Shown here: positions 1 through 61,919 of the stretch, piece by piece
Layout of the letters: each line of letters begins with the position of its first letter
Position numbering within the stretch: the first letter of the stretch is position 1
Assembly (NCBI GenBank): GCA_003221005.1
Contig: QHTZ01000070.1
Coordinates: 1 to 61,919, forward strand
Length of the DNA stretch: 61,919 nucleotides
DNA from: Gemmatimonadota bacterium
GTDB taxonomy: Bacteria; Gemmatimonadota; Gemmatimonadetes; Gemmatimonadales; GWC2-71-9
Reading direction: 5' to 3'
Notes under the pieces: generated by a model
What the model saw: only the letters and a program-made list of their open reading frames with translations
What the model was told of the DNA's origin: nothing
The model's database searches: none
Program-made: the position numbers and the translations under genes

Positions 1-3
1 GCC

Positions 4-1278
4 GTGCGTGACGCCAGCGTCGTGATGCGCGAGGGCCGGATCGTCTGTGCGGGGCCGCGATCGGCGTGCGCTGTGCCGGCCGGGGCCGACACGGTAAGCG
101 TCGCGGGGAAGTGGATCATCCCAGGGCTGATCGACACGCATGTGCACTTCTCCCAGACGGGCTGGGTGGACGGTAGGCCCGACGCGCTCGACCTGCGCGA
201 GGCCTATCCCTACGATGAGGTCGAAGCGGAGCTGCACGCCCGCCCGGACCGGTTCTTCCGCTCCTACCTCTGCAGCGGTGTGACCTCGGTGTTCGACGTG
301 GGTGGTTATCCCTGGACGCTCGATCTCCAGGAGCGCACCGAGCGCAGCACCGCCGCGCCGCGCGTGCTCGCAGCCGCCTCCTTGCTCTCGACGGTCGATT
401 TCTGGCTGAACCTCCCCGACCAGCGGCAATTCATCTATATGGCCGACGAGGCAACGGTGCGACGCGCGGTGCGCGCCCACAAGGCGTGGGGTGCGGCAGC
501 GATCAAGGTCTGGTACATCATGCCGCCGCAGCCTCCCGATACGGCGCGGATGTCGGCGCTGGTGCACGCGGCGGGCGACGAGGCGCGGCGCGTCGGACTC
601 CCGCTCATCGTGCACGCGACCGGCTTATGGGAGGCGAAGGACGCGCTGCGGGCGGGAGCGAGCGTGCTGGTGCACTCGGTCTGGTCCGCGCCGGTGGACA
701 GCGAGTTCATCGCCCTCGCCCTGCGCCAGCAGGCCGTGTACGTACCCACGCTCATGGTCCCCGACGGCTACCGCCAAGTGGCGGTGCGCCACTTCGAGCG
801 CGAGCGGCAGCCGCTGGAATGCGTCGATCCCGCCACGCGCGCCAAAGCACTCGCGACGGACACTGTAGCCCCCGGGAAGCGACCGACCGCTGCCGTCGCG
901 GAGGAGCGCAGCGCGCGAGTGGCCCGGAACTTCGCGCAGGGGCTCGCGAACCTGAAGCGGGTGCATGATGCCGGAGTTCCGGTCGCCCTCGGCACCGACG
1001 CCGGGAATCCCCTCACGCTGCACGGCGCGTCGGTATTCATGGAGCTCGAGGCGATGCAGCAGGCCGGGCTCACGCCGCGGGACGTGCTCGTCGCCGCGAC
1101 GCGGGACGCCGCTCGGGCGCTGGGCCTGCGCGGCACCGGCACGGTGACGGCGGGGGCGATGGCGGACCTCGTCGTGCTCGACGCCGACCCACTCGCGGAC
1201 ATCAAGAACGTGCGCCGTATCGCGCTCGTCGTGCGGCGGGGTGAGATCCACCGTCGCTCGGAGCTCGAATATCGGTAG
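4..1278 (+). CDS. Metal-dependent amidohydrolase family protein (probably 5'-truncated by the window edge)
   Basis: PGLIDTHVH (HxH), VHA/VHS metal-ligand histidines, GTDAG, C-terminal GxxADLVVL..DP motif. Confidence 0.85.
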   Translation: MRDASVVMREGRIVCAGPRSACAVPAGADTVSVAGKWIIPGLIDTHVHFSQTGWVDGRPDALDLREAYPYDEVEAELHARPDRFFRSYLCSGVTSVFDVGGYPWTLDLQERTERSTAAPRVLAAASLLSTVDFWLNLPDQRQFIYMADEATVRRAVRAHKAWGAAAIKVWYIMPPQPPDTARMSALVHAAGDEARRVGLPLIVHATGLWEAKDALRAGASVLVHSVWSAPVDSEFIALALRQQAVYVPTLMVPDGYRQVAVRHFERERQPLECVDPATRAKALATDTVAPGKRPTAAVAEERSARVARNFAQGLANLKRVHDAGVPVALGTDAGNPLTLHGASVFMELEAMQQAGLTPRDVLVAATRDAARALGLRGTGTVTAGAMADLVVLDADPLADIKNVRRIALVVRRGEIHRRSELEYR

Positions 1279-1298
1279 GCCGCGGCGTGAGCCGCGGG

Positions 1299-1982
1299 TC
1301 AGTCGCCCGCGAGCCGCACGCCGACCTCGTCGAGATGGCGCAGCAAGTCGGCGGGGTCCTGATACACGCGGTAAGCGCCCGCGCGCTCCAGCTCCTCCTG
1401 CCCGTACCCTCCCGACAGCAGCCCCACGCTGAGCGCGCGGGCGCGTCGCGCGGCGAGCAAGTCCCACACGCTGTCGCCCACGACCACCGAGTCGGCGACC
1501 GGGACCTTGAGCCGCTCGGCCGCCGCGAGGAACAGGTCGGGGTCGGGCTTCGCATGCTTCACTTGGTCGCGGGTGATCAGGGGTGTGTCCGGAGGCACAC
1601 CCAGCATGGTGAGCGTGGGGCGCGCGCTCTCGAGGCGCCCGCTGGTCGCGATCGCCCAGGGGACCTGGACCTTGGTGAGATAGGCGAGGAGCTCTCGCGC
1701 ACCGGGGAGGGGGCGCACCTGGCTCACCTGCCGCGCGTAGGACTCGGCGTGCACGCGCAGCACGCGCGCTTCCTCGTCCGGCGTCATCCGCCGTCCGACC
1801 TCTCGCAGCAGCGCGTCGAGGAACAACCCGCCGCTCATGCCGATCCGCCGGTGGATGCGCCACACCGCGAGCTCGATCCCCGCGGCCTCGAGCGCCTCGC
1901 GCCACGCCAGCACATGCTGGTACACGCTGTCCACGAGCGTGCCGTCGAGATCGAACAGGAAGGCGGGAGCGCGCGCGCTCAT
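1299..1982 (-). CDS. HAD-family hydrolase (phosphatase)
   Basis: [10 protein letters not shown] motif I, ATSG motif II, KPDP and VGDS..D motifs III/IV; 4-bp overlap with the upstream gene. Confidence 0.9.
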
Positions 1983-2884
1983 CCCGCGAGCTCCTGAAGG
2001 TCGGCGTCGTCGAGCTGCAGCTGGGCGGCCGCCATGTTCTCCTCGAGGTGCCGCACGCTCGCCGTCCCCGGGATCGGCAGCATCACCGGGGAGCGCCGCA
2101 GCAGCCAGGCGAGCGCCACTTGCGCGGGGGTGGCCTGGAGGCGCTTGGCAACGCGGCGGATGGCCGGGTTACCCGGTCGCAGCAACCGCGTCACCACTCC
2201 GCCGAGCGGGCCGCGCGCCTCCGTCAGGCTTCCGTCGGCGAGCGGAAACCAGGGCAGAAACGCGAGTCCCTCCCGCTCGCAGTAGTTGACCACCGCTTCG
2301 TAGTGTCGCTCCGCGAAGTTGTAGCGGTTCTGCACCGAGACAATCGGCGCCAGCCGGCGCGCCGCTTCCAGGTCAGCCACCGTGACTTCCGAGAGCCCGA
2401 TGTGCCGGATTTTCCCTGCGTCCTTCAGCCGCACCAGCGCGCCCAGCTGATCTGCGAGCGGCACCGCCCGATCAATGCGGTGCAGCTGGTACAAATCGAT
2501 CCGGTCGAGCTTGAGCCGGGCGAGGCTGCCTTCGCAGGCGGCGCGCAGGTGCGCGGGTCGGCCGTTCGGCGTCCAGCGGTTTGGGCCGGGACGCTCGAGC
2601 CCGGCCTTCGTCGCGATCACGAGCCCCGCGGGATAGGGATACAGCGCTTCAGCGATCAGCCGCTCGCTCACCGCGGGGCCGTACGAGTCGGCGGTGTCGA
2701 TGAGATTGACGCCGAGCTCAACGGCCCGGCGTAATACCGCGATCGCCTCGCGCTGGTCGCGCGGCTCGCCCCATACCCCCGGCCCGGTGATCCGCATCGC
2801 CCCGAATCCGAGCCGGTGCACGGGAAGATCGCCGCCGAGGAGGAAGGTGTGGTGTTCTGTTGCGCGGACGCCGTAGGCGCTCAT
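1979..2884 (-). CDS. Aldo/keto reductase
   Basis: [40 protein letters not shown] motifs; start moved to ATG 2884 (MSAYGV) because the longer ORF-track extension is non-homologous. Confidence 0.9.
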
Positions 2885-3027
2885 GCCGAACAATAACAAA
2901 CTAGGTACGACTCGCGTTCCGCGCCGAGGACCGTAGCGCGCTCGCCACATGGCGGCCGGTCGGCTCGGTCGCCCAGGGTCGGCACCTGTCTTGCGGTTCC
3001 TGCGGCCGGTCATTGGAGGAGGACTCT

Positions 3028-4530
3028 ATGAGGAAGTGGCTCGCCGCCGCCGCGCTCCTGGTCACCGTCGGGGCGTGCGACACGCGGCCCGAATTAGCGG
3101 CGCCCGACCACGGCCGGGCGCTTACGCTGGGGGGCAGTTCGGGGACCGTGTTCGATCCCGCGCTGTCCGCCGCGCTCGCGACCGCAGCTCCCACGGACAG
3201 TCTCGTCGTGATCGTCAACTATGATGAAGCCGCGACCACCGGGGACGTGGTCACGAGCGCACTTCTGGTCCTCGGCGCGGGTGTGATTCAGTTCAAGCAT
3301 CTCGAGCTCGTAGCGGCGCTCGCCACGCCCGCCCAGATCTATGCCATGGCCGGGTTGAGCGGTATCCGATCCATTTACCTCAACCGCCAGCTGCGGTACT
3401 ACGGTCTCCCGTTCAGCGGCCTGCTGCTGCACGAGAGCGTTCCCACGATCCGGGCCGACGCGGTGCGGGCGATGGGCATCACAGGGAAAGACGTCGGGAT
3501 CGCGATCCTCGACTCCGGGATCGACGGGCTCTACAACCCTGACGTCCATTACCCCGAGAAGACGGTCCAGAACATCAAGATCCTCTTCAACCTCCGGGAC
3601 GTGTTCACGTTCCAGGGGTCGATCAACAGAATCATCAAGAACGGCGCCGAGCTGTTCGTCGAGAACCTGCCCAACAGCGAGACGTCAATCGGGCACGGCA
3701 CCCATGTCTCCGGAATCGCTGCCGGTCTGGGGACGGCGTCGGGTGGCTACTACACCGGCGTCGCCCCGGGGGCGAAACTCGTCGGCATCGGGGCAGGGGA
3801 CGTGCTGTTCGTGTTTTGGATCCTCGCCGGGTTCGACTACATCCTCGACCACCAGCAGGACTACAACATCCAAGTGGTGAACAACTCCTGGGGCTCGAGC
3901 GGGGCGTTCGATCCCGACGATCCGATCAACAAGGCGACGAAGACGGTGCACGATCACGGCATCACCGTCGTGTTCGCCGCCGGGAATGACGGGCCCGACG
4001 AGAACACGCTGAATCCCTACAGCGTCGCGCCCTGGGTGATCGGCGTCGCCGCGGGGTGCAAGCTCGTGAGCCCCGACCCGACGAATTCAGCGATTCACTG
4101 CGACGATCCGACCGGCCAGAACCGGCCTCCCTGGCTCGCCGATTTCTCGTCCCGTGGGATCCCGGACGACCCCCTCTATCACCCAGCGATCACCGCGCCC
4201 GGTGTGCACATCGTCTCTACTCGCGCTTCGACCGGCCTGGTGCTGAACGCGACCGACGCGCCGCACGACTTTGATTTGACGAGCACTTGTGCCCTGAGCC
4301 TGGCCTACGCGCTGTACTACACCTGCGCCTCCGGCACCTCGATGGCCACCCCACACGTGGTGGGCGTCGTGGCGCTGATGCAGGATGCGGCCGGGGGGAG
4401 CCTGACGCCCGACCAGGTACATGACATTCTCACGCAGACGGCACGCCCGCTGCCCGGGTTTGGGGAGTGGGAGGTCGGGGCGGGGTACGTCGATGCACTG
4501 GCCGCGGTGAACGCCGTGCTGGGGCGGTGA
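3028..4530 (+). CDS. S8 (subtilisin-like) serine peptidase, likely lipoprotein
   Basis: Catalytic triad ILDSG / GHGTH / GTSMA, oxyanion AAGN; GGAGGA RBS before ATG 3028; signal peptide ending VGAC (lipobox-like). Confidence 0.9.
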   Translation: MRKWLAAAALLVTVGACDTRPELAAPDHGRALTLGGSSGTVFDPALSAALATAAPTDSLVVIVNYDEAATTGDVVTSALLVLGAGVIQFKHLELVAALATPAQIYAMAGLSGIRSIYLNRQLRYYGLPFSGLLLHESVPTIRADAVRAMGITGKDVGIAILDSGIDGLYNPDVHYPEKTVQNIKILFNLRDVFTFQGSINRIIKNGAELFVENLPNSETSIGHGTHVSGIAAGLGTASGGYYTGVAPGAKLVGIGAGDVLFVFWILAGFDYILDHQQDYNIQVVNNSWGSSGAFDPDDPINKATKTVHDHGITVVFAAGNDGPDENTLNPYSVAPWVIGVAAGCKLVSPDPTNSAIHCDDPTGQNRPPWLADFSSRGIPDDPLYHPAITAPGVHIVSTRASTGLVLNATDAPHDFDLTSTCALSLAYALYYTCASGTSMATPHVVGVVALMQDAAGGSLTPDQVHDILTQTARPLPGFGEWEVGAGYVDALAAVNAVLGR

Positions 4531-4564
4531 AGCCGTTGGGCGGAGAGCGGGCCAGGGGGTGAGG

Positions 4565-5197
4565 TTATGGAATGCCGAGGAGCTTGTGCGTCTGGAGGCT
4601 GAGCCGCCACCGGGGATGCTCGAGACAGTAGCGTAGCGCGAGGTCGGTGTTGCGGATGCGGTCGGGCCCGTCCATCGGCTGGAGGAAGAAGTGGCAGAAG
4701 GCCAGCCCCGCGACGTTCTCGGGCGGCAGCCCTTTCTGGGGATACACCAGCTTCAGCTCCTGCCCGGAGCGCAGCACCAGCGCGGCTCCGGCCTTGGGGC
4801 TCACGCACACCCAGTCAATGCCCGGCGGCGGGAGCAGCGTGCCGTTGGTCTCGATCGCGACGTCGAATCCCGTCGCGTGCAGTGCCGCGACGAGCGGCGC
4901 GTCTAACTGCAGCAGCGGCTCGCCGCCGGTGCACACCACAAAGCGTCGCTTCGCGTCCCCGGGCCACGCCGCCGCAACCGCAGCCGCGAGCTCGCGGGCG
5001 GTCGCGAACTTTCCGCCCGCCGGTCCATCGGTGCCGACGAAGTCCGTGTCGCAGAAGTCGCACGTCGCGCTCGCGCGGTCCTCCTCGCGTCCCGACCACA
5101 GGTTGCATCCCGCGAATCGCAGGAACACCGCCGGCCGGCCCACGTTGGCGCCCTCACCCTGGAGCGTGTAGTAGATCTCCTTCACCGCGTAGCTCAT
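4565..5197 (-). CDS. queE: 7-carboxy-7-deazaguanine synthase (radical SAM, Cx14CxxC type)
   Basis: [15 protein letters not shown]-x14-CDFCDT, TGGEP, ETNG, SPK, LQTHK; start overlaps the queC stop. Confidence 0.95.
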
Positions 5198-5910
5198 GGC
5201 GTGACACCCGCCGTCGCCCGGTAGCGGATCGGATCGCGCGCGCCCGCCTCGGCGAAGCCTTTCAGGCGGAGCAGGCACGCGTCGCACCGCCCGCATGCCT
5301 CGCCCGCGGGGGAGGGGTCATAGCAGCTCGTCGTGAGGCCGTAGTCGATTCCCAGCGACAGACCGGTCTCGATGATCTCCTTCTTCGAGAGGGAGATGAG
5401 CGGCGTGTGGATGCGCAAGCGCTGCCGGCTCTCGACACCCGCCTTGGTGGCGAGGTCGGCCAGCGCCTGAAACGCGGCGATGTACTCGGGCCGGCAATCG
5501 GGGTAGCCGCTGTAGTCGACTGCGTTCACGCCGACGAAGATGTCGCTTGCCCCCAGTACCTCCGCCCAGGCGAGGGCGAATGACAGGAAGATCGTGTTGC
5601 GGGCCGGCACGTAGGTGACCGGGATACCGTGCGCCATGTCACGGGGCGCGCGATCCTTGGGGACGGCGATGTCGTCCGTCAGCGCCGACCCGCCGAAGCG
5701 CCGCAGGTCGAAGGCGACAATCTCGTGTTGCGCCACGCGGAACGCGCGCGCCACGCGGCGCGCGGCGTCGATCTCGGCCTCGTGGCGCTGGCCGTAACGG
5801 AACGTCAGGGCGTACAGCTCGAACCCCTGGCGCGCGGCGAGGGCGAGTGTGGTGGTCGAATCGACGCCGCCGGAGAGCAGCACGACGGCCCTGGGTACCG
5901 GATGTGTCAT
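5194..5910 (-). CDS. queC: 7-cyano-7-deazaguanine synthase
   Basis: SGGVDS PP-loop, YGQRH, VPARN, YPDCR, SCY..CGRCDAC Zn site. Confidence 0.95.
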
Positions 5911-5970
5911 CGCGGTGTGCCGGGCGCTCCTGGGCGGATGGCCGCCCGTTTCGTTACGTTAGCGAAGTCT

Positions 5971-6396
5971 ATGCGCGATCGCGCCCCGAAACCCATGCCC
6001 CGAGCGGAGTCGCCGCTCCCCCGGACGGGCCCGCTGCCGCGTCCCCTGAACCCTACGGCGGCGCGGGAATACCTCAAGGCCGACGCGTTTCCCGCCCCCG
6101 GCGTGCAGACGGTGACCCTCACGGCGACCGAGTTCACCTCTATCTGTCCGCGTACCGGCCAGCCCGATTTCGGGAGCGTGATCATCGAATACACGCCGCG
6201 CGAGCGCTGCCTCGAGTCCCGCTCGCTCAAGGTCTATCTCTGGTCCTATCGCGACGAGGGGGCCTTCTGCGAGAGTCTCGCGGCCCGGATCGCGGACGAC
6301 ATCGTTTACGCCATCCAGCCGCAGGCGCTGCGCGTGCAGGTCAACCAGAACGTGCGCGGCGGGATCGCGCTCCTGGCTGTGGCGGTGCGGGGTTGA
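5971..6396 (+). CDS. queF: NADPH-dependent preQ0 reductase (unimodular QueF); alternative start 5995
   Basis: EFTSICPRTGQPDF catalytic Cys/Asp, QueF-like motif ESRSLKVYL, RGGI C-terminus; divergent from queC. Confidence 0.85.
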   Translation: MRDRAPKPMPRAESPLPRTGPLPRPLNPTAAREYLKADAFPAPGVQTVTLTATEFTSICPRTGQPDFGSVIIEYTPRERCLESRSLKVYLWSYRDEGAFCESLAARIADDIVYAIQPQALRVQVNQNVRGGIALLAVAVRG

Positions 6397-6452
6397 ACGC
6401 GAAGGCGGGACCGGAAGTGGGCCGGTCCCGCCTCGACGCGCCGCGCGCCAGG

Positions 6453-7415
6453 TCAGACCCGAACGCTCAGCGGCTCGCCCCGCAGCTTCGCCCGCAGCGT
6501 GGGGTGGGTCGCCCAGACGTACCACCCCATCGATGCCACCGCGAGCAGGTTCGCAACCAAGGTCAGCCAGACGCCCCACGCGCCCAACGCCCACTGGGCC
6601 CCGAGCGCGAGCGCGGCCACGACCACGCCTTCGAGCACGATCGCCGTCATCACGGCGAGGAGCAGGAAGGACGGTGAGCGCTCGATCTGCTCCGCGATCG
6701 TGACGAAGACGACGCCCGCGACTGCAAAGGCGACCCCGTGCACCACCGTGTACGCCGCCACGACGCCCAGGTTGACGTGGTAGGCCCCGTGACTCGAAGC
6801 GCCGAACAGCAGCGCGGACCCGAGCGCGCTGGGCGTGGCGAACGGGTGACCGGTTACCAGATCCACGAGGAAGAACCAGACTGCGACGACGGCAGCGCCG
6901 AGCAGACCCGTGATCACGCCGCGCGTGAGCTGCGGGTATGCCTTGAGCCCGCCGAGACCGAGCGGCACCTCCGCCCGTTCAGCGCGGTGCAGGTAGGCCA
7001 TCAGGACGAGCCCCGACACCAGATTCGCGCCGATCACATGCGGCCAGGGGATCACCTCCGAGGGGGGCAGGCCACTGAGGAACAGCCCCGTGTAGAAGAC
7101 CACCTCTTGCACGACGATGCCGAAGAACAGGCCAAGGAGCAGCCGGGGCGCCGTGTGCAGTACCGACATCACCCACGCCGCACCCACGCCGAGGAGGGCG
7201 TACACTCCCAAATGGACCACGGAATACACCGCGACCGCCCGAAACGTCGGCTCAATGACGGGAGCAACGTAGAGGGCGTACGCTAGGGCAGCTGGGGTGC
7301 GGAACGGGTAGCCTGCCAAGCTGTCGAGGATGAGGAACCACAGCGCAACTACCAAACCCGCGAGGACGCCGCCGACGACGCCGTGAGCGATCAGCTCGCT
7401 ACTGGATCGTTTCAT
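6453..7415 (-). CDS. Polytopic membrane protein with an internal duplication, function unknown
   Basis: Two homologous halves (G..VALWFLILD...G.PF.TP.AL...VYSVVH / AVWFFLVD...GHPFATPSAL...AYTVVH); GGGAGGG RBS before ATG 7415. Confidence 0.75.
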   Translation of the reverse strand: MKRSSSELIAHGVVGGVLAGLVVALWFLILDSLAGYPFRTPAALAYALYVAPVIEPTFRAVAVYSVVHLGVYALLGVGAAWVMSVLHTAPRLLLGLFFGIVVQEVVFYTGLFLSGLPPSEVIPWPHVIGANLVSGLVLMAYLHRAERAEVPLGLGGLKAYPQLTRGVITGLLGAAVVAVWFFLVDLVTGHPFATPSALGSALLFGASSHGAYHVNLGVVAAYTVVHGVAFAVAGVVFVTIAEQIERSPSFLLLAVMTAIVLEGVVVAALALGAQWALGAWGVWLTLVANLLAVASMGWYVWATHPTLRAKLRGEPLSVRV

Positions 7416-7516
7416 CGCTTTTCCCTCCCACTTCGTTCGAGTACGCAGGGGGAGGGCTCCCCAAAACCCAGGCCGGGGTTGGGCCACAACCCCGGGCCTC
7501 CCCCGCGGGTATCATA
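7416..7516 (-). promoter_or_regulatory. TATGAT -10 box followed by a structured ~90-nt 5' UTR with a possible anti-SD switch
   Basis: -10 at 7516-7511; hairpin CCGGGGTTG/CAACCCCGG; CCCTCCC (7456-7450) can pair with the 5' GGGGGAGG or with the SD GGGAGGG (7429-7423). Confidence 0.45.
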
Positions 7517-7591
7517 CGCCGCGATCCGGCGGGCCGCCACGCCCGGACCGGGCGGGGTGCTAACGGACGGGCGGGACAAGAGATAGGTGGG

Positions 7592-7990
7592 CTAGTCGGC
7601 GCTGGCGACTGCTCCCAGTGCGCGGCGCTGCACCTCGTCCGCGTTCACCGCGGTGAGGGCGGCGTTGTCGACTTCGCCCGTGCGGATGCGGATGACGCGC
7701 TCGATCGGCTGCACGAAGATCTTGCCGTCACCGACTTCACCCGTGCGCGCGGAGGAGAGGATCGCGTTGATCGTCGGCTCCACGAACGGCTCCGAGCAGA
7801 CCATCTCGATGCGCACCTTCTCGCGGAACTCGAGCACGAGGGTGGACCCGCGGTAGGTCTCCTGGAGCTCGCGCTCCCCGCCGTGCCCGCTCGCGCGGCT
7901 GATCGTGATGCCCGTTACTCCGGCTCGGAACAGCGCCGCCTTCACTTGAGGGAGACGCTCGGGTCTGATGACGGTCGTGATGAGCTTCAT
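7592..7990 (-). CDS. glnK: P-II nitrogen regulatory protein
   Basis: MKLITTVIRP, YRG T-loop, TGEVGDGKIFV, RIRTGE; directly downstream of amtB. Confidence 0.95.
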   Translation of the reverse strand: MKLITTVIRPERLPQVKAALFRAGVTGITISRASGHGGERELQETYRGSTLVLEFREKVRIEMVCSEPFVEPTINAILSSARTGEVGDGKIFVQPIERVIRIRTGEVDNAALTAVNADEVQRRALGAVASAD

Positions 7991-8028
7991 GTTCGGTTTG
8001 TCTCCAGATAGGTGTCCGTTGCCCGTCC

Positions 8029-9546
8029 TTACGCCGCCGATGCCTTCAGTGAAACCGCCGCCGATTCGCTGAGGATCACCGCCGACGCGACATCGGGCGT
8101 GTCGGGGTAGGCGAGCGCGCCCATTTCGGGGAGGTCGAGCCCCAGCTCCTCGGCTTCGGCCGAGACGCGATGACCGCCGACCAGCACGGCAGTGATCTTG
8201 TAGGCCACGTAGGTCATCAGGCCGACTGCCACGAAGTTCGTCACCCCGCCGATCACTTCGGCCGCGAATTGGCCGGCGTCGCCGTAGAACAGTCCACGCA
8301 CCGCCCCGTTCACACCGTTCCAGCCGTCTCCGTACGTCCCGTCGGCGAGCAGGCCGAGGGAGAGGATGCCCCAGAACCCGTTGACTCCGTGCACCGAGAT
8401 TGCTCCGACCGGGTCATCGATGCGGAGCCTGCGCTCGATGAAGAAGACCGCCATGCAGACCAAGACTCCCGCTACGCCGCCGATCAACACGGCGGACGGC
8501 GCGGTGACAAAGGCACAGGGCGCCGTGATCGCCACGAGCCCGGCGAGCGCGCCGTTCGCGAGCATGGACGGATCGGGTTTGCCGTACTTGAGCCACATGT
8601 ACAGCATCGCGGTGATGCTTCCCGCGGCCCCAGCCAGCATGGTGTTGGTAGCGATCACACCGATGCGAAGATCGGACCCCGCGAGGGTCGATCCGGGGTT
8701 GAACCCGAACCACCCGAAGCACAGGATGAACGTTCCCACCAGGGCCATGGGAATATTGTGGCCCGGGATCGGGTTCGGCGTCCCGTCGGCGTTGTACTTT
8801 CCGCGGCGCGGCCCGAGCAGCGAGGCGCCGACCAGCGCGATCACGCCACCCGTCAGGTGTACGACGGACGAGCCGGCGAAGTCCACGTGCCCATGCCCGA
8901 GCCCGAGGTTCACCCCCAGCTGCGACAGCCAGCCGCCGCCCCACACCCAGTTCGCATAGACCGGGTAAATGAACGCGCCGATGAACACGCTGAACACGCA
9001 GAACGCGGCGAAGCGCCAGCGCTCCGCCATCGCGCCCGTCGGAATCGTGGCGGTCGTGTCCATGAAGACCATCTGGAACAGGAAGTACGTGAAGACCGGT
9101 GCCGCGTACGCCACGCCGGTGAGGAAGAAGCCGCTGTGGCCGAACAGCCCCCACGCCTTACCGCCCAGGTGCAGGGCGAACTCCACGTTCAGCTTGTCGT
9201 AGCCGCCGAGGGTTGTCATGGGGCCCACGCCGCCCGCCTGGATCGCGAATCCCATTACCCAGTAGCCCATCATCGCAAGGCCGTACACCATAAAGTTCAT
9301 CGCAAACGTGTGCGCCGCGTTCTTAGCCCGTGTGAAGCCGGTCTCCACCATCGCGAAGCCGGCTTGCATGAACATCACGAGGAAGCCCGTGACGAGCGTC
9401 CACACGAAGTTGATGGCGACGGTGTTCGCCGCCGCCGCGACGTTGGCGGCCTTGGCGAGCGAGTCGATGGCAGCGGGTGCTTGCGCGACGAGAGCGAGCG
9501 GGCACACCAGTCCGGGCAGGACGGCGAGCAGGGCCGAGCGTTTCAT
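8029..9546 (-). CDS. amtB: Ammonium transporter
   Basis: MQAGFA, GAMAER, DFAGSSVVH, GWFGFNPGS, DDPVGAISVHG (twin His); N-terminal signal peptide from ATG 9546. Confidence 0.95.
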   Translation of the reverse strand: MKRSALLAVLPGLVCPLALVAQAPAAIDSLAKAANVAAAANTVAINFVWTLVTGFLVMFMQAGFAMVETGFTRAKNAAHTFAMNFMVYGLAMMGYWVMGFAIQAGGVGPMTTLGGYDKLNVEFALHLGGKAWGLFGHSGFFLTGVAYAAPVFTYFLFQMVFMDTTATIPTGAMAERWRFAAFCVFSVFIGAFIYPVYANWVWGGGWLSQLGVNLGLGHGHVDFAGSSVVHLTGGVIALVGASLLGPRRGKYNADGTPNPIPGHNIPMALVGTFILCFGWFGFNPGSTLAGSDLRIGVIATNTMLAGAAGSITAMLYMWLKYGKPDPSMLANGALAGLVAITAPCAFVTAPSAVLIGGVAGVLVCMAVFFIERRLRIDDPVGAISVHGVNGFWGILSLGLLADGTYGDGWNGVNGAVRGLFYGDAGQFAAEVIGGVTNFVAVGLMTYVAYKITAVLVGGHRVSAEAEELGLDLPEMGALAYPDTPDVASAVILSESAAVSLKASAA

Positions 9547-9589
9547 GACAACTCCCGAGGTGGGGGTGGGAAAACGTGGTGTAACCAGA

Positions 9590-9618
9590 ATTGTGCACAA
9601 ACTGCATGATAAAGTCAA
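9590..9618 (-). promoter_or_regulatory. sigma70-type promoter of amtB-glnK overlapped by a TGCA-N5-TGCA site (9594-9606)
   Basis: TTGACT-17bp-CACAAT with extended TG in an AT-rich intergenic region. Confidence 0.6.
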
Positions 9619-9664
9619 CAGTATACGCCAAATGGCATGAATTATGTAAATTGTGACATCAACC

Positions 9665-9693
9665 TTGCATTTCTTGCGCCTTCAAGGTACCAT
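9665..9693 (+). promoter_or_regulatory. Possible promoter of the antiporter gene overlapped by TGCA-N5-TGCG (9666-9678)
   Basis: TTGCAT-17bp-TACCAT. Confidence 0.4.
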
Positions 9694-9738
9694 TAGGCAA
9701 TTCCGCCGCCCGGTCAGATCCTCTGCGGAGGCAACGCT

Positions 9739-11043
9739 TTGCCCAACGCTCCTGTCGATGCCGTGGCCCAGGTGATCCTGGCGCTCGCCGTCCTGCTCGC
9801 CGGGGCGAAGCTCGGCGGTCACCTCGCCGAGCGACTGGGACAGCCCGCGGTGCTGGGCGAGCTGGTCGCGGGGATCTTGGTGGGCAACCTCGACCTCGTG
9901 GGTGTGCCGTGGGTTCGCACACTCGGGAGCGACGGCACCATCGACGTCCTGGCCAAGCTCGGCGCCGTGGTCCTGCTGTTCGAGGTCGGGCTCCAATCCA
10001 CGGTGGGAGACATCCTCTCCGTTGGGGTGCGGTCGTTCGTCGTCGCAGTGCTGGGGGTGGTCACGCCGTGGGTGCTGGGGTGGGGCGTCGGCGCGCTCGC
10101 ATTGCCCAACGCTTCCCCTTACGTCCACGCCTTTCTGGGCGCTACGCTCACGGCCACGAGCGTCGGGATCACGGCGCGCGTCCTCAAGGACCTTGGGCGC
10201 GCGCAGTCGGCGGAGGCCCGCATCATCCTGGGCGCCGCAGTCATCGACGACGTGCTGGGGCTCGTGATCCTCGCCGTGATCGGGAGCGTAATCGCGGCGG
10301 CCAATCTCGGGACGGGGCTCTCCTACGGGCAGGTGGCCGCGGTGCTCTTCAAGGCGCTCGCGTTCCTGGTCGGCGCGCTCGCCGTCGGAGCGGTGTTCTC
10401 CCCGCGGCTGTTCGCGCTCACCGCGCGGCTGCGCGGTCAAGGCACCCTGCTCACGACCGCGCTGGTGTTCTGCTTCCTCCTCGCCTACCTCGCGTCGGCC
10501 GTCGGGCTCGCGCCGATCGTGGGCGCCTACGCGGCGGGACTAGTGCTCGAGGAGGCGCACTCGCAGAAGCTGGAAGAGCTGGTTCGGCCCATCGGGACGT
10601 TGCTCGTGCCCGTCTTCTTCGTCGTGATGGGCACGCGCGTGCGCCTCGAGGCGTTCGCGCATACGGAAATCCTGGGTCTCGCGACGCTGCTCACGGTGGC
10701 GGCGATCGTGGGCAAGCAGGCGTGCGCCCTGGGCGGGCTCGGCGCTCCCCTGAACCGGCTCGCGATCGGTCTCGGCATGATTCCCCGAGGCGAAGTGGGC
10801 CTGATCTTCGCCAACCTGGGCCTCGGGCTCACGCTGCACGGCGTGCCCGTCATCGACGAGCGGGTGTTCTCGGCCGTCGTGCTGATGGTCGTCCTGACGG
10901 CACTGGTCACGCCGCCGGCCCTCAAGTGGAGTCTGGCGCGCGCGCCGCGACGTGCTCACGCCGCGGTCGCTGCAACGCAAAACGTGCAGGTTGTGCAACA
11001 GTTCAAAGGCAGCTTTGCAGTGAGCGACGGGAGTACCACTTGA
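9739..11043 (+). CDS. Cation:proton antiporter (CPA2, NapA/KefB-like)
   Basis: QPAVLGEL, LLFEVGL, ATSVGIT, AVIDD, MIPRGEVGLI; TTG start after GGAGG. Confidence 0.9.
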   Translation: MPNAPVDAVAQVILALAVLLAGAKLGGHLAERLGQPAVLGELVAGILVGNLDLVGVPWVRTLGSDGTIDVLAKLGAVVLLFEVGLQSTVGDILSVGVRSFVVAVLGVVTPWVLGWGVGALALPNASPYVHAFLGATLTATSVGITARVLKDLGRAQSAEARIILGAAVIDDVLGLVILAVIGSVIAAANLGTGLSYGQVAAVLFKALAFLVGALAVGAVFSPRLFALTARLRGQGTLLTTALVFCFLLAYLASAVGLAPIVGAYAAGLVLEEAHSQKLEELVRPIGTLLVPVFFVVMGTRVRLEAFAHTEILGLATLLTVAAIVGKQACALGGLGAPLNRLAIGLGMIPRGEVGLIFANLGLGLTLHGVPVIDERVFSAVVLMVVLTALVTPPALKWSLARAPRRAHAAVAATQNVQVVQQFKGSFAVSDGSTT

Positions 11044-11108
11044 GCCAGCGCCGATTGGGTCTCAACTGGCAGAGTTTGCTTGACGTCGTACCGGACGCGG
11101 GGTACCTT
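10976..11108 (+). promoter_or_regulatory. glnA promoter with upstream tandem CGCA-N5-TGCA-N5-TGCA sites
   Basis: Sites at 10976-10997; TTGACG(11080)-17bp-TACCTT(11103). Confidence 0.6.
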
Positions 11109-11193
11109 CCCGCGTGCCCGCAGTCCCTTGTGCCCGCAGGCCGTAGCCTGACCAACCCTGGAGCGACTTGATCCGCCGGAGGACCAGTTTTCT

Positions 11194-12663
11194 ATGACTG
11201 CAACAGCCAAACCAACCGCCACGCCACACGCCAAGGGCGCATCCGCGCCCGCCGACGTGATTCGCCGGGCGCGCGAGCACGGGGTGCAGGTCGTGGACCT
11301 GCGCTTCACCGACCTGCCCGGAACCTGGCAGCACTTTTCGATTCCGCTGGGGGAGCTGACCGAGGATCTGTTCGCGGAGGGGATCGGGTTCGACGGGTCG
11401 TCCATCCGGGGATTCCAGGCGATCAACGAGAGCGACATGCTGCTCTTCCCCGACGCGGGGAGCGCGTTCGTGGACCCCTGTCTCGAGGTGCCGACGCTGT
11501 CGCTCACCTGCGACGTCAAGGATCCTGTGACCGGGGAGCCCTATTCGCGCGACCCGCGCTACGTGGCCCAGAAGGCCGAAGGGCATCTCGGGAAGACGGG
11601 CATCGCCGACACGGCGTACTACGGGCCGGAGGCCGAGTTCTACATCTTCAACTCGGTGCGCTTCGATCAGAACGCGCACGAGGGCTACTACCACGTCGAC
11701 TCCGAGGAAGGGATCTGGAACTCGGGGCAGGACGGCAACGGCACCCCCAACCTGGGGCACCGGCCGCGCCATAAGGAAGGCTACTTCCCGGTACCGCCGA
11801 CCGACCGTCTGCAGGACCTTCGCTCCAAGATCATGCTCGCCATGATCGCCGCCGGGGTCGAGGTCGAGGTGCACCACCACGAGGTGGGCACGGCCGGTCA
11901 AACGGAGATCGACATGCGGTTCAAAACGCTCACGCGCATGGCCGATCAGATGATGATCTACAAGTACGTGGTGAAGAACGTGTGCCGCCAGAACGGCTAC
12001 ACGGCCACGTTCATGCCCAAGCCGCTGTTCGGGGACAACGGCTCCGGGATGCACGTCCACATGAGCTTGTGGAAGGACTCGAAGCCCTTGTTCTTCGACG
12101 CGAAGGGGTACGGTCTGATCTCCGATACGGCGCGCTGGTACATCGGAGGGCTCATCAAGCATTCACCGGCCCTGCTCGCCTTCGCGGCACCGACGACGAA
12201 CAGCTACCGGCGGCTGGTGCCGGGGTACGAGGCGCCGATCAACCTGATCTACTCGCAGCGCAACCGCTCGGCGATCTGCCGCATTCCCGTGTATTCCAAG
12301 TCGCCCAAGGCGAAGCGCGTCGAGTACCGGGCCCCGGACCCCTCGTGCAACCCGTATCTCACGTTCGCGGCGCTGTTGATGGCCGGGCTCGACGGCGTCA
12401 AGAACAAGATCGAGCCGCCCAAGCCGATGGACGTGGACCTCTACGAGCTGGAGCCGGAGGAGCGCAAGCATGTGAAGAACACGCCGGGCTCGCTCGCGGA
12501 CACGTTGGCGGCGCTCGAGGCCGATCATGCGTTCCTGCTGGAGGGCGGGGTGTTCACGCCGGACGTGATCGAGACCTGGCTCAGCTACAAGCGGACGAGA
12601 GAGGACGATCCGGTACGGCTGCGGCCACATCCCTACGAGTTCTTCCTGTACTACGACGTGTGA
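11194..12663 (+). CDS. glnA: Glutamine synthetase type I-beta
   Basis: [40 protein letters not shown], adenylylation-loop DLYEL, YYDV C-terminus. Confidence 0.97.
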
Positions 12664-12674
12664 AGCGAGGAACT

Positions 12675-12702
12675 GAGGCGGCCGGGAAGCTCCGGCCGCC
12701 TC
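12675..12702 (+). other. GC-rich intergenic hairpin between the two GS genes
   Basis: GAGGCGGCCGG-gaagct-CCGGCCGCCTC, 11-bp perfect stem with a weak TTGT tail. Confidence 0.6.
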
Positions 12703-12709
12703 TTGTGCC

Positions 12710-14062
12710 ATGACCGCGACCGCGGAAAAGACGACCGGAGCGACGAAGAAGGAGATCCTCAGTCTCTGCCGCGAGCAGGGCGTAGCGTTCCTGCGGCTGC
12801 AGTTCACCGACATCCTTGGCGTCAACAAGAACTTCGAGGTGCCTGAGAGCCAGTTCGACAAGGCCCTCTCGGGCGACATCCGCTTCGACGGCTCGGCGAT
12901 CGAAGGCTTCGTCCGGATCGAAGAGTCGGACATGGTGCTCAAGCCCGATCTCGACACCTTCCGGGTGCTCCCCTCCGACGAGCCGGGCGGGCGGGTGGCG
13001 CGGCTGCTGTGCGACATCTACAACCCCGATGGCTCCCCCTTCGCCGGCTGCCCCCGGCAGACCCTCAAGCGGCAGATCGCGCGGGCTGCGGCGCTCGGCT
13101 ACGAAGTAATGATCGGCGTCGAGGCCGAGTTCTACATCTTCCAGCTGGACGCGGACGGCAAGCCCACCACGCGCACCCACGACAGCGGCGGCTACTTCGA
13201 CCTGACGCCGGTCGACAAGGCCGAGGAGATCCGGCGGCTGATCGTGCGCGACCTCGTGTCGATGGGTTTCGAGGTCGAGGGGGGGCACCACGAGGTCGCA
13301 CCCGGTCAGCACGAGATCGACTTCCGCTACGCCGGGGCGCTCGACACGGCGGACAACCTGGCGACCTTCAAGTTCGTCGTGCGCAACGTCGCGTACCGCC
13401 ACGGCTACCTCGCCACGTTCATGCCGCAGCCGATCTTCGGTCAGGCCGGCTCTGGCATGCACACCAGCCATTCCCTGTTCCGGCAGGGGAAGAACGCGTT
13501 CTACGAACGGAAGGCGCAGTGGGAGCTGTCCAAGGTCGCCCTCCAGTACATCGGGGGACTGCTGAAGCACGCCCGCGGCTTTTGCGCCGTCACTAATCCG
13601 CTGGTCAACAGCTACAAGCGCCTGGTGCCGGGCTACGAGGCGCCGGTGCACGTCGCCTGGTCGATGCGCAACCGCTCTCCGCTGATCCGCATCCCCGAGC
13701 GCCGCGAGGTGGGCACGCGCTGCGAGGTGCGCATGCCCGACCCCGCGGCCGATCCCTACCTCTCGCTCACCGTGCAGATCGCCGCCGGCCTGGATGGCGT
13801 CGAGCATGAGTTCACGCCGCCCGACCCGGTCAACAAGAACATCTTCGAGATGAGCTACCGCGAGCGGCGCCACTTCCGCATCGACGACCTCCCCCGGGAC
13901 CTGCACGAGGCGCTCGAGTACCTCGAGAAGGACGAGGTTGTCCGGGCCGCCCTCGGCGACCACATCTACGAGCGGTTCATCGAGGCGAAGCAGCGGGAGT
14001 GGCAGGAGTACATCGGGCGCGTCAGTGAGTGGGAGCTGGAGCGATACCTCGGGCTGTACTGA
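12710..14062 (+). CDS. glnA: Second glutamine synthetase, type I-alpha-like
   Basis: LRLQFTDILG, FDGSAIEGFVRIEESD, HHEVAPGQHEIDF, PGYEAP, NRSPLIRIP; lacks the beta insert; NIFEM at the adenylylation position. Confidence 0.9.
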   Translation: MTATAEKTTGATKKEILSLCREQGVAFLRLQFTDILGVNKNFEVPESQFDKALSGDIRFDGSAIEGFVRIEESDMVLKPDLDTFRVLPSDEPGGRVARLLCDIYNPDGSPFAGCPRQTLKRQIARAAALGYEVMIGVEAEFYIFQLDADGKPTTRTHDSGGYFDLTPVDKAEEIRRLIVRDLVSMGFEVEGGHHEVAPGQHEIDFRYAGALDTADNLATFKFVVRNVAYRHGYLATFMPQPIFGQAGSGMHTSHSLFRQGKNAFYERKAQWELSKVALQYIGGLLKHARGFCAVTNPLVNSYKRLVPGYEAPVHVAWSMRNRSPLIRIPERREVGTRCEVRMPDPAADPYLSLTVQIAAGLDGVEHEFTPPDPVNKNIFEMSYRERRHFRIDDLPRDLHEALEYLEKDEVVRAALGDHIYERFIEAKQREWQEYIGRVSEWELERYLGLY

Positions 14063-14076
14063 ACAACTACAAATGC

Positions 14077-14165
14077 GTGGTGCGTAGTACGTGGTTGCCA
14101 GCGGTCCCGGACGCCGTCGCGCGGCTCCGTTGGGACTTGTTCCGCCGGATGCAACCACGCACCAC
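14077..14165. repeat. Interrupted inverted repeat between the convergent GS and porin genes
   Basis: CGTGGTTGC (14090-98) pairs with GCAACCACG (14151-59); GTGGTG pairs with CACCAC. Confidence 0.5.
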
Positions 14166-14203
14166 TCACCTATATTTTTCCTGCCGACACTATGTCGTCA
14201 CCA

Positions 14204-15364
14204 TCAATACAGGTACGCGACACTAAGCGCGAAGCTCACCTGCCCGTCCTTGCCATTGAACACCTGAAAGCTCGAGTGATCGTAGCGCACTTCTGGTCGC
14301 ACCAGCGCGTTGGGCCAGCTTTTCACGTTCAGGGTGCCCGTCAGGCTCCACAGCTTGTGGGCGGCGGTGCTCAGCAACCCGAATGCGCCCGACGTGCGCG
14401 CGGTTTGCGCGTCATTGAGATAGTCCGCGCGGCCGGCGAAGTTGACTTTGGGTGAGAGGTCGACCGCAAGCCAGCCGCCCACCGCCCACCAGGTCGCGTC
14501 CTGGGTCGGATCGGGGAGGGCCGCGTTCGCCTTCTCTTTCCCCCAGTCACCCTGAATCCATACTGAGGCCTTGCTTCCCATCTTCTGGTTGAGCAGGACA
14601 TCGATCCCGTAGCGGGACGCGTTACTGTTTGGCTCCTGCGCCCCCACGTACCCGACGATGCCGAGGGCGGTGTTGGCGGACGTCAGGCCGAGCCGGCCCA
14701 TGAAGTCTTTGTTCCCGTTGGTGACGACGACGCGGTCCCACCCGTTGTCGATCCGGAGCTCGATGTCGGCGCTGCTCGAGAACTTGTAGTCCAGCTCGAG
14801 ACCGGTGGCGGTGAAGTTCTCGACGTAGATGAACTGGTTACCCTCCGACCAGTTCGGGTTCACCACGTCTTCGATGACTTCTAGGCCCATCATGGTCACG
14901 AACTTGCCGGCCTTGAACTGGATGCCGTTGCCGTTCGCGGTCGGCAGGTTCAGGGTGACGTACAGCTGCGTGATTTCCCCGTCCGTCCCCACGTTGAAGC
15001 CGCTCGCCCCGCTGCCGCTCGAGTGGAGGACCTCCGCGTTTTGACCCAGCAGTACGTCGGCATGAACGCCCGCGTCCACCTTCTTAGCATCAAAGGGACG
15101 GTCGGCCGTCAGCTTCAGCGCGTTCAGGGTGAAGGCGTTGGAGTAGCGGTCGTACAGCCTGCCGAGGATTGTGTTGGGAGGGACGGCCTCCGTCGAATAG
15201 GCGTAGGATGCCTCGACGTACCCGCTGAGCTTGAAGCTCGGCGGTGGCGCGGGGGCGGGGGCGGGGGCGGGGGCAGCCGGCGGAGCCTGTCCGGCGAGGG
15301 GCGCGGCCACGGCGCCGAGCCAAGCGAGGCTGAGCGCGCTGACCATACGGAGTGGGGGCGGCAT
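14204..15364 (-). CDS. Outer-membrane beta-barrel protein (putative porin, BBP2/OmpL-like)
   Basis: Signal peptide, Ala-Pro linker, SGYVEASY, GKF...G.E, RPEVRYD, terminal aromatic residue; GAGGA RBS. Confidence 0.75.
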   Translation of the reverse strand: MPPPLRMVSALSLAWLGAVAAPLAGQAPPAAPAPAPAPAPPPSFKLSGYVEASYAYSTEAVPPNTILGRLYDRYSNAFTLNALKLTADRPFDAKKVDAGVHADVLLGQNAEVLHSSGSGASGFNVGTDGEITQLYVTLNLPTANGNGIQFKAGKFVTMMGLEVIEDVVNPNWSEGNQFIYVENFTATGLELDYKFSSSADIELRIDNGWDRVVVTNGNKDFMGRLGLTSANTALGIVGYVGAQEPNSNASRYGIDVLLNQKMGSKASVWIQGDWGKEKANAALPDPTQDATWWAVGGWLAVDLSPKVNFAGRADYLNDAQTARTSGAFGLLSTAAHKLWSLTGTLNVKSWPNALVRPEVRYDHSSFQVFNGKDGQVSFALSVAYLY

Positions 15365-15425
15365 GGCGGTCCTCAGTAAGGAGAAGTGATCGCGCGACGG
15401 AGCGGATAGCTCACCTCGCGCAGGT

Positions 15426-15549
15426 ATGTTAACCCTGCAGTTGCAGTAGTGTCAAGTGTTTTGTGCATTTTTTGCACCACCTTGGCGTTACCATGCATAC
15501 TTTGGCACATGACGAATCGGAGGCAAGTTATTATTGTGCATGTGATGCG
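15426..15549 (-). promoter_or_regulatory. Porin promoter with GTGCA-N5-TGCAC (15463-15477) and TGCA-N5-TGCG (15537-15549) sites
   Basis: TTGACA(15455-50)-18bp-TAACAT(15431-26). Confidence 0.6.
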
Positions 15550-15642
15550 CATATTCGATATCACGCTTGCACTTCAGCCCCGCGGGAATGCCCCTTGGGC
15601 CGGGGTTGACGGCCTGCGTGCCCTGGTTAGTATGGCCGGACT

Positions 15643-15717
15643 ATGGTGAATGTCCACCGCGTCAGCTCGCCGATCAGCACGATCGCGATTTGTCCGCCCC
15701 GAGAGGCGGTGTGCTGA
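15643..15717 (+). CDS. Putative Ile/Val-containing leader peptide of cimA (MVNVHRVSSPISTIAICPPREAVC)
   Basis: TTGACG-16bp-TAGTAT promoter ends 9 nt before the ATG; three clustered Ile codons; directly upstream of cimA. Confidence 0.55.
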   Translation: MVNVHRVSSPISTIAICPPREAVC

Positions 15718-15755
15718 CGCTCGGCTAAGAGACGTTCCCGACCAGTCAGTGCCCC

Positions 15756-17273
15756 GGGACCCAGCGCGAAGGGCTCTCGCTCTCCGTCGAGGACAAGGTA
15801 AAGATCGCCCGCCGCCTGGATGAGCTGGGGATCTATTATCTCGAGGGCGGCTGGCCGGGGTCGAATCCGAAGGACGCCGAGTTCTTTCGTCGCATCCCCA
15901 CTGCGGGGCTGCGCCGGGCCAAGGTCGCGGCGTTCGGCATGACGCGCCGGGCGGGCGGCCGTGCGGAAGACGACGCCAACCTGCGGGCGCTGGTGGAGGC
16001 GGAGACGCTGGTCGTGACGCTCGTGGGCAAGACGTCCGCCCTCCATGTGGAGCGCGTGCTCGAGACGAGCCGCGACGAGAACCTCCGCATGATCGGCGAC
16101 AGTGTCGGCTACTGCAAGCGCCTGGGCCGGGAAGTGATCTACGACGCCGAGCACTTCTTCGACGGGTGCCGCCTCGACCTGGAGTACGCGCACGCCACCG
16201 TGCGCGCCGCGGCGGACGCGGGTGCCGACTGCGTGGTGCTATGCGACACCAACGGGGGCGAGCTCCCCGAGGTCGTCGAGCAGCGAGTGCGCGACGTGCG
16301 CTCGCGGGTTGCCACGCCTCTCGGGATCCACACGCATAACGACTCGGGGCTCGCGCTCGCGAACGCCCTTGCGGCGGTCAAGGCCGGCTGCGTGCACGTG
16401 CAGGGAACGATCAACGGCTACGGCGAGCGCTGCGGTAACATGGATCTGATCCCCCTCATCGCCACGCTGCAGTGCAAGCTCGGGTACAACGTGCTGCCGC
16501 CCGCTCAGCTGGGCTGCCTCACCGAGGTAGCGCACTTTGTCGCGGCGGTCGCGAACCTGAACCCCGATCCCCATCAGCCGTACGTCGGCCGCAGCGCGTT
16601 CGCGCACAAGGGCGGCATCCACGTCGCCGCCGTCGCCAAGGTCGCGGAAAGCTATCAGCACATTGATCCCGTGCTCGTTGGCAACGAGATGCGGGTGGTC
16701 GTGAGCGAGCTGGCGGGCCGCCGCAACATCACGATGCGCGCCGAGGCGTTGGGTTTGCGAGTCGGCGTCCCCGAGGCAGGGCTGCTCCAGCGCATCAAGG
16801 AGCTGGAGCACGCCGGGTTCCAATTCGACGGGGCGGAGGGATCGTTCGAGATGCTGGTGCGGCGCTCCGCCCCGGATTACAAGCCGCCGTTCGAGTTACT
16901 CGGCTTTACCGTGCTCGTCGACGAGGCGAATGGGGCGGGGGTCAAGGCGCAGGCGACGGTGAAGCTGCGCGTGGGCGACGAGGTGGTGCACACCGCGGCG
17001 GAGGGGGCGGGGCCGGTGAACGCCCTGGACTGCGCCGTCCGGAAGGGGCTGCTGCCGCATTATCCCGAGCTCGCGGACGTGCGGCTCGTGGACTACAAGG
17101 TTCGGATCGTGGACGAGCACCTGGGCACCGCTGCGAAGCCGCGTGTGGTGCTCGAGTCGGCGCGCGGCTCGGAGCGCTGGAGCACGGTGGGGTGCTCGGA
17201 GAACATCATCGAGGCGAGCTGGCAGGCGCTCAAGGACAGCCTCGAGCTGCCGCTGCTCAGGGCGCGGGGCTAG
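15756..17273 (+). pseudogene. cimA: Citramalate synthase lacking its start codon and N-terminal DTTLRD motif as assembled
   Basis: Homology starts at GTQREGLSLSVEDK..EGGWPGSNPKD; in-frame TAA at 15726 with no start codon in between; HTHND, GERCGN, AFAHKGG and regulatory domain intact. Confidence 0.7.
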
Positions 17274-17276
17274 GGG

Positions 17277-19357
17277 TCAGTCCGTCGCGGCTTCGGCGGC
17301 GGGGGCGGCGTGGGCCTCCTTGAACTTGATCGGCTCGGCCCAGAACCCGGCGCAGAAGTCGCCGAACGCGCGCGCCCGGTCCAAGATCTCGCGCGCGGCC
17401 GCCTCTCCCGGCTCCGCGCGCTTCAGGCGCGCGAACTCCCCTGACAATTCGCTCCACGAGCCGCCGGTCTGTCCGGAGAGCACGAAGATGTTTTCGAACT
17501 CCCACAGCGCCTGCTCCGGTGTGAACGGGTCCACCAGCCGGCGATAGAGCGGGACCCGCGCGGCGGCCGCCGCCGCCTCGTACCCGGCGAAGATCGCGGC
17601 GCCGAACTCCTTGTGCGCGAAGTACGCCTCGGCGCGTGCCCCCAGTCCTGATAGAAGGAGGGGTCCGCTTCGAACGTCGGCACGGAGCGCAGCGGCTCGA
17701 GGGCCTCCTTGAGACGCGCCTCGCCCAAACGCGCCATGCACGCAGTGAAGTCCTCGCCGTCCTGCCGCTCACTCTCGAACAGCCCGAGCAAGGTCTGCAA
17801 CACCCTGACGCAGTTCTTCGCGGGATACTTGCCCATCACTTCGCCGATCTGCGCCCGGTCGAGGCCGATCCGGCCGCCCACGAACAGGAGGTACGAAGGC
17901 ACCGTGCGCTTATCCTCGGTCATGGCCGCGCTGTGAAAGCCGACGTCGGCGACGGCGTGCTGGGCGCAGCCGTTCGGGCATCCGGAAATCTTGATCCTGA
18001 GGGTACGCGCCAGCTCGCGATATTGCGCGAGCTCACCCCCGTCCTCGAGCGCGGCCGAGAGCGCCGAGCCGAGGCCCTTCGCCGAAGCGATGCCGAGACG
18101 GCACGTGTCGGCTGCGGGGCAGGTGGTGATGTCCTCGATCGTCTCGGCGCCGGGATCGCCGAGCTCGATGCTGCGGAGGGCGTCGTATAGGTCGGGCAGC
18201 TCGTCCTCGCGCACCCAGGGCAGATAGAAATTCTGGTCGACCGCAATGCGTGCCTCGCCCGCCGAGTAGCGCCGCACGACCTCGGCGAGCTTGCGGAGCG
18301 GATCGCTCAGGATGTCCCCTAACCGCAGCCGGACGTTGACACCCTTCAGTCCCGGGATCTTGTGGGGCACCACGGAGTCGCGGTACCAGCGACGGTATTC
18401 GGGCCGCTCGGTGCGCGGATCGCGCACCGGGAGTCCGGCACGCGGCGGAACCTCGAAGGGCTGGTGAACCTCCTGTACATCCTCGGGCGGGAAGGGGATC
18501 GGACCGACGTGCTGGCGCTCGAGATCGAGCGCTTCGCGAAACCGCGGCCACCCCATGGCCTGCACCAGGAACTTCATGCGCGCCTTCATACGGGACTTGC
18601 GCTCGCCGTAGCGGTCGAATACCCGCAGGATGGCGGCGGCGAAGTTGTACATCTCCTCGACTGGGAGGAAGTCGGTGTACTCGTGCGACAGCATCGGCGC
18701 CCCGCCCATCCCGCCCGCGACCTGGATCTTGAAGCCGCGCCGCTCACGGCCGTCATCGGAACGGACCTGCGCGATGAACCCGATGTCGTGCAGCCGTACG
18801 GCCGAGTGGTCCTCGGTGCAGCCTTCGAAGGTGATCTTGAATTTCCGCCCCAGCACTTGGTTGTGGTCGTTGCGCACGAGATAGCGGAACAGGGCGTGGG
18901 CGTAAGGGGCGACGTCGAACACCTCGGTGGGCGACGTCCCCGAGCGGTAGCAGGCGGTGATGTTGCGGACGGTGTTGCCGCACGCCTCGCGCGTCGTGAT
19001 GCCCGCCGCCGCGAGGAAGCGCATGAGGTTCGGCGCTTCTTCGAGCTTGAGGTAATAGATCTGCACGTCTTCGCGCGTGGTCAGGTGCAGGAATCCCGAG
19101 CCGAAGCGTTCGGCAGCGTCAGCCAAGGTGACGAGCTGGTCGGCTGAGAGGACGCCTCCCGGGATCTTGATGCGCTGCATCTGCACGCCTTCCTGGCGCT
19201 GGGCGTACGTGCCGAACTGCAGCCGCAGCTTCTGCATCTTGACTTCGCCCAGCTCGCCCCGGCGGTACTGCTTGATCTCCTCTTCGTAGAGATCGAGCTC
19301 CGCCGCGATGTGGTCAGGGAGCGGTGCGGTAGGTGCGACGCGATCGATCGCGGTCAT
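17277..19357 (-). CDS. Siroheme sulfite (or nitrite) reductase with a frame break near 17640 separating the C-terminal helical domain
   Basis: HLTTRED, CGNTVRN, RKFK, CPAADTC..SGCPNGC siroheme/[4Fe-4S] cysteines; operon with cysH-cysG; protein-like sequence continues in another frame (ARAEAYFAHKEF...) to 17277. Confidence 0.85.
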
Positions 19358-19370
19358 AGATCCAGTTCCT

Positions 19371-20792
19371 TCAGGCTTCGATGAGCACTTCGGCGTGCGC
19401 AGCGGCGAGCTTCCCCAGCCGCTCCCGCACGGTGACCACTTCCCCTACCACCAAGGTGGCCGGGGACTCGAGGCGCGCCTCGCGCGCCAGGGCCTCGATC
19501 GTGGCGAGCGTGCCGACCACGGCACGCTCCTCGGGGAGCGTGGCGCTCGCGATCACCGCGGCGGGCGTGTCGGGCCTCGCGCCGTGGGCGAGGAGCCGGG
19601 CGGTGATGTGGGACAGCCCCCGCAACCCCATCAGAAACACGAGGGTGGGGATGCGTGCCAGCGCGTTCCAATCGAGGTCCGACTCCCCTTCACATTCGTG
19701 CCCTGCGGCCACGGCAAACGCCGAGGCAAACCGGCGGTGTGTGACCGGGATCCCCACCGCTCCGGGAGCGGCGATAGCCGAGCTGACCCCCGGAATCACC
19801 TCGAATGGAACGCCGGCGGCGTGCAGCGCCTCGCCCTCTTCGGCGCCGCGGCCGAACACGAACGGATCGCCCCCCTTGAGCCGCGCCACCACCCGTCCCT
19901 GACGCGCCAGCGCGATCAGGACGTCGTTCGTCTTCTCCTGGTCGATCGAGTGCCCGTCGGCCCGCTTGCCGACGAAAATCCGCTCGGCCCACGGCGCCGC
20001 CCGCTCCACGAGCGCGGGATGCACGAGGCGGTCGTACACCACGACGTCCGCAGTGCGCAGCACCTCGAGCCCGCGCACGGTGACCAGCCCCGGATCGCCG
20101 GGCCCGGCGCCCACGAGGTACACCATCCCACGCGGCGGCGACTCTGCCACGTCGCCCGACGCCGCGCGCGCCACGAGCTCGTCGATCCGCCGGCGGGCGC
20201 CCGCGACGTCGCCACGGCGCACGTACTCCACCGCGTCCGAGTCCACGATCTCGTACCACAAGCGCGTGCGCACTTTCTGATCGGGGACGCGCGCCGCCAC
20301 GGCGGGCCGCAGCTCGCCCAGCAGATCAAGGAACTCGGCGTCCGCCCGGCCGATCAGCGCCCGGATACGCTCGCGCAACCGCACCGCGAGCGCCGGGCTC
20401 TTCCCGGCGGTGGAGACGGCGACCGCGATGTCTCCCGCCCGGTGGATCGCGGGAGCGATGAAGCTGCAGTGAGGGAGGTCGTCCACGGCATTGAGGAGGA
20501 TGCCGCGCTGCTCCGCTTCCGCCCAGACGTCCGCGTTAGCACTCCGATCGTCGGTCGCCGCGATCGTGAGGAAAGCGCCCTCGAGGTCGCCGCGCTGATA
20601 TGCGCGCCGCCGCACCGCGATCGCCCCGGTCGCTGCCAGATCCTCGAGCTTCCAGGTAAGCTCGGGGCTCACCACCGTCACGCGCGCTCCTGCCTCCAGC
20701 AGCCCTACGACCTTCTGCTCCGCGATAGCGCCGCCGCCCACGACGACGGCGTGCCGCCCCTGGAGGTTCAGGAACACCGGATAGAAGCTCAT
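19371..20792 (-). CDS. cysG: Siroheme synthase (dehydrogenase/ferrochelatase + uroporphyrinogen-III methylase)
   Basis: MSFYPVFL, VVGGG, NAVD, STAGKSP, LVGAGPGD, RLKGGDP, PGVSS; ATGA overlap with the cysH stop. Confidence 0.95.
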   Translation of the reverse strand: MSFYPVFLNLQGRHAVVVGGGAIAEQKVVGLLEAGARVTVVSPELTWKLEDLAATGAIAVRRRAYQRGDLEGAFLTIAATDDRSANADVWAEAEQRGILLNAVDDLPHCSFIAPAIHRAGDIAVAVSTAGKSPALAVRLRERIRALIGRADAEFLDLLGELRPAVAARVPDQKVRTRLWYEIVDSDAVEYVRRGDVAGARRRIDELVARAASGDVAESPPRGMVYLVGAGPGDPGLVTVRGLEVLRTADVVVYDRLVHPALVERAAPWAERIFVGKRADGHSIDQEKTNDVLIALARQGRVVARLKGGDPFVFGRGAEEGEALHAAGVPFEVIPGVSSAIAAPGAVGIPVTHRRFASAFAVAAGHECEGESDLDWNALARIPTLVFLMGLRGLSHITARLLAHGARPDTPAAVIASATLPEERAVVGTLATIEALAREARLESPATLVVGEVVTVRERLGKLAAAHAEVLIEA

Positions 20793-21472
20793 ACCTTCAC
20801 CGTGAAGGTGTGGAGACCGCATTCGGTCTTGCCCATGCCGCTCCAGCGGCCCGCCCGCTCCGGCTCGCCCGGCCGCGTGGCCCGGGTGCACGGCCAGCAT
20901 CCGATGCTCGTGAACCCCTGGTCCAGGAGCGGGTGGTAGGGAATGTCCTGCTCCCGGATGTAGCGCCACACGTCGTCGCGCGACCACCCCGCGAGGGGGA
21001 ACACCTTGACGATGGGGTGCCCGTTCGCCTGGTGGTACTCGAGGATGTCGAGGCCGGCCCGGGTGTCGCCCTGGTCACTGCGCACCGCGCTGATCCAGGC
21101 GTCAAAGCCCCCGAGCGCGCGCTGCAGCGGCTCGACCTTGCGGATCCAGCAGCAGTGGTCGGGATCGGTGCGGTACAAGGGGCCCGGGTCAGTGGCCGGC
21201 CGCAGCTCGACCAGGTTGAGCCCGTATCGCTCGGCGAACTGATCCTTGAACGCTAGGGTCTCGGGGAAGTGGAAGCCGGTCTCGAGGAAGAGCACCGGGA
21301 CCCTGCGGTCGATGCGGCTCAGCATGTGCGCCAGCACGACGCCGCCGCCCCCAAAGCTCACGGTCAGCGCCGCGCGCTCCGGGAACGTGGCGACGGTCCA
21401 GGCCACGATCCTCTCGGGCGTCACGCCGCGCAGTTCCGCCGCTCGCTCCCGCACCGCTGCTGCGTTAAGCAT
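20789..21472 (-). CDS. cysH: APS reductase ([4Fe-4S]-type CysH)
   Basis: ETGFHFPET, CC pair (DHCCWIRK), SIGCWPCT, RAGRW, ECGLH. Confidence 0.93.
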   Translation of the reverse strand: MLNAAAVRERAAELRGVTPERIVAWTVATFPERAALTVSFGGGGVVLAHMLSRIDRRVPVLFLETGFHFPETLAFKDQFAERYGLNLVELRPATDPGPLYRTDPDHCCWIRKVEPLQRALGGFDAWISAVRSDQGDTRAGLDILEYHQANGHPIVKVFPLAGWSRDDVWRYIREQDIPYHPLLDQGFTSIGCWPCTRATRPGEPERAGRWSGMGKTECGLHTFTVKV

Positions 21473-21576
21473 CAGCTAGCTCCATCCTCCCTCATTCCGT
21501 TCGTTTGCGGCCGTTTGTCCGGCCCTTCAGGGCACGGGACGAAGCTGCGGCGACGTCGGGATCTTCCCCCCCCCCC

Positions 21577-21616
21577 AAAAACACGAGCCCGCTTCCGATC
21601 GCGGGAAGCGGGCCCG
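21577..21616 (-). terminator. Intrinsic terminator (attenuator) in the cysH leader
   Basis: CGGGCCCGCTTCC-cgcgatc-GGAAGCGGGCTCG followed by TGTTTTT on the minus strand. Confidence 0.8.
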
Positions 21617-21646
21617 ATGCGCGTTGCACTCGTCAGCTACTCGTCC

Positions 21647-21757
21647 TTACGTCCGATTGCCTCCGGACAGTGCGCCGCCACCGTGTCCGCTCCCCAGGGA
21701 GCGAGCACACATACAGCAGGCCTTACAACACACGGTTGTGGCGCAGGTACGAGGCAT
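21647..21757 (-). CDS. Cysteine-rich leader peptide (MPRTCATTVCCKACCMCARSLGSGHGGGALSGGNRT)
   Basis: 6 Cys codons within codons 5-17; lies between the promoter and the terminator upstream of cysH. Confidence 0.8.
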   Translation of the reverse strand: MPRTCATTVCCKACCMCARSLGSGHGGGALSGGNRT

Positions 21758-21786
21758 TGATCCGGTTCTAAAGTGGCTGAGGGGGA

Positions 21787-21815
21787 ACGCTATCACGGAA
21801 GGGGGATGGTGTCAA
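21787..21815 (-). promoter_or_regulatory. sigma70-type promoter of the cys leader/operon
   Basis: TTGACA-17bp-TAGCGT with extended TG. Confidence 0.7.
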
Positions 21816-21874
21816 CGTTGCTGGCTCGCGGCCATCGTGATGTAGCGCACACAAGGGTCGCGGGCGGGGCGTGC

Positions 21875-21903
21875 TTGACAGCCCTGCGGGGGCTTCGTAA
21901 GGT
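21875..21903 (+). promoter_or_regulatory. sigma70-type promoter of the lys/dap operon
   Basis: TTGACA-17bp-TAAGGT. Confidence 0.7.
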
Positions 21904-21913
21904 GGGGGACCAT

Positions 21914-22003
21914 ATGCAACCGCTCCGTCGCTTCTCCCCGCTTACCCGTCCCGGCAGCCGCCAGCTGATGGCCCGCCGAAAGCGGGTGTGTGCCCTCCGT
22001 TAG
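21914..22003 (+). CDS. Putative near-leaderless uORF of the dap operon (MQPLRRFSPLTRPGSRQLMARRKRVCALR)
   Basis: ATG 10 nt after the -10 box; followed by a pyrimidine-rich tract and a hairpin at 22052-22073. Confidence 0.4.
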   Translation: MQPLRRFSPLTRPGSRQLMARRKRVCALR

Positions 22004-22094
22004 CCGGTTCTTTCGCTCCTAGTCGTAGTTTTCAGAAGCCTAGAGTAGAGTGCGGGTGCGCCATGGCACCCGCCGCCGGGATTCGAGGTCTCAC

Positions 22095-24440
22095 GTGACG
22101 GGACGTCCCACATCTGGAGAGCCGACACCGTCCACGGTGCTCAAGTTCGGGGGCACCTCGGTCGAGGATGCCGCCGCCTTCGAGCGGCACCGCGACGTAG
22201 CTCGCCGCCTGCTCGACGCGGCGGCGGCCGCGCGGTTCGACAGCGAGCTCGCCCGTGCCCGCGAGGAGCTCGACCGCCTGCTCGAGCGCGTGTCGCGCGA
22301 GCGGGCCGCTCTCCCCGCGCTCCGGGATGAGATGGCCTCCTACGGGGAGCGCATCTCGGCGTCGCTGCTCGCGGGCGTGCTCGCCGCCCGCGACCTGCCG
22401 GCGGTCTGCGTCGATGCGCGCTGCTGCATCGTGACGAACGAACTGGCGGGGCGTGCGGACCCTGACATCCCGGAGACGGAGCGCCGCACCCGCGCCGAGC
22501 TCGGGCCGCTGCTCGCGGACCGGCGCATCCCGGTGCTCGGCGGCTTCATCGCCGCGTCGCGGAACGGTGTGACGACCACGCTCGGGCGCGGTGGCTCGGA
22601 CTACACGGCGGCGCTCGTCGGCGCGGCGCTCGACGCCGAGGAGATCCAGATCTGGACCGACGTGTCGGGTGTGATGACCGCCGACCCGCGCGTGGTCCCG
22701 AATGCCCGCACCATCCCCACCCTGTCGTACGCCGAAGCCTCGGAGCTTGCGTACTTCGGCGCCAAGGTGCTGCACCCCAAGAGCATCCAGCCAGCGCTGG
22801 CACGCGGGATCCCGGTGCGGATCGTGAATTCGCGCGCGCCGCGGGACGCCGGCACCGTTGTGGCGGCCGAGGCCGAGCTGTGGCCGGGGACGGTCAAGTC
22901 GATCGCGCACAAGACCGGCATCACGGTCCTCCAGATCACGTCGGCGCGCATGCTCGGCGCCTACGGGTTCCTGCGCGCCCTGTTCGAGGTGTTCGACCGC
23001 CACAAGATGCCGGTGGACGTGGTGACCACCTCCGAGGTGAGCCTGTCGCTCACGGTGGAGGACGGCGCCGGGCTCCCCGCGGTCGTGAACGAGCTCGAGA
23101 CGCTGGGCGAGGTCCGGGTGGAGCCGCGCCGCGCGATCATCTGTGTGGTGGGCGAGGGCCTGCGCACCACGCCCGGCATCGCGGCGCGCGTGTTCGAGAC
23201 GATTCGCGACATCAACGTCTCGCTCATCTCCCAGGGAGCGTCGCGGGTGAACCTCACGTTCATCGTGGACGACGGCCAGGCGCGGGAAACGGTGACGCGC
23301 CTGCATGCCGCGTTGCTCGAGGGGGTTGCAGTCGGGCGGTCAGACCGTCGGGCAGCCGGACGGGGAAGGCGTAAGCGGTCCGACCGTCCGACGGTCCGAC
23401 CGTCCGACCGTTGGACCGCCGTCGAGCTGGCGCGCCGCCTCATCGACATCCCCTCGATCTCTGGCGAAGAGGAGGCGGTCGCCCGATTCCTGAAAGGGCA
23501 TTTGGAGCGGCTGGGCTACAGAGTCGAGCTGCTTGAGTCAGCGCCGGGGCGCCCCGGCCTGTTCGCCACGACCGGCGCTGCGCCGCGCATCGTCTTCTGC
23601 ACCCACCTCGACACCGTGCCACCGTTCTTCGCGTCGTCCGAGGACGACGAATTCGTGTACGGGCGCGGTGCCTGCGACACGAAGGGGATCCTCGCCGCGC
23701 AGCTCGCCGCGGCGGAGCGGCTGCGCGCCGCGGGGATCACCGAGCTGGGGCTGCTGTTCGTGGTGGACGAAGAAAAAGGAAGCATCGGCGCGCGTGCGGC
23801 GAACGGTCACCCCGACGCGCGCGACTGCCGCTGGCTGATCGTCGGCGAGCCGACGGAAAACAAGCTCGCGATCGGCTCCAAGGGCTCGCTGCGGTTGGCG
23901 CTCCGGGCGGAGGGCACCGGCGGACATTCGGCGTATCCCGAGCGGGGCCGGTCCGCGATCCACACCCTGCTCGACGTGCTCGGCGACGTGCGGGCGGTCG
24001 CGTGGCCCACGGACGCCTACTTCGGCGAGACGACGTGCAACGTCGGCATCATCAGCGGTGGCGTGGGCGCGAACGTAATCGCCCCCGACGCCCGCGCTGA
24101 GCTGCACGTTCGCCTCGTCACCGATGCGGCGCCGGTGCGCGAGCTGCTCGAGCGCGCCGTGGCCGGCCGCGCGAAGATTGAATACTTGAGCGCCACGCCC
24201 CCTGTGCGCCTCGCCGCGGTGCCGGGGTTCGAGCAGTGCGTGGTCGGCTTCACCACCGACGTGCCGCACCTCTCGAACTGGGGCACACCGCTGCTGCTCG
24301 GCCCCGGCTCGATCCACGATGCCCACACCGCGGGGGAGCGGATCGCCAAGGCCGAGCTCGAGCGCGGGGTGGAGCTGTACGAGCGGCTGGCTCGCCGCTT
24401 GTACGCGGAGCCGTCGACCGCCGTGCGGACAGCACCGTGA
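22095..24440 (+). CDS. lysC: Aspartate kinase (ACT domains) fused to an M20 deacylase (DapE/ArgE-like); kinase has an apparent internal deletion
   Basis: KFGGTSV, GERIS, TTLGRGGSD, WTDV, GAKVLHP, two ACT domains; then THLDTVP, GRGACDTKG, DEE, GEPT, GHS, AHT M20 motifs; GAGG RBS before GTG 22095. Confidence 0.85.
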   Translation: MTGRPTSGEPTPSTVLKFGGTSVEDAAAFERHRDVARRLLDAAAAARFDSELARAREELDRLLERVSRERAALPALRDEMASYGERISASLLAGVLAARDLPAVCVDARCCIVTNELAGRADPDIPETERRTRAELGPLLADRRIPVLGGFIAASRNGVTTTLGRGGSDYTAALVGAALDAEEIQIWTDVSGVMTADPRVVPNARTIPTLSYAEASELAYFGAKVLHPKSIQPALARGIPVRIVNSRAPRDAGTVVAAEAELWPGTVKSIAHKTGITVLQITSARMLGAYGFLRALFEVFDRHKMPVDVVTTSEVSLSLTVEDGAGLPAVVNELETLGEVRVEPRRAIICVVGEGLRTTPGIAARVFETIRDINVSLISQGASRVNLTFIVDDGQARETVTRLHAALLEGVAVGRSDRRAAGRGRRKRSDRPTVRPSDRWTAVELARRLIDIPSISGEEEAVARFLKGHLERLGYRVELLESAPGRPGLFATTGAAPRIVFCTHLDTVPPFFASSEDDEFVYGRGACDTKGILAAQLAAAERLRAAGITELGLLFVVDEEKGSIGARAANGHPDARDCRWLIVGEPTENKLAIGSKGSLRLALRAEGTGGHSAYPERGRSAIHTLLDVLGDVRAVAWPTDAYFGETTCNVGIISGGVGANVIAPDARAELHVRLVTDAAPVRELLERAVAGRAKIEYLSATPPVRLAAVPGFEQCVVGFTTDVPHLSNWGTPLLLGPGSIHDAHTAGERIAKAELERGVELYERLARRLYAEPSTAVRTAP
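23328..23411. repeat. Palindromic array of 8-bp units (RCGGTCGG-like / CCGACCGT) in frame in the LysC-M20 linker
   Basis: Left arm gcagtcgg gcggtcag accgtcgg gcagccgg; right arm ccgaccgt ccgacggt ccgaccgt ccgaccgt. Confidence 0.75.
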
Positions 24441-25165
24441 AGCTCGCGTTCTTCGGGAACGGGCGCATGGGGCGCGCCGTCGTCGAGCGGGCCCGCGACG
24501 CCGGTCACGACGTCGGCGTCGTGGTGACATCGCGGGACGCGAAGGCCAGCGGGGACGAGCTCGCGGCGAAGCTGCGGGGCCACGACGCTGCGATCGACTT
24601 CTCCGTCGCCGCTGCCGTGCTGACGCACGTGGCGGCGTGCGCGCGGGCGGGGGTGCCGCTCGTGGAGGGCACGACGGGTTGGCAGGGGCAGGAAGCAGAG
24701 GCGCGGCGCCTGGTCGAGGAACGGGGGGGCGCCATGGTGTACGGGGCAAACTTCTCTTTAGGTGTGAACCTGTTTTATCGGCTGGTGGACCGCGCCGGGC
24801 AGCTGTACCGCGGCCTGCCAGCGTACGAGGCGTATATAGAAGAGGCGCACCACGCCAAGAAGCGCGACGCCCCGTCGGGCACGGCCCTCGAGCTGCGCCG
24901 GCTGCTGGCGCAACGGCTCGGCCGTGAGGTGCCGGTGGCCAGCACGCGCGCAGGCCATATTCCGGGCGTGCACCGGGTGGGCTTCGACTCCGCGGCGGAC
25001 GAGATCCTCTTGATTCACACCGCCCGCTCGCGCGACGGTTTCGCGGCGGGGGCGCTCGCCGCCGCCCGCTGGCTCGCCAGCCCCGGGAGTGGGAAACGCG
25101 GCGTGCACGCCTTCGGCGACGTGCTGGATGATATCCTGGAGATGGAAAGGACGGGCAAGCCATGA
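24437..25165 (+). CDS. dapB: 4-hydroxy-tetrahydrodipicolinate reductase
   Basis: GNGRMG, IDFS, GTTG, ANFSLG, EAHHAKKRDAPSGTA; GTGA overlap with the upstream stop. Confidence 0.95.
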   Translation: MKLAFFGNGRMGRAVVERARDAGHDVGVVVTSRDAKASGDELAAKLRGHDAAIDFSVAAAVLTHVAACARAGVPLVEGTTGWQGQEAEARRLVEERGGAMVYGANFSLGVNLFYRLVDRAGQLYRGLPAYEAYIEEAHHAKKRDAPSGTALELRRLLAQRLGREVPVASTRAGHIPGVHRVGFDSAADEILLIHTARSRDGFAAGALAAARWLASPGSGKRGVHAFGDVLDDILEMERTGKP

Positions 25166-26085
25166 CCATGCGCACAGACTGGCTCCGGGGGTGCGGGACG
25201 GCGCTCGTCACGCCGTTCGCGGCGGACGGGAGGGTGGACGAGGCGCGCATGCGCGCGCTGGTGGAGCGACAGCTCGCCGGAGGAGTGAAGCTGCTCGTCC
25301 CCTGCGGCACGACCGGCGAAGCGATGACGATGACGCCGGAGGAGCAGACGCGCGTCATGCGGATCGCGGTCGAGACGGCGCGCGGCCGCGCGCGCGTACT
25401 CGCCGGGGTGGGGAGCAATTCGACGGCGGTGACGGTCGAGCGGGCGCGGGCCGCGCGGGCGGCTGGCGTGGACGGCGTGCTGGTGGTCGCGCCGTATTAC
25501 AACAAACCGACCCAGGCGGGGCTCATCGCGCACTTCAAGGCTGTGGCGGATGGAGTGGCGGGGCTGCCCGTCGTGCTCTATAACGTCCCCGGCCGCACGT
25601 CCTCCAACATCCAGGCGCCGACGGTCCTGACGCTGGCGCGCGAGGTAGAGACGATCGCCGGTATCAAGGAGGCCTCGAACGACCTCACCCAGATCATGGC
25701 GATTCTGCGCGAGCGCCCGCAGGGATTCAGGGTGCTCTCAGGCGACGACGCGGTGACCCTCCCGCTCATCGCGCTCGGTGCGGACGGGATCATCTCGGTG
25801 GTCTCGAACGAGGTGCCCGATTTGATGGCCCGGATGGCCGAGCTCGCGTTGCAGGGAAACTGGACAGCGGCCCGCGAGCTGCACTACAGGCTGCTGCCGC
25901 TCATGGAGGCGAACTTCATCGAGTCCAACCCTGGGCCGGTGAAGGCGGCGATGGCGCTCATGGGGCTGCTCGAGGACCAGCTGCGGCTGCCGCTGGTGCC
26001 GGTGCAGGAGAAGACGCGAGCGCGCCTGCGGGAAGTGCTCCAGGAGCTCGGGGTACTCCAGCGGCCGGCCCATGTCGCTGCGTGA
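25162..26085 (+). CDS. dapA: 4-hydroxy-tetrahydrodipicolinate synthase
   Basis: [34 protein letters not shown]. Confidence 0.97.
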
Positions 26086-26908
26086 GCGAATCGAGGCGCT
26101 CGCCGCCGCCACCCGGAGCAGTTACGGGGACGGCGAGCGGACGACGTTCGCCGAATTTCGCGCGGCGCTCTCTTCCGGCGCAGTGCGGGCCGCCGAGCGG
26201 GGGAAGGATGGCGCCTGGCGCGCCAACGCATGGGTCAAGCAGGGCATCCTGCTCGGCTTCCGTATGGGCGCGCTCACCGACCTCTCGGTGGACGGCACGT
26301 TCCGGTTCTTCGACAAGGACACATTCCCGGTCCGCGGCACCACGGTCGCCGACCGGGTGCGGATCGTTCCCGGAGGCTCGACCATCCGCGACGGGGCGTA
26401 CGTGGCGCCCGGCGTCGTGTGCATGCCCCCGATGTACGTGAACGTGGGCGCCTACGTGGATGAGGGGACGCTGATCGACAGCCATGCGCTCGTCGGCTCG
26501 TGCGCGCAGATCGGGCGGCGGGTGCATCTCTCGGCTGCGGCGCAGATCGGCGGCGTGCTCGAGCCCGTGGGCGCGCTCCCCGTGATCATCGAGGATGACG
26601 TGCTGGTGGGCGGCAACTGCGGCGTGTACGAAGGGACGATCGTGCGGGAGCGCGCCGTTCTCGCCCCCGGCACGATCCTCACGGGTTCGACACCCGTCTA
26701 CGACCTGGCGCGCGAGCGGGTGTACCGGAGGCCCAGCGCCGGCGGCGTTCTCGAGATCCCGGCGGGGGCGGTCGTAGTGCCCGGGGCCCGCGCGGCGAAG
26801 GGCACACTCGCGAATGCGGAGGGCTTGTCGCTGTACGCGCCGGTGATCGTGAAATACCGGGACGAGCGCACCGACGCGGCGACCCTGCTCGAGGAGGCGC
26901 TGCGGTGA
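26072..26908 (+). CDS. dapD: Tetrahydrodipicolinate N-succinyltransferase
   Basis: [37 protein letters not shown] hexapeptide repeats. Confidence 0.93.
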
Positions 26909-28065
26909 GCGGGTTCCAGCCGGCGCGGCGGCTGCGCGGCATCGAGAAGACGGCGATCCGCGAGTTCTTCGACCGCGCTCCCGCGGGGAGCATCAACCTG
27001 GGCCTCGGCGAGCCCGATCTCCCGACGCCCGACGTCGTGCGCCAGGCCGCGGTCCGCGCGATTCAGGACGAGCGGAACGGCTACACGACGCACGCGGGCC
27101 TCGTCGCACTGCGGGAGCGGGTGGCCGGCGAGTATCCATCGCTGGGCGCTGGACCCGACCGTGTGATCATTACCGCGGGCTCGCAGGAGGCGCTCTACCT
27201 CGCCCTCACGACGCTCGTGGACGACGGCGACGAGGTGCTCCTCCCGGACCCGGGGTTCGTCGCCTATCCGACCATCGTACGGATGGCGGGTGGCCGGCCG
27301 GTGTTCTACCGCCTGCCCGCGGCGGGTGACTTCGAGCTGGACTTGGACGACTTCCGCAAGAAAGTTTCGCGGCGCACGAAGGTGGTCGTGTGCATCAGCC
27401 CCTCGAACCCGACCGGGCGCGCGCTCACGGCGCGGGATCTCGAGGGGATGGCCCGGGCGCTCGAAGGCAGCGGTGCCCTCGTCGTGAGTGATGAGATCTA
27501 CCGGGAGCTCTACTTCGGGGACGCGCGCCCCCCCTCGATCGCCGACCATTATCGGGGCACGGTCGTCATGAGCGGGCTATCGAAATCGATGAGCATGACG
27601 GGCTGGAGGCTCGGATGGCTGTGCGGCCCGCCGGAGGTGGTGCGCAGCGCGCTTGTCTTGCACGGCTACGTGACGACGTGCGCCTCCACGATCTCGCAGA
27701 AGGCGGCGCTCGCGGCATGGACGCCGGAGGCGGGGGCGGCCCGGGAGGCCATGCGCGGCACGTTCCGCAGGCGGCGTGACCATCTGCTCGAGCTCGTTGG
27801 CCGGACGCTGGGCCTGCGGGCAGTCAAGCCAGATGGCGCGTTCTACACGATGGTGGACGTCGCGCCCTACGGCGCGTCGCAGCGCGTCGCAGAGACGTTA
27901 CTCGAGCACCGAGTGATCACGGTGCCGGGCGCGACGTTCGGCTCGGAAGCCGAGGGGTTTTTGCGGCTCTCCTTCTGTGCGGAGGAGGGCGCGCTCACGG
28001 AAGGCGTGCGTCGCATCGCGGCGGCGCTCGCCCAGCTGAAGCCGCGTCAGGAGCTGCCGGTATGA
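26905..28065 (+). CDS. Class I/II PLP aminotransferase (probable N-acyl-DAP aminotransferase)
   Basis: [26 protein letters not shown]; position within the dap operon. Confidence 0.85.
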
Positions 28066-29105
28066 CGAAGCAGATCCGGGTGGGCATTCTCGGCGCCACA
28101 GGGACGGTGGGACAGCGCTTCGTGCAAATGCTCGAGGGACACCCGCAGTTCAAGGTGACGGCGTTGGCCGCCTCCGACCGCTCTGTGGGGAAGACGTACG
28201 CCGAGGCGTGTCCATGGCGGCTGCCAGGCGAGATGCCCTCGAGCGTGCGCGCGCTCGCACTTCAGCCACCCCGGCCGCCGCTCGACTGTGACGTGATCTT
28301 CTCGAGTCTTCCTGGAGACGTGGCCCGGGAAGCTGAGGGTTGCTTCGCCGCCGCGGATTTTCCCGTTATTACCAATTCGTCATCGTATCGGATGGACGCG
28401 GACGTCCCGCTGCTCGTGCCGGAGGTGAACGCCGAGCACCTGGGCATGCTCGACGGCCGCAAGGAGCAGGGCTTCATCGTCACCAACCCCAACTGCTCGG
28501 CGATCGGCATCGCGCTCGCGCTCGCGCCGCTGCATCGAGCATTCGGCGTCGAAGCCTGCGTGGTGACGACGCTGCAAGCGATCTCGGGCGCGGGCTATCC
28601 CGGCGTCTCCGCGATGGACATCACGGACAACGTCTTCCCGTTCATCGCGAGCGAGGAAGAGAAGATCGAGCGCGAGACGCAGAAGATCCTCGGCACCCTG
28701 CGCGGCGGCGCGATTGAGCCGGCGCCGTTCCCCCTCAGCGCGCAGTGCCACCGCGTGAATGTGCAGGACGGCCACCTCGCGGCGATTCGGGTCAAGCTCG
28801 CCCGGAAGGCGGATATCGCGGCGGTGCGCGCGGCGTTCGCGGCGTTCACGGGCGTCCCCCAGCAGCTCAAGCTGCACACGGCGCCGGAGCGGCCGATCGT
28901 GGTGCGAGACGAGCCCGACCGCCCGCAGCCGCGGCTCGATCGGGACGCAGGAGGCGGGATGAGCGTCACCGTGGGGCGGCTGTTCCCGGATCGGGTGCTC
29001 GACTACCGCTTCGTGGTGCTGAGTCACAACACGATTCGGGGTGCGGCGGGAGCGGCGATTTTGAATGCCGAGCTGCTGGCGGCGAGGGGGTACGTCAGAA
29101 GCTAG
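28062..29105 (+). CDS. asd: Aspartate-semialdehyde dehydrogenase
   Basis: GATGTVGQRF, NPNCS, QAISGAG, RPQPRLD, HNTIRGAAG. Confidence 0.95.
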   Translation: MTKQIRVGILGATGTVGQRFVQMLEGHPQFKVTALAASDRSVGKTYAEACPWRLPGEMPSSVRALALQPPRPPLDCDVIFSSLPGDVAREAEGCFAAADFPVITNSSSYRMDADVPLLVPEVNAEHLGMLDGRKEQGFIVTNPNCSAIGIALALAPLHRAFGVEACVVTTLQAISGAGYPGVSAMDITDNVFPFIASEEEKIERETQKILGTLRGGAIEPAPFPLSAQCHRVNVQDGHLAAIRVKLARKADIAAVRAAFAAFTGVPQQLKLHTAPERPIVVRDEPDRPQPRLDRDAGGGMSVTVGRLFPDRVLDYRFVVLSHNTIRGAAGAAILNAELLAARGYVRS

Positions 29106-29228
29106 TTCTCCGCCTTCGCCCAACTCGCAACAAAACTGTAGCGTGGTTGCCAGCACCTGTTGCCGGTCGCTTGCCCCACCGTGTGGCGGGACATAGTGTA
29201 GGCGGGTCCCCAACGGAACTCGGCGTCT

Positions 29229-32183
29229 GTGCCCGCGCATCTTGAGGGCCTCAGGATCGCCCTCGCCGACCGGTACATGGTTGAGCGCGAACTCGGCCAT
29301 GGCGGAAATGCGGTCGTCTATCTCGCCCGAGATCTCAGACACCCCCGGCAGGTCGCCATCAAGGTGCTCTCACCGGAGCTAGCGCAGTCGGTCCAGACGG
29401 AACGGTTTCTCCGGGAAATCGAGATCGCGGCGGGGCTCACCCACCCAAACATCCTCCCGCTCTACGACTCGGGCGAGGCGGATGGCTTCCTCTACTACGT
29501 CATGCCCTATGTTGAAGGTGCGTCGCTGCGCATTCGTCTGATCCGCGAACGGCAACTCTCGCTCGACGAGGCGCTGCAGCTTGCCGGCGAGGTAGCAGAC
29601 GCGCTCAGCTACGCCCACAGCCATGACGTGATCCACCGCGACATCAAGCCGGAGAACATCCTCCTGAGCAGCGGTCATGCGTTGGTTGCCGACTTTGGGA
29701 TCGCGCGAGCGATTACCGCAGCCGGCGGCGATCGGTTGACCCAGACCGGGCTCATCGTCGGTACCCCTGGGTACATGAGCCCGGAGCAGGCGGCGGGCAG
29801 TGAGCAGCTGGATGGCCGGAGCGACATCTATAGCCTCGCTTGCGTGCTGTACGAGATGCTGGGCGGTGAGCCGCCGTATACCGGTCCGACACCGCAGGCC
29901 ATCCTCGCGCGGCAGCTCGTCGGCGAGATCCGCTCGCTCGTTCCGCTGCGCTCTAGCGTGACACCGCGGTTCGATCGAGTGATCCGCCGCGCGCTTGCCC
30001 CCGCGCCTGCCGACCGGTACCCGACCGCGCAGGCGTTCGCCGCGGCGGTCGCGGACGCCCAGCGCCCTGCGCAATGGGGTCTTCGGGTCCCGCGCCGTGG
30101 GGCGCTAGCGGGTGCAGTCGCGGTGGGCTTCGTGCTCGCGGGCCTCTGGCTCGGGATGCGATCCCTGGGCGGCGGCGTTCGGGACCCCCGGCTTGGGCTC
30201 GCGGTTTTTCCGTTCCGGGCGTCGAGCCCTGGTGCGCGAGACTGGTCCGAAGCGCTGCCCGACCTGCTGGCAACCGCCCTCGAGGGGACCCCGGGCGTCC
30301 GCGTGGCCGACCCGTGGTCGCTGTGGCGTCCCCTGCGGCCGTCGCGCGGAGCGGTCGCGGAGAGTCCCGACCGGGTCGATGCCGAGCGCCTGGCAGCGCG
30401 AGCCGGTGCGGGGCGCTTCGTGCTCGGGTCGGTCACGCAGGTGGGCGGCCGGCTTGAGCTGAACGTCCGCGTCTACCGCGCTGGCTTAGTGGAATCGCTG
30501 CACCCGTTCGCCGCCACGGCGCCGGCGGAGAGCCTCGCAACACTGGTCCAGCGAGTAGCGGTGGAGATCGTAACCCGCGTGTGGGAGCGTGAGCGGATTC
30601 CCGGCGTCCCGCGCATCGAAAGCTATGCGACCCGCTCGGTGGACGCCCTCAAGGCGTATCTCCAGGCTAAACAAGCGATGCGCCGCGGGCTCGTGGACTC
30701 GGCGGAAGCGGCGATCGATCGCGCCCTCGCGCTCGATTCGACGTTCTCGCTCGCCCTTGTTGAGGCGACGCGCATCAAGTCATGGGCGCAGCACATACGA
30801 GGGCAGCCGTACGCCGGGCTCTTGGAGCTCGCCCAGCGCGCCGTCCGCTACAGCGACTCGCTCGACGAGCGCAATCGACTACGGGCCCGAGCGATGCTTG
30901 CGTCCGTTCGCACCGATGGGGTCGCGACTGCGGAGGCTCTCGGGCGCATCCTGCAGCGCGACAGCACTGATCTCGAGGCATGGGAGCTCCTCGCCTACTG
31001 CGACCTCGTCTATGGCTGGCAGTATGGTGAAGGAGCGCCGGAGGCCGAGGTCGCGAACGAGCATGTCCTGGTCCTCGATTCGACCGATGCGCCGGCGCTC
31101 GCGCGTGCCGCCCATCTCGCCGCGTCCAGCGAGGACGCCGGCCGCGTGCGCCGAGAAATCGAGCGGTTGAGCCGTGCCGACACCACGAACAGCCTCGTGC
31201 GCGGGGGGCTGTGGAGTTTACGCGCGCTGGCCGCGAGCGACGCGGACTTTCCCACGTTTGCTGACAAGGTCTCCGGGACACCTCCCGCGGAGTGGATACA
31301 GGTGCTGCGCGAGCTGCGTGCCCATCGGCCCGACCGCGCGGAGCTGCTGCTCGACCGGGTGCGCCGGGCGGCAGGCCCTGGGTTCCCGACCCGGGTGGCG
31401 ATCGGCGCCTCTGCGCAGGTTGCCGTCGCCGAGGGGCGGCTGCGGCAGGTGGACTCGGCCCTGCGAGCGGGGGCATACCGGGAGAACCCCGGATTCGAGC
31501 GGCGGCTGGACTGGTTCCTCCTCGCGTCTGCGATTGCGGGAATCTCGGACAGCGACGTGACTCGGCGGGCTGTCGCGTCGCTAACGGACTACGTGCGCCC
31601 CGAGTCCGCGCTCGCGCACCTCGAGAGTCGTCCGGTCGTCTTCATGGGCTGGGCGGTCGCAGCGTACCACGCCATGTTCGGGGACACCAGCCTCGCGCGC
31701 CGATGGTACCAGGCGTTCGCCACGTTGCCCGCGGGGAGCATGCCGTGGGACTACCGCGGTTCGCTGCGCGGCGATATCGCCGCTCGGCTGGCGGTGCGTC
31801 GCGGCGATCCGCGAGGTGCACTACCGTCGGCTCAACGAGCGTACCGACTCTGGGAAGACCACGACCAGAGTCAACTCGAGGGCCAGCCTGAGCCCGCGAT
31901 GCGGTTGCATCTGGCGTTGCTGCTTCGGATGACGGGTCGACCAGACAGCGCCGCGGCGCTGCTGCGTTCGCTCGTGCCGCCGACGACGTGGATGGGGTTC
32001 ATCACGGCACGCGCGTCTCTCGAGCTGGGAGAGATCGCCGCGGATCGGGGGGACCTCGCGGCGGCGATCCACTACTACCGTGGAGCGCTGGCGCTGTGGG
32101 AGCGGGGCGGACCCGAGGTGGCGGAATGGCGCCGGCGGGCCCAGGCGGCGCTGCGGCGCGTCGTACAGGAGCCGGGAGACTGA
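29229..32183 (+). CDS. Hanks-type Ser/Thr kinase with a TM segment and C-terminal helical (TPR-like) region
   Basis: GHGG, VAIK, HRDIKPEN, DFG, GTPGYMSPE, DIYSL; hydrophobic segment after the kinase domain. Confidence 0.9.
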   Translation: MPAHLEGLRIALADRYMVERELGHGGNAVVYLARDLRHPRQVAIKVLSPELAQSVQTERFLREIEIAAGLTHPNILPLYDSGEADGFLYYVMPYVEGASLRIRLIRERQLSLDEALQLAGEVADALSYAHSHDVIHRDIKPENILLSSGHALVADFGIARAITAAGGDRLTQTGLIVGTPGYMSPEQAAGSEQLDGRSDIYSLACVLYEMLGGEPPYTGPTPQAILARQLVGEIRSLVPLRSSVTPRFDRVIRRALAPAPADRYPTAQAFAAAVADAQRPAQWGLRVPRRGALAGAVAVGFVLAGLWLGMRSLGGGVRDPRLGLAVFPFRASSPGARDWSEALPDLLATALEGTPGVRVADPWSLWRPLRPSRGAVAESPDRVDAERLAARAGAGRFVLGSVTQVGGRLELNVRVYRAGLVESLHPFAATAPAESLATLVQRVAVEIVTRVWERERIPGVPRIESYATRSVDALKAYLQAKQAMRRGLVDSAEAAIDRALALDSTFSLALVEATRIKSWAQHIRGQPYAGLLELAQRAVRYSDSLDERNRLRARAMLASVRTDGVATAEALGRILQRDSTDLEAWELLAYCDLVYGWQYGEGAPEAEVANEHVLVLDSTDAPALARAAHLAASSEDAGRVRREIERLSRADTTNSLVRGGLWSLRALAASDADFPTFADKVSGTPPAEWIQVLRELRAHRPDRAELLLDRVRRAAGPGFPTRVAIGASAQVAVAEGRLRQVDSALRAGAYRENPGFERRLDWFLLASAIAGISDSDVTRRAVASLTDYVRPESALAHLESRPVVFMGWAVAAYHAMFGDTSLARRWYQAFATLPAGSMPWDYRGSLRGDIAARLAVRRGDPRGALPSAQRAYRLWEDHDQSQLEGQPEPAMRLHLALLLRMTGRPDSAAALLRSLVPPTTWMGFITARASLELGEIAADRGDLAAAIHYYRGALALWERGGPEVAEWRRRAQAALRRVVQEPGD

Positions 32184-32188
32184 GTCAC

Positions 32189-32668
32189 CTATCGGTCGGG
32201 GCCGTCCGGCCTCCCGCCGGCCTGGTCTCTCGCACTCACGCGGGACACCTTTACGATCGACCACCCGAGGTCGCTGACCATCTGCACGAGCTTCGCGAGC
32301 TGCTGGAAGTCCGCCGGCTTCGTCATGAAGGCATCTGCAGCCCGAGCGGCCAGACGCTCCTGCTCGCTATCGGATGCGGTGAGGACGACGACCGGAAGGT
32401 CCCGCAAGCCCGGATCCTTTCGGATGGACACGAGCACATCTCGCCCGTCCAGCTTTGGGAGATTGAGGTCGAGGAGAACCGGATCTGGGCGCGGGGCTTC
32501 CTGGTACGGGGCTTGGTGTCGCAGGAACGCCAGAGCCTCGACCCCGTCCCGCACGATCCAGATGCGGTTCTGTAATTTTGCGCGCTCGAGGCCCCGCAGC
32601 GTGAGTGCGATGTCCCCTTCGTTGTCCTCCACCAGGAGAATGGCGATGGGACTCGAGCCGCTGGCCAT
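32189..32668 (-). CDS. Single-domain response regulator
   Basis: LLVEDN, LLDLNLP (phospho-Asp), LTAS, TKP. Confidence 0.85.
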   Translation of the reverse strand: MASGSSPIAILLVEDNEGDIALTLRGLERAKLQNRIWIVRDGVEALAFLRHQAPYQEAPRPDPVLLDLNLPKLDGRDVLVSIRKDPGLRDLPVVVLTASDSEQERLAARAADAFMTKPADFQQLAKLVQMVSDLGWSIVKVSRVSARDQAGGRPDGPDR

Positions 32669-32746
32669 GTCACCGATATTAGAGCGTCCGAATCGGAGTC
32701 TCAAGATCCAGGGGAGCGGCGATTCTGAATGCCGAGCTGGGGGTTC

Positions 32747-35206
32747 TCAGACCGGGCTTGACACCCGGCGATCGTCGCGTCGGAGGTCGAGCACCTCGCG
32801 CACCTTCCGAGTCAATACGTCGGGCCCAAAGGGCTTTTGCAGGAAGGCGACACCCGGCTTCAGCAGTCCTTGGTGCACGATCGACGCGTCGGGATAGCCG
32901 GACACGTAGAGCACCTTCATCTCGGGGCGGGTAGGCGCGAGCAGCAGCGCGACTTCGTGGCCATGCATGCCAGGCATGACGACGTCCGTGACCAGCAGGT
33001 GGATCGATCCCGTGTGGCGCTCCGCTAATCGCAGTGCTTCATGGCCGCTCGCCGCGGCGAGCACCACATAGCCGGCGGACTCGAGCATCCGCTGGGTGAG
33101 CCGGCGCACGTCGTCTTGGTCTTCGACGAGCAGAATGACTTCCGACCCGCGGAGTGGTGCCATCGCGACGTCCTGCACAGCGACCGTCTCCGGCGCGCGG
33201 CCGACCCGGGGTAGATAGATCTTGAACGTCGTCCCGTGGTCCGGTTCGCTGTACGCCCAGATGTAGCCACTACTCTGTTTGACGATCCCGTAGACCGTGG
33301 CGAGGCCAAGGCCGGTGCCCTCGCTCGGCGGTTTGGTCGTGAAGAACGGCTCGAACAGACGCGCCTGAGTCGCCGCGTCCATTCCAACGCCGGTGTCGCT
33401 CACCGCCAGCAAGACGTATGGCCCCGGCCGCGCCGGAACGTGGCGGTCGGCGTAGCCTCCGTCCAGTTCGACGTCGGTGGTTTCGATGGTGACCACGCCG
33501 CCCCGCGGCATCGCGTCGCGTGCGTTCACCACCAAGTTCAGGATAACCTGTTCCAGCTGGCTGGGGTCGGCGCGCACTGCCCCCAAGGCGGGCGCCAGCG
33601 CGGTGCGGAGCTCGATGTCTTCCCCGATGAGCCGCCGGAGCAGCTGCTCCGCCTCAATGACGAGTGCGTTCACGTCGACCACGCGCGGCTCGAATACCTG
33701 CTGTCGGCTAAAGACTAGTAGCTGACGGGTAAGCCCCGCAGCGCGCTGCGCGGCCCTGCGAATCTCGTCCACATCATCGTGCACGTGCGAGCCCGGGACG
33801 AGGTCCGTGAGCAGCAGCTCGCTCGTGCTGAGGATTGCCGTCAGGATGTTGTTGAAGTCGTGCGCGATCCCTCCCGCCAGCCGCCCGATCGCCTCGAGCT
33901 TCTGCGACTGCCGGTACTGGACCTCGAGCTGCCGCATTTCGGTCAGGTCGGCCGCTATCGACAGCATGCCGGCAACCTGTCGCCCAGCGCCGTATAGCGG
34001 CGCGACCGACAAGCTGATGCTGACCGGGAAACCGTCTCTCCGCCGGTGGGTGACCTCAGCCCCTTTCACCGCCTCGCCGCGGAGTACGCGCGCGCGCACC
34101 GTGTGATCCTCGGCGTCTCCGTCCTGCGGCAGCGTCGGGAGCGGGCCACCCACGACCTCGGCCGCCCGCCAGCCATACAGGGCTTCCGCCGCCGGATTCC
34201 AGGTGAGGACATTGCCAGCCCGATCGAGCGCGTAAATCGCGAGCGGCGAGCTCTGAATGACCGCCTGGAGTTGCTCGTGGGCGTCCCGCAGGGCCGTCTC
34301 CGAGCGCCTGCCCTGCGCCGCGACGGCGCCGAGGGTCAGCCCCGTCACCGCAAGCACGCCGATGTACAACAAGAGCACTACGGCGGTACTCGGCAGCGTC
34401 TGCATCGCGAACGGTCCCCCGCCACGCGCCGCGTGGCCGACGGCGAGCAGCGCCACGACGAGCGTGGTCAGTGACGCCCCCCGGGGCCCGATCCGGAGCG
34501 CAGCCCCGATCACCAGAGGGAACAACAGATAGGGGTACTCCGTGTGGGGCAGGAATGACGCGGGGAACAGTCGTCCGAGGACGAGTTCCGCAATGAGAAT
34601 AGCGCCGCCCGCGAACAGAACCAGCTCTCCGGTGGGGCGGCGAGCAACGAACCCGTCCGAGGGCGTCGCCCACGAGAGCACCAGGGGCGCAACCACCAGG
34701 GCACCGAGGTAATCACCGCCCCACCACAGCCCCACGGCGGACCCAAAATCGCTGTGAGGCGGCAACGCACGGGTCAGCCACAGCGTGGTGACACCGATGC
34801 CGGCGCTCGCCAGCGCACTCAGCGGTCCTGCGATGAGAACGAGGGTCCGCACGGCGACAGGCTGATCGAGGGCAACGCGGTGCTGGCCCGCCACTCGACG
34901 CATCAGGTACGCACCCAAAACGGCTTCCGCCGTGTTCCCGGCCGCAATGCCTGTCGCTGCGATCAGTGGAACAGCAGTCGTGGCGTTGGCGAGAAACGCC
35001 CCGCAGAAGATCGCGGGCCAGTACTGCGAGCCGAGCAGTAGGAGTGACGCCAGCGCGAGACCGGTCGGCGGCCAAACCGGGGAGATGGACTCACCGATCA
35101 CCGCATACTGCAGGCCGACTCGCGCCACTACGAAATACGCCGCCGCGAGCAGTGCTGCCTTGGTCACCCAAGGCAACGCCGGAAGCCGCACCGATTTGAG
35201 GTTCAT
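32747..35206 (-). CDS. Hybrid histidine kinase (MASE1-PAS-HisKA-HATPase-REC)
   Basis: SPVWPPTG MASE1 membrane region, WNPAAE PAS, AHDFNN H-box, NARDA, DTGVGM, FFTTK, GTGLGL, TDVVMP REC. Confidence 0.92.
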   Translation of the reverse strand: MNLKSVRLPALPWVTKAALLAAAYFVVARVGLQYAVIGESISPVWPPTGLALASLLLLGSQYWPAIFCGAFLANATTAVPLIAATGIAAGNTAEAVLGAYLMRRVAGQHRVALDQPVAVRTLVLIAGPLSALASAGIGVTTLWLTRALPPHSDFGSAVGLWWGGDYLGALVVAPLVLSWATPSDGFVARRPTGELVLFAGGAILIAELVLGRLFPASFLPHTEYPYLLFPLVIGAALRIGPRGASLTTLVVALLAVGHAARGGGPFAMQTLPSTAVVLLLYIGVLAVTGLTLGAVAAQGRRSETALRDAHEQLQAVIQSSPLAIYALDRAGNVLTWNPAAEALYGWRAAEVVGGPLPTLPQDGDAEDHTVRARVLRGEAVKGAEVTHRRRDGFPVSISLSVAPLYGAGRQVAGMLSIAADLTEMRQLEVQYRQSQKLEAIGRLAGGIAHDFNNILTAILSTSELLLTDLVPGSHVHDDVDEIRRAAQRAAGLTRQLLVFSRQQVFEPRVVDVNALVIEAEQLLRRLIGEDIELRTALAPALGAVRADPSQLEQVILNLVVNARDAMPRGGVVTIETTDVELDGGYADRHVPARPGPYVLLAVSDTGVGMDAATQARLFEPFFTTKPPSEGTGLGLATVYGIVKQSSGYIWAYSEPDHGTTFKIYLPRVGRAPETVAVQDVAMAPLRGSEVILLVEDQDDVRRLTQRMLESAGYVVLAAASGHEALRLAERHTGSIHLLVTDVVMPGMHGHEVALLLAPTRPEMKVLYVSGYPDASIVHQGLLKPGVAFLQKPFGPDVLTRKVREVLDLRRDDRRVSSPV

Positions 35207-35314
35207 GAACGCCGCAATCTCTACCACGGCGTTCCGGTGTGCCAACAGATACGGCGCCGCACCGAGTCATCGTGCGCCGAGCGAGCCGGGCGGAGTCTTA
35301 CCCCGCTCGCCCCG

Positions 35315-36181
35315 TTACGCCTTCTCGGAGGTGCGAAAATGGAGGGGGTCCCTGAGGTTCTGCAACTCCCTATAGTAATAGAGGGCCGTGGGCCGCTTGC
35401 CGTTGAACCGCAGCCGCTTGAGAAACGCCAGCTCCTCTTCGGTTGCCGTGCCGCTGAGAGAAGCATCCTGCAGAAACTGTTTGAGCCCGGACCCTGCGAC
35501 ACCGGGCTGCTCGGGCCCCCGCTCGACGAACTCGAACCGCTTCACGAGTCCGGACGCCACGCGTTGGCTCAAGACGATGTCCAGCCCGAACGTCGCGAGG
35601 TCCATGTCCCAGAACTCAATCAGGGGGTTCAAGAACGAGACGCAGTTCTCCGCGGAGATGTGGAAGATATCGGTGTCGAGGAACTCGAGCACTACGACGC
35701 GCATCTCCTCGTAGCTCCGTCCGCCGAGCTGCGCCACCATGCGGAGCCAGTACTTGTTGTCCAATTCTTGACCCGCGACCTCCTTTGCCACGTCCAGCAA
35801 TTTCTGGGTGACGAGACGTTCGAGCTCGCCAAAGGGCTGGGTCTCGAAGATCGCGCGGATGTGTTTTGCCTTGTCGGGTTTGCATTTGCGCAAGACCAAC
35901 TCGCGGACTTCCCGAAACAGCGGCGTGGCTGGGTCGCCCAGTTCTCGCTTCAGCTCCTCTTTGCGCTGCAGATCCGCCAGCTTCGCCAGCTCCCCGCGCG
36001 GCAACCGCAGGAACTTGTCCATCCTACCGTAAATGTCCGTGCGGTTTGGTGCGGGGGGCGCCTTCCGTCGCGTCAGCAGCTGCGAGATGTAGGAATCCGT
36101 CACCTGGGCGGCGCGGGCGAGGTCGCGCTGCTCCAACCCGAGCTCCTCCAACCGCTGCCGGATCACCAACGGAACGTCCAC
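35315..36181 (-). CDS. XRE-family HTH transcriptional regulator with a long uncharacterised C-terminal domain
   Basis: LEQRDLARAAQVTDSYISQL HTH; GGAGGAG RBS before GTG. Confidence 0.8.
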   Translation of the reverse strand: MDVPLVIRQRLEELGLEQRDLARAAQVTDSYISQLLTRRKAPPAPNRTDIYGRMDKFLRLPRGELAKLADLQRKEELKRELGDPATPLFREVRELVLRKCKPDKAKHIRAIFETQPFGELERLVTQKLLDVAKEVAGQELDNKYWLRMVAQLGGRSYEEMRVVVLEFLDTDIFHISAENCVSFLNPLIEFWDMDLATFGLDIVLSQRVASGLVKRFEFVERGPEQPGVAGSGLKQFLQDASLSGTATEEELAFLKRLRFNGKRPTALYYYRELQNLRDPLHFRTSEKA

Positions 36182-36199
36182 GAGACTCCTCCTGCGGTG

Positions 36200-36292
36200 C
36201 TTGACGAGATTTCGATCAACTCAATATGTGTACTTGACAGGTATAGTACAACCAACATACGTTCCTGTCAGTTGACCACCAATGGTTAACTG
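36200..36292. promoter_or_regulatory. AT-rich divergent promoter region with dyads
   Basis: TTGACA(36234)-18bp-TACGTT; TGACAGG...CCTGTCA and CAGTTGACCA-ccaa-TGGTTAACTG inverted repeats. Confidence 0.5.
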
Positions 36293-36388
36293 CAGCGCAG
36301 TGTGTCGAGCGGGTCGGTTCGAAGGAGGGGCGGCATAGGTCCGCCCTCCTTGCGGTTGACGAGTAGCGACTTTCACGCAGGGGAAGCG

Positions 36389-36607
36389 ATGGCCAAGGAA
36401 GCAGCGATCGAGATCGACGGGACCGTGGAGCAGGTGCTGCCCAACACGATGTTCCGCGTCCTCCTCACCAATGGTCACCATGTGCTCGCCACCATCGCGG
36501 GCAAGATGCGGCGCTTCCGGATCCGGGTGCTCGCCGGCGACCGGGTGACCCTCGCGGTGTCCCCCTACGACCTCACGCGCGGACGCATCACCTTCCGCCA
36601 CAAGTGA
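36389..36607 (+). CDS. infA: Translation initiation factor IF-1 (stand-alone copy)
   Basis: [27 protein letters not shown]...GDRV...[13 protein letters not shown], 72 aa. Confidence 0.95.
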
Positions 36608-36608
36608 A

Positions 36609-37544
36609 TCACACGAGGCTCCGCAGCACGAACCAGACGTTCGCCGGCCGCTCGGCGAGACGCCGCATGTACCAGGCAAACCACGCGCTGCCGTAGCTGA
36701 TCAGAACCCGGACCACCACGCCCGCGGCGGCAAGCGCGCGCTGCTCGGCTGGCCTGATCCCATAGAGCATGTGGACCTCGTACGCTCCCCGGGGAAGGCC
36801 CCGCACCCGGGCGCGCGCGGCGATCTGCGCGATGAGGTTGCCGTCGTGTGTTCCGAAGACCGGGCTCGCCTCCCAGCGCGTCGCCCGCTCGAGCAGCTCC
36901 GCGGCGAGCGCCCCAAAGCTCGCGTCCACGTCGCGCTTCCTCGGGTACGCGACGGCGGGCGGCTCGTTGTACGCGCCTTTCACCAGGCGAATGGCGGGGC
37001 GCAGCGGCCACAGACTCTCGAGGTCGGCGGGGGTGCGGCGGAGATATGCCTGGAGGCACACGCCGACGTTGTCGTGCGCCGCGCACGCGCGGCGAAACAG
37101 CTCGAGCGTGATGTCCACGTAGCGCGACTCCTCCATGTCGATCCACACGAAGGAGCCGGTCTCGCCGGCGCGGCGCGCGAGGTCGTGCAGGTACCGCGCA
37201 CAAGCCTCGCGGTCCACGTCGAGGCCGAGGTGTGTGAGCTTGACGGAGAGCTGTGCTGGGAGGGGAAGCCCGCGCTCGCGCATCCGGTCGAGCGCGGCGC
37301 GATAGCGGTCGCGCACGGCGGCGGCTTCTGCGGGGCTCGTCACCTGCTCACCCAGCTCAGTGAGCAGCGCCCCGATGCCGGACTTGGCGAGCTCAGCTGC
37401 TGCGTCGAGCGCCGCCGTCGGGTCTTCTCCCGGGAGGAACCGCCGCACCGCGCGGCGCAGAAACGCCCGGTGCCGGAGCTGGCTCGCGAGCCAGGCGCTG
37501 CGCGACGCGCGGAGCAGCAGGCGGCGGGCGACAGCCGTGCTTAC
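36609..37544 (-). CDS. Monofunctional proline dehydrogenase; start codon unclear (GTA at the expected position)
   Basis: RRFLPGE, SVKLTHLGL, IDMEES, QAYLRRT, RLVKGAY, GTHD, MLYGIR, YMRRLAERPAN. Confidence 0.85.
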   Translation of the reverse strand, partial: VSTAVARRLLLRASRSAWLASQLRHRAFLRRAVRRFLPGEDPTAALDAAAELAKSGIGALLTELGEQVTSPAEAAAVRDRYRAALDRMRERGLPLPAQLSVKLTHLGLDVDREACARYLHDLARRAGETGSFVWIDMEESRYVDITLELFRRACAAHDNVGVCLQAYLRRTPADLESLWPLRPAIRLVKGAYNEPPAVAYPRKRDVDASFGALAAELLERATRWEASPVFGTHDGNLIAQIAARARVRGLPRGAYEVHMLYGIRPAEQRALAAAGVVVRVLISYGSAWFAWYMRRLAERPANVWFVLRSLV

Positions 37545-37966
37545 ACCGCCGCTTGCAGCTCTACGCCGACCCGCCGGTCCACCCCGCCGCGGCGCTCGAT
37601 CGCGCTCGTTCCCACGAGGACCGCCGAGCGGCGCCGTTCGGGGAGTTGCCGGCGCTCGGCCACGGGCCGTCCGTTCGCCGTGGCCTGCGCCACGACTTTG
37701 CCCCCGATCACCTCGGGTGGCAGGGGCCGGAACGAGCCCCATTCCTCTCGGAACCATTCGCCCGCGAGTGCGGCGGCGGCGCTCGCCCCTTCAGCCGTCT
37801 CGAACAACCCCAGCGCCGCAAGCACACTCTCCTCCGCGGCAATCAGATAGCAGGCGGCGAACCCAGGAATGGCGCGAACCAGCGGTAGGAACCACTTCTC
37901 GGCGTAGCGCGCCGCCTGCTCCATGGTCCCGAGTCGCACTCGGTACCTGCGGATCACTGCGTGCAT
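37541..37966 (-). CDS. Dimeric alpha/beta-barrel (ABM-like) protein with C-terminal ERRxxx(D/E)RR motifs
   Basis: MHAVIRRY...P....IPGF..Y pattern; tail ERRQLPERR...ERRGGVDRR. Confidence 0.6.
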   Translation of the reverse strand: MHAVIRRYRVRLGTMEQAARYAEKWFLPLVRAIPGFAACYLIAAEESVLAALGLFETAEGASAAAALAGEWFREEWGSFRPLPPEVIGGKVVAQATANGRPVAERRQLPERRRSAVLVGTSAIERRGGVDRRVGVELQAAV

Positions 37967-38148
37967 GAGCCCCCCAGTCGTTGACCTCATCAGTCGCAGC
38001 TTCCATACCCGGAAGCGGCCAGAAATCGCCCGCGCCTGCGTCTTAGAGCGGCGCGCGGACTGTGGCAACCACGCAACGTGTCGGTTGGCAAGGGCTCCGG
38101 ACCGACTTCGATATGCTGCACCTCAACGATAACCCCTGCGAGCCCATC

Positions 38149-38781
38149 TCAGCCACCCGCCACGACCGGGTTTCGTAGTACGCCGACCTCCGCGATCTCC
38201 ACCTCGACGACATCACCGGGCACGAGCGGCCCGACGCCGGCAGGCGTGCCCGTCGCGATCAGATCCCCGGGCTCGAGGGTCATCACCTGCGAGATGTAAG
38301 CGACGAGCGTCGGCATCCCGAACACCATGTCGCGCGCCCGGCCGTGCTGGCGTAGCGCGCCGTTCACGCGGCACCGCACCTCGAGCTCCTCGAGGCGGCC
38401 GGGGTCGATCGGCACTACCCGGGGTCCGATCGGGCAGAAGGTGTCGAACCCCTTGGCGCGGGTCCACTGCTCGTCGCTCCGCTGCAAGTCCCGCGCGGTG
38501 ACGTCGTTCACACAGGTGATCCCCGTTATTGCCGCTCGCGCCTCGGCGTCCGTGGCACGGCGTAGGCGCCGTCCGATGACGACGCCAATCTCACCTTCAT
38601 GCTCAACCCGTGCGGACTCGGGGGGTAGCACGATCGCCTCGCCGTCGCCGATCACCGACGACGGCGGCTTCAGGAAGATCAGCGGCTCCTTGGGGACCGC
38701 GCTGCCGAGCTCGGCCGCGTGGAGCGCGTAGTTGCGGCCGACCGCCACGATCTTCCCTGGCGACATGAATCCCGGCTTCAC
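38149..38781 (-). CDS. Fumarylacetoacetate hydrolase family protein
   Basis: VGRNY..H, FLKP, HEGE, NDVTARD, KGFDTF, TGTPAGVG. Confidence 0.92.
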   Translation of the reverse strand: MKPGFMSPGKIVAVGRNYALHAAELGSAVPKEPLIFLKPPSSVIGDGEAIVLPPESARVEHEGEIGVVIGRRLRRATDAEARAAITGITCVNDVTARDLQRSDEQWTRAKGFDTFCPIGPRVVPIDPGRLEELEVRCRVNGALRQHGRARDMVFGMPTLVAYISQVMTLEPGDLIATGTPAGVGPLVPGDVVEVEIAEVGVLRNPVVAGG

Positions 38782-38854
38782 GTGTCACCCCTCCCCTCCG
38801 CAGCCGATTGTGCCCTGGGCTGGTCAGGAGACTCGGGGCGGGTCACATTTCGGC

Positions 38855-39076
38855 ATGTCCACAGCATCCGACCGCCGCCGCCCCAGCGAGCGCCGCCGCC
38901 AGTCCAAGCGGCGCAGTGGGCTCGACCGCCGGCGCCGTCAGCGGCGCCAGGAATTTATCCCCGTCGTCACCGAGCGACGGGTCGTGGCCGAGCGCCGGCT
39001 GGGCGAGGAGCGGCGCCGGCGGCCGGAGCGGCGTGGCTGGGGTGAGCGGCGGGTGATCGAAGACTGGATCGGCTGA
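38855..39076 (+). CDS. 73-aa arginine-rich protein made of (D/E)RR-xxx repeats
   Basis: Six-residue periodicity (DRR RPS ERR RQS KRR SGL DRR ... ERR VVA ERR LGE ERR RRP ERR GWG ERR); TGATG overlap with the proC start. Confidence 0.65.
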   Translation: MSTASDRRRPSERRRQSKRRSGLDRRRRQRRQEFIPVVTERRVVAERRLGEERRRRPERRGWGERRVIEDWIG

Positions 39077-39885
39077 TGGACCGGCGCGTCGCCGTCCTCG
39101 GCACTGGCAAGATCGGCGGGATCCTGCTGCAAGGGTTGCTCAAGGCCGGCCTATCTCCCCAGCACGTTTTTCCCACGGTCCGTCGCGCCGAGCGCGCGAC
39201 GGCGCTCGCAAAACAGCTCTCCATCCCGGTCGGCACCGATAACCGCGCCGCCGCGCGCCAGGCGGAGATCATTCTCCTGTGCGTGAAGCCGCAGACCGTG
39301 CGGGAAGTGCTGGAGGAGATCCGGCCGGAGGTGACTCCCGACAAGCTGCTCGTCTCGGTGGCCGCGTCGGTCTCCACCGCCTACATGGAGGACGTCCTCC
39401 AGGGCCCGATCCCCGTGGTGCGCGCGATGCCCAACACGCCGTGCGTCGTGGGCGCCGGGATGACGGGCCTCTGCAAGGGGAAGCACGCGACGCAGACGCA
39501 GCTCGAGACCGCGCGGCAGTTCTTCGATACCGTGGGCCGGACAGTCCTGGTGGAGGAGAAGCACATGGACGCGGTGACGGGACTGTCGGCGAGCGGTCCG
39601 GCGTTCGTCTATATCATCCTCGAGTCGCTGGCGGAGGCGGGCGTCAAGGTCGGGCTCCCGCGCGACGCGGCGACGTTGCTCTCGGCGCAGACGCTCCACG
39701 GCGCCGCCCGGGTCGCGCTCGAGACGGGAGATCACCCCGCGCAGCTGAAGGATGCCGTCACGACTCCCGCCGGCTGTACCATCGACGGCATCATGGAGCT
39801 CGAGGACGGGAAGCTGCGGGTGACCTTGATCAAAGCCGTGGTGAAGGCCACCGAGCGGGCGAAGGAGCTCATCCTCGAGCGCTGA
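39076..39885 (+). CDS. proC: Pyrroline-5-carboxylate reductase
   Basis: GTGKIG, CVKPQ, RAMPNTP, SASGPAF, VTTPAGCT. Confidence 0.95.
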   Translation: MDRRVAVLGTGKIGGILLQGLLKAGLSPQHVFPTVRRAERATALAKQLSIPVGTDNRAAARQAEIILLCVKPQTVREVLEEIRPEVTPDKLLVSVAASVSTAYMEDVLQGPIPVVRAMPNTPCVVGAGMTGLCKGKHATQTQLETARQFFDTVGRTVLVEEKHMDAVTGLSASGPAFVYIILESLAEAGVKVGLPRDAATLLSAQTLHGAARVALETGDHPAQLKDAVTTPAGCTIDGIMELEDGKLRVTLIKAVVKATERAKELILER

Positions 39886-41188
39886 GGACGCGCGCGATCT
39901 CGGCCACGCGCGCCTCGATCTCGATCGGCGGGTTGGCGTGTGGCGGCGGGGGAGGCGTGCCCGAGTGGTACCGCGTGATCGCGTCGGGGTCCTTGAGGAT
40001 GTGACCCGTCAGGACCGCCACGAGGCGGTCGCCGCGCCGGATCACTCCCTTGTTGATCAGCTGCCGGGCGCCGGCCACGCTCGCGGCACTCGCCGGCTCG
40101 CACCCGACGCCTGAGGCGTCCACCACCGCCTTCGCCTCGAGGATCTCCGCGTCGCTCACCGCGGTGACCACGCCGTCCGTCTCGCGGATCGCCGTCACCG
40201 CCCGGTCGTAGGACGCCGGGTTGCCGATGCTGATCGCGGTGGCGACGGTGTGCGCCTCGACGCGGTGCCGGCGCGCGAACCCTTCGGCGAAGCTCAGCGC
40301 GAACGGCGCCGCGCCTTCCGCCTGCACCGCAGCGAGCCGCGGCACCCGCCGGATGAGTCCCCACTCGCGCGCTTCGCGTAGCGCCTTCCCGAACGCGGCC
40401 GTGTTCCCGAGGTTGCCGGCCGGCACGAGAATCCAGTCGGGGGGCTCCCAGCCGAGCTGCTGGAGCAGCTCGAGCACGATCGTCTTCTGGCCCTCCACCC
40501 GGAAGGGATTGATAGAGTTGAGCAGGTAGACGCCCAGCTGCTCGCTCGCCTTGAGCGCTAGGTCGAGGCAGGTGTCGAAGTCGCCCGGAACGACGAGCGT
40601 GCGGGCGCCGTAGGCGAGGAGCTGGGTGAGCTTGCCCAGGGCGACCCGCCCCTTCGGCACCAACACCAGCGCGGGGAGTCCCGCCAGGGCGGCGTACGCG
40701 GCGAGTGAGGCCCCGGTGTTCCCCGTCGATGCGCAGGCCACGGCCGTGGCGCGGACGCGCCGCGCGTGCGTCACGCCAACCGTCATCCCGCGATCCTTGA
40801 ACGAGCCGGTGGGATTGTGCCCTTCGTGTTTGAGGAGCAGCGTCGTCGCCCCCGCCCATTGCGCGACCGACGGGCGCGCGAGCAGCGGGGTGTTGCCCTC
40901 CGGATAGCTCAGGACGTCGTCGCCCGCGCTCGGCAGCACGAGCTCGCGGAACCGCCACACTCCCGAGTAGAACGGGCCGGCCCGGGTACCGCAGCGCGCG
41001 TCGAGGAGGGCGCGCAGCGCCATGCCCGTCGCCGCGGGCGGCGGATGCCGGATCTCGAGGAGGCCCGTGCAGTTCGGGCAGCGCTGCCGCGGATCGGTCT
41101 CGGCGAGCTCGTGGCCGCACGCGGCGCAGCGCTGCCGGCTCGCCGCCGGTGGGGAGGGAGAGGGGGGGGCCCGGTCGGCGACGGTCAT
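39869..41188 (-). CDS. thrC: Threonine synthase
   Basis: N-terminal CxxC..CxxC, EGNTP, NPTGSFKDRG, ASTGNT, PAGNLGN, EPASA, LTGH. Confidence 0.95.
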   Translation of the reverse strand: MTVADRAPPSPSPPAASRQRCAACGHELAETDPRQRCPNCTGLLEIRHPPPAATGMALRALLDARCGTRAGPFYSGVWRFRELVLPSAGDDVLSYPEGNTPLLARPSVAQWAGATTLLLKHEGHNPTGSFKDRGMTVGVTHARRVRATAVACASTGNTGASLAAYAALAGLPALVLVPKGRVALGKLTQLLAYGARTLVVPGDFDTCLDLALKASEQLGVYLLNSINPFRVEGQKTIVLELLQQLGWEPPDWILVPAGNLGNTAAFGKALREAREWGLIRRVPRLAAVQAEGAAPFALSFAEGFARRHRVEAHTVATAISIGNPASYDRAVTAIRETDGVVTAVSDAEILEAKAVVDASGVGCEPASAASVAGARQLINKGVIRRGDRLVAVLTGHILKDPDAITRYHSGTPPPPPHANPPIEIEARVAEIARVLSARG

Positions 41189-43698
41189 GTGGCCGCGAGC
41201 TTGAGGACGTCGTTGAGAATGCCGCCGGCCGTGACCGCGGGCCCCGCGCCCGGTCCCGTGATCACCAGCGGATTCGTCTTGTAGCGCCGCGTCGTGAAGA
41301 TGAACTGGTTGTCGGTCCCGTTGAGCGACGCGAGCGGGCTCGACGTGTCCACCACCACGAGCCCCACGCGGATGCGCCGCGGGGTCACGGTGCAGCGGTA
41401 GCGAAGCACCCCGCCGCTCTCGCGCGCCTCGAGCACGCGCCGCTGCCACGGCTCGTCGTACTCTTCGAGACGCCGCAGGAACTCCTCAAGTGGCAGCCGC
41501 TTCGCGGGCGCGGGGACGAGGGACTCGATTTCGATATCAGCGAGCTCGCCCGGGAAGCCGAGCAGCCGGCCCAGGATTAGCGCCTTGCGGGCGACGTCCG
41601 TTCCCGACAGATCGTCGCGCGGATCGGGCTCGGGGTATCCCTTCGCGATGGCGCCGCGCAGCGCCTCGGAGAAGCGGCGCCCGCGCCCCATCTCGCCGAA
41701 CAGGTAGCCGAGCGTGCCGGAGGGACACCCCTCGATCTTGGACACCCGGTCCCCGGACTCCGCCAGCTTGTAGTACGTGTCGATGATCGGGAGGCCGGCG
41801 CCCACGGTGGTTTCGTGCAGCAGGCGGCGGCCGCGCTCCGCGGCGAGCGCGGTGAGCTCGTCGTACAGCTTGCGGTGCGCGGTGAGCGGGCGCTTGTTCG
41901 CAAGCACGAGGTGCATCCCCGCCGCGAGCGCGCGCTTGAGGGTGGCGCTCGTGTCGTCGGCCGTCACATCGACGAGCACCGGGTTCGCCAGGGCGTGTCG
42001 CGCCGCGAAGTCCACGGCCTCATCGGCGGTGCCGCGGCGCCCCCCCCCGGCCGCCGCCTTGGCGAGCGAAACCCCCTTTCCCTTGCCGGCGGCGAGCGCC
42101 GCGAGCCGGCGCGGCGAAAGGCCGCGCGCGTCGAACACGAAGCCCGAGCGGTCCACCACGCCGACCACCTTGAGCTCGACTGGCTTCCGGCGGAGCTTCG
42201 CGATCATCGCGGCGAGCACGCGCCCGATCTGGCCAAAGCCGAGCAGCACCACGTCGGTGCGCTCGGAGTGGGTCACGGCCCCGCCGCCCAGCTTGTCGAG
42301 CTGGAACGCCGCGTGCACCAGGCGCTGCGCGCGCACTACTTCCTTCGCCGCCACCACGACCGACAGGTTCAGCTCCGAGGAGCCCTGTGCGATCGCGATG
42401 ACATTGATCCCGCCAGAAGCCAGCGCCGTGAAGGTCTTCGCGGCGATGCCCGGTGTACCCGCCATCCCGAGCCCGACCACCGCGAAGGTGGCGACGCCCC
42501 CCTGGATCTCCACGCCGTCGATCTCGCGGCGCGCGATCTCGTCGCGAAACACTTCCAACAGGCCGGCACGCGCGCGCTGCGCGCTCGCCTCCGGCACGCT
42601 GAAGCAGATCGAGTGCTCGGACGATGCCTGGCTGATCAGAGAGACCGACACGCCCTGCTGGTGCACCGCCGCGAAGGTGCGCGCCGCGATGCCGGGGATG
42701 CCGAGCATGCCGTTGCCGGTGACGGTGACGAGCGCCTGTCCGCTGACGGCAGACAGGGCCTTCACCGGATGGGCGCGCAGCGTGCGGCGCCGCGAGATCT
42801 CGGTGCCGCGGGCACCGGGATCGGCGAACGGCCGGATGCGGATGGCGAGGCTCCGTCCCCCGACCGGAATGAGGGCGCGGGGGTGGAGCACCTTCGCGCC
42901 GTAATAGGCGAGCTCGGCCGCCTCGCGCTGGTGCAGCTGCGGGATGACGCGGGCATCCGGCACCACGCGGGGGTCCGCGGTGAGGATCCCCGGGACGTCC
43001 TTCCAGAGCGAGACCTCACGCGCGCCGAGCGCCCGTCCCAACACCGTGGCCGTGAGGTCCGATCCGCCGCGGCCGAGCGTGGCGAGCTCGCCGTCGGGCG
43101 TCGCCGCCAGGAAGCCCGCCACGACCGGCACGACGCCTTTCGCCAGGAGCGGGGCAAGCAGCTTCTTGGCGCTGCGATCCGTGAGCGCGAGGTTGGGCGA
43201 GGCGTGGCCGAAGGTCGCGTCCGACTTGATCACTTCGAGGGCCTCCACCAGGGCGACTGGGCAGCCGGCCTCGTCGAGGCCGGCGGAGATGAGGTGCGCG
43301 CTCAGGCGCTCCCCCCGCGACACAAGGTAGTCGCTGGTCCGCGGCGTGAGCTCCCGGACGAGACCCAAGCCCGTCGCGACCTTTTCGAGCTCGGCGAACG
43401 CTTCTTCGATCAGGCGGAGCGCCTCCTTGCGCCGGTGCGCGCCCGAGAGCAGCGCTTGCGCGGCCGCGGCATGACGCTCGCGCAGCGCCGCGGTCGCCGC
43501 GCGTACCGCCGCGTTCTCGCCGCGCACCCCGCGCGCCGCGATGTCGAGCAGCGCGTCGGTGACGCCGGCGAGGGCCGACACGACCACCACTACCGGCGCG
43601 GGCCGCTGCGCCTGGATGATGGCGACGGCGCGCGCGATGGCGGGCCCATCGGCGAGGGAGGCGCCGCCGAACTTGTGGATCTGCGGGACGCGACGCAT
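41185..43698 (-). CDS. thrA: Bifunctional aspartate kinase / homoserine dehydrogenase
   Basis: KFGGAS, VVSALAGVTD, LGRGGSD, two ACT domains, GFGQIG, ANK, ETTVGAGLP, EPDPRDDLSG, GPGAG. Confidence 0.95.
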   Translation of the reverse strand: MRRVPQIHKFGGASLADGPAIARAVAIIQAQRPAPVVVVVSALAGVTDALLDIAARGVRGENAAVRAATAALRERHAAAAQALLSGAHRRKEALRLIEEAFAELEKVATGLGLVRELTPRTSDYLVSRGERLSAHLISAGLDEAGCPVALVEALEVIKSDATFGHASPNLALTDRSAKKLLAPLLAKGVVPVVAGFLAATPDGELATLGRGGSDLTATVLGRALGAREVSLWKDVPGILTADPRVVPDARVIPQLHQREAAELAYYGAKVLHPRALIPVGGRSLAIRIRPFADPGARGTEISRRRTLRAHPVKALSAVSGQALVTVTGNGMLGIPGIAARTFAAVHQQGVSVSLISQASSEHSICFSVPEASAQRARAGLLEVFRDEIARREIDGVEIQGGVATFAVVGLGMAGTPGIAAKTFTALASGGINVIAIAQGSSELNLSVVVAAKEVVRAQRLVHAAFQLDKLGGGAVTHSERTDVVLLGFGQIGRVLAAMIAKLRRKPVELKVVGVVDRSGFVFDARGLSPRRLAALAAGKGKGVSLAKAAAGGGRRGTADEAVDFAARHALANPVLVDVTADDTSATLKRALAAGMHLVLANKRPLTAHRKLYDELTALAAERGRRLLHETTVGAGLPIIDTYYKLAESGDRVSKIEGCPSGTLGYLFGEMGRGRRFSEALRGAIAKGYPEPDPRDDLSGTDVARKALILGRLLGFPGELADIEIESLVPAPAKRLPLEEFLRRLEEYDEPWQRRVLEARESGGVLRYRCTVTPRRIRVGLVVVDTSSPLASLNGTDNQFIFTTRRYKTNPLVITGPGAGPAVTAGGILNDVLKLAAT

Positions 43699-44633
43699 CA
43701 CGCGACCTCGTACCCGCTGACGGGCCGCGTCACGCGGAATGTCTCGACGGTCACGCCTATGCCACGCCACGCCTGCGCCATGGCGGCTTCCACCGCGGGA
43801 GCGCGCTCGGCGGAGGCCACGGCCACGAGCGTGGAGCCTGAGCCGGAGAGCGTCGCGCCGAACGCGCCCGCCGCCCGGGCCGCGGCTGTCACTTCGTCGT
43901 ATCCGCGGACCAGCGCCCGCCGATGCGGTACGTGCAGCACGTCGTCCAGGCCTGCGGCGAGCAGCGCGGCGTCGCCCCGTGCGAGCCCCTGCACGAGCGC
44001 TGCGCTGCGAGCGGCGGCTACTACCGCAGTGCGGTGCGGCACGGTCGCGGGGAGCACCGCGCGCGCGCGCTCGGTCGCGAGCGTGAAGTCGGGTACGGCG
44101 AACACCAGCACCAGTGACCGATGCAGCTCGAGCGGTGTGAAGAGCAGCCCACCCGCGGCTCCCGCGCCGGGTCCCCCTCCTTGCAGCACGAGCATGACCC
44201 CGCCCCATACCGATGGGGCGACGTTGTCCGCGTGGCCCTCGATCGCAGCGCAGAGCGTGGCGAGCGCCGTATCGTCCAAGTCCAACTGGCACAGGGCGCG
44301 GGCGGTTACGGCGCCCGCGACCACGGCGGCCGCCGAGGAGCCGAGCCCTCGGCCGATCGGGATGTCGGAGCTCGCCTCCAGCACGACGCCCGACGGGGGC
44401 TCGCGACCCGCCGCGCGGCACGCGCGCTCGAAGCCGCGGTACAGCAGGTCATCCTCCGGGGGGCCGGTGAGTGACGCAAGCGCGCCGCTCCGCTCGAGAC
44501 GGAGCCGGCCCTGGGGCGCGTCGCGCCGCGCCGCGACCCGGATCCAGCGGTCCACCGCGATGCCGACGCAGTCGAACCCCGACCCGAGGTTGGCTGTGGA
44601 CCCCGGGACCCGTACGGTTGCGCTGGCGCTCAT
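43698..44633 (-). CDS. thrB: Homoserine kinase
   Basis: STANLGSGFD, PIGRGLGSSAA (GHMP), EGHADN, SGSGST. Confidence 0.95.
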   Translation of the reverse strand: MSASATVRVPGSTANLGSGFDCVGIAVDRWIRVAARRDAPQGRLRLERSGALASLTGPPEDDLLYRGFERACRAAGREPPSGVVLEASSDIPIGRGLGSSAAAVVAGAVTARALCQLDLDDTALATLCAAIEGHADNVAPSVWGGVMLVLQGGGPGAGAAGGLLFTPLELHRSLVLVFAVPDFTLATERARAVLPATVPHRTAVVAAARSAALVQGLARGDAALLAAGLDDVLHVPHRRALVRGYDEVTAAARAAGAFGATLSGSGSTLVAVASAERAPAVEAAMAQAWRGIGVTVETFRVTRPVSGYEVA

Positions 44634-44679
44634 GAGGGGGCGACGCTGCCCAGAAAAGAGGAAGCTCGATTGGCGGCGT

Positions 44680-44709
44680 AAGTTACCGGGGCTGGGAATC
44701 GAGCGTCAA
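44680..44709 (-). promoter_or_regulatory. Promoter of thrB-thrA-thrC
   Basis: TTGACG-18bp-TAACTT. Confidence 0.55.
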
Positions 44710-44770
44710 GCAGTCGCGCCAGCCTCGAAACCACCCGGTCAGGCGGGCTGGTCCCACCAGGATGGGTTGG

Positions 44771-44799
44771 TTGACACTGGGGGCGCCCCGCCGTAACCT
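44771..44799 (+). promoter_or_regulatory. Promoter of the leu/ilv operon
   Basis: TTGACA-17bp-TAACCT. Confidence 0.7.
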
Positions 44800-44864
44800 C
44801 GTGTGCGTAGGTTGTAGCGAGATTTGAGGTTGCCACATCCTGACATGGGACTCGCGAACCGGGT

Positions 44865-44957
44865 ATGAGCGTGCTCGTCGTCCTCAGCCTCCTGCTGGTG
44901 CTCCTGCTGCTGGGAACCATTTCCCAGGAGGAGTCTGCGGCGCGCGCGACGGGGTAG
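44865..44957 (+). CDS. Leu/Val-rich attenuator leader peptide (MSVLVVLSLLLVLLLLGTISQEESAARATG)
   Basis: 9 Leu and 4 Val in codons 3-16; upstream of a terminator and leuA. Confidence 0.85.
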   Translation: MSVLVVLSLLLVLLLLGTISQEESAARATG

Positions 44958-44993
44958 CATGAGTCGCTGAAGTCAGGAAAACAGCACAGTCCC

Positions 44994-45027
44994 AACGCCG
45001 CGGACCCCGATAGGCCGCGGCGTTTTT
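44994..45027 (+). terminator. Attenuator terminator before leuA
   Basis: AACGCCGCGG-loop-CCGCGGCGTT-TTT. Confidence 0.85.
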
Positions 45028-45047
45028 CGTCCGAGGAGAAACCAGGA

Positions 45048-46601
45048 ATGGAACGAGACGTCGTCATTTTCGACACGACTCTGCGGGACGGCGAGCAGGC
45101 GCCGGGCAACTCCATGACGCCCGAAGAGAAGCTGCGGCTGGCCCGCCAGCTGGATGTGCTCGGTGTCGACGTCATCGAGACCGGGTTTCCGGCCGCCTCG
45201 GACGGTGACTTCCGGGGGGTGCGGGGGGTGGCGCAGGAGGTGCGGCGGCCGGTCATCGCGGCGCTCGCCCGCTGCCACGAGCGCGACATCGACCTCGCCG
45301 GCGAGGCGCTGCGCCCGGCCGAGCGGTCCCGCGTCCACGTGTTCATCGCGACCTCCGACATCCACCTGCAGCACAAGCTGCGGATCGATAAAGACGAGTG
45401 TCTCGAGCGGGCGCGCGCTTCGGTGCGGCGGGCGCGGCAGTTCACGAACGACGTGGAGTTCTCCGCCGAGGACGCGAGCCGCAGCGACCTCGACTTCCTG
45501 TGCCGCATCGTCGAGGCGGCGATCCAGGAGGGAGCGACCACGATCAATCTCCCGGACACCGTGGGCTATGCGATGCCCTCCGAGTATGGCGCCATGTTCC
45601 GGAGGGTGCGGGAGCGGGTGCCGAACAGCGACAAGGTGGTGTTCAGCGCGCACTGCCACGACGACCTGGGGCTCGCCGTGGCGAACTCGCTCGCGGCGAT
45701 CGACGCGGGCGCGGGGCAGGTCGAGTGCACGGTCAACGGCATCGGCGAGCGGGCCGGGAACGCCGCCCTCGAGGAGATCGTGATGGCGGGGCACGTGCGC
45801 CCGCAGGCCGTCGCGTTCCGCTGCCGCATCAACACCCGCGAGATCTTCCGCACGAGCCAGCTCCTCTCCCACGTCACCGGCGCGTTCCCCCAGCCGAACA
45901 AGGCGGTCGTCGGGCGCAATGCATTCGCGCACGAGGCGGGGATTCACCAGCACGGCGTGATGCAGAACGGCCTCACCTACGAGATCATCCGGCCCGAGAC
46001 GGTGGGCGTCCCGCGCTCTACCCTCGTGCTCGGCAAACACTCCGGGCGGCACGCGCTGGAGCGCCGGTACCGCGAGCTGGGCTATGAGCTCGACGAGCCG
46101 ACGCTCGAGTGGCTGTATCGCGAGTTCACGTCACTCGCCGACCGCAAGCAGGAGATCCTGGACGAAGACCTGCTTGCGCTGCTGCACGAGAGCTTCCACG
46201 ACGCGCCCGAATCGTATCAGCTCACGTACCTTAAGGTGCTGTGCGGGACGGTGTCCGCCACCGCGGACGTCACGCTGACGGGCCCCTGGATGCGGGAGCG
46301 GAGCCTGAGCGGCACCGGCAACGGCCCGATTGCGGCCGCGTTCGCCGCGATCAGCTCGATCGTCGAGCGGCAGATCGAAGTGCTGAACCTGTCGCTCCAG
46401 TCGGTCACGCCGGGGCGTGACAGCGTGGGGCACGTTTTCCTCCAGGTGAGAATCGACGGCAAGACCCTCACCGGACACGGAGCGTCGACCGACGTCGTCG
46501 AGGCGAGCGCGCGCGCCATGGTGCACGCGCTCAACAAGGCGAACTTCGCCGACCGGCTCGAGGATAAGTCTCTCAACAACGTGTACCTGTGGGGGGTGTG
46601 A
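45048..46601 (+). CDS. leuA: 2-isopropylmalate synthase
   Basis: FDTTLRDGEQ, HCHDD, GERAGN, HEAGIHQ, GKHSG, regulatory domain GNGPI. Confidence 0.96.
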   Translation: MERDVVIFDTTLRDGEQAPGNSMTPEEKLRLARQLDVLGVDVIETGFPAASDGDFRGVRGVAQEVRRPVIAALARCHERDIDLAGEALRPAERSRVHVFIATSDIHLQHKLRIDKDECLERARASVRRARQFTNDVEFSAEDASRSDLDFLCRIVEAAIQEGATTINLPDTVGYAMPSEYGAMFRRVRERVPNSDKVVFSAHCHDDLGLAVANSLAAIDAGAGQVECTVNGIGERAGNAALEEIVMAGHVRPQAVAFRCRINTREIFRTSQLLSHVTGAFPQPNKAVVGRNAFAHEAGIHQHGVMQNGLTYEIIRPETVGVPRSTLVLGKHSGRHALERRYRELGYELDEPTLEWLYREFTSLADRKQEILDEDLLALLHESFHDAPESYQLTYLKVLCGTVSATADVTLTGPWMRERSLSGTGNGPIAAAFAAISSIVERQIEVLNLSLQSVTPGRDSVGHVFLQVRIDGKTLTGHGASTDVVEASARAMVHALNKANFADRLEDKSLNNVYLWGV

Positions 46602-46605
46602 CGCC

Positions 46606-48288
46606 ATGAGCGAAGTCCTCACGGGCGCGCAGATCCTGTGTCGCGAGCTGGTCGCGGCCGGGGTGGACGTCATCTTCGGCTACCCGGGCGGTGCGATCAT
46701 GCCGTTCTACCATGCGCTCCCCGAATACCCCGGCCTGCGCCACGTCCTCGTGCGGCACGAGCAGGCGGCGGCGCACGCGGCGGACGGCTACGCGCGGGCG
46801 AGCGGCCGGGTGGGCGTGTGCGTCGCGACGTCGGGCCCCGGGGCGACCAACCTCGTCACCGGACTCGCGACGGCGCACATGGACTCCTCGCCCGTGCTCG
46901 CCATCACGGGCCAGGTGGGGCGTCCCATGATCGGGCGCGACGCCTTCCAGGAGACCGACGTCATCGGGCTCACGCTCCCGATCACCAAGTACAACCACCT
47001 GGTGCAGGACATCTCCGAGCTGGCCGCCATCGTTCGTGAAGCCGTGGCGATCGCGCGGGACGGCCGGCCCGGTCCGGTGCTAATAGACGTCCCGAAGGAC
47101 GTGCAGAACCAAAAGGCCGCGTACACGCCGCCCGAGGGCAAGGCCGCCGCGCCCGCGCCGGTCCCGCCCCTCGCACAGGGCGTGGACGAGGCAGCGCGGC
47201 TGATCGCGGAGGCCGAGCGCCCGCTCCTCATGATCGGACACGGCGTCATCCTGAGTGGCGCCTACGCTGAGGTGCGGGCGCTCGCCGAGAAGACGGGGAT
47301 TCCCGTGATCACCACGCTGCTCGGCATCAGCGCGTTCCCCGAGTCGCACCCGTTGCACCTCGGCATGCCGGGGATGCACGGCGAAGTGCACGTCAACCGC
47401 GCGATCCAGCACGCCGACCTTATCGTGGGAATTGGGCTGCGGTTCGACGACCGCGTCACCGGCAACCTCGCCGCGTTCGCGCCGCGCGCCAAGATCGTCC
47501 ACGTCGAGCTCGACCGCGCCGAGGTCGGTAAGAACGTCCCGGTGGCAGTGGGCATTGTCGGAGACGCGCGCCAGATCACGCAGCGCCTGGTCGAGGCCGT
47601 CCGCCCCCGGACCTGCGAGGCATGGGTGGCCGAGATCCGCGGCTTCGTGCGCCCGCGGGCCGAAGCCTTCAGCGGCGACCTCTCCCCCGAGGCGATCCTC
47701 GCCTCCATCTACGAGGCCACGGGTGGAAGTTGCACGATCGTGACCGACGTGGGCCAGCACCAGATGTGGGTCGCCAAGCACTACCCCTACCAGCGGCCGA
47801 ACACGCACATCACGTCGGGAGGTCTGGGCACGATGGGCTTCGCCGTGCCGGCAGCGATGGGCGTGCATCTCGCGCGTCCCGGGGAGCTGGTCTGGGCGAT
47901 CTCGGGCGACGGCGGGTTCCAGATGAACATGGCCGAAATCGCGACCATGGTGCAGGAGGGGCTGTCGGTGAAGATGGCAATCTTCAACAACGGCTACCTC
48001 GGCATGGTGCGCCAGTGGCAGCAGTTCTTTCATGAGAAGCGCTACTCGTGCACCCCGATCTGGAGCCCCGACTACGTGAAGCTGGCCGAGGCGTACGGCA
48101 TCGCCGGCTGGCGGGTGGAGAACCGTGGGCAGCTCGACGACGTGGTGCGACGCGCGAACGCGACGCCCGGTCCGGCGCTGGTCGAGTTCGTGATCGCGCA
48201 GGAGGCGAACGTGTACCCGATGATCCCGCCCGGCGGCTCCCTCTCCGAGCCGATCGAAGCGCAGCCCGCCGCCACGCCCGCGCGCTAA
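46606..48288 (+). CDS. ilvB: Acetolactate synthase large subunit
   Basis: FGYPGG, RHEQ, TSGPGATN, GMHG, RFDDR, GQHQMW, GDG..N TPP motif, GMVRQWQ. Confidence 0.96.
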   Translation: MSEVLTGAQILCRELVAAGVDVIFGYPGGAIMPFYHALPEYPGLRHVLVRHEQAAAHAADGYARASGRVGVCVATSGPGATNLVTGLATAHMDSSPVLAITGQVGRPMIGRDAFQETDVIGLTLPITKYNHLVQDISELAAIVREAVAIARDGRPGPVLIDVPKDVQNQKAAYTPPEGKAAAPAPVPPLAQGVDEAARLIAEAERPLLMIGHGVILSGAYAEVRALAEKTGIPVITTLLGISAFPESHPLHLGMPGMHGEVHVNRAIQHADLIVGIGLRFDDRVTGNLAAFAPRAKIVHVELDRAEVGKNVPVAVGIVGDARQITQRLVEAVRPRTCEAWVAEIRGFVRPRAEAFSGDLSPEAILASIYEATGGSCTIVTDVGQHQMWVAKHYPYQRPNTHITSGGLGTMGFAVPAAMGVHLARPGELVWAISGDGGFQMNMAEIATMVQEGLSVKMAIFNNGYLGMVRQWQQFFHEKRYSCTPIWSPDYVKLAEAYGIAGWRVENRGQLDDVVRRANATPGPALVEFVIAQEANVYPMIPPGGSLSEPIEAQPAATPAR

Positions 48289-48294
48289 GCCGCG

Positions 48295-48576
48295 ATGCAG
48301 GCGTCCCACGCGGTGTCGGTGCTGCTCGACGACGATCTGCTCGCGTTCAACCGGGCCATCGGGGTGGTGCGCCGCCGCAACCTGCCGGTGCAGGGTATCA
48401 CAGTCGGCCCCAGCGGGCAGGCCGGCGTGCTGCGGCTGGCCTTTTTCATGCAGGCGGACGACGCGAACGCGATGCGGCTGTTGCGCCAGCTCGAGAAGGC
48501 GCACGGCGTCCATAGCGTCACGGTGACCCCTGTATCGTCCCCATCCCTCACCCACCCATCGGAGGCCGTGCTATGA
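48295..48576 (+). CDS. ilvN: Acetolactate synthase small subunit (single ACT domain)
   Basis: NR..G..RRRN....I..G, QLEK..GV..V pattern; between ilvB and ilvC. Confidence 0.75.
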
Positions 48577-49649
48577 CCACACCCACCGTTCGCGCTTTCT
48601 ACGATAGCGACGCTGATCGCCGCCGGCTGAACGGCCGCGTCATTGCGGTCATCGGATACGGCAGCCAGGGCCACGCCCATGCGCTCAACCTGAAGGAGAG
48701 CGGGGCGAAGGTCATGGTGGGCCTGCGACCGGACGGCGCCTCCTGGCAGCGGGCCGTCGCGGCCGGGCTCGACGTACGCCCCATGGCCGAGGCCGCGGCG
48801 GCCGCCGACATCATCATGATGCTCGTGCCCGACCAGGAAGCGCGTGCCTTGTACGAGTCGGCAGTGGCCCCGGCGTTGCGGCCCGGGAAGACGCTCATGT
48901 TCGCCCACGGCTTCAACGTGCACTTTAAAGAGATCGTGCCGCCGGCCGGGGTCGACGTCTCGATGATCGCCCCCAAGTCGCCGGGGCACCTGGTGCGGAG
49001 CGAGTACGAGGCGGGGCGGGGCGTGCCTGCGCTCGTCGCGGTGCATCGCGACGCGAGCGGTCACGCACTTGAGGATGCGCTCGCCTACGCGGCCGGGATC
49101 GGCTGCACCCGCGCGGGCGTGCTCGAGACCACGTTTCGCGAGGAGACCGAGACGGATCTGTTCGGCGAGCAGGCTGTGCTGTGCGGCGGGGTGACCGCGC
49201 TCATCAAGGCGGGCTTCGACACGCTCGTCGATGCCGGGTATTCCCCCGAGCTCGCCTATTTCGAGTGCCTGCACGAGCTGAAGCTGATCGTGGACCTTAT
49301 GTACCGGGGCGGGATGAAGTTCATGCGCTACTCGATCAGCGACACCGCGGAATACGGCGACTACACGCGCGGCCCCCGGATCATCACCGACGAAGTTCGC
49401 GAGGAGATGGTGCAGATCCTCGCCGAGATCCAGAGCGGCAGTTTCGCCCGCGAGTGGATCCGCGAGAGCCGCGAAGGGAGCAAGCGCTTCCAGGCGCTGC
49501 GCAAGAGTGAAAACGAGCATCTGGTGGAGCGCGTGGGCGCGAAGCTCCGCGCCATGATGCCCTGGTCGGAGGAGGGTAAGGCGCGGGCGGCCGGCAAGGG
49601 TGCCGAGACGGATCGACCCGCCCCCGCCACCACCACCGCCGCGCGATGA
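48573..49649 (+). CDS. ilvC: Ketol-acid reductoisomerase
   Basis: [41 protein letters not shown]. Confidence 0.97.
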
Positions 49650-51130
49650 CCCCGCGGACGCTGTTCGAAAAGGTGTGGGACGCCCACAGCGTGCACCGGC
49701 TGCCGGAAGGGCCGGTGCTCTTGTACGTGGATCTCCATCTGGTGCATGAGGTCACCTCGCCCCAGGCATTCGGCGGGCTGCGCCGGGCGACGCGCCGCGT
49801 GCGGCGGCCCGACCTCACGCTCGCCACGGTGGATCACAACGTCCCCACGGGCGACCGAGCGCTGCCGATCGACGACCCGGTGTCGGCGCGCCAGCTCGAC
49901 GCGCTGTCCGCCAACGCGGGCGAGTTCGGGATCGAGCTGTTCGATCTCCGCTCGCCGAACCAGGGCATCGTGCACGTGATCGGGCCCGAGCTCGGCGCCA
50001 CGCAGCCGGGCATGGTGATCGTATGCGGCGACTCGCACACGTCGACGCACGGTGCGTTCGGCGCCCTCGCCTTCGGAATCGGGACGAGCGAGGTCGAGCA
50101 CGTCCTCGCGACGCAGTGCCTGGTGATGTCGCAGCCACGGACCTTCGAGGCGCACTTCACCGGCCGCCTGGCGCCCGGCGTGACCGCGAAAGACCTCATC
50201 CTCGGCTTCATCGGACGCATCGGTACCGCGGGCGCGACGGGGCACGTGATCGAGTACACTGGTGACGTGATCCGCGCCTTCTCGATGGAAGAGCGGATGA
50301 CCGTGTGCAACATGTCGATCGAGGCGGGGGCCCGCGCCGGGATGATCGCGCCCGACGAGACCACGTTCACCTACCTCGCCGGTCGGCCGCGCGCTCCCGC
50401 GGGCGCGGCATGGACGCGCGCCGTCGAGACGTGGCGCCAGCTGCGCAGCGACCCCGGTGCCGTATACGACACCCGCGTGAGCATCGACGCCTCGACCCTC
50501 GCGCCGCAGGTCACCTGGGGCACGAGCCCGGGCATGGTCACCGACGTCAGCGGCCGGGTGCCCGACCTCGCCCAGTTCCAGACTGACGCCGAGCGGAGCG
50601 CGGTGCGCCGCGCGCTCGCCTACATGGATCTCGCGCCCGGCACGCCGCTCGCGGGGCTGCGCATCGACCGGGTGTTCCTGGGGTCGTGCACCAACGCGCG
50701 GATCGAGGATCTCCGCGCCGCGGCGCGGGTGCTGCGGGGGAAGCGCGTCGCCCCCACCGTGCACGCGATGGTGGTCCCGGGGTCGCAGCAGGTGAAGGTG
50801 CAGGCGGAGCACGAGGGGCTCGACCGCCTGTTCCGTGAAGCGGGGTTCGAATGGCGGAACGCGGGGTGCTCGATGTGCCTCGGCATGAACGCCGATATCC
50901 TGCGGAGCGGCGAGCGCTGCGCGTCCACGTCCAACCGCAACTTCGAAGGTCGTCAGGGCCGCGGCGGGCGCACCCATCTCATGAGCCCGGCGATGGCCGC
51001 GGCGGCGGCGGTCGCAGGGTGCATCGTGGACGTGCGGGAGTGGGACCTTGCTGCCGTGCCCCCGCTCGAGCCTCACCCCCTCGCTCCCCCTCTCCACGTT
51101 GTGGAGAGGGGGAAGGGGGGTGAGGTCTGA
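49646..51130 (+). CDS. leuC: 3-isopropylmalate dehydratase large subunit
   Basis: [35 protein letters not shown]. Confidence 0.97.
51071..51125. repeat. REP-like palindrome in the 3' end of leuC
   Basis: CCTCACCCCC..CCCCCTCTCCAC-gtt-GTGGAGAGGGGG..GGGGGTGAGG. Confidence 0.8.
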
Positions 51131-51744
51131 TGGAGCCGTTCGTCCGCCACAGCGGCAAGGCCGTCGCCCTGCCGCGCGACAACGTCGACACGGATCAGAT
51201 CATCCCCAAGCAGTTCCTCAAGGGGGTGGAGCGCACCGGCCTCGGCCCGGCGCTGTTCTACGACTGGCGCTATGGCCCCGATGGCACGCCGAACCCCGAC
51301 TTCGAGCTCAACCGGAGCTCCGCGCAGGGCGCGAGCATTCTGATCACCGGCGCCAATTTCGGCTGCGGCTCCTCGCGCGAGCACGCGGCCTGGGCGCTCG
51401 AGGACGCCGGGTTCCGCGCGATCCTGGCGCCCTCGTTCGCGGACATCTTCTTCGCGAACTGCTGCCAGAACGGGTTGCTCCCCGTCCGCCTGCTGCCGCA
51501 GGAGATCGACGAGCTGTTCCGTCGCGTGCAGGCGGCGGGCGGCGATTACGCGTTGACGATCGACCTCGAGGCGCAGGGTGTGGAAGACGGGCACGGCTTT
51601 CGCACCCAATTCGGCATTGATTCCTACCGTCGCGAGATGCTGCTCCGCGGTCTCGACGAGATCGGGCGTACCCTGCTCGAGGAATCCCGCATCGCCGCGT
51701 TCGAGCGCCGCCGCGCCATAGGGACCGCCGGGCCCGTCGCGTGA
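51130..51744 (+). CDS. leuD: 3-isopropylmalate dehydratase small subunit
   Basis: NVDTDQIIPKQFL, NFGCGSSREHA, SFADIF, GLDEI. Confidence 0.97.
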   Translation: MEPFVRHSGKAVALPRDNVDTDQIIPKQFLKGVERTGLGPALFYDWRYGPDGTPNPDFELNRSSAQGASILITGANFGCGSSREHAAWALEDAGFRAILAPSFADIFFANCCQNGLLPVRLLPQEIDELFRRVQAAGGDYALTIDLEAQGVEDGHGFRTQFGIDSYRREMLLRGLDEIGRTLLEESRIAAFERRRAIGTAGPVA

Positions 51745-52856
51745 CGCAGTTCACGATCGCGGTCCTGCCCGGTGACGGCATCGGGCCCGAGGTGACCGCG
51801 GAGGCCGAGCGTGTCCTGCGCGCGGCCGCGGACCGTTTCGGGATCGGGCTTGCCCTGCCGCACTACCCGGTCGGCGCCGGGGCGGTGACCGCCGCGGGGA
51901 GTCCGCTCCCCGCCGACACGCGCGCCGCGGTCATCAAGGCCGACGCCGTGCTGCTCGGCGCCGTCGGCGACCCGGCGCTCGACAGCGCGCCGCGCGAGCT
52001 CAAGCCCGAGACCGGGCTCCTCGCGCTGCGCTCGCTCCTGGGCGTCTACGCGAACCTCCGCCCGGTTTCGATCCACCCCGCGCTCGCCGGTCACTCCCCC
52101 CTCCGCCCCGACCGCTTGCACGGCGTCGACCTGCTCATCGTGCGGGAGCTCACCGGCGGACTGTACTACGGCGAGCCGCGCGGGAAGAACGCGGTCGTGG
52201 CGGTGAACACGCTCAGGTATTCGGTCGCGGAGATCGAGCGCGTAGCGCGCGTGGGGTTCGAGTCGGCCCGCCGCCGCCGGCGGATGCTCACCTCCGTAGA
52301 CAAGGCCAACGTCCTCGAGGTGTCGCAGCTGTGGCGCGAGACCGTCACACGCGTGGGACGCGAGTTTCCGGATGTCCGCCTGGAGCACCTGTACGTGGAC
52401 TACGCGGCGATGCGACTCGTGGCCGAGCCCGCGGCGCTGGATGTGGTTCTCACCGAGAACATGTTCGGCGACATCCTGAGCGACGAAGCGGCGGTGCTGG
52501 TGGGATCCCTGGGGATGCTGCCCTCGGCGTCGCTCGGCGCGGGGCCTGGGTTATTCGAGCCGATCCACGGCTCCGCGCCGGGGATCGCCGGGCAGGGGAT
52601 CGCGAACCCGATCGGCGCGATCGCGTCCGTGGCGATGCTGCTGCGCTACGGACTGAAGCTGGCGGAGCCGGCGGATGCCGTGGAGGCCGCGATCCGAGCG
52701 GTGCTGGACGCAGGGGGCCGCACCAAGGACATCGCGGGGCCGGGGGAACCGGCGCTCGGGACGCAGGAGATGGGGGAGCGGATCGCGAAGGTCGTGCGCT
52801 CGACACCGCTGGCGCGTTCCCGCTCTCCGCGTCGCGGAGAGGGGGTCAGGGGGTGA
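51741..52856 (+). CDS. leuB: 3-isopropylmalate dehydrogenase
   Basis: PGDGIGPE, RELTGGLY, VDKANV, NMFGDILSDE, EPIHGSAP. Confidence 0.97.
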   Translation: MTQFTIAVLPGDGIGPEVTAEAERVLRAAADRFGIGLALPHYPVGAGAVTAAGSPLPADTRAAVIKADAVLLGAVGDPALDSAPRELKPETGLLALRSLLGVYANLRPVSIHPALAGHSPLRPDRLHGVDLLIVRELTGGLYYGEPRGKNAVVAVNTLRYSVAEIERVARVGFESARRRRRMLTSVDKANVLEVSQLWRETVTRVGREFPDVRLEHLYVDYAAMRLVAEPAALDVVLTENMFGDILSDEAAVLVGSLGMLPSASLGAGPGLFEPIHGSAPGIAGQGIANPIGAIASVAMLLRYGLKLAEPADAVEAAIRAVLDAGGRTKDIAGPGEPALGTQEMGERIAKVVRSTPLARSRSPRRGEGVRG

Positions 52857-52890
52857 GGCCTAGTCGCGGAGAGGAGGTCAGGGGGTGAGG
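52819..52890. repeat. Partial and duplicated copies of the same REP-like element between leuB and ilvD
   Basis: GTCGCGGAGAGG(G/A)GGTCAGGGGGTGAGG at 52831-52858 and 52863-52890; related to 51071-51125. Confidence 0.75.
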
Positions 52891-54557
52891 TCCGTGACCG
52901 CGCCGAGGCTCGCGCTCGAAACCAGCTTCGCGTACTTCGCGAGCACCCCCGAGGTGTAGCGCGGCGCGGGCGGCTTCCATCGCCCCCGCCGGCGGGCGAG
53001 TTCCGTGTCGCTCACGTCGAGCTGCAGCACCCGCCGCTCGGCATCGATCGTGATAGGGTCGCCCTCCTGTACAAGCGCAAGCGTTCCACCCACCGCCGCC
53101 TCGGGCGCCACGTGGCCGACCACCAGGCCGTACGTCCCCCCCGAAAACCTGCCATCCGTGATGAGGCCGACTGAATCGCCCAACCCCGCGCCGACGATCG
53201 CCGATGTGGGCGACAGCATCTCGCGCATGCCAGGCCCGCCCTTTGGGCCCTCGTAGCGGATCACCACCACGTCGCCCGCCTTGATCCGGCCCGCGAGGAT
53301 CGCCTCGAGGCATGCTTCCTCGGAGTCGAACACGCGCGCCGGCCCGCTCATGCGGAGCCGCTTCGCGCCGCTGATCTTCGCCACGCCCCCCTCGGTCGCC
53401 AGGTTGCCGCGCAGCACCGTGATGTGGCCTTGCGCATACACCGGCCGGTCCCAGGGGCGAATCACGTCCTGGTCCCTGCGTGGCTCTCCCGGGACGTCGC
53501 GGAGGACGTCCGCGATCGTTTGGCCGGTGACCGAGAGGGCGTCGCCGTGCAACGCGCCATGCGCCAGCAGCACCTTCATGACCTGCGGGATCCCGCCGGA
53601 GCGATGCAGGTCCGTGGCTACGAAACGCCCCGAGGGCTTCAGGTCGCACAGCACGGGGACGCGGGGCCGCAGCGCCTCGAAGTCGTCCAGGGTGAGGGAC
53701 ACGCCGGCCGCGCGCGCGATCGCGAGCAGGTGCAGCACGGCGTTGGTCGAGCCGCCGATGGCCATGGCGACGGCGATGGCGTTCTCGAACGCCTTACGGG
53801 TGAGGATCTGTCGCGGCCGCAGGTCGCGGCGTACCGCGTCCACGAGCACCTGCGCCGAGCGCGCCGCGCTCTCGGCCTTCTCGGCGTCCTCGGCGGCCAT
53901 CGTGGACGAGTAGGGGAGGCTCATCCCCATCGCCTCGAAGATCGACGACATGGTGTTCGCGGTGAACATCCCGCCGCACGACCCGGCCCCGGGGCACGCC
54001 CGGCGCTCCACCTCGAGCAGCTCCGCGTCGCCGATCTTGTGGGCGCTGTGCTCCCCCACGGCTTCGAATACGCTGACGACCGTCAGATCGCGCCCGTCGT
54101 AATGGCCGGGCTTGATCGTGCCGCCGTACACGAAGACGGCGGGGATGTTCATGCGCGCGATCGCGATCATCGCGCCCGGCATGTTCTTGTCGCATCCTCC
54201 CACCGCGAGCAGGCCATCCATGCATTGGGCGTTGCAGGCGGTCTCGATCGAGTCGGCGATCACTTCGCGCGACACGAGCGAGTACTTCATCCCCACCGTC
54301 CCCATCGAGATCCCGTCGCTCACCGTGATCGTGCCGAACATCTGCGGCATCACGCCCGCGGCCTTGAGCGCCGCCTCGGCGCGGTGGGCCAGCCCGTCGA
54401 GCCCCAGGTTGCAGGGCGTGATGGTGCTGTAGGCGTTGGCGATGCCGACGATCGGCTTGTCGAAGTCCCGGTCGCCGAATCCCACGGCCCGCAGCATCGC
54501 CCGGTTCGGGGAGCGCTGTATTCCCTGCGTGATGAGGCGGCTGCGCAGCTCCGTCAT
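52878..54557 (-). CDS. ilvD: Dihydroxy-acid dehydratase
   Basis: [44 protein letters not shown]. Confidence 0.97.
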
Positions 54558-54567
54558 GCGGTCGGCC

Positions 54568-55764
54568 CTATTTCAGCAGCATGTCGTGGGGGCGCGCTTC
54601 TCCCGTGGCGAAGTGCTCGAAGTCGACGTCGAACTTGGGATCGAGCGACATGCCGCCGGGCCCCACGTTGATCAGCCGCACGCGGTACGGCACCTTGCCG
54701 TCGAGGTTCGAGAGCAGGGAGTTGCTGATGTAGAGCCGGCGATTGTCCGGGGTCAGCTTCATCATCTGCGCCTGCGGCACCTGGACCGTGCTCACCAGGG
54801 TGGGCTTGGCCGGGTTGGAGATGTCGTACTGCTGCACCGCGCCCGCGCCGAACAGTGAGACGAACAGGAACTTGTTGTCGTACGAGATCCGCATGTCCGC
54901 GGGGATCGAGCCGTCGGCGAGCTGGAGCACGCGGCTGAACGCGAGCTTGCCCTCCTTCACCTCCCAGTACCACACGCTGTTGCCGAACGCGCAGTTGATG
55001 AAACCGCCGCGCGCGGCAGGCCCGTGCAGCCAGCGGACCTCGAGCGGCGCTTTGTCGAGGTGTGCTTCTTGGAGAACCTTTCCCGTTGTGAAGTCCCAGC
55101 CTACGACCTCGTCGCCCACCTGATCCATCGGCGCCGGCCCCTTCATGATGCTGTGGGGATGCGCCCAGCTCGACGTGACCATGCGATTCACCTCGGGCTT
55201 CACACCCACGTCGTACATGTACTCCGGGGCGGGCATCGCCTGCAGGAAGTTGCCGTCGTTATCGAGCTTGACGACCGCGCCCGGGGCGCCGCCGTCCTTG
55301 CCGCCGAGCATTGCCACCATCACGCCGCCGGGGACGGCGTAGAACGTGTGCGGGCCCGAATAGCCGGTCGTTGCGGCGAGGTCGGGGACGGTGCGGGTGA
55401 GCCGCGGGTGCCGCGGATCGGTCTTCACGTCGTAGATGAAGAGGCGGTTCGAGAACAGACCGCCCGCGAAGATGCGGCCGGCGTCCGCCGTGTAGCCGAA
55501 GTGGTGCGCCTCGTTGGCCGTCGAGCCCGTGGGAGCGGTCGCGATCACGGTCGCGTAGGTCGGCGACTTGGGATCGGCATCGATCACCGCGAGAAAGTCA
55601 GGATCCTTCCCGTCGGCGTCGCTCGTCCATACGTAGAGCAGTGACTCGTGCTGGTCCGGGCGCAGGTTCTGCACGAACACCGATTCATCGGATGAGCCCG
55701 CGGGGACCGGGGCGGCGGTCCAGAACGGGATCGCGGCGAGCAAGACTGCGACGCTGGCTTTCAT
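54568..55764 (-). CDS. Secreted SBP56 / methanethiol-oxidase-like beta-propeller protein
   Basis: Signal peptide; DFLAVID.DP.SPTY..VI, NEAHHFG, GPHT, PLEVR, QM..L..D.RRLY.SNSL, FDVDF, RPHD. Confidence 0.8.
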
Positions 55765-55885
55765 GGGGAAACCTCAGGTCAAGGGTGGCGTGGAGGCAAC
55801 GTCGCGTGGGGCGCCGCCTGGGTCAAGTGTGCGCGCCGCGGCTCCTAGCCGATCCCGCATCGGCGCGCTAAAATCGCCGAGCCTC

Positions 55886-58582
55886 ATGCCCTCGCTCCGA
55901 CGCGCGACGACGCTCAGCGCGGCCGCCTTTCTGGCGGCGGCTGCGCTCCCCGCGCAGCAGCCCGCCACGGCGGACACGGCGGCGCCGCGGGATTCGCTTA
56001 CGCGCTTCCTCGACGCCTTCACCTATCGCAACCTCGGCCCCGCGGCGTACAGCGGTCGCGTGACCGCGCTCGCCGTGGCCGGGCCGCCGAGCGTTGCACC
56101 CAAGACCATCTACGTGGGCGCCGCGGGCGGCGGGATCTGGAAGACCTCGAACGGCGGCATCACCTGGCAGGCGATCTCGGAGGGCCTCGGCGTCCAGACG
56201 ATCGGCGACCTCGCCGTCGCGCCGTCCGATACCAACGTCGTCTGGGCTGGGACGGGCGAGCGGAACAGCCTTCGCTCGCAGTGGTGGGGCGATGGCGTGT
56301 ACAAGTCCACGGATGGCGGCAAGAAGTGGACAAACATGGGCCTCGGCGACTCCCGCGCCATCGGCCGGATCGTCATCCATCCCACGAATCCCGACATCGT
56401 CTACGTCGCTGCGCTCGGCCACCTGTGGGGACCCAATCGAGATCGGGGCGTCTACCAGACGACGGACGGCGGCAAGACGTGGCGCAAGATCCTCTTCGTC
56501 GACGACACGACGGGGTTCGTGGACCTGGCGATGGATCCCTCGAACCCCGCGGTGCTGTACGCGGCCGCCTGGCACCGGCTGCGGTGGGGTGGCCCGTACA
56601 TGCAGGGCGTGGGCGCGGGGAGCGGGATCTACAAGACCACGGACGGCGGCAAGACGTGGAAGAAACTCACGGATGCGGGGCTCAAGAATGGCCTCCCGTC
56701 GGATCGCATGGGGCGCATCGGGCTCGCCATCTCGACGCGCGATCCCAAGATCGTCTACGCCATGATCCAGGTGGACCGCGGCGTCACCGATCCCGCGCAG
56801 GGCCGCTTCGGCGGCGTGTTCCGCTCCGACGACGCCGGCGCGACCTGGACGCAGGTGAACGACCTGCAGGCAGTGCCGCACTATTACTACGACGAGATCC
56901 GGGTGGATCCCACGAACTCGGACCACGTGTTCGTGGCGGCGTCGCCGCTGCTCGAGAGCAAGGACGGCGGCAAGAGCTTCGCGCGCGACTCACTCCCCCG
57001 GGTGCACGTGGACAACCACGCGCTGTGGATCAACCCCGCGGACCCCGCCCACCTGATCCTCGGCAACGACGGCGGCGTCTACGTGACGCGCGACGGCGGG
57101 AAGGCGTGGGAGCACATGACGCTCCCCCTCGGTCAGTTCTACACCGTGATCGTGGACAGCTCGGTGACGCCCTACCAGGTGTGCGGCGGGTTGCAGGACA
57201 ACGGGGTATGGTGCGGTCCGAGCCGCACGCGCGACACCGTCGGGATCACTGATGCCGACTGGTACCCGGTGAACGGCGGGGACGGGATGTGGGTCCAGAT
57301 TCCGCCGCACGACCCCTTCACGATCTACTCAGGCTGGCAGTACGGGCACGTCTCGCGGTTCGACCTGCGCAGCTGGAAGCGCGACGAGATCACGCCCCTG
57401 GCGCTCGATGCGGGGCGGGACTCGGGCTACCCCTTCACGTGGGGTTGGACGACGCCGCTGCTGCTCTCGTCGCACGATTCGACTGTGCTGTATGTCGGGG
57501 CGAACCACCTGATCCGAACGCGGCACCGCGGCGAGGACTGGGAAGTCCTGGGACCGGACATGACGCGGGCGAACCGCGAGCATCCGGCGCCCGAGACCGG
57601 CCACACGAGCTACCACGCCGTGTTCGCGATCGCGGAAAGCCCACTCTCGGGGGACGTGCTCTGGACAGGCTCCGACGACGGGCTCGTGTGGCTGACGCGG
57701 GACGGGGGAAAGACCTGGGCGAACCTCACCGCGAACTTCGCCAAGGACGCGCCTACGGAATGCTGGGTCGGTGCGATCGCGGCGTCGTTCCACGCGCCCG
57801 GCACTGCATTTGTGACGTTCGACTGTCACTTTCGCGACGACTACCGGCCGCACGTGTACCGCACCGACGACTTCGGGAGAACCTGGATCGCGATCGATCA
57901 GGGGCTGCCGCCCGCGGCGGGGAGTCTCACGATCTTCGCCGATCCAGTGAATCCCCGGCTGCTGTGGCTGGGTACGGCTACGGGAGTGCAGGTGACCGTG
58001 GACGGCGGCAAGCGGTGGCGCCGCTTCGGAAAGGGCCTGCCGCCCGTGCCGGTCGAGTGCCTCGCGCTCGCCTTCCGCGCCCGGGAGCTGGTCCTCGCGA
58101 CGCACGGGCGTGGCATATGGGTGGCGCCGATCGGTCCGCTCGAGGAGCTGTCGGACACGTTGCTCGCGGAGCCGGCCCATCTCTTCCAGGTGCCCACGGC
58201 GTACCAGTACCGGCGCAGCGACACGTATCCGGAGTTCGGGAGCCGACCGTTCGTCTCCCCCAATCCCGCCAAGGGGGCCCTGATCAACTACTACTTGCGA
58301 GAGGCGCAGTCCGAGGCGGTGAAGCTCCTCGTCACGACGGTCGCGGGGGACAGCGTGAAGCAGCTCACAGGCCCCGGGTACGCGGGACTCCAGCGAGTGA
58401 CGTGGGACTTGTCGCGCGACCGGGCGCGGCCGCGCGAGAAGGGCGGGCCGACCGATCAGGCGGAGCTGAAGCAAGTGCTCCCCGGCGAATACGTGGTCCA
58501 CCTGACGGTGGGGAAGGCCAAGCTCGAACGCCGGATCGTGGTCGAGGACTGGCCGGCCGATCGGCTGGGGCGCATTCGCTAG
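55886..58582 (+). CDS. Secreted BNR/Asp-box (VPS10/sialidase-like) beta-propeller protein
   Basis: Many (S/T)xDGGxTW Asp-boxes, GPAAYSGR, VHVDNH, GNDGG, GGLQDNG, ATHGRG; signal peptide from ATG 55886. Confidence 0.85.
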   Translation: MPSLRRATTLSAAAFLAAAALPAQQPATADTAAPRDSLTRFLDAFTYRNLGPAAYSGRVTALAVAGPPSVAPKTIYVGAAGGGIWKTSNGGITWQAISEGLGVQTIGDLAVAPSDTNVVWAGTGERNSLRSQWWGDGVYKSTDGGKKWTNMGLGDSRAIGRIVIHPTNPDIVYVAALGHLWGPNRDRGVYQTTDGGKTWRKILFVDDTTGFVDLAMDPSNPAVLYAAAWHRLRWGGPYMQGVGAGSGIYKTTDGGKTWKKLTDAGLKNGLPSDRMGRIGLAISTRDPKIVYAMIQVDRGVTDPAQGRFGGVFRSDDAGATWTQVNDLQAVPHYYYDEIRVDPTNSDHVFVAASPLLESKDGGKSFARDSLPRVHVDNHALWINPADPAHLILGNDGGVYVTRDGGKAWEHMTLPLGQFYTVIVDSSVTPYQVCGGLQDNGVWCGPSRTRDTVGITDADWYPVNGGDGMWVQIPPHDPFTIYSGWQYGHVSRFDLRSWKRDEITPLALDAGRDSGYPFTWGWTTPLLLSSHDSTVLYVGANHLIRTRHRGEDWEVLGPDMTRANREHPAPETGHTSYHAVFAIAESPLSGDVLWTGSDDGLVWLTRDGGKTWANLTANFAKDAPTECWVGAIAASFHAPGTAFVTFDCHFRDDYRPHVYRTDDFGRTWIAIDQGLPPAAGSLTIFADPVNPRLLWLGTATGVQVTVDGGKRWRRFGKGLPPVPVECLALAFRARELVLATHGRGIWVAPIGPLEELSDTLLAEPAHLFQVPTAYQYRRSDTYPEFGSRPFVSPNPAKGALINYYLREAQSEAVKLLVTTVAGDSVKQLTGPGYAGLQRVTWDLSRDRARPREKGGPTDQAELKQVLPGEYVVHLTVGKAKLERRIVVEDWPADRLGRIR

Positions 58583-58641
58583 GAGTGACCTCGCTCCCGG
58601 CGATCTTCAGGACGTGAACCTTCATCTCGTGGTGGTGTAGC

Positions 58642-58998
58642 ATGGCGCCGATGCTGCGGCACTCTCGGCTCACCCGCGCGCTGTGGCTCGCCTGCGCCCT
58701 GATGCAGCTCTCGCTGCCGGGGGCGGCAGCGTGGGCCGACGCGCTCACGGATGTGACACCGGTCGGTCCGGGGTCGACGCATTTCGAGTCCCAGACGACC
58801 GGCTCGTGTCCGCGACTCCATCCGCCGGACTGCGCCCTCTGCCATTTCCTCACCGCTCCGCGGACCACCGCCGAGCGCGTCTCATTCGCCCTTGACTTCA
58901 CCGCCGGTCGCGCCTGGCACCCAGCCGCTCGAGCAATCGCCAATAGCGCCAGCCGGCTGTCGCATCCCCAACCCAGAGCACCGCCGCTTCTCTCCTAG
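58642..58998 (+). CDS. DUF2946/CruR-like uORF with CxxC and C-terminal RAPP motif (alternative start 58651)
   Basis: N-terminal hydrophobic segment, HPPDCALC, terminal PQPRAPP; directly upstream of a TonB receptor. Confidence 0.75.
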   Translation: MAPMLRHSRLTRALWLACALMQLSLPGAAAWADALTDVTPVGPGSTHFESQTTGSCPRLHPPDCALCHFLTAPRTTAERVSFALDFTAGRAWHPAARAIANSASRLSHPQPRAPPLLS

Positions 58999-59110
58999 CA
59001 TCCCGCGCCTCTGCGGGAGCCGCTCCAGACCACTGATCCGCCGCGTCACCGGGCTCGAGTCGAGCCGGGGTCGCGGCCGACCGTACACGGCTCAGTTCAG
59101 GAGAGATCGC

Positions 59111-61447
59111 ATGCTCTCATCGTGGAAGTCCTATTTCCCGGGGGCCACGCTGCTCGTGGCCGCCGTACTCGCAGGTTGTCCCCTCGTTGCCCTGCCCATG
59201 CGCCCCCCTCCGACGGGGGACATCGCCGGCACCGTGGCCGATAGCACGACCGGAAAGCCCCTGCCCGGTGGCGAGATCCGGGTGATGCAGAACGGGAGCG
59301 TCGTCGCCACAGCCGTCACCGACGCCTTCGGCCGCTTCATCATCCACAACCTCGCGGCGGGCGACTACGCCGTGGAAATCCGCTACCTCGGCTACCATGC
59401 CGTGACGCGCCACACGACTCTGGGGCAGACCGAGGCTCAAGTCGCGATCGACTTCAGGCTCGTGCCGATCCCGATCAACCTCGAAGCGGTCGAGGTGCGA
59501 GCGGCGGTCCCGCTCGCCGTGGACACGCGGACGGGCAATCAGATCTTCAAGCAGAACGACTACCACGGCGCGCCCACGAATACGACGTCCCAGATTCTCC
59601 AGCAGTCGATCGTCGGTGCGGCGCGCGCGCCCACCGGCGAGGTCCACATCCGCGGCCAGCACGCCGAGTACACCTACTACGTCGACGGCGTCCCCGTCCC
59701 CTCCGGGATTTCGGGCAGCCTGAACGAGTTGTTCGATCCGGAGGTGGTGAACCAGATCGACTTCCAGACCGGCGGCTGGGACGCCGAGTACGGGGGCAAG
59801 AACGCCGCCGTCGTCAACGTCAACACGCGCATCCCCACCGGCGGCTTGCACCTGGACGCCTCGAATTACAACGGGTCGTTCGCAGCTCAGGGCCAGTCCG
59901 TCAACGTGAGCACCAACGCCGGCAAGTTCGGATTCTTTGCCTCGGGAGCGCGCCAGGCCACCGACATGCGGCGCGAGCCCGTGGTGTTCGACACGCTACG
60001 CAACACGGTGGAAAACTTCCACAACGACGGCACGGACCTGTTCGGGTTCGCGAAGGTGCAGTACGTCCCCTCCAACCGGGACGTGGTCAGCCTCGACGTG
60101 AATCGCTCGCGTACCCGGTTCGCCGTTCCGTTCGACTCGGTCGAGGGGATCATCGACGATCATCAGCAGGACGTGAACGGCTTCGCGAACCTCGGCTGGC
60201 GCCACCGGTTCGGCGAGGCCGCCGCGGTGGAAGCGGGGTCATCCGAGCTGTTCGCTGGGGTATTCTTCCGCGACGGCAGCCTCACCTACACGCCCGGCCC
60301 GACCGACGAGCCGTCCTTCACCTTCTATCCCGACACCACCCCCTATAACCTGAGCGAGGACCGGGATTTCCACACGCTAGGCGTCAAGGTCGACTACCTG
60401 CTCCGCCCCCACCACGGCCTGGAATTCAAGCTCGGCACCCTTTCGTCGGTCACGCGCGGGCACGAGGATTTCGAAACAGCGGACTCGGCCGGCAACCCGG
60501 GCCCCGCGTCCACCTCGAAGCTCTCGGGCAGCGACGTCGGCGTGTACGCCCAGACCGCCGTCGCGCCGTCGGACCAGTGGGAGCTTCGCACCGGCGTGCG
60601 CTTCGACAATCACAACGCGCCGTTCGCGGGGAACCAGAGCCAGGTGAGTCCCCGCGTGAAGCTGAGCTTCTTCCCCGACCCAGCGAACACGTTCTGGGTG
60701 TACTACGCCCGGCTGTTCGTCCCCACGAACGTGGAGGACCTGCGCGCGATCACCAGCGTGGCGGATTCGGGCGTGGTGGCCGAGCCCACCCTCCCCGAGC
60801 GTGACCACTTCTTCGAGGTCGGGTACGTGCACCGCTTCCCATTCGGAGTGGTCACCAAGCTGTCCGGGTACTACAAGCGGAGCACACCCGGGATCGACGA
60901 CAACACCGTGCCGGGGTCGGCGATCGTCACGTCGGTCAACATCGAGCAGGTTCGCATCACGGGCGTCGAGGCCGTGGTCGAGATCCGTCCCCCTGGGCCC
61001 GTCTCCGGTTATGTGAACGTCGCCCTCAATCATGCGTACGGCTTCGGCAAGATCACCGGCGGCTTCTTCCCCGCCGAGCCGCCATCGGGGTACTTCGACC
61101 TCGACCACGACCAGCGGCTCTCGGGAGCCGGGAGCCTCGTGTACTCGAGCCGCGGCCTGTACCTCTCGGCCACGGGGATCTACGGGTCCGGCCTGACCAA
61201 CGGCAACGACACCGCTTCCTACAACACCGGGCTGCTCGACTTCAATAAGGATGCCCATGTGTCGCCGAGCTTTATACTCAACGCGAGCGCTGGTTACGCG
61301 CTGGCGCTGGGCGGCGCCGTGGTCCGGCCTCAGGTCTACGTGGAGAACGTGTTCGACAAGAAGTACCTGTTGAAGGGTGCGTTCTTCAGCGGCGCGTCGG
61401 TGGGGCGGCCGCGCACGGTGCAGGTGCGGCTCAATATCGGCCTTTAG
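59111..61447 (+). CDS. TonB-dependent receptor with N-terminal carboxypeptidase-regulatory-like domain
   Basis: G.I.G.V.DS.TGKPL..., HIRG, YVDGVP, GGWDAEYG plug, GVRFD, VENVFDKKY, GRPRT C-terminus; AGGAGA RBS. Confidence 0.9.
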   Translation: MLSSWKSYFPGATLLVAAVLAGCPLVALPMRPPPTGDIAGTVADSTTGKPLPGGEIRVMQNGSVVATAVTDAFGRFIIHNLAAGDYAVEIRYLGYHAVTRHTTLGQTEAQVAIDFRLVPIPINLEAVEVRAAVPLAVDTRTGNQIFKQNDYHGAPTNTTSQILQQSIVGAARAPTGEVHIRGQHAEYTYYVDGVPVPSGISGSLNELFDPEVVNQIDFQTGGWDAEYGGKNAAVVNVNTRIPTGGLHLDASNYNGSFAAQGQSVNVSTNAGKFGFFASGARQATDMRREPVVFDTLRNTVENFHNDGTDLFGFAKVQYVPSNRDVVSLDVNRSRTRFAVPFDSVEGIIDDHQQDVNGFANLGWRHRFGEAAAVEAGSSELFAGVFFRDGSLTYTPGPTDEPSFTFYPDTTPYNLSEDRDFHTLGVKVDYLLRPHHGLEFKLGTLSSVTRGHEDFETADSAGNPGPASTSKLSGSDVGVYAQTAVAPSDQWELRTGVRFDNHNAPFAGNQSQVSPRVKLSFFPDPANTFWVYYARLFVPTNVEDLRAITSVADSGVVAEPTLPERDHFFEVGYVHRFPFGVVTKLSGYYKRSTPGIDDNTVPGSAIVTSVNIEQVRITGVEAVVEIRPPGPVSGYVNVALNHAYGFGKITGGFFPAEPPSGYFDLDHDQRLSGAGSLVYSSRGLYLSATGIYGSGLTNGNDTASYNTGLLDFNKDAHVSPSFILNASAGYALALGGAVVRPQVYVENVFDKKYLLKGAFFSGASVGRPRTVQVRLNIGL

Positions 61448-61451
61448 ACGA

Positions 61452-61491
61452 AACAACCCCCCACCGCGAGGCGGTGGGGGGCTCTAATTTC
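61452..61491. terminator. Probable bidirectional intrinsic terminator
   Basis: CCCCCCACCGC-gag-GCGGTGGGGGG between convergent genes, with A/T-rich flanks. Confidence 0.75.
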
Positions 61492-61504
61492 CGGGCTCCT
61501 GATT

Positions 61505-61919
61505 TCAGCCCTGGATGAGGATCAGGAACCTCGAGCCGGTCCAGAACCGATCCGGGTTCGCGATCTTGAGGCTGCCGCTGACGTGACCACCGTCGTCCGG
61601 CGGCGTCGCGAGGCCTTCCAGGTCCTGCCGCGATGCGATGCGGTAGGACTTGTCGCTCCCAGGAAGCGGGATCTCCGTCACCACGCGCTTGTTGATCGGC
61701 GTGAAGTCGTGCGGATCGAGCCGGCGCGCCGGGACCAGGATCTGCCCCAGCTTGGCAAAGATGAGCGGGAAGCGGCTGCCGCCCTCCTGCACCACGATCC
61801 CGCGGTGCATCAACTCGTCCCGCGTGCCGATGACGTAGTACACCGTGTTGTTCACTTCCTTGAGCTGGTTCACGGTGTCCGTCAGGGCCACGTTCGTCGC
61901 GGTCAACTGGTTGATCTGG
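61505..61919 (-). CDS. Hypothetical protein, C-terminal part (start lies outside the window)
   Basis: Frame open to the window edge with GC3-biased codons; coiled-coil-like stretch then VYYVIGT..EL...G and L.I..P..FW..S. Confidence 0.65.
   Translation of the reverse strand, partial: QINQLTATNVALTDTVNQLKEVNNTVYYVIGTRDELMHRGIVVQEGGSRFPLIFAKLGQILVPARRLDPHDFTPINKRVVTEIPLPGSDKSYRIASRQDLEGLATPPDDGGHVSGSLKIANPDRFWTGSRFLILIQG

Follow-up and report, generated by a model that had tools for sequence, protein, structure and literature searches.

An inverted repeat, TGCA-N5-TGCA, that recurs upstream of nitrogen genes in the Gemmatimonadales is probably an operator to which one sequence-specific transcription factor binds as a dimer, and this factor would run a nitrogen-assimilation regulon in the order. 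The dyad would thus mark a nitrogen control circuit in one order of soil bacteria. Its motif, spacing, fixed positions, conservation and gene set are demonstrated within and across genomes. The starting point is a 61.9-kb stretch of DNA (the window) from a Gemmatimonadales MAG (G000, 94% complete), in which the initial annotation had listed five dyad sites; re-reading the letters confirmed all five (Table 1).

Table 1. Dyads, promoters and genes of the nitrogen loci in the window
Feature	Position	Strand	Details
glnK/P-II	7592-7990	minus	Pfam P-II, E 8e-27; operon with amtB
amtB	8029-9546	minus	Pfam Ammonium_transp, E 8e-107; operon with glnK spans 7592-9546
amtB promoter, TTGACT-17-CACAAT	9618->9590	minus	Promoter scan; -35 conserved in G003 and G002
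Perfect dyad, TGCA-CAAAC-TGCA, TGCAcaaacTGCA	9594-9606		Overlaps amtB promoter spacer and first two -10 bases
Near-perfect dyad, TGCA-TTTCT-TGCG, TGCAtttctTGCG	9666-9678		72 bp (centre to centre) upstream of first amtB dyad; PWM 12.6
Tandem, CGCA-AAACG-TGCA-GGTTG-TGCA, CGCAaaacgTGCAggttgTGCA	10976-10997		Upstream of glnA -35, gaps 82 and 91 nt
Putative degenerate remnant, GTCT-CAACT-GGCA	11059-11071		Proximal position, 8 nt before glnA -35; scores below any threshold used
glnA promoter, TTGACG-17-TACCTT	11080-11108	plus	Read from sequence and -35 gap analysis
glnA	11194-12663	plus	489 aa; Pfam Gln-synt_C and Gln-synt_N
glnA2	12710-14062	plus	450 aa; Pfam Gln-synt_C and Gln-synt_N; glnA-glnA2 span 11194-14062
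BBP2/OmpL-like beta-barrel porin	14204-15364	minus	Pfam BBP2, E 4e-52
Porin promoter, TTGACA-18-TAACAT	15455->15426	minus	Promoter scan
Perfect dyad, TGCA-TTTTT-TGCA, with flanks GTGCAtttttTGCAC	15464-15476 (15463-15477 with flanks)		8 nt upstream of porin -35; proximal, centre about -50
Near-perfect dyad, TGCA-TGTGA-TGCG, TGCAtgtgaTGCG	15537-15549		Distal: 81 nt upstream of porin -35, 73 bp from proximal dyad; PWM 21.8

The placement of these sites, over the amtB spacer and -10 box and upstream of the porin, agrees with a promoter scan that returned 4 promoter-like sites against 0.8 expected. The glnA promoter is absent from the scan list because its -10 box matches at only 3/6 positions. The sigma70-type assignment made in the initial annotation holds for the amtB and porin promoters; judged by their sequences, the target promoters are sigma-70-like, not sigma-54. 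The perfect amtB dyad is the best PWM match in the genome (23.6 bits), and its position after a conserved TTGACA is retained in two relatives, as TGCG-N5-TGCA in G003 and as TGCA-N5-TGCA in G002. The 72 bp between the two amtB dyads agree with the 72-74 bp pair rule seen in relatives. Upstream of glnA, the perfect copy within the tandem (10985-10997) lies 82 nt before the -35 box, which is the conserved distal position, and the string at 11059-11071 is read, by inference only, as a degenerate proximal glnA operator. The proximal porin dyad forms part of a composite match of dyad and -35 box (G000:C61:15451-15476, minus strand) whose layout recurs in G005 and G003.

Exact copies of the dyad are enriched in the window (3 seen, 0.56 expected, sd 0.72), and at least three were reached in 1/100 dinucleotide-preserving shuffles. 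The 2.79-Mb genome holds 46 exact copies, which were sorted into coding and intergenic with GC3-based gene calls (2787 genes, 92% coding). Three copies lie between genes (C61:9594, C61:15464 and C27:31427), and a fourth, C61:10985, falls within the last 58 nt of a called Na+/H+ exchanger ORF. These four dyads outside ordinary coding DNA all flank nitrogen genes: one stands at amtB, one at glnA, one at the porin and one at a second glnK-amtB operon. This second operon lies on another contig, where 51 nt separate the dyad from a P-II gene, with amtB coming next; this dyad sits at a gap of 8 nt to the -35 box and is accompanied by a degenerate site 73 bp upstream.

Orthologous promoters preserve both the dyad and its N5 spacing. 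Across 17 orthologous glnA upstream regions, a set without G000 and the unpublished G020, TGCA pairs 0-20 nt apart are spaced by exactly 5 nt in 14/32 cases, and ten control tetramers have no preferred spacing; N5 is strongly preferred. Extended by its conserved neighbouring bases, the dyad becomes the 17-bp palindrome YGTGCA-N5-TGCACR, bordered by A/T-rich sequence. Flank statistics, drawn from 55 distinct exact sites in 53 nitrogen-gene regions, give G before the first half in 55% of sites, C after the second half in 55% and Y/R at the next position in 85%, with A/T-rich sequence beyond; the centre columns of this set are biased because part of it was selected for an A/T centre. In the glnA orthologues the gap from dyad to -35 box is 8 nt in 8/17 and 80-82 nt in 8/17, with extra copies at 165-166 and 240 nt. 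The proximal operator ends 8 nt upstream of -35 and is therefore centred near -50, and the distal copy lies 72-74 bp further upstream, seven helical turns away on the same helix face. The gap-8 promoters carry a TTGACA -35 box of sigma-70 type. In genus g21 of family f3 the two halves are separated by 3 nt and the gap to the -35 box is 10 nt. The glnA genes of genus g1, G000 included, have sites at distal positions only (81-240 nt upstream), a proximal operator not being recognisable. Beyond glnA, amtB, glnK and the porin, the dyad recurs in relatives upstream of a type III glutamine synthetase gene, a nitrate-reductase-like gene and amino-acid permease genes; the glnA upstream regions outside the Gemmatimonadales are without it (5/5).

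Order-wide searches recover the same gene set. The composite TGCA-N5-TGCA-N8-TTGAC has 51 matches in 151 genomes of Gemmatimonadales, against 23 for the reversed motif used as a control. The excess is concentrated in family f1 (32 matches, 9 in the control), with families f2 and f3 barely above the control (19 vs 14). A nitrogen gene lies directly downstream in 21/30 of the composite loci examined (19/28 when G000 and the unpublished G095, with one locus each, are left out) and in the other 9/30 none does; the 21 comprise glnA (12), glnK (3), amtB (3), the porin (2) and a molybdopterin oxidoreductase with an Fe4S4 domain (1). The A/T-centred form, TGCA-W5-TGCA, has 44 sites against 8 for its control. 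Among the retrieved W5 loci with at least 57% GC, 9/23 flank amtB, glnK, glnA or type III glutamine synthetase, and others adjoin an amino-acid permease, an aminotransferase with C-N hydrolase or a periplasmic binding protein; 13/36 retrieved W5 loci belong to genomes that have stretches of lower GC, and there the match looks random. An amino-acid permease gene of G005, divergent from glnA2, has a dyad at gap 8.

It is scarcely credible that no protein binds the dyads and that they reflect only the base composition of AT-rich intergenic DNA or the common ancestry of a few promoters. TGCA is indeed short, and the relatives are not independent, so cross-genome counts overstate the case; the spacing spectrum nonetheless peaks only at N5, the flanks are palindromic, the distance to -35 is fixed, and promoters that are not homologous and differ in their surrounding sequence (glnA, amtB, glnK, porin, permease, GSIII, nitrate-reductase-like) carry the same dyad. 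All computational tests run support the single factor for amtB-glnK, glnA and the porin put forward in the initial annotation, the control itself being predicted from sequence. That one factor is at work, that it binds cooperatively and which way it controls its targets are points we infer; on balance, a dual activator and repressor seems somewhat the better description. Its operators would act in phased pairs, a proximal one near -50 and a helper 72-74 bp further upstream, additional copies lying around 165 and 240 nt in some promoters. Two dimers on the same helix face would cooperate, probably via a small DNA loop, and at glnA, glnK-amtB, the porin and further scavenging genes the factor at -50 would bring in RNA polymerase. 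At promoters whose core overlaps the operator, such as that of the window's amtB-glnK operon, the factor would act as a repressor. The same operator and regulon might instead belong to a pure repressor like Bacillus GlnR or Corynebacterium AmtR, bound when nitrogen is plentiful, which is possible but not the reading we would expect to hold. A strong operator a little ahead of -35 and a weaker one covering the -35 box or the spacer, filled cooperatively with help from the operator 73 bp upstream, would then shut a strong promoter. The gap-8 promoters already combine a near-consensus TTGACA with a spacer of 17 bp and a -10 box of the form TAnnnT, which favours repression over activation, and the window's amtB dyad covers spacer and -10 box. 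About 10/27 gap-8 promoters and all four g21 glnA promoters have an additional TGCA half-site 3-4 nt past the -35 box, an arrangement compatible with a second dimer sitting on -35. The B. subtilis glnRA promoter has just such a two-site layout, with one GlnR site shortly before the -35 box and a second that overlaps the box, both needed for repression (excerpt of PMC6191146). Against pure repression, the best operator is clear of the core promoter in most promoters, the invariant 8-nt gap is what polymerase contact would demand, and in genus g1 the glnA sites all lie 81-240 nt upstream, a proximal operator not being recognisable there.

Who binds the dyad is a separate question, and the neighbourhoods of the target loci yield no consistently adjacent regulator gene, as the initial annotation had supposed for the window. 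An NtrC-type regulator, one of the genome's sigma-54 enhancer-binding proteins acting on sigma-54 or sigma-70 promoters, is an improbable answer. The genome does encode rpoN (Sigma54_DBD, E 4e-64) and nine enhancer-binding proteins with strong Sigma54_activat matches, three of them with GxFTDA in place of GAFTGA; Rhodobacter NtrC acts on sigma-70 promoters. Proteobacterial NtrC also controls the same kinds of genes (glnA, amtB-glnK, porins, nitrate assimilation) through a similar TGCAC half-site and several sites upstream of glnA, which recalls the multiple glnA sites 80-240 nt upstream in genus g1. A dyad in G112 stands just before the gene of a C45-protein orthologue, but it has no conserved counterpart before the G000 orthologue, and the genes around the targets include none for an enhancer-binding protein. 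Downstream of the dyads a GG-N10-GC sigma-54 promoter is missing (the nearest look-alikes are N8 or N11), the targets have TTGACA-16/18-TAnnnT promoters instead, and a dyad 8 nt from -35 is not enhancer geometry. The NtrC consensus is of the type TGCACC-N5-GGTGCA; the TGCA cores here are 5 nt apart, not 9, as the initial annotation had noted of the spacing, and the flanking bases are inverted, with G before the first half and C after the second.

A LysR tetramer using the dyad as a T-N11-A box, with one recognition and one activation site, merits hardly any credence. The 13-mer does fit T-N11-A, as the initial annotation had pointed out, and every region pairs a perfect copy with a weaker one. 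The Lrp protein Ss-LrpB has an operator with the core TTGCA-N5-TGCAA. Escherichia coli IlvY, a LysR protein, has predicted sites with this same core (excerpt of PMC5002191). Neither family was found in G000 or G004, the IlvY and Ss-LrpB targets are unrelated, and the paired sites are 73 bp apart rather than about 20, centred near -50 and -124 where recognition near -65 and activation near -35 would be expected; no divergent regulator gene accompanies the targets. The LysR domain HTH_1 has 0 matches in G000, in a search whose control was positive in 13/14 reference genomes, and was not found in 15/41 relatives. Four of these, the 100%-complete congener G004 as well as G015, G017 and G031, carry the dyad at nitrogen genes, so that of the LysR hint the fit of the string stands and the identity does not; with no HTH_1 in G000 or in the dyad-bearing, complete G004, LysR was rejected. 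AsnC_trans_reg has no match in G000, G004, G016, G023 or G024 (14/41 relatives are without it in all), IclR_C was found in 0/5 genomes, and GntR was not found in G000 or G004. Corynebacterium AmtR is a TetR-type repressor released by GlnK, and it resembles the present case in its palindromic operator at amtB, glnA and other nitrogen genes, its high-GC host and its gene located elsewhere. The AmtR box, of the type CTAT-N6-ATAG, is unlike the dyad, and the dyad neighbourhoods inspected show no conserved TetR gene tied to it: one TetR gene adjoins a dyad, in G159, and has no orthologue in G000, G004, G005 or G031.

The best regulator lead, to be held tentatively, is a single-copy 124-aa MerR-family protein (G000:C116:10041-10415) that could be GlnR/TnrA-like with altered specificity. 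It occurs once per genome in 40/41 relatives, at 63-97% identity, and in 149/151 genomes of the phylum, and the nearest Atlas clusters are from Gemmatimonadota. GlnR and TnrA are MerR-related winged-helix regulators of Firmicutes governed by glutamine synthetase, which in its feedback-inhibited form is bound by their C-terminal tail, and TnrA activates from about -50. We know of no phased 73-bp operator pairs in Bacillus. The GlnR/TnrA box, TGTNAN7TNACA, is a 17-bp inverted repeat, and members of the family both activate and repress from sites just upstream of or overlapping -35 (excerpts of PMC4335299 and PMC6191146). The initial annotation had set the dyad apart from this box; YGTGCA-N5-TGCACR does differ at positions 4-6 and 12-14, but the two are not wholly unlike, since both are 17-bp palindromes with a GT-N11-AC frame. 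Both regulons also comprise amtB/glnK, glnA, nitrate assimilation and amino-acid uptake genes, and GlnR (7tec_A, E 2e-7, only 34.6 bits) is the closest solved relative of this MerR protein, the only universal small one here. The protein differs in scoring 22.4 bits against the NCBIfam TnrA model, far below the cut-off of 140, and in having a histidine aligned with the DNA-reading arginine of GlnR (Arg26 by position, three residues before a conserved Arg-Tyr pair). Rather than standing with glnA, its gene is part of a conserved plsY-gpsA operon and has no dyad nearby. The phylum-wide occurrence of the protein counts against it, given that the dyad is missing from 5/5 glnA upstream regions taken from outside the order. 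A more speculative and rather unlikely extension is that Gemmatimonadota nitrogen assimilation is governed by this lineage-specific cousin of Firmicute GlnR/TnrA through a re-specified 17-bp box and phased operator pairs seven helical turns apart, possibly sensing via the GSI-alpha-like glnA2 product. If true, the GlnR/TnrA logic of coupling to glutamine synthetase would extend beyond Gram-positives.

Further observations concern the target genes themselves. Soil metatranscriptomes hold RNA contigs identical to 11150-11419 and 11160-11357, which demonstrate only that glnA RNA matching the window exists. Because porin homologues directly follow amtB, glnK or glnA2 in 36/51 loci, the porin is, on gene order, tied to ammonium uptake. 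Verrucomicrobial homologues of the porin bear sigma-54-like TGGCAC-N5-TGC elements.

Each of the five perfect or near-perfect TGCA-N5-TGCA dyads that the initial annotation had proposed as marks of a nitrogen regulon is present at its assigned position in the window. Exact dyads number 3 in the window against 0.56 expected, a count reached by 1 of 100 shuffles, and 46 in the whole Gemmatimonadales genome (G000; 2.79 Mb, 69% GC, 141 contigs, the window being C61). With gene calls from our own crude GC3-based set (2787 genes, 92% coding), three of the 46 are intergenic and a fourth falls within the exchanger ORF, in its final 58 nt; three of this set of four are the window sites, the other is C27:31427. 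Behind the C27 dyad come 8 nt, TTGACA, a spacer of 16 nt and TAGCTT; a P-II gene follows, then amtB. All G000 dyads outside ordinary coding DNA (4/4) thus adjoin ammonium or glutamine genes. PWM sites at C130, C119, C128, C66 and C80 of G000 look fortuitous, and the C130 one, a high-scoring site inside an IS200/RAYT-like ORF (C130:8440-9320) that has copies of a GC-rich palindrome on its flanks, was judged spurious.

Genes, promoters and candidate regulators (window coordinates unless a contig or locus is named; gap, nt between dyad and −35 hexamer)
Feature	Position	Strand	Details
glnK (P-II)	7592-7990	minus	
amtB	8029-9546	minus	
amtB promoter			TTGACT-17-CACAAT; two sites 72 bp apart; strong site overlaps spacer and −10
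Na+/H+ exchanger	9739-11043	plus	
glnA promoter	11080-11108		TTGACG-17-TACCTT; perfect dyad at gap 82; remnant only at gap 8
glnA	11194-12663	plus	489 aa
glnA2	12710-14062	plus	450 aa
BBP2 porin	14204-15364	minus	
Porin promoter	15455 to 15426	minus	TTGACA-18-TAACAT; perfect dyad at gap 8, near-perfect at gap 81
Citramalate/isopropylmalate-synthase-like gene	end 17273, start uncertain	plus	
glnK-amtB promoter, G000	C27		dyad at gap 8; degenerate site 73 bp upstream
Enhancer-binding proteins with G(A/S)FTDA, G000	C109:9669-11039; C120:8711-10057; C45:1609-3006		
HTH_17-EIIA fusion	L027:34-732 (G003:C82); also G002:C153		232 aa

Dyad position is quantised relative to the −35 hexamer. Among 17 glnA orthologues, a set that leaves out the own genome and the unpublished G020, the gap is 8 nt in 8/17 and 80-82 nt in 8/17, and additional copies lie at gaps of 165-166 and 240 nt. 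These values translate into centre-to-centre distances of 72-75 and 84 bp, and thus into whole numbers of helical turns. The window keeps to this pattern, and the pairing of a perfect with a near-perfect site in each region, noted in the initial annotation, is explained as the two members of such a phased pair. The targets have sigma-70-type promoters with TTGACA-like −35 boxes, as they had looked in the initial annotation, and no correctly spaced GG/GC sigma-54 element was found there. In genus g21 (L041-L044), the glnA promoters have halves 3 nt apart and 10 nt from the −35, an extra TGCAC 3 nt 3' of it, and a distal near-dyad at gap 60.

Conservation in orthologous amtB and glnA promoters, an expectation of the regulon proposal, is borne out. 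Upstream of amtB, relatives G003 (TGCG-N5-TGCA) and G002 (TGCA-N5-TGCA) hold the site within the spacer 3' of a conserved TTGACA, while perfect dyads lie farther upstream of G013 amtB and of an amtB paralogue in G018. In the 17 glnA upstreams, spacing is exactly 5 in 14 of the 32 TGCA pairs 0-20 nt apart; ten control tetramers gave nothing comparable. A consensus of YGTGCA-N5-TGCACR was drawn from 55 distinct exact sites in 53 nitrogen-gene regions, a set partly chosen for its A/T centre. The flanks are palindromic, with G 5' of the first half in 55% and C 3' of the second half in 55%, and the next-outer position is Y/R in 85% of the 55 sites, beyond which the DNA is A/T-rich. Because relatives are non-independent, the cross-genome counts here and below overstate support; the unpublished G020 and G095, on which none of the conclusions depends, are counted in the tallies over 41 and 151 genomes. 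The dyad is missing from all five glnA upstreams sampled in other classes and families of the phylum (0/5); on so small a sample, the operator seems specific to Gemmatimonadales as an order. At one of the loci outside the order (L262, G166:C21), an OmpR-type response-regulator gene ends just 5' of glnA and the intergenic region is without a TGCA dyad, a sign that this lineage may use another nitrogen regulator.

Sequence searches outline the putative regulon. Across 151 genomes of the order, TGCA-N5-TGCA-N8-TTGAC, a composite of dyad and −35, matches 51 times and its reversed control 23 times (32 against 9 in family f1; 19 against 14 in f2 and f3 combined). A nitrogen gene lies directly downstream in 21 of the 30 composite loci returned, including one from G000 and one from G095: glnA in 12, glnK in 3, amtB in 3, the porin in 2, and in 1 a molybdopterin oxidoreductase that carries an Fe4S4 domain and is likely an assimilatory nitrate reductase. 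At the other 9 loci no nitrogen gene is seen, one of these loci being cut by a contig end. A search with an A/T centre (TGCA-W5-TGCA) returned 44 sites against 8 in the control. Of the 36 loci fetched, 13 belong to lower-GC stretches, and these look random. The remaining 23 include 9 next to amtB, glnK, glnA or a type III glutamine synthetase; several more adjoin an amino-acid permease, a periplasmic binding protein, or an aminotransferase accompanied by a C-N hydrolase. The G005 amino-acid permease gene that diverges from glnA2 is served by a dyad at gap 8.

The porin appears to be part of this regulon. A homologue lies directly 3' of amtB (21), glnK (14) or glnA2 (1) in 36/51 loci, which ties the porin to ammonium uptake, and dyads are present at porins with their own promoter (L054, L068, L081, G003 and G005). 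The relatives recovered with the porin bear titles that are nearly all Gemmatimonadota, Gemmatimonadetes or Gemmatimonadales MAGs. Upstream of the Verrucomicrobia BBP2 porin homologues L105 and L110 are sigma-54-like TGGCAC-N5-(G/T)TGC elements, so this porin seems to be under nitrogen control in a second phylum as well, through another system. Proteins of 184 and 523 aa encoded 3' of the porin in relatives were considered and set aside; they resemble a lipoprotein and an outer-membrane protein.

The geometry constrains how a factor might act. For a 17-bp palindrome, the implied binder is a dimer whose two helix-turn-helix units are spaced by one turn of the helix, and site pairs 73 bp apart on the same helix face imply cooperation of two dimers. 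The invariant 8-nt gap implies one of two things: contact with RNA polymerase, hence activation, or a second, weak operator over the −35 that cooperates with the first, hence repression. We lean towards a dual regulator: at gap-8 promoters the predicted factor, bound near −50, would contact RNA polymerase and activate, and at the window amtB, where the dyad overlaps the spacer and −10, the same factor would repress. A pure repressor, with the weak operator over the −35 cooperating with the gap-8 operator, is the lesser possibility, though a sizeable one. It would account for the further TGCA 3-4 nt past the −35 in ~10/27 gap-8 promoters and for their near-consensus −35 boxes, and PMC6191146 describes GlnR repression of B. 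subtilis glnRA from the same layout. Set against pure repression, the strongest operator tends to lie clear of the core promoter, and glnA of genus g1 has far-upstream sites only.

Several regulator families can be set aside. Ss-LrpB reads TTGCA-N5-TGCAA. IlvY of E. coli has predicted sites of the same sequence (PMC5002191). The initial annotation had suggested a LysR box, a reading that fails: the LysR HTH_1 domain was found neither in G000 nor in 15/41 relatives, including the 100%-complete congener G004 as well as G015, G017 and G031, each of which carries the dyad beside nitrogen genes. A search for the AsnC domain drew a blank in G000, in G004 and in 14/41 relatives overall; both families known to read TTGCA-N5-TGCAA are thereby removed. 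IclR was found in 0/5 genomes, and GntR in neither G000 nor G004. G000 encodes sigma-54 and nine enhancer-binding proteins, three of which carry G(A/S)FTDA instead of the sigma-54-contacting GAFTGA loop. LysR, AsnC, IclR, GntR and classical NtrC/sigma-54 are ruled out or unlikely.

Neighbourhoods yielded no general candidate. In the window, no regulator is tied to the nitrogen genes, the only ones being an XRE-type protein and a two-component pair 17-20 kb off. No regulator recurs in ~130 locus neighbourhoods, and a PWM scan of all G000 intergenic DNA found no autoregulated regulator gene behind a good site. A fusion of an excisionase-type HTH_17 with a PtsN-like PTS EIIA, divergent from glnK-amtB, was rejected as the common regulator, being full-length in only 12/41 relatives and not found in G000, though it may serve as an accessory regulator with a link to the nitrogen PTS. 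Also dropped were a conserved ~100-aa ORF upstream of glnA in many relatives (without a Pfam family; its G000 homologue adjoins a menaquinone-synthesis gene, away from glnA), a TetR beside a dyad in G159 (without an orthologue in four test genomes), a G112 dyad 5' of an enhancer-binding-protein gene (not conserved in G000), and a MarR beside glnK and LysR and AsnC near targets, each a single case.

The sole regulator found to be present everywhere is a 124-aa MerR-family protein (C116:10041-10415 in G000), with one copy per genome in 40/41 relatives (63-97% identity) and presence in 149/151 phylum genomes, the latter tally also including the unpublished G197. Its closest solved structure is GlnR (7tec_A, E 2e-7), followed by CarH and, more weakly, TnrA; its nearest Atlas clusters are from Gemmatimonadota. 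TnrA and GlnR read TGTNAN7TNACA chiefly via an arginine contacting G and T (PMC4335299). The operator here retains G-T and A-C at the same positions in a 17-bp frame, whereas a His in the MerR candidate aligns with the DNA-reading arginine of GlnR. This substitution may accompany the altered inner bases of the site; alternatively, it may mean that the protein reads something else. Counting against the candidate, its gene sits in a conserved plsY-gpsA operon without a dyad nearby, it scores below every NCBIfam equivalog cut-off, and its distribution is far broader than the operator's apparent range. From these comparisons, it is a doubtful though tangible candidate for the dyad-binding regulator.

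In function, the operator is of a familiar kind, comparable to those of NtrC, NtcA, TnrA/GlnR, AmtR and actinobacterial GlnR. By the tests run, it lies outside LysR, Lrp, IclR, GntR and classical NtrC/sigma-54 systems; placing it in the GlnR/TnrA family would be tentative. What is new is the motif itself, its fixed geometry (8 nt and ~81 nt) and the phylum. A full-text literature search found no description of nitrogen regulation for Gemmatimonadota, and IlvY of E. coli was the only system for which it gave the motif string.

Gemmatimonadota rank with the most common phyla of soil. The finding supplies a ready regulon (glnA, glnA2, amtB, glnK, an ammonium-linked porin, type III glutamine synthetase, and nitrate-reductase-like and amino-acid uptake genes) and a precise operator and promoter geometry testable in cultured Gemmatimonas. 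It also narrows the regulator search through a short list of excluded families, and nitrogen-responsive genes in hundreds of soil MAGs become annotatable from sequence alone.

The remaining window genes are for the most part devoted to amino-acid biosynthesis. An NIR_SIR gene (17423-19357) was rejected as a nitrite reduction gene, since its cluster is one of sulfate assimilation. The 344-aa gene 3' of glnK in the amtB operon (6453-7487), also considered, encodes a multi-pass membrane protein without a Pfam family, and its homologues are kept after glnK or amtB in genus g1. The glnA product has what we take to be an adenylylation-type LYEL motif, and that of glnA2 presumably resembles the Bacillus-type enzyme; the 46-nt gap between the two genes (~12664-12709) holds what reads as a GC-rich hairpin. 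Immediately 3' of the −10, the predicted glnA leader carries the 10-mer GTGCCCGCAG as a direct repeat (11114-11123 and 11130-11139). Soil metatranscriptome contigs, none of which reaches the dyad regions or the intergenic DNA, match 11150-11419, 11160-11357 and 11234-11426 without differences, so public RNA libraries contain glnA RNA from the G000 organism or from a strain nearly identical to it.

Follow-up and report, generated by a model that had tools for sequence, protein, structure and literature searches.

The window analysed here is a 61,919-nucleotide stretch of DNA from a member of the Gemmatimonadales (Gemmatimonadota), and the locus of interest lies on its minus strand. Pfam gives it a sulfate assimilation context: cysH, an APS/PAPS reductase gene at 20789..21472 (PAPS_reduct, E 1.7e-45), is the first gene of an operon that continues with a cysG-type sirohaem synthase gene at 19371..20987 (TP_methylase, NAD_binding_7, CysG_dimeriser and Sirohm_synth_M) and a sulfite reductase haemoprotein gene at 17423..19357 (NIR_SIR and NIR_SIR_ferr). 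The cysG coordinates are those of the longest ORF, and the true start probably lies close to where cysH ends. The Pfam matches bear out the gene order, cysH-cysG-sulfite reductase, proposed in an original prediction made from the sequence alone. That prediction also described a cysteine-sensing attenuator ahead of cysH, made up of a promoter, a 36-codon ORF with six Cys codons, and a 13-bp stem followed by a U-tract; when the minus strand was read directly, all of these features were found where it had put them.

The promoter would consist of the -35 hexamer TTGACA (21810..21815) and, after a 17-nt spacer, the putative -10 hexamer TAGCGT (21787..21792), which is of the TANNNT type and lies 29 nt upstream of the leader ATG. 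Among seven leaders of the same genus TTGACA is invariant, as are the T, A, G, C and last T of the -10 (TAGC-T). A consensus promoter scan returned 0 sites because TAGCGT matches TATAAT at 3 of 6 positions, so it is conservation that argues for the promoter. By eye, TTGACA or a one-letter variant with a 16-18-nt spacer can be read in 15 of 17 leaders, and no clear promoter was seen in G096 or in the cysH leader of G033.

Downstream is the leader ORF, at 21647..21757, which has its own start (ATG at 21757) and stop (TAA at 21649-21647), lies 175 nt upstream of cysH, and translates to MPRTCATTVCCKACCMCARSLGSGHGGGALSGGNRT. The Cys codons are numbers 5, 10, 11, 14, 15 and 17, at 21745-21743, 21730-21725, 21718-21713 and 21709-21707, and Cys-rich homologues of the ORF are present in 16 other leaders. 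Six Cys codons in 36 compare with 1.0% in long open frames (binomial P = 2.8e-4 at this genome's all-frame TGY frequency of 2.55%). Four of the six are TGT, a rare codon which makes up 59 of the 85 Cys codons across the leaders and 23% of those in the genome's long open frames. The ORF is presumed to be translated, although its Shine-Dalgarno sequence is a weak GGA only and the ATG is 29 nt past the -10, both of which count against it. That distance also means that the start here does not look leaderless. A -10-like hexamer was seen by eye 7-12 nt before the ATG in nine of the 17 leaders (two of the same genus and seven others), and these nine appear to be leaderless or nearly so.

The arrangement might be a coincidence, with a Cys-rich ORF standing beside an ordinary terminator-like hairpin in a GC-rich intergenic region. 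Six Cys within 14 codons are reached by five of the 18,075 ORFs of 15-70 codons in this genome (the other four all overlap stop-free frames of at least 120 codons), and weak matches suggest that GGGCCCGC...GCGGGCCC hairpins are common terminators in the lineage. Against coincidence stand 17 leaders which are conserved in two families and always precede sulfate-assimilation genes. On these comparative data chance is already disfavoured, and we give it next to no weight.

The homologues were found at several distances. Within the genus, a Cys-rich leader ORF is present upstream of cysH in seven of seven genomes, each with 4-7 Cys codons before segment 2 (defined below), in a part that aligns poorly. 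A covariance model built from the genus found homologous leaders in six genomes from three other genera when 151 genomes of the family were searched: five leaders precede cysC-cysH and three precede sulfite reductase, and two of the six genomes carry both kinds. The contig of the sulfite reductase leader in G118, the only one followed far enough, runs on into cysG. One genome of a second family has two copies, before cysH and before sulfite reductase. G033, with its two copies, is a 3-contig assembly that has the look of an isolate genome. All 17 leaders in the two families are thus found before sulfur-assimilation genes only, in three operon arrangements. The check suggested at the outset, a Cys-rich upstream ORF in orthologous leaders, came out positive in all seven same-genus genomes and in nine more leaders of other genera, and each of the 16 tabulated leaders has 4-7 Cys codons before segment 2; a further leader, that of the G033 sulfite reductase gene, has four Cys codons, at positions 12-16.

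Other matches were set aside. In this genome, a search with model R1 gave, beyond the leader and its antisense image, six matches, all with E > 0.2; two of these were inspected and lie within long coding frames. Family matches with E above 1e-5 are gltB or trp leaders or other hairpins rather than Cys leaders, and the weak matches L112 and L113 lack a doubled-Cys leader ORF and have the look of ordinary terminators close to gene ends. In the 428 nt examined upstream of a cysH-like gene of G012 (42% identical), no leader was seen.

The leader can fold in mutually exclusive ways. Segment 1 (CGCTCCC, 21703-21697), segment 2 (GGGAGCGG, 21694-21687) and segment 3 (CCGCTTCC, 21611-21604) had been proposed to pair as 1:2 and 2:3, with 3:4 as the terminator, and all three pairings are present here and kept across 16 leaders. 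In MFE folds, the 1:2 hairpin, or anti-antiterminator, occupies 21683..21708 with the core TCGCTCC / GGAGCGG and begins within the last Cys codon of the ORF. The antiterminator, at 21603..21695 in constrained folds and the centroid, pairs segment 2 (21695-21687) with segment 3 (21611-21603) and stacks on a long-range helix in the middle, roughly 21682-21670 against 21630-21616, whose two strands enclose the stop codon. The intrinsic terminator hairpin was found by a terminator scan at 21584..21616, with two nested calls compared to a mean of 0.6 in shuffles; ten of its 13 pairs are G-C and its energy is -23.2 kcal/mol. It is followed by a T-rich tail, TGTTTTT (21577..21583), and then by a run of 11 G (21576-21566), and the distance from the T tract to the cysH start is 105 nt. 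In the folds, antiterminator and terminator exclude each other since both use the terminator 5' arm. The full leader with segment 1 has the 1:2 hairpin plus terminator as its MFE structure, and once segment 1 is removed, the fold with the terminator (-56.8 kcal/mol) is isoenergetic with the 2:3 antiterminator centroid (-56.7 kcal/mol), which is in line with what folding with and without segment 1 had been expected to show. The stability of the whole-leader fold is unremarkable (z = -1.01).

Parts of the stretch also occur as contigs in four metatranscriptome runs of one public study. Contigs without differences cover 21566-21762 (X1), 21604-21758 (X3) and 21605-21755 (X4); such contigs carry no strand, end or level information, and DNA can occur in these libraries. 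The cover excludes 21784-22000, where its absence is no evidence. Contig X1 ends precisely at the 11-G run and the next contig starts there, a pattern that suggests a break in the assembly rather than an RNA 3' end.

Conservation of the two structures was counted over 16 leaders in the MAFFT alignment A4, since the middle domain of the CM-guided alignment A5 was too ragged for counting. In the OFF structure 85.7% of cells are paired compared to 39-53% in slid controls, and in the ON (antiterminator) structure 86.3% compared to 33-51%, although such shuffle statistics overstate the support because the sequences are close kin. Covarying stems had been named as a check, and they were found in part: ten pairs are changed on both sides in the OFF structure and seven in the ON structure. 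Helix 3, the terminator, has 96.8% of cells paired and four pairs changed on both sides, and helix 1:2 has 81.3% paired and 0 pairs changed on both sides. A T-rich tail, with at least five T within 8 nt after the stem, follows 14 of the 17 hairpins; a fifteenth, in G003, was read directly, and the terminators of G004 and of the G033 cysH leader have none.

These conserved nucleotides do not seem to be kept for the peptide. The stop codon lies 19-39 nt (median 31) upstream of the terminator in all 17 leaders, and the ORF stays at 32-40 codons and is always Cys-rich. This constancy would suit a functional Cys-rich micropeptide, metal-binding or redox-active, with the hairpin merely its full or partial terminator, and leader peptides that act in trans are reported (peTrpL papers). 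However, the N-terminal part shows no conservation apart from its Cys residues, and the Cys positions shift from leader to leader. The tail RS.GSGH..GALSGG was considered as a conserved peptide and rejected, as three of the 17 leaders read the same nucleotides, including the GCGG of segment 2, in a different frame and so give unrelated peptides. Judging from the sequences, the part of the ORF 3' of the Cys cluster is conserved as RNA and not as peptide. The element also always stands before sulfur-assimilation genes, in three operon arrangements. We therefore regard a functional micropeptide as very improbable.

Strong conservation of the nucleotides from segment 1 through the terminator could instead point to a leader RNA that binds a sulfur metabolite or a protein, in the manner of a riboswitch, and controls the terminator with the ORF incidental. 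A (C/G)TAG(C/T)T motif does occur in the middle domain of 14 of the 17 leaders (by eye; it is absent from G005, G006 and the G033 sulfite reductase leader). Apart from its helices, however, this domain differs greatly among the cysH, cysC-cysH and sulfite reductase types, and the invariant columns are almost all within the switching helices. An Rfam scan of 20500-23000 in E-value mode gave four matches, every one of which lies outside 21577-21815 and scores far short of the gathering threshold. A binding RNA of this kind would also leave unexplained why every one of the 17 leaders has 4-7 Cys codons in frame, and why the same genome has a second, unrelated Cys-codon leader. It seems about as improbable as the micropeptide.

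By using these conserved parts together, we are led to a ribosome-mediated transcription attenuator, which would sense charged tRNA-Cys and gate the cysH-cysG-sulfite reductase operon; we put the probability of this reading at roughly 85%. Transcription would start about 20 nt upstream of the leader ATG, and a ribosome would translate the 36-codon leader, whose six Cys codons fall within the first 17. With Cys-tRNA plentiful, the ribosome would pass over both segment 2 and the antiterminator 5' strand and would finish at the stop codon, which is in the antiterminator loop 31 nt ahead of the terminator. Owing to its presence there, and later to the re-formed 1:2 hairpin, segment 4 would be the sole partner left for segment 3, the 13-bp terminator and U tract would form, and transcription would end near 21577. 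With Cys-tRNA scarce, the ribosome would stall at the Cys codons (21745-21707), leaving segment 2 free and the 1:2 hairpin opened; segment 2 and its adjoining strand would then pair with segment 3 once it is made, no terminator would form, and transcription would read through into cysH.

The effect of a stalled ribosome was modelled in 16 leaders with the transcript cut after segment 3. Under a ribosome mask that extends to 10 nt beyond the last Cys codon of the cluster, 15 of the 16 show segment 3 paired with segment 2; the sixteenth, G003, is uninterpretable at the last Cys codon, as the whole terminator was taken as the 5' arm. On naked RNA, 2:3 is already the MFE structure in five of the 16, including the cysH leader described here, so the 1:2 hairpin is not thermodynamically dominant. 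This bears on the proposal that a stalled ribosome acts by masking segment 1. The geometry for it fits in this genome, where folding puts the last Cys codon directly against the 1:2 hairpin, but in the cysC-cysH leaders of G049 and G118 the last clustered Cys codon is 15 nt upstream of segment 1, which would put 1:2 beyond the reach of a stalled ribosome. Given this gap, the naked-RNA folds and the lack of compensatory change in helix 1:2, the outcome probably does not depend on the 1:2 hairpin alone. Since the ORF crosses segment 2 and its stop comes 19-39 nt ahead of the terminator, ribosome occupancy of the antiterminator 5' strand probably matters as much as the masking of segment 1.

Classical leader-peptide transcription attenuators control the trp, his, leu, thr, pheA and ilv operons of enterobacteria. 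The leader described here resembles them in its short ORF rich in codons of the pathway end product, in its four-segment logic with mutually exclusive 1:2, 2:3 and 3:4 pairings, and in the intrinsic terminator and U tract before the first structural gene. It differs in its amino acid, pathway and phylum, namely cysteine, a sulfate reduction operon and the Gemmatimonadota, and in being without an Rfam match. It also differs in that the ORF crosses segment 2 and stops in the antiterminator loop, whereas the classical stop lies between segments 1 and 2, and in that nine of the 17 leaders appear leaderless or nearly so. Canestrari et al. 2020 (bioRxiv 10.1101/834739) also outline the general scheme in their introduction.

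The same study describes polycysteine leaderless short ORFs of mycobacteria, which like the ORF here are unannotated, rich in Cys codons and placed before cysteine or sulfur operons, several per genome as a regulon; their starts are often leaderless, and stalling is proposed to lift attenuation. The mechanism shown there acts on translation, through pairing of the Cys-codon tract with the Shine-Dalgarno sequence downstream, and involves no intrinsic terminator. If the leader here worked in the way reported for Mycobacterium smegmatis, the ribosome-binding site of the following gene would be hidden in a duplex until stalling opened it, and the hairpin would have no terminator role, which would suit the nine leaders with a -10-like hexamer close to the ATG and the two hairpins without a T-rich tail. 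However, the other 15 of 17 hairpins have such a tail, the conserved structure stops 105 nt short of cysH, and the spacer between hairpin and gene is conserved in neither length nor sequence. The GGGAGGA before cysH is about 90 nt past the terminator and outside all conserved helices. In an MFE fold of 21780-21570 the Cys tract pairs only within the leader, and it is not within the conserved helices, unlike the mycobacterial tract; a terminator and antiterminator are present instead. Translational control of the mycobacterial type thus seems improbable, if slightly less so than a micropeptide or a binding RNA.

Two further predictions are close to the transcription attenuator proposed here. 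Rhodobacterales have, upstream of cysS, the uORFC-8-2 motif (Brewer et al. 2021, PMC8632094), which is likewise predicted to be a ribosome-mediated attenuator and has in-frame Cys codons as well as U's after an intrinsic terminator stem. It controls a cysteinyl-tRNA synthetase in alpha-proteobacteria rather than biosynthesis genes, and its two tandem Cys codons are inside the first stem. Candidate Cys leader peptides were reported for cys operons of Mycobacterium and Propionibacterium acnes and for cbs of Bifidobacterium longum (Seliverstov et al. 2005, PMC1262725). These too are short ORFs with runs of Cys codons before cysteine-synthesis genes, derived from comparative genomics, but they have no conserved terminating hairpin and Rho was suggested, whereas terminator and antiterminator here are complete and conserved.

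As of 2020, no classical cysteine attenuator had been described, according to the mycobacterial study (Canestrari 2020, bioRxiv 10.1101/834739). A literature search found no paper on transcription attenuation in Gemmatimonadota and one terminator-based Cys prediction, for cysS in alpha-proteobacteria (PMC8632094), to which supplementary lists might add Cys leaders. A Cys-leader attenuator with a terminator thus looks new for Gemmatimonadota and for the sulfate-assimilation pathway. Cysteine was long without a classical attenuator, and the predicted terminator/antiterminator switch would control the sulfate-reduction genes themselves, in a phylum of mostly uncultured soil bacteria. The 17 leaders are natural variants for studying stop-codon position and leaderless starts in attenuation, the covariance model can be used to annotate such leaders, and the leader could serve as a simple marker for cysteine limitation in soil metatranscriptomes.

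A wider reading is tentative, and we hold it to be somewhat less probable than not: that sulfur assimilation in one order of Gemmatimonadota is run largely by a regulon of Cys-tRNA-sensing attenuators, with a modular RNA switch and a stop-codon wedge. Attenuators would here take the place of a protein regulator, and their leaders would fall into no fewer than two families that are unrelated to each other, one being the cysH / cysC-cysH / sulfite reductase type and another a porin-TauE type. As modules, sensor codons would be swapped onto one RNA switch, which is suggested by the segment 1/2 cassette CGCTCCCCGGGGAGC (read as RSPGS) and terminator that recur before gltB behind a different leader peptide. 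As a wedge, a ribosome terminating at the stop codon in the loop would pry the antiterminator strands apart, a role for the stop codon that differs from the trp paradigm.

Leaders of other kinds were also seen, and they count in favour of the attenuator reading of the cysH leader. The second Cys-codon leader of this genome (MTVMCRRACCCRRQ...) has a terminator, precedes a TauE/SafE permease gene and is unrelated in sequence to the cysH leader; it is conserved, with CCCCC, in all three of the other same-genus genomes in which this permease gene is present. Elsewhere in the lineage, a Trp-codon leader with a terminator (peptide with WAWWW) stands before a PALP-family enzyme, and a putative Trp-codon leader, TGGTGGTGG, stands with a terminator before trpE.

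The minus-strand element ahead of cysH (21815-21577) probably belongs to the class of leader-peptide transcription attenuators, with a predicted response to cysteine; we put the probability of this mechanism class at roughly 85%. When the minus strand of 21400-22000 was read directly, every part named in the original prediction was found in its place. A -35 box, TTGACA (21815-21810), is followed after a 17-nt spacer by a -10 box, TAGCGT (21792-21787). The leader ORF runs from an ATG at 21757 to a TAA at 21649-21647 and encodes MPRTCATTVCCKACCMCARSLGSGHGGGALSGGNRT, with cysteine at codons 5, 10, 11, 14, 15 and 17. Segment 1, CGCTCCC (21703-21697), and segment 2, GGGAGCGG (21694-21687), form an anti-antiterminator hairpin; segment 2 with segment 3, CCGCTTCC (21611-21604), forms the antiterminator; and segments 3 and 4 form the terminator, a 13-pair stem (21616-21584; 10 G-C) followed by TGTTTTT. 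A terminator scan made two nested calls here, against a mean of 0.6 in shuffles. A promoter scan of the same region made no promoter calls, because TAGCGT fits TATAAT at only three of six positions, and an Rfam scan gave no match within the leader.

The downstream genes are also as originally predicted: Pfam domains identify PAPS_reduct (cysH), a four-domain sirohaem synthase (cysG) and an NIR_SIR sulfite reductase. Upstream of the leader are two long minus-strand ORFs of 424 and 626 aa (22032-23306 and 23538-25418), which had no Pfam match even at E 0.01.

The cysteine content of the leader ORF was compared with the background of its genome, which has 69% G+C. Cysteine makes up 1.0% of codons in open frames of at least 400 codons, and TGY makes up 2.55% of non-stop triplets in all frames; at the higher rate, six cysteines in 36 codons have a binomial P of 2.8e-4. 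Six cysteines within 14 codons occur in 5 of the 18,075 ORFs of 15-70 codons, so rarity alone is insufficient against chance. The other four of these small ORFs overlap long open frames. Judged from sequence, it is conservation, rather than rarity, that settles the question against a chance origin.

The window, contig C61, comes from an assembly of 141 contigs and 2.79 Mb; cysH is present in all six other genomes of the genus at 72-80% identity. A Cys-rich small ORF upstream of cysH, expected of orthologous leaders under the original prediction, was found in all seven. The leader peptides are MPRTCATTVCCKACCMCARS... (the window's genome, G000), MVHSCTTIRCLACCCSACCGRS... (G002), MTGRRATICYKACRCTGCARS... 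(G005), MTRRRTTICCKACRCTGCARS... (G006), MFARCTAMCCCCPPGRAKCRCS... (G003), MRVSCVSVSRCCCTCGCARS... (G004) and MRLCCNAIGCCCPSQGS... (G001). In the alignment of these seven, TTGACA, TAGC-T of the -10 box and the ATG are invariant, the stretch of Cys codons aligns poorly, and the sequence from CGCTCC to the terminator is nearly identical. The -10 box ends 7 nt 5' of the ATG in G004 and G001, so these two are probably leaderless.

A covariance model of the seven genus leaders (R1) found the cysH leader (E 4e-32) as its sole locus in the window's genome. Over 151 family genomes it gave strong matches (E below 1e-6) in six genomes of three other genera, two of which hold two copies. A Cys-rich leader ORF is present at every strong match, for example MMTHRACRRCCPCCRTIDARSPGSG..., MHHTTTSCCRCWMCARSPGSG... 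and MVTCPSTTCCPCCRRMCALPWGSG.... Five of these leaders lie before APS kinase, with PAPS reductase next, and three precede sulfite reductase; in G118, the one contig read far enough, sirohaem synthase comes after sulfite reductase. A second model (R2), made from 16 leaders and run on 151 genomes spread over the phylum, matched 5 of 71 genomes of family f1, 3 of 31 of family f2 and none of the 48 in the remaining ten families. Two of the f2 matches were rejected as Cys leaders, being plain terminators. The third f2 match, G033, is genuine, with one copy before a cysH homologue and another before sulfite reductase, the latter with the peptide MTSVHLRRTMPCCCMCPRT....

The total is thus 17 leaders, from two families of the same order, with sulfate-assimilation genes downstream in every case. 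Since many family genomes are without cysH (it was matched in only 13 of 41), a missing element is uninformative by itself. TGT accounts for 59 of the 85 leader Cys codons, versus 23% of Cys codons in the long open frames of the window's genome; this bias to the rarer codon, counted over non-independent kin sequences, is compatible with a stalling device.

Three parts make up the consensus fold of the genus: the 1:2 hairpin, the terminator and, between them, a middle domain that a long-range helix closes. In a MAFFT alignment of 16 leaders, this OFF state pairs 85.7% of cells, against 39-53% in controls with pairing partners slid by 1-3 columns, and 10 pairs have changes on both sides. In the ON state, segment 2 pairs with segment 3 and stacks on the same middle helix; 86.3% of cells are paired, against 33-51% slid, and seven pairs are changed on both sides. 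One column pair of the 2:3 helix is G-U in nine leaders, G-C in four and A-U in three. Support is strongest for the terminator helix (96.8% paired, four pairs changed on both sides) and weakest for the 1:2 helix (81.3%, none). All of the leaders are kin, so shuffle counts overstate support, and the slid controls are the fairer comparison.

The 211-nt leader of the window folds with the 1:2 hairpin and the terminator, at an unremarkable energy (z = -1.01). Removing segment 1 leaves two folds of about equal energy, -56.8 kcal/mol for the terminator and -56.7 for the antiterminator centroid, in line with the predicted switch. A stalled ribosome was modeled on transcripts ending with segment 3, in which every position as far as 10 nt beyond the last clustered Cys codon was barred from pairing. 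Under this mask the partner of segment 3 is segment 2 in 15 of 16 leaders. The exception, G003, is uninterpretable at its last Cys codon because its whole terminator was taken as the 5' arm; moving the mask back by one Cys codon gives 2:3 pairing in G003 as well. Without a mask, transcripts of this length show 2:3 pairing in 5 of 16 leaders, including that of the window. Thermodynamically, therefore, 1:2 does not prevail after segment 3 has been made, and any action of 1:2 would be kinetic according to these folds.

The peptide tail RSPGSGH..GALSGG.RT is apparently conserved within the genus, and was considered as a conserved peptide. This was rejected, since three leaders keep the same nucleotides in another frame: those before sulfite reductase in G049 (WEADRMAM...) and G033 (WERRQLRS...), and the cysH leader of G033 (SSGADTAM...). 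Tail conservation is therefore at the RNA level. In all 17 leaders the ORF crosses both segment 1 and segment 2 as well as the middle helix's 5' strand; its stop is in the loop closed by the antiterminator, 19-39 nt upstream of the terminator (median 31).

An unstalled ribosome would occupy the 5' strand of the antiterminator, and would then sit between both antiterminator strands while the terminator is synthesized. The 1:2 hairpin would mainly hold the switch in the OFF state once a ribosome has passed, or if none has loaded. In the trp attenuator, a ribosome at the stop codon covers segment 2, and the ribosome seems to play the same role on the antiterminator here. This refines the attenuator first proposed, which is supported, and does not overturn it. 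The stop codon within the antiterminator loop and the often leaderless starts are the design features of interest.

Directly past the leader stop codon is a (C/G)TAG(C/T)T motif (21631-21636, minus). By eye it is seen in 14 of 17 leaders, in varying frames (in G033 at the stop codon itself), and is missing from G005, from G006 and from the leader before sulfite reductase in G033. Its role may be structural, or it may provide a second stop in the other frames.

Parts of the window are present as assembled contigs in four metatranscriptome runs from a single soil study, and in three of the four such contigs cover the leader with zero differences. Carrying no strand, ends or level, they are compatible with an attenuator and no more. 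An 11-G run (21566-21576, minus) lies directly 3' of the terminator T tract, and the RNA-library contigs break exactly there; in the leader alignment it is not a conserved feature of the relatives.

For some Actinobacteria, Seliverstov et al. 2005 (PMC1262725) predicted Cys leader peptides "without obvious terminators", and leaderless poly-Cys ORFs in Mycobacterium smegmatis were found to act in cysteine-responsive translational attenuation (Canestrari et al. 2020, bioRxiv 10.1101/834739), a preprint which states that uORF-mediated attenuation for cysteine was previously undescribed. In Rhodobacterales, a Cys-codon uORF with a terminator-based mechanism was predicted ahead of cysS (Brewer et al. 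2021, PMC8632094), and in Naville and Gautheret 2010 (PMC2965389) cysteine appears in a reference only. The literature searched (subscription journals and supplements lay outside it) held no terminator-based Cys attenuator before sulfate-reduction genes and no attenuator of any kind in Gemmatimonadota. The element adds a new RNA family to the well-known attenuator class and extends that class to a new phylum and pathway.

The window's genome was also scanned for small ORFs with doubled Cys that have a strong hairpin and a run of T behind them; the cysH leader is one of the 11 candidates. A second Cys-codon leader of this genome, on contig C8 (14776-14934, minus; L116:4277-4435), encodes MTVMCRRACCCRRQPQGWTDATARQWTT and is followed by a hairpin, GGCCCGGC...GCCGGGCC, then TTTTTT and a TauE/SafE-family permease. 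CCCCC-bearing homologues occur in G002, G005 and G006, all three other genus genomes with the permease, where the -10 box ends 7 nt before the ATG and a long ORF (a putative porin by its C-terminal motif) stands between leader and permease. The C8 leader has no sequence likeness to the cysH leader, as R1 found only the latter in this genome, and is independent sequence evidence for cysteine sensing through leader translation in the lineage.

Weak R1 matches include three probable trp attenuators in the same family: L043 and L049, before anthranilate synthase, with the nucleotides TGGTGGTGG and a putative Trp reading; and L046, before a PALP-family enzyme, with the peptide MRRTMSLRTANRWAWWWRPP... 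(including ...NRWAWWWRPP...) and a -10 box 7 nt before the ATG. Each has a terminator.

Nine leaders in other genera of the family (L034, L035, L037, L039, L040, L042, L044, L047 and L054) precede gltB, the gene for the large subunit of glutamate synthase (Pfam GATase_2). In all nine a T tract follows a GGCCCGC...GCGGGCC terminator, and seven reuse the CGCTCC....GGAGCG hairpin, which is degenerate in L047 and L054. In seven of the nine, TATTTTTAT or ATAATAAT is 5-8 nt 5' of an ATG. Four of the peptides read ...(L/I)NTVRS..GS..., the others vary, and none has a Cys run. By their sequences, these leaders seem to reuse the Cys-leader switch cassette with different sensor codons. Two weaker model matches, L036 (G106) and L045 (G135), have Cys-rich ORFs, MNTTMMMCGCCHLSGMMCCAEERAITP before a RimK-like ATP-grasp protein and MMRAPATVGYHMCCCRMCGACIHPGGR before a protein with only a weak Big_2 match; both may represent additional Cys attenuators, with a different cargo.
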